Made by a program: the position numbers and the translations under genes. From an uncultured virus (IMG/VR IMGVR_UViG_3300038443_001324) (lineage: Duplodnaviria > Heunggongvirae > Uroviricota > Caudoviricetes), in IMG/VR virus record IMGVR_UViG_3300038443_001324: DNA of 20,000 bases; one strand, 5' to 3'. Every line of letters begins with the position of its first letter. Positions within the stretch are counted from its first letter, which is position 1. The notes beneath the pieces are model-generated. The model saw only the letters and a program-made list of their open reading frames with translations, did no database searches and was not told where the DNA came from. Positions 1 to 20,000 of this stretch are shown one piece after another.

Positions 1-291
1 TTCCTTGAGGAATTCTTCGACAACGAAGCCGCCATACTGGCGCAGGCCCGTCGAGCCGATGATGTTTGGATCGTAGTCGACGGTGCCCGCGTCGCCATGC
101 GGGCCACCTACGGCGCCGAGCGCTGTGCCGGCGGCGATCGCGCCGGCAGCTGCAGGCGACACCGCGAGCGGGCCGTTGCCGAGCGCGGTTTCTGCCGCGG
201 ATGCGATCGCCGCCGGCGTCGCGTTGCTGCTCGAGCTCGAGGCGGTGCGCGCGCCGCGCTTGCTCGGTGTGCTGCCGTTCGTTTTAGCCAT
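1..291 (-). CDS. Phage portal protein, N-terminal part (runs off window); DUF935/Mu gp29-like
   Basis: Not in ORF track. ATG at 291 overlaps the TerL stop. Translation MAKTNGSTPSKRGARTASSSSS...DYDPNIIGSTGLRQYGGFVVEEFLKE; the IGxTGL..G.v.EEFL motif and position after TerL fit a portal. Confidence 0.75.
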   Translation of the reverse strand, partial: MAKTNGSTPSKRGARTASSSSSNATPAAIASAAETALGNGPLAVSPAAAGAIAAGTALGAVGGPHGDAGTVDYDPNIIGSTGLRQYGGFVVEEFLKE

Positions 292-1600
292 AGTTATCGT
301 CCTCGACGTACTCATCGTCGTCGTACGGGTTATTGCTCATGTCGGGCGTGAAGGGCGAGATCCGCGGGAGATCGGCCGGGCCGCCCGCGCCAAACAGAGC
401 TGGGGAAATGCGTCTGAGTTGCTCAACAGCCAGCGCAAGGGCCATCACGCAGTCATCGTGAAACCCGACCGGGGCGCTATAGCGCACGCCGGTGCGGGTG
501 TATTGAAACTCGAAGTTGTCGAGCTCTTCGCGTATGGGCCCATCGGGGAAGGTAACGGCGCGGCTTTGAATCGCCACCGCGAGGCCTTCCATTAGTCGCT
601 GTTTGCTTGCCGAGGAAAAGACGTAGCCGCTGATCGAGGACGGCCGCTTTGCTTGAAGGCGTTCGACGATGGGATCGCCGACGCCGGTGGAGTCTATCAG
701 CGTGGGGGTGTTGCCCACAATGTCGAGGATATGCCTTTCCGTTTCGCCCCAGCTCTTTTGCCAGCGATCGAAACCGCACACGCGCTGCTGCCGATCGAGG
801 CCAACGAGCACCGACCAGTCTTGTTTTTTGGCCAAATCCTGGCCAGCTGCCACCATGCGCTCATCCGATAGCGGGCCGACGCAGTTGGCAATGTGCTTAA
901 GGCCGAACGGATTGCCGCCATCGTCGGACGGCTCGGCAAGGTAGAGCTCGCGAAATACGTCCTCGGGCAGCAGGCGCTTGGCGTCTTCCACTTCCTCGAG
1001 CTTGAGCACACCGCCCTCGACGGCGTCGTATGCCGTCATCTTGTAGTGCGCCATGCGCGGCTCGCCAGCGGCGGCCATGCGCGAGAGCTTGTAAAACCAG
1101 TTCTTTTGCCCCTTCACGTTGCCGATGCAGCGCACCGGGCCATTGGTGGCCGTGAGTGTCGAGCGGATAGCCCACCATGCCTCTTCGCGCATCCGCGAGG
1201 CCTCGTCGAGCACCGCGGCATAGACGTCGTCGCCATACAGGTTGTCTGGCTTCTCGGCCGACTTGAATTCGATGACGGCGCCGTTGAGCAGCGTGATCTG
1301 CAAATCTTGGTTATTCGCGTGATAGAGCTGCTTTGGGCACGCACGCTTAAGGCGCAGAAACGCGATTTTCGCCTGCCTATAGACAGGCGCCACCCACCAG
1401 TAATTTCGCCCTGGCTTGCCGTAGATCGCTGCCTGTTCGAAGAGCCAGCAAATGCAACCATGCGTCTTGCCGGCCTTCGTCGAGGCCTCGATCATCGAGT
1501 AGCGCGCAGGGTTCCCGTGCAGATCGAGCGGGTTAAAGATCGCCCGCAGTTGCTTGGGGTAAAGCCAGGGCCGTACAAATTCGATCTGACGCGCGCTCAA
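284..1600 (-). CDS. terL: Terminase large subunit
   Basis: Walker A-like ASTKAGKT, WWVAPVYRQAK, Walker B VLDEA, nuclease motifs GQDLAK..DWSV, IDSTGVGDP and HDDCVMALALA; TTG start. Confidence 0.95.
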   Translation of the reverse strand: MSARQIEFVRPWLYPKQLRAIFNPLDLHGNPARYSMIEASTKAGKTHGCICWLFEQAAIYGKPGRNYWWVAPVYRQAKIAFLRLKRACPKQLYHANNQDLQITLLNGAVIEFKSAEKPDNLYGDDVYAAVLDEASRMREEAWWAIRSTLTATNGPVRCIGNVKGQKNWFYKLSRMAAAGEPRMAHYKMTAYDAVEGGVLKLEEVEDAKRLLPEDVFRELYLAEPSDDGGNPFGLKHIANCVGPLSDERMVAAGQDLAKKQDWSVLVGLDRQQRVCGFDRWQKSWGETERHILDIVGNTPTLIDSTGVGDPIVERLQAKRPSSISGYVFSSASKQRLMEGLAVAIQSRAVTFPDGPIREELDNFEFQYTRTGVRYSAPVGFHDDCVMALALAVEQLRRISPALFGAGGPADLPRISPFTPDMSNNPYDDDEYVEDDNYG

Positions 1601-1683
1601 AGGAACCCCAGCGAGCGAAGTGTGCAGTCGATCAATACGATGCCTGCGGCAACGAGCAATACGAATTCAGCCCAGCCCTTCAT
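1597..1683 (-). CDS. 28-aa hydrophobic peptide (MKGWAEFVLLVAAGIVLIDCTLRSLGFL)
   Basis: Fills the gap in the operon; its TGA overlaps the TerL TTG start (TTGA). Confidence 0.5.
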   Translation of the reverse strand: MKGWAEFVLLVAAGIVLIDCTLRSLGFL

Positions 1684-1689
1684 GGTGAG

Positions 1690-1866
1690 TCAGTTCGTGG
1701 TGTAAATGCCGCGACGCACGGGGCGCTGACGCTTTACGCGCCCAAGCGGCCCGAGCTCTTGGTTAGCCTGCGCGCGCGAACCGTTGACCTTCGCTTGTGG
1801 GTTACGGTGCTGCTCTTTGACAGCGCTGTTTTTGGCGAATGCGCCAAAGCCTTTGCGGGTGCTCAT
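1690..1866 (-). CDS. Small basic hypothetical protein (58 aa)
   Basis: ATG at 1866 preceded by GAGGAATGAAACC; MSTRKGFGAFAK...; tiles with its neighbours. Confidence 0.6.
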   Translation of the reverse strand: MSTRKGFGAFAKNSAVKEQHRNPQAKVNGSRAQANQELGPLGRVKRQRPVRRGIYTTN

Positions 1867-1870
1867 GGTT

Positions 1871-2050
1871 TCATTCCTCGAGGTTGCGAAAGAGATGGTC
1901 GAGCAGCTCAACCAACAAGCCGAGCAGCCAAGAGACAACGAGCCCGCCGGCGGCGAGTATCGCGATCAGCGCGTGCACGTGGTCCGAGTGCCAGTAGACG
2001 CGGGCAATGGCGCACAGCAGCACCACGGCCACGCAGGTAAAGCGGTTCAT
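1871..2050 (-). CDS. Small membrane protein (59 aa, about 2 TM segments)
   Basis: MNRFTCVAVVLLCAIARVYW...LIAILAAGGLVVSWLLGLLVELL; GAGG RBS upstream of the ATG at 2050. Confidence 0.6.
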   Translation of the reverse strand: MNRFTCVAVVLLCAIARVYWHSDHVHALIAILAAGGLVVSWLLGLLVELLDHLFRNLEE

Positions 2051-2057
2051 AGGCGCC

Positions 2058-2429
2058 TCATAGCTTGCGCGGGTTGGAGTGTTCGCAAAAGCTGCAGCGG
2101 CGCTTACCAGGGCCAATGCGGCGGCCGCACCCTTCGCATCCAATGCGATCGTTCGGCGCGCGCACGGCAATGTGCACTCGATCGACGGGCAGGTTGAGCG
2201 GCCGCTCAAACAGGCTCGAGCACCATGCGAAGCGCTCGACAAGCGGTGCGTCGATGATCTCGAAGCGCACCCGGTTCTTTCGCAGCACTTGCTCGAGCGT
2301 GGTGCCGGCCGCGTGCGCCTTCTCACCGAGCGCACACGCGAGCTCGGCCGACACGCGCAGCACGAGCAGCGGCTCTTCCCCCTCGACGGCCACCACGGCC
2401 ACGCTTTGCACTTCGGCGCGATCACTCAT
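2058..2429 (-). CDS. Hypothetical protein (123 aa) with C-terminal CxxC...CxxC
   Basis: ATGA overlap with the MTase stop; CEGC...CSFC near the C-terminus. Confidence 0.65.
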   Translation of the reverse strand: MSDRAEVQSVAVVAVEGEEPLLVLRVSAELACALGEKAHAAGTTLEQVLRKNRVRFEIIDAPLVERFAWCSSLFERPLNLPVDRVHIAVRAPNDRIGCEGCGRRIGPGKRRCSFCEHSNPRKL

Positions 2430-3175
2430 GCGGCCTTCCCTTCCAAAAGTTGCGCGTTCTCGCGAGCGATACGATCTGCGGCGATCGCGAAGTACGAGGC
2501 CTCAAGCTCGATGCCTACGAAGCGCCGGCCAGCGCGCAGCGCGGCGACGCCCGTGCTGCCCGAACCCATGCAGTTGTCGAGCACGAGATCGCCCTCGTTC
2601 GTGTAGGTGCGCACCAGGTATTCAATCAGCGCGACAGGCTTTTGCGTTGGGTGCAAGTTGCTGCGCTGCTTGTCGCTAGCGAACCTCAGGACGCTGCGCG
2701 GGTATCGCTCGGTTGAGTCGTATAGAAGTGCCGTGAACGCCTGACGCCCATACGTCCGCGTTATATCTTTCGTCTTCACCGACGACTTTCGGGCGTGGCC
2801 GAACGTCTTCTGCGGGTTGTAAGTCGGCTGGCGTTCGTAAAAGACCAGCACATTTTCGTGCGCCTTCATAGGTGCGCGCTTTGCATTCAGATGTCCAGTC
2901 GCATGCGTCTTTTCCCAAACCCACTCATACCGCAGGTTCTTTAGGTTCGACGCGCCGAGCACTTTGTCGAATGGCGTCTGAGCAGTAAGCACCACCGCGC
3001 CTTTGCAGACGCGGTCGTATTGCTTCCATAGCGCGGCAAGATCGAGCGGACAGTCCCATTTGTTGCGCGTGGTTCCATACGGCAGATCACATAGAACCAG
3101 ATCGACACTCTGATCGGGCAGCGCGGCCATGCGCTCTATGCATTCGCCGTGATGCAGGACGTAGCGATCGCTCAT
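2426..3175 (-). CDS. DNA methyltransferase, N6-adenine/N4-cytosine, beta class
   Basis: DLVLCDLPYG catalytic motif, HPTQKPVALIEYL, VLDNCMGSGSTG SAM-binding motif, FVGIEL. Confidence 0.93.
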   Translation of the reverse strand: MSDRYVLHHGECIERMAALPDQSVDLVLCDLPYGTTRNKWDCPLDLAALWKQYDRVCKGAVVLTAQTPFDKVLGASNLKNLRYEWVWEKTHATGHLNAKRAPMKAHENVLVFYERQPTYNPQKTFGHARKSSVKTKDITRTYGRQAFTALLYDSTERYPRSVLRFASDKQRSNLHPTQKPVALIEYLVRTYTNEGDLVLDNCMGSGSTGVAALRAGRRFVGIELEASYFAIAADRIARENAQLLEGKAA

Positions 3176-3840
3176 TGCTCGCCGTCCTCTTTCGGTTTGC
3201 CCGGTGCCTCGCCCATCGTGAGCGTGAAGCGAATCGGCGCATCAGATGGCAGGCCCGCAGGCTTGTCGCCCTCTTCCCCGCCCTGCCCTTGGCCGCCCCG
3301 CACCTCAAAGGTGGCGCTCATGCCGGGGCTCTTCTCGCTAAAGCCCATGCGCGTCTTTGCCCAAAAGATGCCGGCAGTCACGGCCGCCTTCTCACCGCCG
3401 CTCGTGGCGATCTTCAGCAGGTTGCCGGCCACGCGCAGATTGACCATGTCGGCGCCGTGCGCCAGCTCGTCGGCAAAGTGGGCTTTCATGGTGTTGAGCG
3501 CGAGCCCGTGCGGCGCGTTCACGCAGAAACGGATCTGCTCGTCGGTGTAGCCGCAGGCCTTCGCGAGCGACACGAGCAGGCGATCGCCCGGCGTGGGCAC
3601 GTAGCGCTTGCGGCTCTCGCGCATCACCGGCGAGATCGACTCGCGCGGCGCGCGTGAAGCTGCAGCGCTTGACGTTGAAGCGGCGCGTTTTGAAGTGCGT
3701 TTTGAAGTTGAATCAGCTGCAGCAGCTTTTGAAGCCGAAGCCTTTTTAGCAGCTGTCAATTTCTCGCTCTTCACGCGCGTGGAAGCCGAACCCCGCTCTG
3801 TTCTGGCAGATGAAGGGTTCGGCTGCTTTTTCGCAACCAT
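3172..3840 (-). CDS. Putative terminase small subunit with K/A/S-rich N-terminal tail
   Basis: Probable start MVAKKQ at 3840. C-terminal ...GYTDEQI...TMKAHFADELAHG...VAGNLLKIATSG...TAGIFWAKTRMGF resembles HTH-type TerS; lies upstream of TerL. Confidence 0.65.
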   Translation of the reverse strand: MVAKKQPNPSSARTERGSASTRVKSEKLTAAKKASASKAAAADSTSKRTSKRAASTSSAAASRAPRESISPVMRESRKRYVPTPGDRLLVSLAKACGYTDEQIRFCVNAPHGLALNTMKAHFADELAHGADMVNLRVAGNLLKIATSGGEKAAVTAGIFWAKTRMGFSEKSPGMSATFEVRGGQGQGGEEGDKPAGLPSDAPIRFTLTMGEAPGKPKEDGEQ

Positions 3841-3869
3841 AGTTTTTATTGAAACGGTGATGAAATTGG

Positions 3870-3898
3870 TTGACGTGTGGCGCGTGATGCGCCATAGT
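3870..3898 (+). promoter_or_regulatory. Sigma70-like promoter TTGACG-17-CATAGT with palindromic spacer
   Basis: Near-consensus -35/-10 with 17-bp spacing upstream of the 3950 ORF; spacer contains GGCGCGTGATGCGCC. Confidence 0.7.
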
Positions 3899-3949
3899 CT
3901 AGGCACTCGCCCCGAAGTGTGGGCGGCATGTGAAGAGGGAGAAACTGCG

Positions 3950-4360
3950 ATGCAAATGCAAGTGTACGGCAATGAATTGCAAAATGGAGCGCATGGCGCG
4001 CCGTTCGTGCTCAATGACGCTGTGATGACGTCCATCATGAAGCACGCTCTAGCCGAGAACCCCACCCCCACTCCCACCGCGCGCAAGGGTTCAATGCTCG
4101 CCGAGGCCCAAGCGGCCGTACTGCGCGGTGAAGCTCCGGCCCCTCTCGCGTTCAAGAGCGCGGCAAACCCCTCCTACCAAAAGCACGCAGACGCGCTGTA
4201 TCAGTTGGCGTGCGAAGGCGCACTCGATGCGCTCACCGGTTACGCGCTCTCAGGCACCAATACCTACGCCCGCGCATTGCGCAAGTACCGCGATCTGCTC
4301 GTTACTGCTGTGCAAGGCGCGTTCAATGCGGGCGCTCTCCCTCCGGGGCATAACGCATAG
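3950..4360 (+). CDS. Hypothetical protein (136 aa)
   Basis: GAGGGAGA RBS then ATG at 3950 (MQMQVYGNE...), downstream of the promoter. Confidence 0.75.
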   Translation: MQMQVYGNELQNGAHGAPFVLNDAVMTSIMKHALAENPTPTPTARKGSMLAEAQAAVLRGEAPAPLAFKSAANPSYQKHADALYQLACEGALDALTGYALSGTNTYARALRKYRDLLVTAVQGAFNAGALPPGHNA

Positions 4361-4397
4361 GAGTGCGGGAGCGCCGTAGCTGTAGCTGTGGATAGGC

Positions 4398-4416
4398 GGT
4401 AATGATTCTCATTCGT
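4398..4416. promoter_or_regulatory. Fur-box-like site
   Basis: GGTAATGATTCTCATTCGT matches GATAATGATAATCATTATC at 13/19, in an AT-rich intergenic gap. Confidence 0.35.
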
Positions 4417-4435
4417 TTATAGGGGCATTTCACCC

Positions 4436-5038
4436 ATGAATCGATATCAAGTAGATAGCAAGCCGGCCTCGAAAAGCCATCTCGAACTCGAAAACGAGTG
4501 CAACCGCTTTAATGTGGCCATCCGCATCGGCGATCTGGTGGCATACCGCGAAGTTTTGCGCGATGACTGCCCGGTGCAGGTGTTCGCCACGCGCAGCCCG
4601 GCGCAGGTATTGAGCGGCCATAGCGCGGTCGTGTGGCTCACCGGCAAAAGCGGCTGCGTGTTGATTTCGCACTGCCGCAAGGCCACACGGGCAGACGTCG
4701 AAGCACATGAGCGCGCGATGCAAGAGGCCGCCGAGCGGGCCTCGAAAGATGCGGCCGAGGCGGCGCATATCCGTGCGACGCCCTATTACGTTCGCCCCGC
4801 AGCGTTCAAGCAACTGCGCGAGGGCAACGCGGCTTTGTGCCGACTGGCCGGAACGCTCGATCCCGATCAGATCCGCCTGTACGAGCAGGGATTCGTCGAT
4901 GCACTTGTGAAGAGCGTGCGCGAGCTGATGCGCCTCGCCACGCGCAACGATGTGCCAGAAGCCGAGCAGATCGCGATCGCCGAGCGCGCGCAAGACCTGC
5001 TTGATCGATTCGAGAACGACGAGCCGGTGCCGTTTTGA
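4436..5038 (+). CDS. Hypothetical protein (200 aa)
   Basis: AGGGG RBS, typical codon usage, first of a set of tightly packed + strand genes. Confidence 0.75.
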   Translation: MNRYQVDSKPASKSHLELENECNRFNVAIRIGDLVAYREVLRDDCPVQVFATRSPAQVLSGHSAVVWLTGKSGCVLISHCRKATRADVEAHERAMQEAAERASKDAAEAAHIRATPYYVRPAAFKQLREGNAALCRLAGTLDPDQIRLYEQGFVDALVKSVRELMRLATRNDVPEAEQIAIAERAQDLLDRFENDEPVPF

Positions 5039-5045
5039 GGTGGCC

Positions 5046-5237
5046 ATGAAAGAGCAACAGATTCAAGCACTGCGCGAGCAGTACGCAGGGCAAGTGCTAG
5101 CGGCCTTTTGCGCGAACCCGGCTGTTTTCGCGGAGAACGGCCGCACTGGATGGGGCCTGGTGAACTGCACGCATGAACAGCTCGTCGAGCTGGCCGATGT
5201 GCTGGCCCACAAGCTCGCGCGCAAGGTGGTCCGGTGA
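5046..5237 (+). CDS. Hypothetical protein (63 aa)
   Basis: GAGGT RBS, ATG at 5046 (MKEQQIQALREQYAGQVLAAF...). Confidence 0.7.
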   Translation: MKEQQIQALREQYAGQVLAAFCANPAVFAENGRTGWGLVNCTHEQLVELADVLAHKLARKVVR

Positions 5238-5671
5238 GGGAAAAAGGCAAGCGCGATGCGCAACGCGACAAGGCGCTCGAGCTGATCCGCCTCGCTGCAT
5301 TGCATGGGCAAGAGCACGTCGCCACGCGGCTTTTCGTGCACTTGCGCGTGTCGCGGCGGGAATTTAACGAGCACCTGGCACTCGGGCGCTCACAACGCGA
5401 AGGGGGCTTTATGGCTTTAGGAGAAAACCAAAAGCGCGTGCTTTGCGCGCTGCGCCGGCGCCCGACCGGCTGGTATCGGGGGTGCTCGATGGTGGTGCCG
5501 GGCGTGAGCGTGCCGAAAGTGATGGGCACGCTCGAGCGGCTCGGCATGGTGGCTGCGGCGCCGGCGTTCGTTCCCAACCGCGGCACACAGGACGTCTACA
5601 CACTCACCGAGGCTGGTATGCGCATCGCGAATGCGGTTGCCGAGGCGAGAGAAAAGGCGTGCGCGGCATGA
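5234..5671 (+). CDS. Hypothetical protein, C-terminal half possibly winged-HTH
   Basis: GTGA overlap; ...NQKRVLCAL...VMGTLERLGMV...YTLTEAG pattern resembles a wHTH. Confidence 0.6.
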   Translation: MREKGKRDAQRDKALELIRLAALHGQEHVATRLFVHLRVSRREFNEHLALGRSQREGGFMALGENQKRVLCALRRRPTGWYRGCSMVVPGVSVPKVMGTLERLGMVAAAPAFVPNRGTQDVYTLTEAGMRIANAVAEAREKACAA

Positions 5672-5892
5672 GCGAGTTGCTCGCCATATGGGTCGTGTAT
5701 AAGCGGCCCGCCGATTACCCGGGGCACTTCGTGGCGCGCAAGTGGCTTGTCACGCCGGAAGGATTGACCGCCACGATGGAAGCCGTGTTTGCGCCCACGC
5801 TCGGGCAAGTGCGCGCGAAGTTGCCCCCGGACCTTTACTGCTCGCCGCGCCAACCTGGCGACGAACCGCAGATCATTGAATCGTGGTTTTAA
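5668..5892 (+). CDS. Small phage hypothetical protein (74 aa)
   Basis: ATGA overlap; MSELLAIWVVYKRPADYPGHFVARKW...RQPGDEPQIIESWF. Confidence 0.7.
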   Translation: MSELLAIWVVYKRPADYPGHFVARKWLVTPEGLTATMEAVFAPTLGQVRAKLPPDLYCSPRQPGDEPQIIESWF

Positions 5893-5915
5893 AACAACAT
5901 CTGACCTATATCAAA

Positions 5916-8024
5916 ATGCCATCAAATCACCCGAAAGAAACCGTTGAACAGATCGTCTATATCCCCCTGAATGAGCTGCATATCTCGCCGCTCAACCAGC
6001 GGCGTAACGACACCTCAAGCGTCGCCGAGCTGCGCGCGCTAATCCGCTCGCAGGGGCTGCTGCAGAATCTGATCGTGGTGCCCGAAGCAGACGGCGGCTG
6101 GGGCGTCGTGGGCGGCGGCCGCCGTATGCGCGCAATGCAGGAAGAGGCGAGCGATGGGCACTTTGCGGCCGACCATCCGGTGCCGTGCATCATCGCCACG
6201 CCAGCCACGGCGCCCGCCATGAGCCTTGCGGAAAACAGCGGCCGCGAGCCGATGAACCCGGCGCAGGAATTTCGCGCGTTCGCCGAGCTGCACAAGCAGG
6301 GCAAGCCCGTCGAGGATATCGCGGCGCAATTTGGCGTCTCGCCGATCGTGGTGCGCCGGCGCCTGGCGCTCTCGAATGTTCACCCGACGCTGATCAAAGC
6401 GTACGAAGCGGGCGAAATGAACCTCGAAACGCTGCAGGCTTTCACGCTGGCCAGCTCCCATAAGCAGCAGCTCGCGGCATGGCAGTCGGTGCCGCAGTAT
6501 CAGCGCGGCGCGCACTGGATCCGCCAGGCGCTTACGAAGGGGCAAAAAGACGCGCGGCACGACCGGGCCAGCCAATTCGTGGGGCTTGCCGCGTATGAGG
6601 CCGCCGGGGGCGCGGTGGTGCGCGACCTCTTTGGCGGGGAAAACAGCGGCTATATCGGCGATGCCATGCTGATGCAAAAGCTCGCCGCGGAAAAGCTCGA
6701 GGCCGAAGCAGACAAGGTGCGCGCCGAGGGCTGGGCGTTCGTGGACGTGCACCCCGAGCTCGAATGGAAGCATACCGATCGATTCGGGCGCAGTAAGCCG
6801 GCCACGCGCGAGCTCACCGCCGACGAGCAGGCCGAAATCAGCGCGCTCGAGGCCGAGATCGAAACGCTCAACGCGCAGCTGCACGACGACGAGGAAGAGT
6901 TCACCGATGGCGACGCGGAAACGATCGAGGACGAAATTGGCCGCCGGCAAGCGCGCATCGAAACGATCCGCGCCGCGACGTCGACCTATACCGATCGCCA
7001 GAAGAAAAAGGCCGGCGTAGTGATGGGCATCGGCCACGGCGGCCGCCTCGAGATCCACCGCGGCATGATCCGGCCCGTCGATCCGAAAGAGGCGAAGAAA
7101 AAGGAACTGGCCAAGGCCAAAGCGGCAGCTGAAGCGGCCGGCGAGGCGGCGCCTATGGGCCTAAGCGAAGCGCTTACGCGCAAGCTCACGGCCCACCGCA
7201 GCGCGGCGCTCGCAGCGCACCTGCTCGAGTGCCCGCGCGTGGCGCTCGATCTGCTCGCGGCGAACATGGCCATGCAGGTGCTCTATAACGGCGGCTACTA
7301 CGGCGCGGCCGGCGTGCACGTCCAGGCGCATAAACAGATGGGAACGCTAATCTCGGCCGGCCCTGACGTCGAAGAGAGCAAAGCCTATAAGGCGATCGAC
7401 GAGCAACGCGATGCCCTGCTCGATCTGCTGCCCGAGGATCCGAAGACGCTTTTCGTGTGGCTGGGCGAGCAGAACATCATGACCGTGGTCGAGATCCTGT
7501 GTTTCTGCACGGCCGCGACGCTCAATGCCGTGGTGGGCAACCAGCACAGCAAGCCGCTCGAGCAGCTCGAGGGCACGATTGGGTTGAATATGGCCGATTG
7601 GTGGCAGCCCACGCGCAAGTCGTTCCTCGATCAAGTGCCCAAGCAGGTGATCCTGGACGCGCTCAAAGAAGTGGGCTTCGATGACGCGGCGATCGCCACG
7701 GCCGAGAAGCTTAAAAAGTCCGATCTCGCAGCCTACGCCGAGGAAGCGCTCGCCGACTCGGGCTGGGTGCCGGCGCCGATCCGCGGGAAGGCCTCGCCGA
7801 TCGTTGCCGAGGCGCGCAAGCCGAAGGCGAAGGCCGCAACGCGCAAGCCCGTGACGAGCTCCGCGAAAAAGCCCGTGACGAACTCGGCAAAGCCCCCGGT
7901 CAAAAGCTCGATGCGCAAGCGCAAGGGTGAAATGGAGAACGCGCCGCCTGAAAAGGGCTCGATGGCCGATCAGTTTCACAAGCTGAATCCGGCCGCCGCG
8001 TGGCCCTTCCCAATCAACAAGTGA
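5916..8024 (+). CDS. Large ParB/RepB/Spo0J-family protein (plasmid/ICE-type, about 700 aa)
   Basis: N-terminal ParB domain (IPLNELHISPLNQR, GLLQNLIV, VGGGRRMRAM, SLAENSGREPM), HTH (VEDIAAQFGVSPIVVRRRLAL), YEAAGG.V.RDLF, NMADWWQPT..SFL; start 5916 or 5883. Confidence 0.88.
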   Translation: MPSNHPKETVEQIVYIPLNELHISPLNQRRNDTSSVAELRALIRSQGLLQNLIVVPEADGGWGVVGGGRRMRAMQEEASDGHFAADHPVPCIIATPATAPAMSLAENSGREPMNPAQEFRAFAELHKQGKPVEDIAAQFGVSPIVVRRRLALSNVHPTLIKAYEAGEMNLETLQAFTLASSHKQQLAAWQSVPQYQRGAHWIRQALTKGQKDARHDRASQFVGLAAYEAAGGAVVRDLFGGENSGYIGDAMLMQKLAAEKLEAEADKVRAEGWAFVDVHPELEWKHTDRFGRSKPATRELTADEQAEISALEAEIETLNAQLHDDEEEFTDGDAETIEDEIGRRQARIETIRAATSTYTDRQKKKAGVVMGIGHGGRLEIHRGMIRPVDPKEAKKKELAKAKAAAEAAGEAAPMGLSEALTRKLTAHRSAALAAHLLECPRVALDLLAANMAMQVLYNGGYYGAAGVHVQAHKQMGTLISAGPDVEESKAYKAIDEQRDALLDLLPEDPKTLFVWLGEQNIMTVVEILCFCTAATLNAVVGNQHSKPLEQLEGTIGLNMADWWQPTRKSFLDQVPKQVILDALKEVGFDDAAIATAEKLKKSDLAAYAEEALADSGWVPAPIRGKASPIVAEARKPKAKAATRKPVTSSAKKPVTNSAKPPVKSSMRKRKGEMENAPPEKGSMADQFHKLNPAAAWPFPINK
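7845..7910 (+). repeat. 24-bp-period repeat encoding KPVTSSAK/KPVTNSAK/PPVKSS
   Basis: AAGCCCGTGACGA occurs at 7845 and 7869, with a degenerate third copy. Confidence 0.6.
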
Positions 8025-8030
8025 CGCACT

Positions 8031-8050
8031 GCGCTCCGTCATCGGAGCGC
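8031..8050. other. Perfect 8-bp hairpin GCGCTCCG-TCAT-CGGAGCGC without U-tract
   Basis: Directly after the ParB stop and immediately before the 23-bp repeat. Confidence 0.55.
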
Positions 8051-8051
8051 C

Positions 8052-8074
8052 AGCGAACCGATATCGAAACGACA
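8052..8074 (+). repeat. 23-bp dispersed repeat, copy 1
   Basis: AGCGAACCGATATCGAAACGACA, 21/23 identical to the reverse complement of 10350-10372. Confidence 0.7.
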
Positions 8075-8078
8075 CTAA

Positions 8079-8648
8079 ATGAACATCGATAAAACGGAAT
8101 ATCAGCCAACCATCGAGCAGCTCACGCAGATTCATTCGCGCTTTGCTTTCGAGGCCGTGCAGACGTTCAACGAGCACGGCGAGCACCGCCCGACGCTGAT
8201 CGTGGCCACGGTGCACCCGGACGGCTCGTGCAGGCACATGCAGATGCCCGATTTCGCTGTGCTGCCCTACTTCTCGGCCGATTCGCACGCGCAGCAGCGG
8301 CAAAACGTGGCGCTGCTCGCCGCGAAGATCCGCAGCATTTTGCTGCCCGGCCCCGTTCGCGAAAACATGGCTAGGCTCGCGCCGGCGCCGAATGTGGTCA
8401 TCCAGATCAATGAGGCGTGGTCTGCCTCTACCGATGACCCGGATCGCGGCAAGCTACCCGAGAGGCTGGAAGACGCCCCCGGCCGCGTCGAAGTCATCGC
8501 GATCCAGCTGCACACGCCCCGCGGCACGCATATCGGCTACAGCCCGATCCACGATAACCCAAGGCGCGCGGAAGTCGGCACGCTGTACACGGAGCGCATG
8601 ATCGGCGGCAACAATGCGATGCCCGACGCTGACAGGGTGTTGCACTGA
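8079..8648 (+). CDS. Hypothetical protein (189 aa)
   Basis: Typical codon usage; TGATG coupling to the next gene. Confidence 0.75.
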   Translation: MNIDKTEYQPTIEQLTQIHSRFAFEAVQTFNEHGEHRPTLIVATVHPDGSCRHMQMPDFAVLPYFSADSHAQQRQNVALLAAKIRSILLPGPVRENMARLAPAPNVVIQINEAWSASTDDPDRGKLPERLEDAPGRVEVIAIQLHTPRGTHIGYSPIHDNPRRAEVGTLYTERMIGGNNAMPDADRVLH

Positions 8649-8833
8649 TGGTCGCCATTCGCAAGTGCATGAAATGCGGCGGCAGCGGGCACGTGCTCGA
8701 GGCGATCGCCGGCGCGCTCGAGCCGGTGAAGTGCCCACGCTGTGGCGGCGATGGCCGCATGGTGCTTAATCCGCCGCGATCGCGAGCCGTTAACGAGCCA
8801 CAGGAACCCAAAAAGCAGCCGAGGCTGCTATGA
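8648..8833 (+). CDS. Small DnaJ-type zinc-finger protein
   Basis: CMKCGGSG and CPRCGGDG (two CxxCxGxG motifs). Confidence 0.7.
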   Translation: MVAIRKCMKCGGSGHVLEAIAGALEPVKCPRCGGDGRMVLNPPRSRAVNEPQEPKKQPRLL

Positions 8834-9291
8834 GGGTCGGTCGCCCTGTAAAGCCGATGCCGCAGCCCGTTTGCCCGTATTGCGATCAGAAGGCCAAGCT
8901 GCTGCGCGCCGGCGAGCCCGGCTACCCCTACGAAGCGCGGCATCCGGACGAAGTTCGCGATTATGGCCCGATGTGGACGTGCGCGCCCTGCCAGGCGTGG
9001 GTCGGTGTACACGCCAACAGCCGCCGGCATGTGCCGCTCGGGCGCCTGGCCAACGCCGAGCTGCGCCAGTGGAAAAGCAACGTGCACGCGGTTTTTGACC
9101 CGCTCTGGCAGGCCAAGGTGCGGCGAGACGGCTGCAACAAATTCGAAGCGCGCAACGCCGGGTACAAGTGGCTGGCCGGGGAGCTTGGCATCGACGTGAA
9201 GGAATGCCATGTCGGCATGTTCGATATCGAACGATGCCAGCGTGCGATCGAAATTATCACGTCCGTGACAAAAAGGCCGCGCAAAACGTAA
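8830..9291 (+). CDS. DUF3268-family zinc-finger protein
   Basis: CPYC...CAPCQAWVGVH...PLGRLANAELR...HAVFDPLWQ...YKWLAGELGI...CHVGMFD. Confidence 0.85.
   Translation: MRVGRPVKPMPQPVCPYCDQKAKLLRAGEPGYPYEARHPDEVRDYGPMWTCAPCQAWVGVHANSRRHVPLGRLANAELRQWKSNVHAVFDPLWQAKVRRDGCNKFEARNAGYKWLAGELGIDVKECHVGMFDIERCQRAIEIITSVTKRPRKT
9255..9270. promoter_or_regulatory. Putative operator TATCAC-GTCC-GTGACA
   Basis: Member of the 16-bp palindrome family; lies about 30 bp upstream of extended -10 TGcTATAGT (9298-9306). Confidence 0.6.
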
Positions 9292-9346
9292 AAGACTTGC
9301 TATAGTCACTCCATCTTTTCGATATCGATTTGATGGAGTGCAAACC

Positions 9347-9520
9347 GTGTTCCGCCACTATTCCAACGCTGATTCCGAAGAAGATCCGATCCTCCCGCGA
9401 TATCCGCGGCTGTGCCGAGAGTGCCGGCTCTCGTTTGGCCACTCCATGGGCTGCCCCGAGGCAGACGATCTGGCCGAAAGCGATATCGAAACGCTATCGG
9501 ATAACATGCAAAATGATTGA
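9347..9520 (+). CDS. Small protein with CxxC...H..GC motif
   Basis: GGAG RBS 8 nt before the GTG at 9347; CRECRLSFGHSMGCP. Confidence 0.55.
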   Translation: MFRHYSNADSEEDPILPRYPRLCRECRLSFGHSMGCPEADDLAESDIETLSDNMQND

Positions 9521-9716
9521 TTTACAGCGACACCGCTTCCAATGCGAGGTACGCGCTCTGCTTAAACTACGGTACGAGAAGGGAGAGCAAGCGCGCGACC
9601 AGTACATCGCAGAGGTACGCAAGAAACGCGGCGCGCAAGCAGTCGATGAACTGGTTTCAGCAGCGGTCGAGCAGTGGCGGCTCGGCAATCGGGGGCGCCC
9701 TAATGATTGGCGCTAA
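9513..9716 (+). CDS. Phage hypothetical protein (67 aa)
   Basis: MIDLQRHRFQCEVRALL...VRKKRG...QWRLGNRG..DWR, a pattern common in proteobacterial phages. Confidence 0.8.
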   Translation: MIDLQRHRFQCEVRALLKLRYEKGEQARDQYIAEVRKKRGAQAVDELVSAAVEQWRLGNRGRPNDWR

Positions 9717-9720
9717 TAAA

Positions 9721-9799
9721 TGTAACCCGGGTGATTATTTTTCTTGCCTGTAGCGCGTGATGCGCCTATAGTCGGCTAGGATTTGTCACCCGGGAGATA
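9721..9799 (+). promoter_or_regulatory. Promoter TTGCCT-17-TATAGT flanked by two 16-bp operator-like palindromes
   Basis: -35 at 9744-9749, -10 at 9767-9772; TGTAAC-CCGG-GTGATT at 9721, TGTCAC-CCGG-GAGATA at 9784; spacer contains GCGCGTGATGCGCC. Confidence 0.72.
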
Positions 9800-9804
9800 A
9801 AAAA

Positions 9805-10086
9805 ATGTCCAGTGTATGGCTCACACTCGCATCGGATCCGAAGAACCCGCAAAAGCTAGCCGGCAGGCTCGGCCAACGGGAAGCAACGCGCTATATGCGC
9901 GGCCGCACCATCGAATACGTGAAAGCCGGTGCAGGCGCCGGCCTCGCCCACGAGGTGAAACTGTGTGGCGACACGGTGCTGCTGTTCTGCAATGGCAAGC
10001 TGGACGGCTCCCTGCACGTGGAGCATCTGTCCCCGCCGACGCTGCCGGGCAAGGGCGACAATTGGGTATCCAAGGCGACACAGTGA
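9805..10086 (+). CDS. Hypothetical protein (93 aa)
   Basis: GGAGA RBS, downstream of the promoter. Confidence 0.75.
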   Translation: MSSVWLTLASDPKNPQKLAGRLGQREATRYMRGRTIEYVKAGAGAGLAHEVKLCGDTVLLFCNGKLDGSLHVEHLSPPTLPGKGDNWVSKATQ

Positions 10087-10301
10087 TGATCCAGCCACCG
10101 CCGCGAGACCCGCGCACGCGCTATAACGATGCGATTCGGCGGCTGCAACGCCACGCGATCGATCGCATCGAAGCAGCGAACAATTCCGCCCGCACGCTTC
10201 CTCGCCTGCGCGCTGAGATTACCGCCGCGCTCGAAGAGCTCGAGGAACTCACGAACGAGGCCGAGGCGCGCTATCGCAAGGCGCTGCGCAGCCGAAACTG
10301 A
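10086..10301 (+). CDS. Small coiled-coil hypothetical protein (71 aa)
   Basis: TGATG coupling; LRAEITAALEELEELTNEAEARYR. Confidence 0.65.
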   Translation: MIQPPPRDPRTRYNDAIRRLQRHAIDRIEAANNSARTLPRLRAEITAALEELEELTNEAEARYRKALRSRN

Positions 10302-10320
10302 CGCTATTCATCCCACCAGC

Positions 10321-10348
10321 AAAAAGCCCGCGTTGCGCGGGCTTTTTC
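10321..10348. terminator. Bidirectional rho-independent terminator
   Basis: AAAAAGCCCGCG-TTG-CGCGGGCTTTTT between convergent genes. Confidence 0.9.
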
Positions 10349-10349
10349 A

Positions 10350-10372
10350 TGTCGTTTCAATATCGATTCGCT
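10350..10372 (-). repeat. 23-bp dispersed repeat, copy 2
   Basis: Reverse complement AGCGAATCGATATTGAAACGACA, between the endolysin stop and the terminator. Confidence 0.7.
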
Positions 10373-10874
10373 ACCAAGCAGCGGCCGCGCCCGTTACCGT
10401 GCCGCCGTTGAGCACATAGGCCGCCTTGAGGAAGTCGAGCGGCTGCGTGTGCTGCCCGTACGAATTGCCCGGCAAGCTGGCCCATATGTGCGCGCAGTTG
10501 GTGATCACCGTGGCGATATCGCCCGCTTGCGCGGCCCCGTACGCGCGGCTTTCCTTGATCTGCTGAATGGCGTACCGGTCCTGCGAAAGCGGCCCGAAGT
10601 CTGGCAGCTCGAGCTGCGCCTTATAGGCTGGCCACCAGTGCGACATGATTTGGTAGCGGCCCGCCGCATCGGAGTTACACGCGGGCACGTATATCCGCGG
10701 ATGGTCGGCGTAGCTGGCGAACGAGTGGATCGCGTTCGGCGTCGAGCCTACCAGCACGTTATAGCCGTTATCAGACCCGTTGAGCACGGCCTGCAGCAGC
10801 TCGCTCGTGGCGATCATGTCGAGCGCGGCGCACACATTCAGGCCGCCGGCGGCGCTAGGGCTAATTACCGGCAT
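10371..10874 (-). CDS. Endolysin, lambda R-like lytic transglycosylase (GH104)
   Basis: LDMIATSE...GYNVLVG...SDAAGRYQI...DFGPLSQD...WASLPGNSYGQ; GGAGG RBS before the ATG at 10874. Confidence 0.9.
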   Translation of the reverse strand: MPVISPSAAGGLNVCAALDMIATSELLQAVLNGSDNGYNVLVGSTPNAIHSFASYADHPRIYVPACNSDAAGRYQIMSHWWPAYKAQLELPDFGPLSQDRYAIQQIKESRAYGAAQAGDIATVITNCAHIWASLPGNSYGQHTQPLDFLKAAYVLNGGTVTGAAAAW

Positions 10875-11133
10875 TGGACGCGCCTCCCGTTGCGGGTTGG
10901 CCCGCGCTCTCGCCAAACTGCACGACGCGCGCGAGGATCACGAGTACAAAAGCGGCGATCGCCACGTAGTGCGCGGTGCCGTGCGGCAGCGCGTCTTTGA
11001 GATCCTGCGGCATCCGCGACCATTCATCCTCGAGCGCGTGCCCGAGCTCGAGCATCGCGATCATGGCGCCAGCAACGCGCACGCTGCCCAAGCGGTGCGC
11101 CGCCTGCCAATTGGGTATTAGACGGAGTTTCAT
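10861..11133 (-). CDS. Putative holin
   Basis: MKLRLIPNWQAAHRLGSV...WSRMPQDLK..LP..hydrophobic segment..ARVVQ; immediately upstream of the endolysin. Confidence 0.7.
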   Translation of the reverse strand: MKLRLIPNWQAAHRLGSVRVAGAMIAMLELGHALEDEWSRMPQDLKDALPHGTAHYVAIAAFVLVILARVVQFGESAGQPATGGASNAGN

Positions 11134-11474
11134 GCGGTTCCCTTAATCGAGGCGATCCAGTGCTTGAAGCTGTAGAGAGCGAAGGCCCCAAGGCCTAGAA
11201 GAACGGCCCACGTGCTCGACTTCAAAACGTGGACGAGAAGCGCTTGGCGGATGCGCTTGCGCTCGGCAAGCGCCTGCATGACTTCCTCGTGATAGCGGCG
11301 GTGGCCTTCGACGTCTGCGTCGGGGAATGCTTTGAGCAGCTGATCAATTTTTCGGCCCTGATCGGCGAGCTGCTCGTTTTGCTTGGCGAGGGTTTCGTCT
11401 GTCGCGCTGTGGCGCGACTCGAGATCGCCGCGCAAGGCATTGATCGCCGCGACGACGGCTTCTTGTTCGGGCAT
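11130..11474 (-). CDS. Lysis-region membrane protein (coiled coil plus C-terminal TM)
   Basis: AFPDADVEGHRRYHE motif followed by WAVLLGLGAFALY; ATGA-coupled to the holin. Confidence 0.7.
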   Translation of the reverse strand: MPEQEAVVAAINALRGDLESRHSATDETLAKQNEQLADQGRKIDQLLKAFPDADVEGHRRYHEEVMQALAERKRIRQALLVHVLKSSTWAVLLGLGAFALYSFKHWIASIKGTA

Positions 11475-11551
11475 GGGGGCTCCGGTACGCGCGCCGGCGA
11501 GCGGCCGGCGCTGATAGCAAGCGGGCGCTGTGGAAGCGCCCGTCGACGTAC

Positions 11552-12919
11552 TTAAGCGGTGGCCTTAGCGCGCGAGCGCTTCGGTTTCGGAGCTGGGGGG
11601 GCAGAAGAGGTAAGGACGGCGTCGGGCTTTCGCTCGGCGAGGATCTCGGTGAAGGTGCGGCCGTCCCTTTCGAGGATTGCATTTTGCCCGGTGAAGGCCT
11701 GCCAGCGCAACACGATCGCGTCGACGAACTTCGGGTCGAGCTCCATGAGGTAGGCCGTGCGCCCCGTCTGCTCGCAGCCGATCATCGTCGAGCCGGATCC
11801 TCCGAACAGATCTAGCACGGCGTCGCCCGCCTTGCTGCTGTTCTCGATCGCGCGGCGCACGAGCTCGACAGGCTTTTGCGTGGGGTGCACATAATCGCGT
11901 TCGCGGTCGACGTTCCACACGGTCGATTGATCGCGGCCGCCATACCAGGCCGCGCGGCCGCCACTCGAGTAAATGCACGGCTCATGCTTGGCGCGGTAGT
12001 CGCCAAAGCCCCCGCCCATTTGGTTTTTCACCCAAATGATGTGCGACGAGAGCTTGCGCTCGACCATGTTGAGCGCCTTGATGAACTCGGCCGTTGTCAT
12101 GTCGGCGTGCCATACGTACCACGGCGCCGCGGGCTTGAGAGCGGGCACGGCGCTCGAGAACGCTTCGTACAGGAAGTCGACGAGGCCATCGCCCTCGAGC
12201 TTGTCGTTCTTGATGCCTTCCCATTCCTTATGTCCACCCTTGTATGCCACGCCGTAGGGCGGATCTGTGTGCAGCAGATCGGCGCGCGTGCCAGCCATCA
12301 AGCGGTCCACTTCATCGGTCATCGTTGAATCGCCGCACAAGAGGCGGTGCCGCCCGAGTATCCAGAGATCACCCGCCATCGAGACGGGATCGTTCGGGAT
12401 ATTGGGCACCTGATCCTCGTCGATTTTGCCGGCCACCGTCTCGGGCGCGAGGATCTCGGCGAGCTGCTCGCCAAAGCCAAGCAGATCGAGCTCGAAGCCG
12501 AGCTCGGCGAGCGCGTCGAGCTCGAGCTTGAGCAGGTTGTAATCCCAGCCGGCGAGGGTGGCGAGCTGGTTGTCGGCGATCACATAGGCGCGCTGCTCGA
12601 CGGGAGAGAGGTGCGAGAGATCGATGGTCGGCACGCGCGAACCATCGCACATGCGAATGCTTTGGCCGGCCTTGAACATGTCGAGCGCACCGATGATGCG
12701 CCCATGGCCCGCGATGATGCCTTTGTTGCCGTCGAGTAGGACGGGGTTCGTGAAGCCGAATTCTTCGAAGCTGCGTTTAATCGCAGCGATTTGATCGGCG
12801 CTATGCGTGCGCGAATTGCTCGCGTACGGCTCGAGCTCGGCCGCCTCGCGGTAGACGATCTGCAGGCCTGCGAAGGCCGGGTCGCTGCCCGCAATGATCG
12901 GCTCGTTCTTTTTTGCCAT
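11552..12919 (-). CDS. ParB-N-terminal-domain / N6-N4 DNA methyltransferase fusion
   Basis: PYASNSRTHS..QI...FGFTNPVL...IAGHGR...YVIADN (ParB-like); TDPPYGV, HPTQKPVEL, DLFGGSGST, MELDPKFVD (MTase). Confidence 0.92.
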   Translation of the reverse strand: MAKKNEPIIAGSDPAFAGLQIVYREAAELEPYASNSRTHSADQIAAIKRSFEEFGFTNPVLLDGNKGIIAGHGRIIGALDMFKAGQSIRMCDGSRVPTIDLSHLSPVEQRAYVIADNQLATLAGWDYNLLKLELDALAELGFELDLLGFGEQLAEILAPETVAGKIDEDQVPNIPNDPVSMAGDLWILGRHRLLCGDSTMTDEVDRLMAGTRADLLHTDPPYGVAYKGGHKEWEGIKNDKLEGDGLVDFLYEAFSSAVPALKPAAPWYVWHADMTTAEFIKALNMVERKLSSHIIWVKNQMGGGFGDYRAKHEPCIYSSGGRAAWYGGRDQSTVWNVDRERDYVHPTQKPVELVRRAIENSSKAGDAVLDLFGGSGSTMIGCEQTGRTAYLMELDPKFVDAIVLRWQAFTGQNAILERDGRTFTEILAERKPDAVLTSSAPPAPKPKRSRAKATA

Positions 12920-13355
12920 TCAATTTCTCGCCATTGTGATAGTAACGGCGAGATATTAGCGCATTGCGCGCCATTTGCAGCACGCGAGCATGGCGCAAGC
13001 GAAGCATGGCCACGAGCGGAGCGAAAAAGCGCACAGGATCGGCCGGCGCGCCGGCGAGCTCGAGCTGCTCAGTGAGCGCCTCGACGCGGCGATGGCAGCG
13101 CGTGCAAAGCACCATTCGGTTTCGCGCACGGTTATCGCGCGTGAGCCGGTAGGGAATCAGGTGGTGATTTTCGAGGTTGCGGGTGTACTGGCAACCGGGC
13201 AATAGGAGGGAGCAGAACGGCTGGCGCATCCGATCGGCCGACGAAATCGCCTTCCAACCAGGTCCGCGATCCCGAGGGTCGCCCCTCGAAATCGCGTACG
13301 CACCCGGCACAACTCTGATTACTCCGAGGGCTTGTGATCGCATTGGATCGGCCAT
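12801..13355 (-). CDS. HNH endonuclease
   Basis: RGPGWKAIS..R.RQPFC....GC...ENHHLIPY...DNRARNRMVLCTRCH; 3' end overlaps the MTase start by 119 bp. Confidence 0.75.
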   Translation of the reverse strand: MADPMRSQALGVIRVVPGAYAISRGDPRDRGPGWKAISSADRMRQPFCSLLLPGCQYTRNLENHHLIPYRLTRDNRARNRMVLCTRCHRRVEALTEQLELAGAPADPVRFFAPLVAMLRLRHARVLQMARNALISRRYYHNGEKLNGKKERADHCGQRPGLRRPADRLPRGGRARAVREQFAHA

Positions 13356-13454
13356 CGAGCACTGAAGAGCCGCCAGTGTAACGTTTTCGCGTGGCCGTGG
13401 GACGAATGATTCGCACCTAAAACACCACTAATCGCGCTTTTTGCTAAAAAAGAG

Positions 13455-13482
13455 TTGCAATTTATCACGCCGGTGATAGTGT
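13455..13482 (+). promoter_or_regulatory. Promoter TTGCAA-16-TAGTGT overlapping perfect palindrome TATCAC-GCCG-GTGATA
   Basis: Palindrome at 13463-13478 occupies the spacer; upstream A-tract. Confidence 0.7.
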
Positions 13483-13554
13483 CTCGACCACGGCATCGTT
13501 AGATGCTGTAACAACGGCGCGAAAAGCGCACCACAAAATATCAAGAGGAAAAAA

Positions 13555-13902
13555 GTGCAGACCATCGAACACACCGCAGTAGCGCGCCGGCTTGTGCGCG
13601 CCAGCGCACGCAGTGTCCCGCAGCGCGAAAGAGCGCCAGCGCGCGCGGCTATCCATGCCCTCGCGGGCCTTATGGCCTTCACAGAACGGGAGTGGTTCAT
13701 TGCAGTTTTCTCGTTCGCTGCCGGTGTGATCGTTGTCATTTTGTTTCTTGGAGACGCTTACTATGCTGCCCCTCACGCTCAAGACGTTGCTCAATCCCGC
13801 GGCGCGATCGCTTCAACCCAAGGCCCCGGCCGCACGGGCACCGAGCGCTTCGGCTACGCCCATCGCCCGCGCTTCCATCAAACCGCCTATGAACGCAGCT
13901 GA
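13555..13902 (+). CDS. Hypothetical membrane protein (115 aa)
   Basis: GAGG RBS, GTG start, TM segment WFIAVFSFAAGVIVVILFL. Confidence 0.65.
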   Translation: MQTIEHTAVARRLVRASARSVPQRERAPARAAIHALAGLMAFTEREWFIAVFSFAAGVIVVILFLGDAYYAAPHAQDVAQSRGAIASTQGPGRTGTERFGYAHRPRFHQTAYERS

Positions 13903-14200
13903 ACGCGCCTTCTACGCGAATCCGGCGATGGAGAAGCGCCGGCGCGACATGATCGCAATGCTGGGCGATCGCTGGATGGGCCACGGCCGTCATGCGCCGC
14001 CCAAGGGCGATTACACGCAGCTGCCGCCTGAGAAGCAGGCCGAGCTCAAAGGATGGATCTGTGCGGCCGAGCACCTCGAGCAGACGGCCGACGCGATCGG
14101 CGGCAATGCGGGCGATGCGTTCCGTGCGTCAGCTACTCGGCTGCGCGTGCGGGCCCGTGATCTGTTCGCGCATGGGATCGGCGGCACACATGCGCAATAG
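13889..14200 (+). CDS. Hypothetical protein (103 aa)
   Basis: Probable start MNAAERAFY at 13889; tiles with its neighbours. Confidence 0.6.
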   Translation: MNAAERAFYANPAMEKRRRDMIAMLGDRWMGHGRHAPPKGDYTQLPPEKQAELKGWICAAEHLEQTADAIGGNAGDAFRASATRLRVRARDLFAHGIGGTHAQ

Positions 14201-14711
14201 CAGGCTCGCAATCGCTACGCGCGCCCAGCACCAGCGGCGCGCGCAGATCGAGCGGCAGGCACGCGCGCTTGCCTATACCGAGATGCGCGCCCGCGCGAAA
14301 GCCCAAAAGCGCCCGATGCCCGATAGCCAAATCGTCGAGATTGCGCTCGCTGCGCACATGGCGATTGCATCGATGAGCGGCAGCTGCGCCGATGACGATC
14401 ACTGGCACGTGCTCGCGTGCGCGATGAATTACACGCTCGTGCTGTGCGAGCTTGGCATCGGCGCCGACGATATCGAGATTGCACAGCACGCGCTCGGCGC
14501 GCTCGTCTCGGCTCAGGACCGACGCGAGCGCCTCGGTCGTTGGGGTTTCACCGGCGACGAGCTCACCGATATCCGCGTCGCTGTTGAGCTGCACACGCGC
14601 CAGCTGGAAACGGCCACGCGCGAGCAGTTGACCACCGCACAAACCACCATTCATAGGCGCCTCGCAGCGGGCGATCACTACAAGCGACAACCCGAACAAG
14701 AGGCAGCATGA
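14190..14711 (+). CDS. Betaproteobacterial phage helical protein (173 aa)
   Basis: AHMAIASM..G....WHVLACAMNY...LCELGIG...R..R.GRWGFTGDEL...HTRQL pattern. Confidence 0.75.
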   Translation: MRNSRLAIATRAQHQRRAQIERQARALAYTEMRARAKAQKRPMPDSQIVEIALAAHMAIASMSGSCADDDHWHVLACAMNYTLVLCELGIGADDIEIAQHALGALVSAQDRRERLGRWGFTGDELTDIRVAVELHTRQLETATREQLTTAQTTIHRRLAAGDHYKRQPEQEAA

Positions 14712-15421
14712 GCAAGTACCGCCCTAGCCCCGCTGTATATCTCGGCAATACCCTGTTTGCGACGATTCTCGGCGCGCCACACACCGAGTTGCTCGACCTC
14801 GAAATCGCTACTGAGCACGATATCGAAGTCGAGCTCGTGCACCGCACGCTCGACCGCTACGTGTCGAGCGAGTGGCTCACGGTAACGCTCAAGCCCAACC
14901 CCATGCGGCCCACGCAAATGCTGCGGCTGTATGCGGTTTCGCAGGGCTACCACGAGCGCAAGCTGCAGCCGCCGGAAGCGCCAAGGCGGCAGGCAGAAGC
15001 GCCGCTCAGGGCGCCCAAGCGCGATCGCGCAGCGACCGTCGATGCGGTGTTGCCCCCAATGTTGAAAGCTACCCCTTCAGAAGCCGTCCCTTCAGAGCCG
15101 CCCCTTGTCGAACCTCCCCCGCCCGTAATCGCGCCTGCGGCCAAGCCCGCGGCGAACTCAGAGGAAATCAAAATGCCCCGTGGTGTTTACCAGCGCAACA
15201 AGAGCGCGACGCAAGACAAAAACGGCAGCGCCTTCTCGTGCGCGATGTTTGACGATGACCGGCTGCTGATTCGCGCTGGCGGGAAATCGATCGAGCTCGA
15301 GCCGGGCGATACCGAGCGCCTCGCAGCGTATTTGCGGCGCATTGGGCGTCTGCATGACTTCGCCCTCACCGAGCTTGCGTCGACCGGCGTGGATATCGAT
15401 CGCGCGCACCAGCCCGCATGA
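14708..15421 (+). CDS. Hypothetical protein with Pro-rich linker (237 aa)
   Basis: ATGA overlap; two globular-looking parts separated by a P/E/A-rich linker. Confidence 0.7.
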   Translation: MSKYRPSPAVYLGNTLFATILGAPHTELLDLEIATEHDIEVELVHRTLDRYVSSEWLTVTLKPNPMRPTQMLRLYAVSQGYHERKLQPPEAPRRQAEAPLRAPKRDRAATVDAVLPPMLKATPSEAVPSEPPLVEPPPPVIAPAAKPAANSEEIKMPRGVYQRNKSATQDKNGSAFSCAMFDDDRLLIRAGGKSIELEPGDTERLAAYLRRIGRLHDFALTELASTGVDIDRAHQPA

Positions 15422-15546
15422 AATCGAAATTGAAACGCCATCGCTCCGATATCTTTTTGATCGTGCTTTGCCTAGCCACGCTCACATACTCCTATACGCG
15501 CGCGCCCAGCGCACGGCCGGCTACGGTATGCCGTGGCGATCGGTGA
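15418..15546 (+). CDS. 42-aa membrane/secreted peptide
   Basis: ATGA overlap; MKSKLKRHRSDIFLIVLCLATLTYSYTRAPSARPATVCRGDR. Confidence 0.45.
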   Translation: MKSKLKRHRSDIFLIVLCLATLTYSYTRAPSARPATVCRGDR

Positions 15547-15569
15547 GCTTTTGCAGGAGGTAAACGAGG

Positions 15570-15758
15570 ATGCGATGCCCGGATTGCAACAGTAAGACGC
15601 GCGTGCTCGAGTCGCTGGCCGCCGGCCCCCGCGGCGAGGTGCGCCGCCGGCGCGCCTGCGTGGCCAAAGAATGCGGCAAGCGATTCAGCACGCTCGAGGT
15701 GCCCATCACCGGGCACACGCCGACGAACCCCCTAGAGATTGCGAAGCAACCGCGCTAG
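15570..15758 (+). CDS. Stand-alone NrdR-like zinc-ribbon protein
   Basis: MRCPDC..TRVLES.....VRRRRAC..CGKRFSTLE; strong AGGAGG/GAGG RBS; no ATP-cone. Confidence 0.8.
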   Translation: MRCPDCNSKTRVLESLAAGPRGEVRRRRACVAKECGKRFSTLEVPITGHTPTNPLEIAKQPR

Positions 15759-15791
15759 TCATTACGAAGCGCATACCTACGTCGTGTTTTT

Positions 15792-15856
15792 TATCACAGG
15801 CGTAACAAAATACTTGCATAAGGCGTGGGACGGACGATATGGTCTGCCCACGCCTT
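15792..15856 (+). promoter_or_regulatory. Operator TATCAC-AGGC-GTAACA plus promoter TTGCAT-18-TATGGT within an inverted repeat
   Basis: Operator 15792-15807; -35 at 15814; -10 at 15838; arms AAGGCGTGGG/CCCACGCCTT. Confidence 0.6.
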
Positions 15857-15893
15857 TCGTTTTGGGGCGCGTCGAAAACAAAGGGAACTTACA

Positions 15894-16217
15894 ATGACCA
15901 ACCGCATACCCCTTGCGGCCTTCGTGGTGCTGCTCGTGGCGGCTTCGGCCCGCGCTGACGAAACCACAATCATCAACGCAAAGCCGGGGCAAGAAATTGT
16001 TATTCAGATCAAGCGCGATGAAACAGAGCAAGCCGCAGATCTCGTGCAGGACATTCTGAATGAAAACTTTGCGGCGGCACTCAGCCACGGCGCAACGCTG
16101 CACAATCAGCTCATGTACAACGGCAGCGTCTACCCGGGCCCGCAAAATGGCACCGTACTGGACACTGCGCCGTTGACCGACATGGAAAACCGCGACGTCA
16201 TGAAGCGCACGCACTGA
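15894..16217 (+). CDS. Secreted/periplasmic hypothetical protein (107 aa)
   Basis: AAGGGA RBS; signal peptide [23 protein letters not shown]. Confidence 0.72.
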
Positions 16218-16252
16218 TACCCCCTTCATCTCCACCATTACAAGGAAAAACC

Positions 16253-16858
16253 ATGTGGATCATGCTTAACAACGCGTTTCTCTCGATCGTGGACAAGGCC
16301 AGCCGGCCCGATCACTTGATGGTGCGCGCTCGCCGAAAGGGTGATATCGAGGCCGTTTTCCCGGGTTATATCGCCCTGATCAACGTCGGCACCGACTATG
16401 CCTTTCGCGCCGAGATCCCGCGCAGCCTTGTTGCCATGACGATCGCCACGCAGATCACCGGCATCGATTACGCGAACTTCAAAGGCAGCGTGAAGGATGA
16501 CGCGCGCCACGATGCCTACATGGGTGTATGGAATGTGATGATGGACTACCAGCGCGGCTACTACGATCGGCGCACGCGCGCCGCTTTTCAGCGCCGCAGC
16601 CCGCGGCCGGCAGCAATCCAGTACGACGAGTTGGCCGCCCCCGAGGTGAAAGCGAGCAGCACCGGCGCCACGGCACCGGACGCGCTCTACGAAAAAGCCG
16701 TCGAGGTTGTGAAATCGAGCGGCCGTGCGTCTATCTCGCTCGTGCAGCGGCACCTACGCATCGGCTACGGCCGTGCGGCCGGGCTGCTCGAGCAGATGGA
16801 GAAAGCAGGGGTCGTATCGCCAATGCGAGCGAACGGGGCGCGCGAAGTGCTCGCGTGA
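16253..16858 (+). CDS. Phage hypothetical domain fused to C-terminal FtsK gamma (winged-helix) domain
   Basis: AAGGA RBS; C-terminus [11 protein letters not shown]...[39 protein letters not shown] is the FtsK-gamma signature; no motor domain. Confidence 0.88.
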
Positions 16859-16880
16859 AACACACTTGATCGAAATAGAG

Positions 16881-16912
16881 CCCCGCTATAGCGCAATGCC
16901 GGCGGGGATTTT
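16881..16912 (+). terminator. Possible terminator CCCCGC...GCGGGG-ATTTT
   Basis: Hairpin with a large loop followed by a T-run, just after the FtsK-gamma gene. Confidence 0.4.
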
Positions 16913-17170
16913 CGCTGGATTATGCGCGATTGTTTCACGGATTTTTAGCCGCCTCGCGCCGGCATCGTTGCCCCTCAAGCCAACCCGTTCCGCCTTTACG
17001 CGCAAATCGGGGGCGACGTGTCAAACGATACGATTCTGTAACGTTCCCCCGCCACAACAATCCTGAACGGTTTACAGGCCCTACAGCGGGCCCGCGCGAA
17101 TTTATGCTGCCATGGCATTCGGCTCACCCAGCCAAGGGCGGGGCGGGCCGATTCGCCCCATAGATGCCGA

Positions 17171-18334
17171 TTAACTCCCGCCACCTAGCCCGTGAGTTTG
17201 CGACTTCAAATTAGCGAGGGTGGCTTTGAACGCATCCGAGGGGGCGCTTTTTGGCGGTGCTTCTGCGCGCGGAACGGTCGCCGGCACTGGCATCGGGGGC
17301 TCTGCCACGTAGCCAAAGAGCTTGCGCAGGTGATCGGCGTAGCCGTGCGCGTTATCGCGCATTGCCTTGTCGAGCTCGGCTTGGCGCCACGGCCCCTCAC
17401 CAGCGGCCAAGATAACGCGCAGCCTAAAGGCGTGATGCGTTTCGTTGTGCCCACGGCCAGCGATGCCGAGCGAGGCCGCCTTCGAATCGTAGCCGGGGGC
17501 GCTCTTCCACCAATCGAGCGGCACGTCTGAGGCCTCGGGGATTTCTTCATCCTCCCAGCGGCCAGCGGTGAGCCAGCCTTCGGCCATCTTGATCTTTTCG
17601 CGCTCGAGGCTCTTTACCTCTTTCGCGTAGCGCTGCGCGCCGGCGAGCAAGGTGGCGATCGCATCGGCCCGCTTGCCGCCGATTAACTTCACGGCAGCTT
17701 TCCAACGCTTGAATGCAACGAGCTTGCCTTGCTTGCGAGGGTAGGCATCCCAAAACGCGAGGAACTCGGCCGAGTAGATTTCTTTGCTCGCATCGCCTTC
17801 CCCCTCGGCCTTCGCCGGCGCAGCCGGTGAAGAAGGGGGTTGTAAACCTTCTAACTCAGTACTTGCTTCAAATTCATTGTTTACTAGGTGCGGATTAGCC
17901 GGCGACGGTTCAACCGGCGACGGCTTCACCGGCGACGGAAAATCCGGCGATGGTGAAGTGAAGTTAAATTCGGCTTTGCCGCGAAGCTCTTTCAAGCGGT
18001 TTGTGCGCGGTTTTGTAGGCACTTCGGACACGAAATAGTCGTATCCGTCCATGTGGCCGGCGGCGGTTTGGCGGGGTTTTTCAGACCTCGTGAGGTAGCC
18101 CGCCTCGCCGAGTTCGGCAAGAATGGCCTTCACGCCATCACGCCCGAGCTGGCCGCGTATGGCGAACTGCGTTTCGTTCACAAGGTGTTTGACGGATACC
18201 TGCCAGCCGTCAGGTTTGCCGAGTAGAAAGATCAGCATGCCACGCGCGGCCCATGAGAGGCGCTCGTCTTCACTGATCTGCTTGTCGACCGTGTAAAAGC
18301 TGGTTTCTGGACGTGGTCCGCGGATGATAGCCAT
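17171..18334 (-). CDS. Phage replication initiator protein
   Basis: N-terminal wHTH (DERLSWAARGML.FLL.KPDGWQ...ELGEAGYL), FWDAYPRKQGK...GWLTAGRWEDE domain, internal iterons. Confidence 0.8.
   Translation of the reverse strand: MAIIRGPRPETSFYTVDKQISEDERLSWAARGMLIFLLGKPDGWQVSVKHLVNETQFAIRGQLGRDGVKAILAELGEAGYLTRSEKPRQTAAGHMDGYDYFVSEVPTKPRTNRLKELRGKAEFNFTSPSPDFPSPVKPSPVEPSPANPHLVNNEFEASTELEGLQPPSSPAAPAKAEGEGDASKEIYSAEFLAFWDAYPRKQGKLVAFKRWKAAVKLIGGKRADAIATLLAGAQRYAKEVKSLEREKIKMAEGWLTAGRWEDEEIPEASDVPLDWWKSAPGYDSKAASLGIAGRGHNETHHAFRLRVILAAGEGPWRQAELDKAMRDNAHGYADHLRKLFGYVAEPPMPVPATVPRAEAPPKSAPSDAFKATLANLKSQTHGLGGGS
17840..17953. repeat. Putative replication origin: four 15-bp-period iterons CCGGCGAYGG plus adjacent AT-rich tract
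   Basis: Copies at 17899, 17914, 17929 and 17944; AT-rich 17840-17895; lambda-O-like layout inside the initiator gene. Confidence 0.7.
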
Positions 18335-18465
18335 CAGCGCACCCCGCCATGCAAAGCGGTTGCGTTCTTGTAGGACATTTCGCCCCTATCTTTTTTGTAC
18401 AGCAGCACTTTTTTTGCCCCGAAACTAGTACCCGCGCGCAGCCATGGCGCACGAGCAGCCGATGT

Positions 18466-18837
18466 CTAGACCTCTTCGATCGCGATGCCATGCAAGGCCA
18501 TCACGAGCTTCATTTTCAAGCGATAGACAGGTAGCTTCCGGGTCGCGTCACTTTTCACATCTTCTGTGATCGAGACGTTCCGCTCGAGGCAGCGGTATTG
18601 GAAGTCGGCGATGTAGGTGCAGATCTTAACGTCGTTTACGCGGCAATCAATAGGTACTTGCAAACGTAGGTCAGCAATCTTTCCTGCACTTTCTAGGATT
18701 CGCAGCTCTCCGTAGCGTCGAGCCTCCTTTGCGGAGTCGAATTTCCTGCCTGCTACGTAAGTCACAGTGTTTTTATACTTCCTACGTTTGGCCGGCTTGG
18801 CTGCTGCAACTTGTTGTAAATATTCTGCTGCCTTCAT
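18466..18837 (-). CDS. DUF1064-family PD-(D/E)xK nuclease
   Basis: KYKN......FDSAKEARRY..L...G.I.DLRLQV...TYIADFQY...EDVKS...YRLK.KL; true start MKAAEY at 18837. Confidence 0.85.
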   Translation of the reverse strand: MKAAEYLQQVAAAKPAKRRKYKNTVTYVAGRKFDSAKEARRYGELRILESAGKIADLRLQVPIDCRVNDVKICTYIADFQYRCLERNVSITEDVKSDATRKLPVYRLKMKLVMALHGIAIEEV

Positions 18838-18843
18838 GCGATT

Positions 18844-18958
18844 TGTTCCCGTTGTGACAACGGGTGAATCGTACACGCTGCACGGCGACATAGCGATTGA
18901 CGATGTGATCATTTTCGTGAGCGTCTGACTTGCACTTTTATCACCAGGGGTACATAGT
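18844..18958. promoter_or_regulatory. Divergent control region: two operator-like palindromes and promoter TTGCAC-17-CATAGT
   Basis: TGTTCC-CGTT-GTGACA at 18844, TATCAC-CAGG-GGTACA at 18939; -35 at 18930, -10 at 18953. Confidence 0.68.
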
Positions 18959-18990
18959 CCGGTCACCCAAACAACAAAAGAGGTGGTCGG

Positions 18991-20000
18991 ATGCCCAATA
19001 TCACGGTGGCCAACGAGGCCGAATGGCACACGCTGCGCGAGCAGCACATTGGCGGCTCGGAGGTAGCGAGCCTGTTCTATGAGTGGCTGCTGCCCACGGG
19101 CGAGGTAGTGGTGCGCCATATGTACGAGCCGTTCGGGGAAGAGGACGAGCTGCTTGGCTGCCTCGGATCGTTCCGCACCGGGTACCGCCTCTTTCACGAA
19201 AAGAGCGGGCTGCTGGTGCCCGAGGATTTCGGGGACAGCGATCGAGTGCAGGCGGGCAAGTTCCTCGAGCCGGCGATCGCCGCATGGGCAAAAGCGCGCT
19301 GGGAGTGGGAAGGGCTTCAAAAGGTGCGCCGCTACATGACGCACGACACGGTGCCGGGCTGGGGCGCTTCGCTCGATTACGAGGTGAACCGGCAAGGGCG
19401 GCCGCCGGTTGAGCTCAAGAACGTCGATTACGGGATCTTCCGCGACAAGTGGGCGCTGGACCCGGATACGGACGAAATCGTGCGTATGCCGTTGCAGTAT
19501 CAGCTGCAGCTGCAATGCCAGATCGGGCCATGCAATGCCGACCACGGCTACATCGTGGCCTGCGTGGCCGGCAACAAGCTGTACCGCGGCCGCGTCGAGC
19601 GCCACGAGCCCACGCAGCAGCGCATTGGCGAGGCGATCGCCGCATTTTGGGCGGGCGTGGCCGAGGGCGTGGTGCCCGCGATCTATGCCGACATGGATAC
19701 CGTAAAAGAGTCGCTCGCCACCGGTATCAAAGAGCGCACGGTCGAGCACCGAGGCGAGCCCGAGCTTGACGGCCTGATTCGCCGTTATGTGCGCTGGGAT
19801 AAGGCCATCAAGAACATGAGCAAGCGCCTGGACAACATGAAGGCGCGGATCTGCGCGAATTTCACCGACGAGAGCACGGTGCTGCTCACCGACGAGCACC
19901 GCCTTTCGTGGCCGAGCTATACGCGCCCGGCCGGCATGAGCGAACCGAAGTACGTCGAAGAAAAGACCTGGCGCATGCGGCTCACGGTGAGCAAGCCGCA
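18991..20000 (+). CDS. YqaJ/lambda-exonuclease-family recombination nuclease (runs off window)
   Basis: Not in ORF track. GAGGT RBS; MPNITVANEAEWHTLREQHIGGSEVASL...G.FLEPAI...GASLDY...VELKNV...PLQYQLQLQCQ...IAAFW. Confidence 0.9.
   Translation, partial: MPNITVANEAEWHTLREQHIGGSEVASLFYEWLLPTGEVVVRHMYEPFGEEDELLGCLGSFRTGYRLFHEKSGLLVPEDFGDSDRVQAGKFLEPAIAAWAKARWEWEGLQKVRRYMTHDTVPGWGASLDYEVNRQGRPPVELKNVDYGIFRDKWALDPDTDEIVRMPLQYQLQLQCQIGPCNADHGYIVACVAGNKLYRGRVERHEPTQQRIGEAIAAFWAGVAEGVVPAIYADMDTVKESLATGIKERTVEHRGEPELDGLIRRYVRWDKAIKNMSKRLDNMKARICANFTDESTVLLTDEHRLSWPSYTRPAGMSEPKYVEEKTWRMRLTVSKP

What the first reader, a model, noticed from the sequence alone, without database searches (positions are those of the whole stretch)
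16253..16858. Phage protein carrying an isolated FtsK-gamma domain fused to an uncharacterised N-terminal domain
Seen: the last ~60 aa match the FtsK gamma winged helix ([17 protein letters not shown]), joined by an A/P/S linker to a ~105-aa domain (MWI....FLSIV..LMVRAR...TDY.FRA...IDYANFK...AY..VW) that I recall as a stand-alone phage hypothetical protein. Known: FtsK-gamma binds KOPS (GGGNAGGG) and activates XerD at dif; TLC phage uses XafT to activate XerD independently of FtsK. Inference: this may be a phage-encoded XerCD activator for integration or dimer resolution, a KOPS-targeting module, or a dominant-negative inhibitor of host chromosome segregation. It appears to be co-transcribed with a secreted protein from an operator-linked promoter.
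Basis: partly seen in the sequence, partly recalled or inferred. Interest (0 to 1): 0.75.

Follow-up and report, generated by a model that had tools for sequence, protein, structure and literature searches.

The report
Phage dimer protein with altered FtsK-gamma tail
An uncultivated soil phage carries a real gene that joins a widespread, unstudied phage domain to a copy of the bacterial FtsK "gamma" DNA-reading domain, and that copy has lost the residues that normally read the chromosome's guide sequences, so its role is unclear.

Summary
ORF 16253-16858 (+) encodes 201 aa, and residues 143-200 match Pfam FtsK_gamma (E 7e-24). Residues 1-105 belong to a large phage family with no annotation: 2,951 clusters and no Pfam, PHROG, NCBIfam or PDB match. 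This domain is predicted to fold confidently (pLDDT 98) and to form a homodimer (score 0.89, best control 0.00).

The fusion occurs only in this phage lineage, in three contigs plus two independent metagenome contigs. In the syntenic sister phage the same gene ends in a lysine/arginine-rich patch instead of gamma.

The gamma copy is most like betaproteobacterial FtsK (76-78% identity). It has Gly at the positions of E. coli N1296 and R1300, two of the three KOPS-reading residues. N1296 is Asn in all 71 viral gamma cores and in every cellular gamma I compared. Five of the six XerD-contact residues are kept, including R1289.

A complete relative has no integrase and no dif-like site. That argues against Xer-dependent integration, and the lost residues argue against KOPS targeting.

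My best reading (0.35) is a dimeric early protein whose C-terminal DNA anchor was swapped for a gamma domain that can no longer read KOPS. An XerD-directed modulator remains possible (0.25). This scan has found other phage gamma fusions on other DNA.

The parts
16253..16858 (+). Whole ORF, 201 aa including the stop codon: N-domain, linker and FtsK-gamma
   Evidence: bridged by independent contigs
16253..16567 (+). N-terminal domain, residues 1-105, of an unannotated phage family. Invariant residues are M1 W2 S11 R25 R27 D48 R52 N75 K77. Predicted alpha/beta fold and predicted homodimer.
   Evidence: no match
16568..16678 (+). Linker, residues 106-142, rich in basic and A/P/S residues. It shares the 'ELAAP' stretch with the sister-phage orthologue P0002 just before the point where the tails diverge.
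   Evidence: (pLDDT 58-70)
16679..16855 (+). FtsK-gamma winged helix, residues 143-201
16769..16771 (+). Codon GGC = Gly173, at the position of E. coli FtsK N1296, which contacts both KOPS and XerD
16781..16783 (+). Codon GGG = Gly177, at the position of E. coli FtsK R1300, a KOPS-reading residue
16742..16768 (+). Codons for VQRHLRIGY. This is the helix2-loop-helix3 stretch that holds XerD contacts Q1288, R1289, R1292, I1293 and G1294, all kept.
16242..16246 (+). AAGGA ribosome-binding site, 6 nt before the ATG
   Evidence: read directly
15894..16217 (+). Upstream 107-aa ORF with a signal-peptide-like N-terminus. It is absent from the sister phage, which has a different ORF in this slot.
   Evidence: an RNA-library contig covers 15866-16030
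15820..15856 (.). Perfect 10-nt inverted repeat with a 17-nt spacer, upstream of the 107-aa ORF; a possible operator or hairpin
16877..16912 (+). GC-rich hairpin followed by a short U-run, after the stop codon. It could be a weak terminator, but it is not significant against shuffles.
   Evidence: z -1.39; not found by the strict scan

Best explanation
The gene encodes an early-region protein of an uncultivated, probably non-integrating ~65-kb rhizosphere phage, built from two modules. The N-terminal ~105 aa is a conserved scaffold or effector of unknown biochemical function that is predicted to dimerise. It occurs in thousands of phage lineages with very variable C-terminal tails. In this lineage the short lysine/arginine-rich end of the tail was replaced by a winged-helix FtsK-gamma domain captured from a betaproteobacterial-type ftsK. 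After capture, the two base-reading residues N1296 and R1300 became glycine. The module can therefore no longer read KOPS, but it keeps the arginines of the helix2-helix3 loop. I infer that gamma does the job of the lost basic patch: it is a low-specificity DNA anchor that holds the dimer, with two anchors per particle, on DNA near the phage's replication and recombination functions. Shown here: the domain identities, the tail swap at an orthologous locus, and the loss of KOPS-reading residues that are otherwise invariant. The homodimer is predicted, not shown. Inferred: that the tail binds DNA, that binding is not sequence-specific, and what the N-domain does.
For: Orthologous swap:
- Window and sister phage L003 are collinear from the ParB-methylase gene to the replication initiator.
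- Nucleotide similarity in the gene stops at 16584 and resumes at 17137.
- The L003 orthologue (154 aa) ends in a K/R-rich patch, and so do the five closest relatives P0002-P0006.
- P0001 and P0002 still share 'ELAAP' just before the divergence.

Tails in the wider family:
- Strongly basic C-terminal 15-mers (net charge >= +4) occur in 64 of 212 family members.
- The same holds for 11% of 1,036 control ORFs from the same loci.

Gamma domain:
- It is a DNA-binding winged helix by homology.
- It keeps R1289, R1292 and R1297.
- It has about the same net charge as cellular gammas (read).
- Asn-1296 is replaced by Gly, against 71/71 viral cores, 19/19 cellular fragments and 15/15 further loci that keep Asn.
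- R1300 is Gly in 0 of the 71 viral cores.
- The R1300A mutant is defective in KOPS recognition (PMC2680272, passages).

The gene is maintained:
- dN/dS of gamma against cellular gammas is 0.10-0.24, like cell-to-cell pairs at 0.16.
- Two variant contigs show 10 variable sites in the ORF, 7 of them at third codon positions, and none in the gamma-coding 180 nt.

Dimer and context:
- The N-domain homodimer scores ipSAE 0.89 in each of three runs, with a best control of 0.00 and partner pLDDT 91. The tool's calibration reached this mark for 20 of 30 known homo-pairs and 1 of 23 monomers.
- Other phage gamma domains sit at the C-terminus of recombination or replication proteins: phi297 next to RecT, Vibrio phage K242 on an exonuclease, and 56 of 71 viral cores within 25 aa of a C-terminus.
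Against: - No DNA binding was measured.
- Replacing N1296 and R1300 by glycine removes DNA contacts, one of them a positive charge. That is odd for a module selected to hold DNA.
- Tails in the family are not uniformly basic: 31 of 212 are acidic at the end. The tail may therefore be a variable targeting module rather than a DNA anchor.
- No tail of 16 longer family members gave a significant DNA-binding Pfam hit.
- The residues that are kept (Q1288, R1289, R1292, I1293, G1294) are exactly those that contact XerD, so their retention fits the XerD rival equally well.
- dS is saturated, so the low dN/dS mostly reflects history before capture.
Confidence: 0.35

Rival explanations
1. XerD-directed host mimic. 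The dimer presents two gamma modules that no longer bind KOPS DNA but still dock on XerD. They would either switch on XerCD-dif recombination away from the septum, giving chromosome dimers and catenanes and so disturbing segregation and division, or compete with FtsK for XerD.
For: - Five of the six gamma residues that contact XerD in 5DCF are identical here (Q1288, R1289, R1292, I1293, G1294). They include R1289, whose mutation has the largest effect (PMC5052618, sections 5, 6 and Table 1).
- The 9-residue peptide that suffices for activation, RQFRIGYNR, corresponds to RHLRIGYGR here.
- Isolated gamma activates XerCD-dif without the motor and gives topologically complex products (PMC3130261, passages).
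- R1300A loses KOPS recognition but fully supports Xer recombination.
- XerD and KOPS use the same gamma surface, so loss of DNA reading could free gamma for XerD.
- The known phage Xer activators XafT and XafV are described as HTH proteins and were modelled as dimers in that preprint (bioRxiv 10.64898/2026.06.12.731946, passages). The N-domain is predicted to be dimeric, and a synapse holds two XerD.
Against: - N1296 is itself an XerD contact (hydrogen bond to E119, van der Waals contact to H257) and is lost.
- No benefit of Xer activation is evident for a phage whose complete relative lacks any recombinase and any dif-like site.
- The sister orthologue carries a basic patch in the same place, and that patch cannot mimic gamma.
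- The host and its XerD are unknown.
Confidence: 0.25
2. Adaptor to an unknown partner. The N-domain family uses interchangeable C-terminal tails to reach different host or phage targets. Here a remodelled gamma surface binds something other than KOPS or XerD.
For: - Tails are extremely diverse: basic, acidic, Cys-rich, DUF7662, and a NUDIX fusion cluster.
- Both glycine substitutions lie on gamma's single interaction surface.
- The N-domain is linked elsewhere to NUDIX, ADP-ribosyltransferase and DUF4942-methylase genes rather than to recombination genes.
Against: No candidate partner was identified. Glycines remove interaction potential rather than create it.
Confidence: 0.15
3. A neutral or decaying appendage. 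A piece of ftsK was captured by illegitimate recombination and is being lost; the glycines mark relaxed constraint.
For: The fusion is confined to one narrow lineage (one 90% cluster with 3 members). Two otherwise invariant or near-invariant residues are lost.
Against: - The HMM score is still 83.7 bits, with no frameshift or stop.
- The fold is predicted confidently.
- No variable site falls in the 180 gamma-coding nucleotides in two divergent contigs, while 10 sites vary in the rest of the ORF.
- dN/dS is 0.10-0.24.
Confidence: 0.12
4. KOPS-targeting module, or Xer-dependent integration or dimer-resolution factor (IMEX-like). These are the first reader's other options.
For: Gamma is the KOPS reader and XerD activator in FtsK. 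In other phage gamma fusions the DNA-binding residues are conserved (PMC8190038, passages).
Against: - N1296 and R1300 are glycine.
- KOPS motifs number 3 in 20 kb against 1.57 expected, and 39 of 200 shuffles reach 3.
- There is no dif-like pattern in the window (0 matches with up to 3 mismatches; the one 11-mer hit with 2 mismatches is at chance level).
- There is none in G001 or in the complete relative G002.
- The pattern was a recalled E. coli-type consensus and could miss a divergent site. The phage's own remaining ~46 kb was not available.
Confidence: 0.05

Closest known systems
FtsK gamma subdomain of E. coli and P. aeruginosa FtsK (PDB 2J5P, 2J5O, 2VE8/2VE9, 5DCF)
   Same: Full-length, ungapped homology over about 60 residues (E 1.6e-16 to 7e-13). 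Same predicted three-helix winged fold. Q1288, R1289, R1292, I1293, G1294, R1297, E1303 and E1306 are kept.
   Different: It is not attached to an FtsK alpha/beta motor, and the protein ends right after the wing. N1296 and R1300 are glycine, which was seen in none of the other gamma domains compared. It sits on a dimeric phage domain.
Other phage proteins with an FtsK_gamma domain: TerS-gamma of Bacillus phages Sam46/Sam112 (PMC8190038), phi297 gp12-like, Vibrio phage 'FtsK gamma domain protein' and exonuclease-gamma, and the GapR-gamma fusions found earlier by this scan
   Same: A host-derived gamma is appended by a linker to a phage protein, usually at the C-terminus (56 of 71 viral cores), often among replication and recombination genes. 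The role is stated as unknown in print (passages).
   Different: The fusion partner, the unannotated N-domain, is different and occurs in one lineage only. The others keep Asn-1296 (71/71) and mostly R1300 (64/71); this one does not.
Xer activation factors XafT (TLC phage) and XafV (VGJ phage)
   Same: Small phage-encoded proteins with a helix-turn-helix, modelled as dimers in the preprint, that could act on XerCD independently of FtsK (passages).
   Different: There is no sequence relationship (only FtsK_gamma is found by Pfam). XafT and XafV sit beside an attP on integrating elements that exploit Xer. Here there is no dif-like site, the phage type is non-integrating, and activity is untested.
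Engineered isolated gamma, gamma trimers and XerC-gamma / XerD-gamma fusions (Grainge 2011, PMC3130261; Nolivos 2012, PMC3384302)
   Same: Gamma separated from the motor and presented in more than one copy through flexible linkers.
   Different: Those constructs use wild-type gamma, and covalent trimers bind KOPS (passages). The natural protein is predicted to be dimeric and has lost its KOPS-reading residues.

Membership tests
FtsK_gamma domain (Pfam PF09397) | Profile match above the curated cut-off | tested here: met
   83.7 bits against a cut-off of 30.6, E 7.1e-24, profile positions 4-61 of 63
FtsK_gamma domain (Pfam PF09397) | Three-helix winged-helix fold | tested here: met
   The AlphaFold model of residues 126-201 has H21-31, H36-43, H47-60 and a beta wing, with pLDDT 85-92 over the core. 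This is a prediction only.
FtsK_gamma domain (Pfam PF09397) | KOPS-reading residues N1296, R1300 and E1303 (E. coli numbering) | tested here: not met
   The residues here are G, G and E (for numbering; for the residues). Asn-1296 is kept in 71/71 viral cores, 19/19 cellular fragments and 15/15 further loci.
FtsK_gamma domain (Pfam PF09397) | XerD-contact residues Q1288, R1289, R1292, I1293, G1294 and N1296 | tested here: inconclusive
   Five of six are identical and N1296 is Gly. Binding itself was not tested.
FtsK/SpoIIIE DNA translocase | Alpha/beta RecA-type ATPase motor (PF01580) upstream of gamma | tested here: not met
   Only FtsK_gamma is found in the 201-aa protein. The NCBIfam FtsK model matches residues 137-201 only, at 54 bits against a cut-off of 1566.
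Xer activation factors (XafT/XafV) | Sequence or fold relationship to XafT/XafV | tested here: not met
   No Pfam family other than FtsK_gamma. The fold searches list no such protein, which is weak evidence.
Xer activation factors (XafT/XafV) | Encoded beside a dif-like attP on an element that integrates by XerCD | tested here: not met
   No dif-like pattern in the window or in relatives. The pattern was a recalled consensus, and the rest of this phage's genome was not available.
Xer activation factors (XafT/XafV) | Activates XerC or XerD catalysis | not testable with these tools
   This needs a recombination assay.
Unannotated phage N-domain family (no name) | Conserved core with invariant M1 W2 S11 R25 R27 D48 R52 N75 K77 | tested here: met
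   All nine are present in the query; alignment of 71 sequences.
Unannotated phage N-domain family (no name) | Stand-alone ~105-160 aa protein with a short variable tail | tested here: not met
   The query is 201 aa with a folded C-terminal domain. 0 of 35 longer members scanned carry FtsK_gamma, and only the query's own cluster covers both domains among the 120 listed hits.

The most novel reading that the evidence does not exclude
A non-integrating phage has turned a stolen FtsK-gamma into a natural separation-of-function variant. It can no longer read KOPS DNA, it is still able to dock on XerD, and it is displayed in two copies on a dimeric scaffold that matches the two XerD of a dif synapse. 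The phage would use it to fire or jam host XerCD-dif recombination away from the septum as a host-takeover device. This would be the first gamma-derived Xer modulator encoded by a virus.
Probability: 0.22. Interest if true: 0.75.

Novelty: new variant of a known kind. Interest (0 to 1): 0.45.

Why it matters
Phage genes that carry an FtsK-gamma domain are common, but their role is stated as unknown in print (PMC8190038, passages). This one is an informative outlier. It is the only gamma among more than 100 compared here that has lost the otherwise invariant Asn-1296 and also R1300, while it keeps the loop that activates XerD. A simple pair of assays, DNA binding and XerD binding or activation, would show which of gamma's two textbook activities a virus has kept.

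The work also brings to light a very large phage protein family: 2,951 clusters at 50% identity, no entry in Pfam, PHROGs or NCBIfam, no solved fold found, and a predicted dimer. In other phages this family is linked by gene order and by fusion to NUDIX hydrolases, and it sits beside giant virion-size proteins and ADP-ribosyltransferases. That gives a starting point for working out what it does.

Tried and rejected
- Megablast of window 13000-20000 against phage genomes found no match. TerL is at most 32% identical to any isolate, so no characterised relative exists.
- For the N-domain, Pfam, PHROGs, NCBIfam and PADLOC gave nothing. The profile against PDB sequences gave a best E of 0.11.
- Foldseek against PDB gave a best E of 0.21. 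Type III secretion chaperones such as CesT, SchA, SycN/YscB, SpcS and SycH recur among the top rows, but TM is 0.17-0.35 and I read the strand order as different.
- VIA-align against 48,161 chains gave a best Z of 3.9, to RNA polymerase alpha/RBP11-like dimerisation domains. BFVD returned only unnamed relatives. None of these is strong enough to name a fold.
- The search for longer fused forms (353-2000 aa) of the N-domain found none (weak evidence).
- The genome-contig scan found 16 loci, all gamma-only, and no prophage with the fusion. The patterns were exact 8-mers, so reach was short.
- A lenient Pfam scan of 16 long-tailed family members gave only DUF7662 (significant), a zinc ribbon at E 0.0098 and an EarA-like match at E 0.2. 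There is no solid DNA-binding domain.
- The consensus promoter scan of 15300-17300 found 0 sites, and the only terminator-like site is on the other strand. The hairpin after the stop codon is not better than shuffles.
- The first full-length AlphaFold run modelled gamma poorly (pLDDT 41-74) because the gamma rows were misaligned. It was repeated on gamma alone.
- My first greedy ORF picker lost the target gene in GC-rich loci. I replaced it with all-against-all clustering.
- R1280-to-Gly looked special against six comparators, but Gly occurs there in 11 of 71 viral gammas, so I dropped it from the argument.
- Lowe 2008 and Sivanathan 2006, which hold the gamma-KOPS contact lists, are not held. 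Nolivos 2012 marks the residues only in a figure.
- The RNA library X5 has one 165-nt contig over 15866-16030 and none over the target gene, which says nothing about its expression.
Full report
WHAT IS THERE

The ORF at 16253-16858 (+) is exactly as described: 201 aa, an ATG start, and an AAGGA ribosome-binding site 6 nt upstream. GC by codon position is 0.63/0.47/0.79, the pattern expected of a real gene in this 62% GC sequence. Pfam finds a single family, FtsK_gamma, at residues 143-200 (E 7.1e-24; 83.7 bits against a cut-off of 30.6). HMMER against PDB sequences aligns residues 140-201 without gaps to P. aeruginosa and E. coli FtsK-gamma (2ve8 E 1.6e-16; 5dcf, the XerD-gamma fusion, E 2.2e-13). 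An AlphaFold model of residues 126-201 gives the three helices and the wing, with pLDDT about 91 over the core.

THE SETTING

The window is phage DNA. It holds:
- a large terminase, two N6/N4 DNA methylases (one fused to ParB_N), a 713-aa ParB-like protein, an endolysin and an HNH protein;
- and, around the target, an NrdR-like zinc-ribbon protein (15570-15758), a 107-aa protein with a signal-peptide-like N-terminus (15894-16217), a convergent replication-initiation protein (17171-18334, minus strand), a DUF1064 Holliday-junction-resolvase-like protein and a RecE/YqaJ-like exonuclease.

No isolate is close. Megablast finds nothing and TerL is at most 32% identical to any phage record. The window's own assembly is not held. 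The nearest held records are a 24.8-kb fragment, G001, and a sister phage, G002 (64,942 bp, CheckV 100%), which is collinear with the window across this region. G002 has no tyrosine integrase, no serine recombinase, no FtsK_gamma anywhere and no dif-like pattern. The lineage therefore looks non-integrating. Runs that hold the stretch are rhizosphere metagenomes.

THE N-TERMINAL DOMAIN

Residues 1-105 match nothing in Pfam, PHROGs, NCBIfam or PADLOC. Yet they belong to a very large family.
- An exhaustive HMMER search of 1.84 billion representatives gives 2,951 clusters at E<=1e-3 and 1,096 at E<=1e-10.
- In the 150 listed hits the domain nearly always starts at residue 1 and the proteins are 105-281 aa long.
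- In an alignment of 71 members, M1, W2, S11, R25, R27, D48, R52, N75 and K77 are invariant.
- AlphaFold models the domain at pLDDT about 98 as beta-beta-beta-alpha-beta-alpha-alpha-alpha.
- No solved structure resembles it convincingly: Foldseek best E 0.21, VIA-align best Z 3.9 over 48,161 chains, profile against PDB sequences best E 0.11. BFVD and the ESM Atlas return only unnamed relatives.
- Two copies are predicted to form a symmetric dimer. The score is 0.89 in each of three runs, the best of three controls is 0.00, partner pLDDT is 91, and the runs agree in at least 95% of contacts. In the tool's calibration, 20 of 30 known homo-pairs and 1 of 23 monomers reached the mark. My own alignment was used, so those counts hold only roughly.
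- The interface includes the invariant N-terminal MWI strand, which would explain why the family always starts at 'MW'. This is a prediction, not a measurement.

HOW RARE THE FUSION IS

Among the best 120 of 236 homologues of 110-352 aa, only the query's own cluster covers both halves. One hundred are N-domain only and 19 are gamma only. None of 35 longer N-domain proteins scanned carries FtsK_gamma; one has DUF7662. No form of 353-2000 aa was found (weak evidence). No phage record (0 of 160 with at least 80% coverage) and no genome contig (16 loci, all gamma only) has the fusion.

The fusion is nevertheless real. Its 90% cluster has three members from three contigs (66,511, 66,727 and 7,980 nt), which differ at H21Y, V45A and T137A. 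Contigs from two further studies bridge the whole gene: X3 (61,316 nt, 10 differences in 1,301 nt) and X4 (4,301 nt). The two variant contigs show 10 variable sites in the ORF. By my reading of the frame, seven are at third codon positions. None lies in the last 198 nt of the ORF (16662-16858), which include the gamma-coding part.

HOW THE FUSION AROSE

In sister phage L003/G002 the orthologous gene sits in the same slot, between the zinc-ribbon gene and the convergent replication gene. Nucleotide similarity runs through 16253-16584, stops, and resumes at 17137. That orthologue is 154 aa and ends in a lysine/arginine-rich patch. The five closest relatives (P0002-P0006, 59-74% identical) all end in basic residues, and P0002 still shares 'ELAAP' with the query just before the tails diverge. 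Gamma therefore replaced a short basic C-terminal patch.

Across 212 family members, 64 have a strongly basic last 15 residues, against 11% of 1,036 control ORFs. But 31 are acidic, and others are Cys-rich or longer. The tail is best described as variable, with basic ends being the most common type.

WHERE GAMMA CAME FROM, AND WHAT IS ODD ABOUT IT

The closest gammas are C-termini of betaproteobacterial-type FtsK: 71-78% identity to 19 metagenomic fragments, and 76% to a Nitrosomonadales MAG and to an uncultured betaproteobacterium. The DNA is also 73-79% identical.

Numbering follows E. coli FtsK. Keller 2016 gives residues 1289-1297 as RQFRIGYNR (PMC5052618, section 6), and one search aligns that stretch to RHLRIGYGR here. 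On this numbering the query has Gly at N1296 and Gly at R1300, and it keeps E1303 and E1306.
- N1296, R1300 and E1303 are the residues implicated in KOPS recognition, and the triple alanine mutant abolishes it (PMC2533119, passages).
- R1300A alone is defective in KOPS recognition yet fully supports XerCD-dif recombination (PMC2680272, passages).
- Asn-1296 is present in 19 of 19 cellular fragments, in 15 of 15 further loci including five phage records, in both PDB sequences, and in 71 of 71 distinct gamma cores from 80 viral contigs.
- At position 1300 those 71 cores have Arg in 64 and Gly in none.
- That viral sample was retrieved with two peptide patterns typical of this gamma subtype, so it is biased towards close relatives.

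The query is thus the only gamma I saw that lacks these residues. Position 1280, which I first thought special, is Gly in 11 of the 71 cores and is not informative.

The XerD side: Table 1 of Keller 2016 lists Q1288, R1289, R1292, I1293, G1294 and N1296 as the gamma residues that contact XerD, with R1289 the most important in recombination assays. Five of the six are identical here, and N1296 is the exception. The same paper stresses that XerD and KOPS DNA use the same gamma surface and cannot bind together.

IS GAMMA STILL UNDER SELECTION?

Over 56 codons, dN/dS between the phage gamma and cellular gammas is 0.10-0.24, similar to cellular pairs at like distance (0.16). But dS is saturated, so this mostly reflects history before capture. 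The absence of any variable site in gamma among the variant contigs argues against decay, although the sample is small.

- KOPS targeting is unlikely. The reading residues are gone, and the motif occurs 3 times in 20 kb against 1.57 expected, with 39 of 200 shuffles reaching 3.
- Xer-dependent integration or dimer resolution finds no support. A dif-like pattern gives 0 matches in the window with up to 3 mismatches. The XerD-arm 11-mer gives one match with 2 mismatches, at chance level. There are 0 matches in G001 and G002. The pattern is a consensus I recalled, not one taken from the unknown host, and about 46 kb of this phage was not available to me.
- An XerD-directed activator or decoy is not excluded. 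Isolated gamma is enough to activate XerCD-dif and gives catenated or knotted products (PMC3130261, passages). The known phage activators XafT and XafV are HTH proteins that were modelled as dimers in the preprint (bioRxiv 10.64898/2026.06.12.731946, passages).

WHAT I THINK IT IS

I put most weight (0.35) on the simplest reading of the orthologous tail swap. The protein is a dimeric early protein that needs a C-terminal nucleic-acid anchor. In this lineage the anchor is a captured gamma that has lost sequence reading. That would keep it from being drawn to host KOPS sites while leaving the loop arginines and a basic linker (net +4) for backbone contacts.

The main weakness is that glycines at two DNA-facing positions are not what one expects of a module selected to hold DNA, and the retained residues are also exactly the XerD contacts. 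The XerD-mimic reading therefore gets 0.25. An unknown-partner adaptor gets 0.15, a neutral appendage 0.12, and KOPS or IMEX functions 0.05.

What the N-domain does is unknown. The only functional lead is its genomic company elsewhere (see below).

CO-TRANSCRIPTION CLAIM

The 107-aa upstream ORF ends 35 nt before the target, on the same strand. The sister phage has a different ORF in that slot. A perfect 10-nt inverted repeat with a 17-nt spacer lies at 15820-15856. The consensus scan finds no sigma-70-type promoter and no terminator on this strand, and the hairpin after the stop codon is not significant. One contig from an RNA library covers 15866-16030 only. Co-transcription is plausible but not shown.

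COMPARISON WITH WHAT IS KNOWN

Gamma domains in phage proteins are known, but their roles are called unclear in print (PMC8190038, passages). In phi297 the gamma protein lies between RecT and a Rad50-like protein. In Vibrio phage K242 gamma ends a recombination exonuclease. In an Achromobacter phage it ends a 386-aa 'DNA translocase'. This scan has already reported other gamma fusions on other DNA, for example a prophage GapR-gamma protein (unchecked notes). I found no paper on the N-domain or on this fusion. The literature searches were made, none of which was aimed at the N-domain, which has no name to search by.

I class the finding as a new variant of a known kind: a phage gamma fusion with a new partner and an altered reading head.

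Noticed in passing
L007, L009, L026, L058 (IMG/VR loci), immediately upstream of the N-domain gene; Atlas cluster: In other phages the N-domain gene is linked to a NUDIX protein. One single-linkage cluster of upstream same-strand ORFs is present in 40 of 81 loci. 4 of 6 exemplars scanned have a NUDIX domain. The ESM Atlas also holds a 279-aa N-domain plus NUDIX fusion cluster with 98 members. The complete sister phage G002 has its only NUDIX domain inside a 1,341-aa open frame about 38 kb away.
   Followed up: partly
L007:40-3924, L059:183-4616, L009:65-4474; L039:3459-5891, L040:6349-9642; L007:6351-7997, L038:6003-7667: The same neighbourhoods hold giant 1,200-1,500-aa proteins with no Pfam hit upstream. 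Downstream they hold either ADP-ribosyltransferase (ADPrib_exo_Tox) proteins of 811-1,098 aa or DUF4942-methyltransferase proteins of about 550 aa. This looks like a conserved host-takeover or anti-restriction module of ~90-kb phages.
   Followed up: partly
window 16722-16776: Short metagenome contigs (41-175 nt) from three runs match only this 40-50-nt stretch at 90% or more and then run on into cellular-type ftsK sequence. The most conserved part of gamma is therefore nearly identical at the DNA level between the phage and co-occurring bacteria (tables 7 and 8).
   Followed up: no
L109, L111, L114, L117, L120, L130, L132, L135, L137, L143, L158: In about 11 of the 80 viral gamma loci the open frame that holds gamma continues into a conserved C-terminal region ('...ERFYREWS...LPLPF...'). 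In these, gamma is internal or N-terminal to a larger protein that I did not identify.
   Followed up: no
window 15570-15758: A 62-aa protein made up only of an NrdR-like zinc ribbon (PF22811, E 3.7e-12) is conserved in the sister phage just upstream of the variable slot.
   Followed up: no
window 5883-8024 and 11552-12919: There are two ParB_N-domain proteins: a 713-aa protein of phrog_7783 (unknown function) and a ParB-N6/N4 methylase fusion. A third stand-alone methylase lies at 2426-3175. This is a heavy investment in DNA modification for one phage.
   Followed up: no
P0137, P0168, P0258 (and by eye P0219): A short motif 'GP-x-[HQ]-R-x-P', preceded by an aromatic residue, recurs near the C-terminus of a few N-domain family tails. 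It may be a linear motif for a partner.
   Followed up: no
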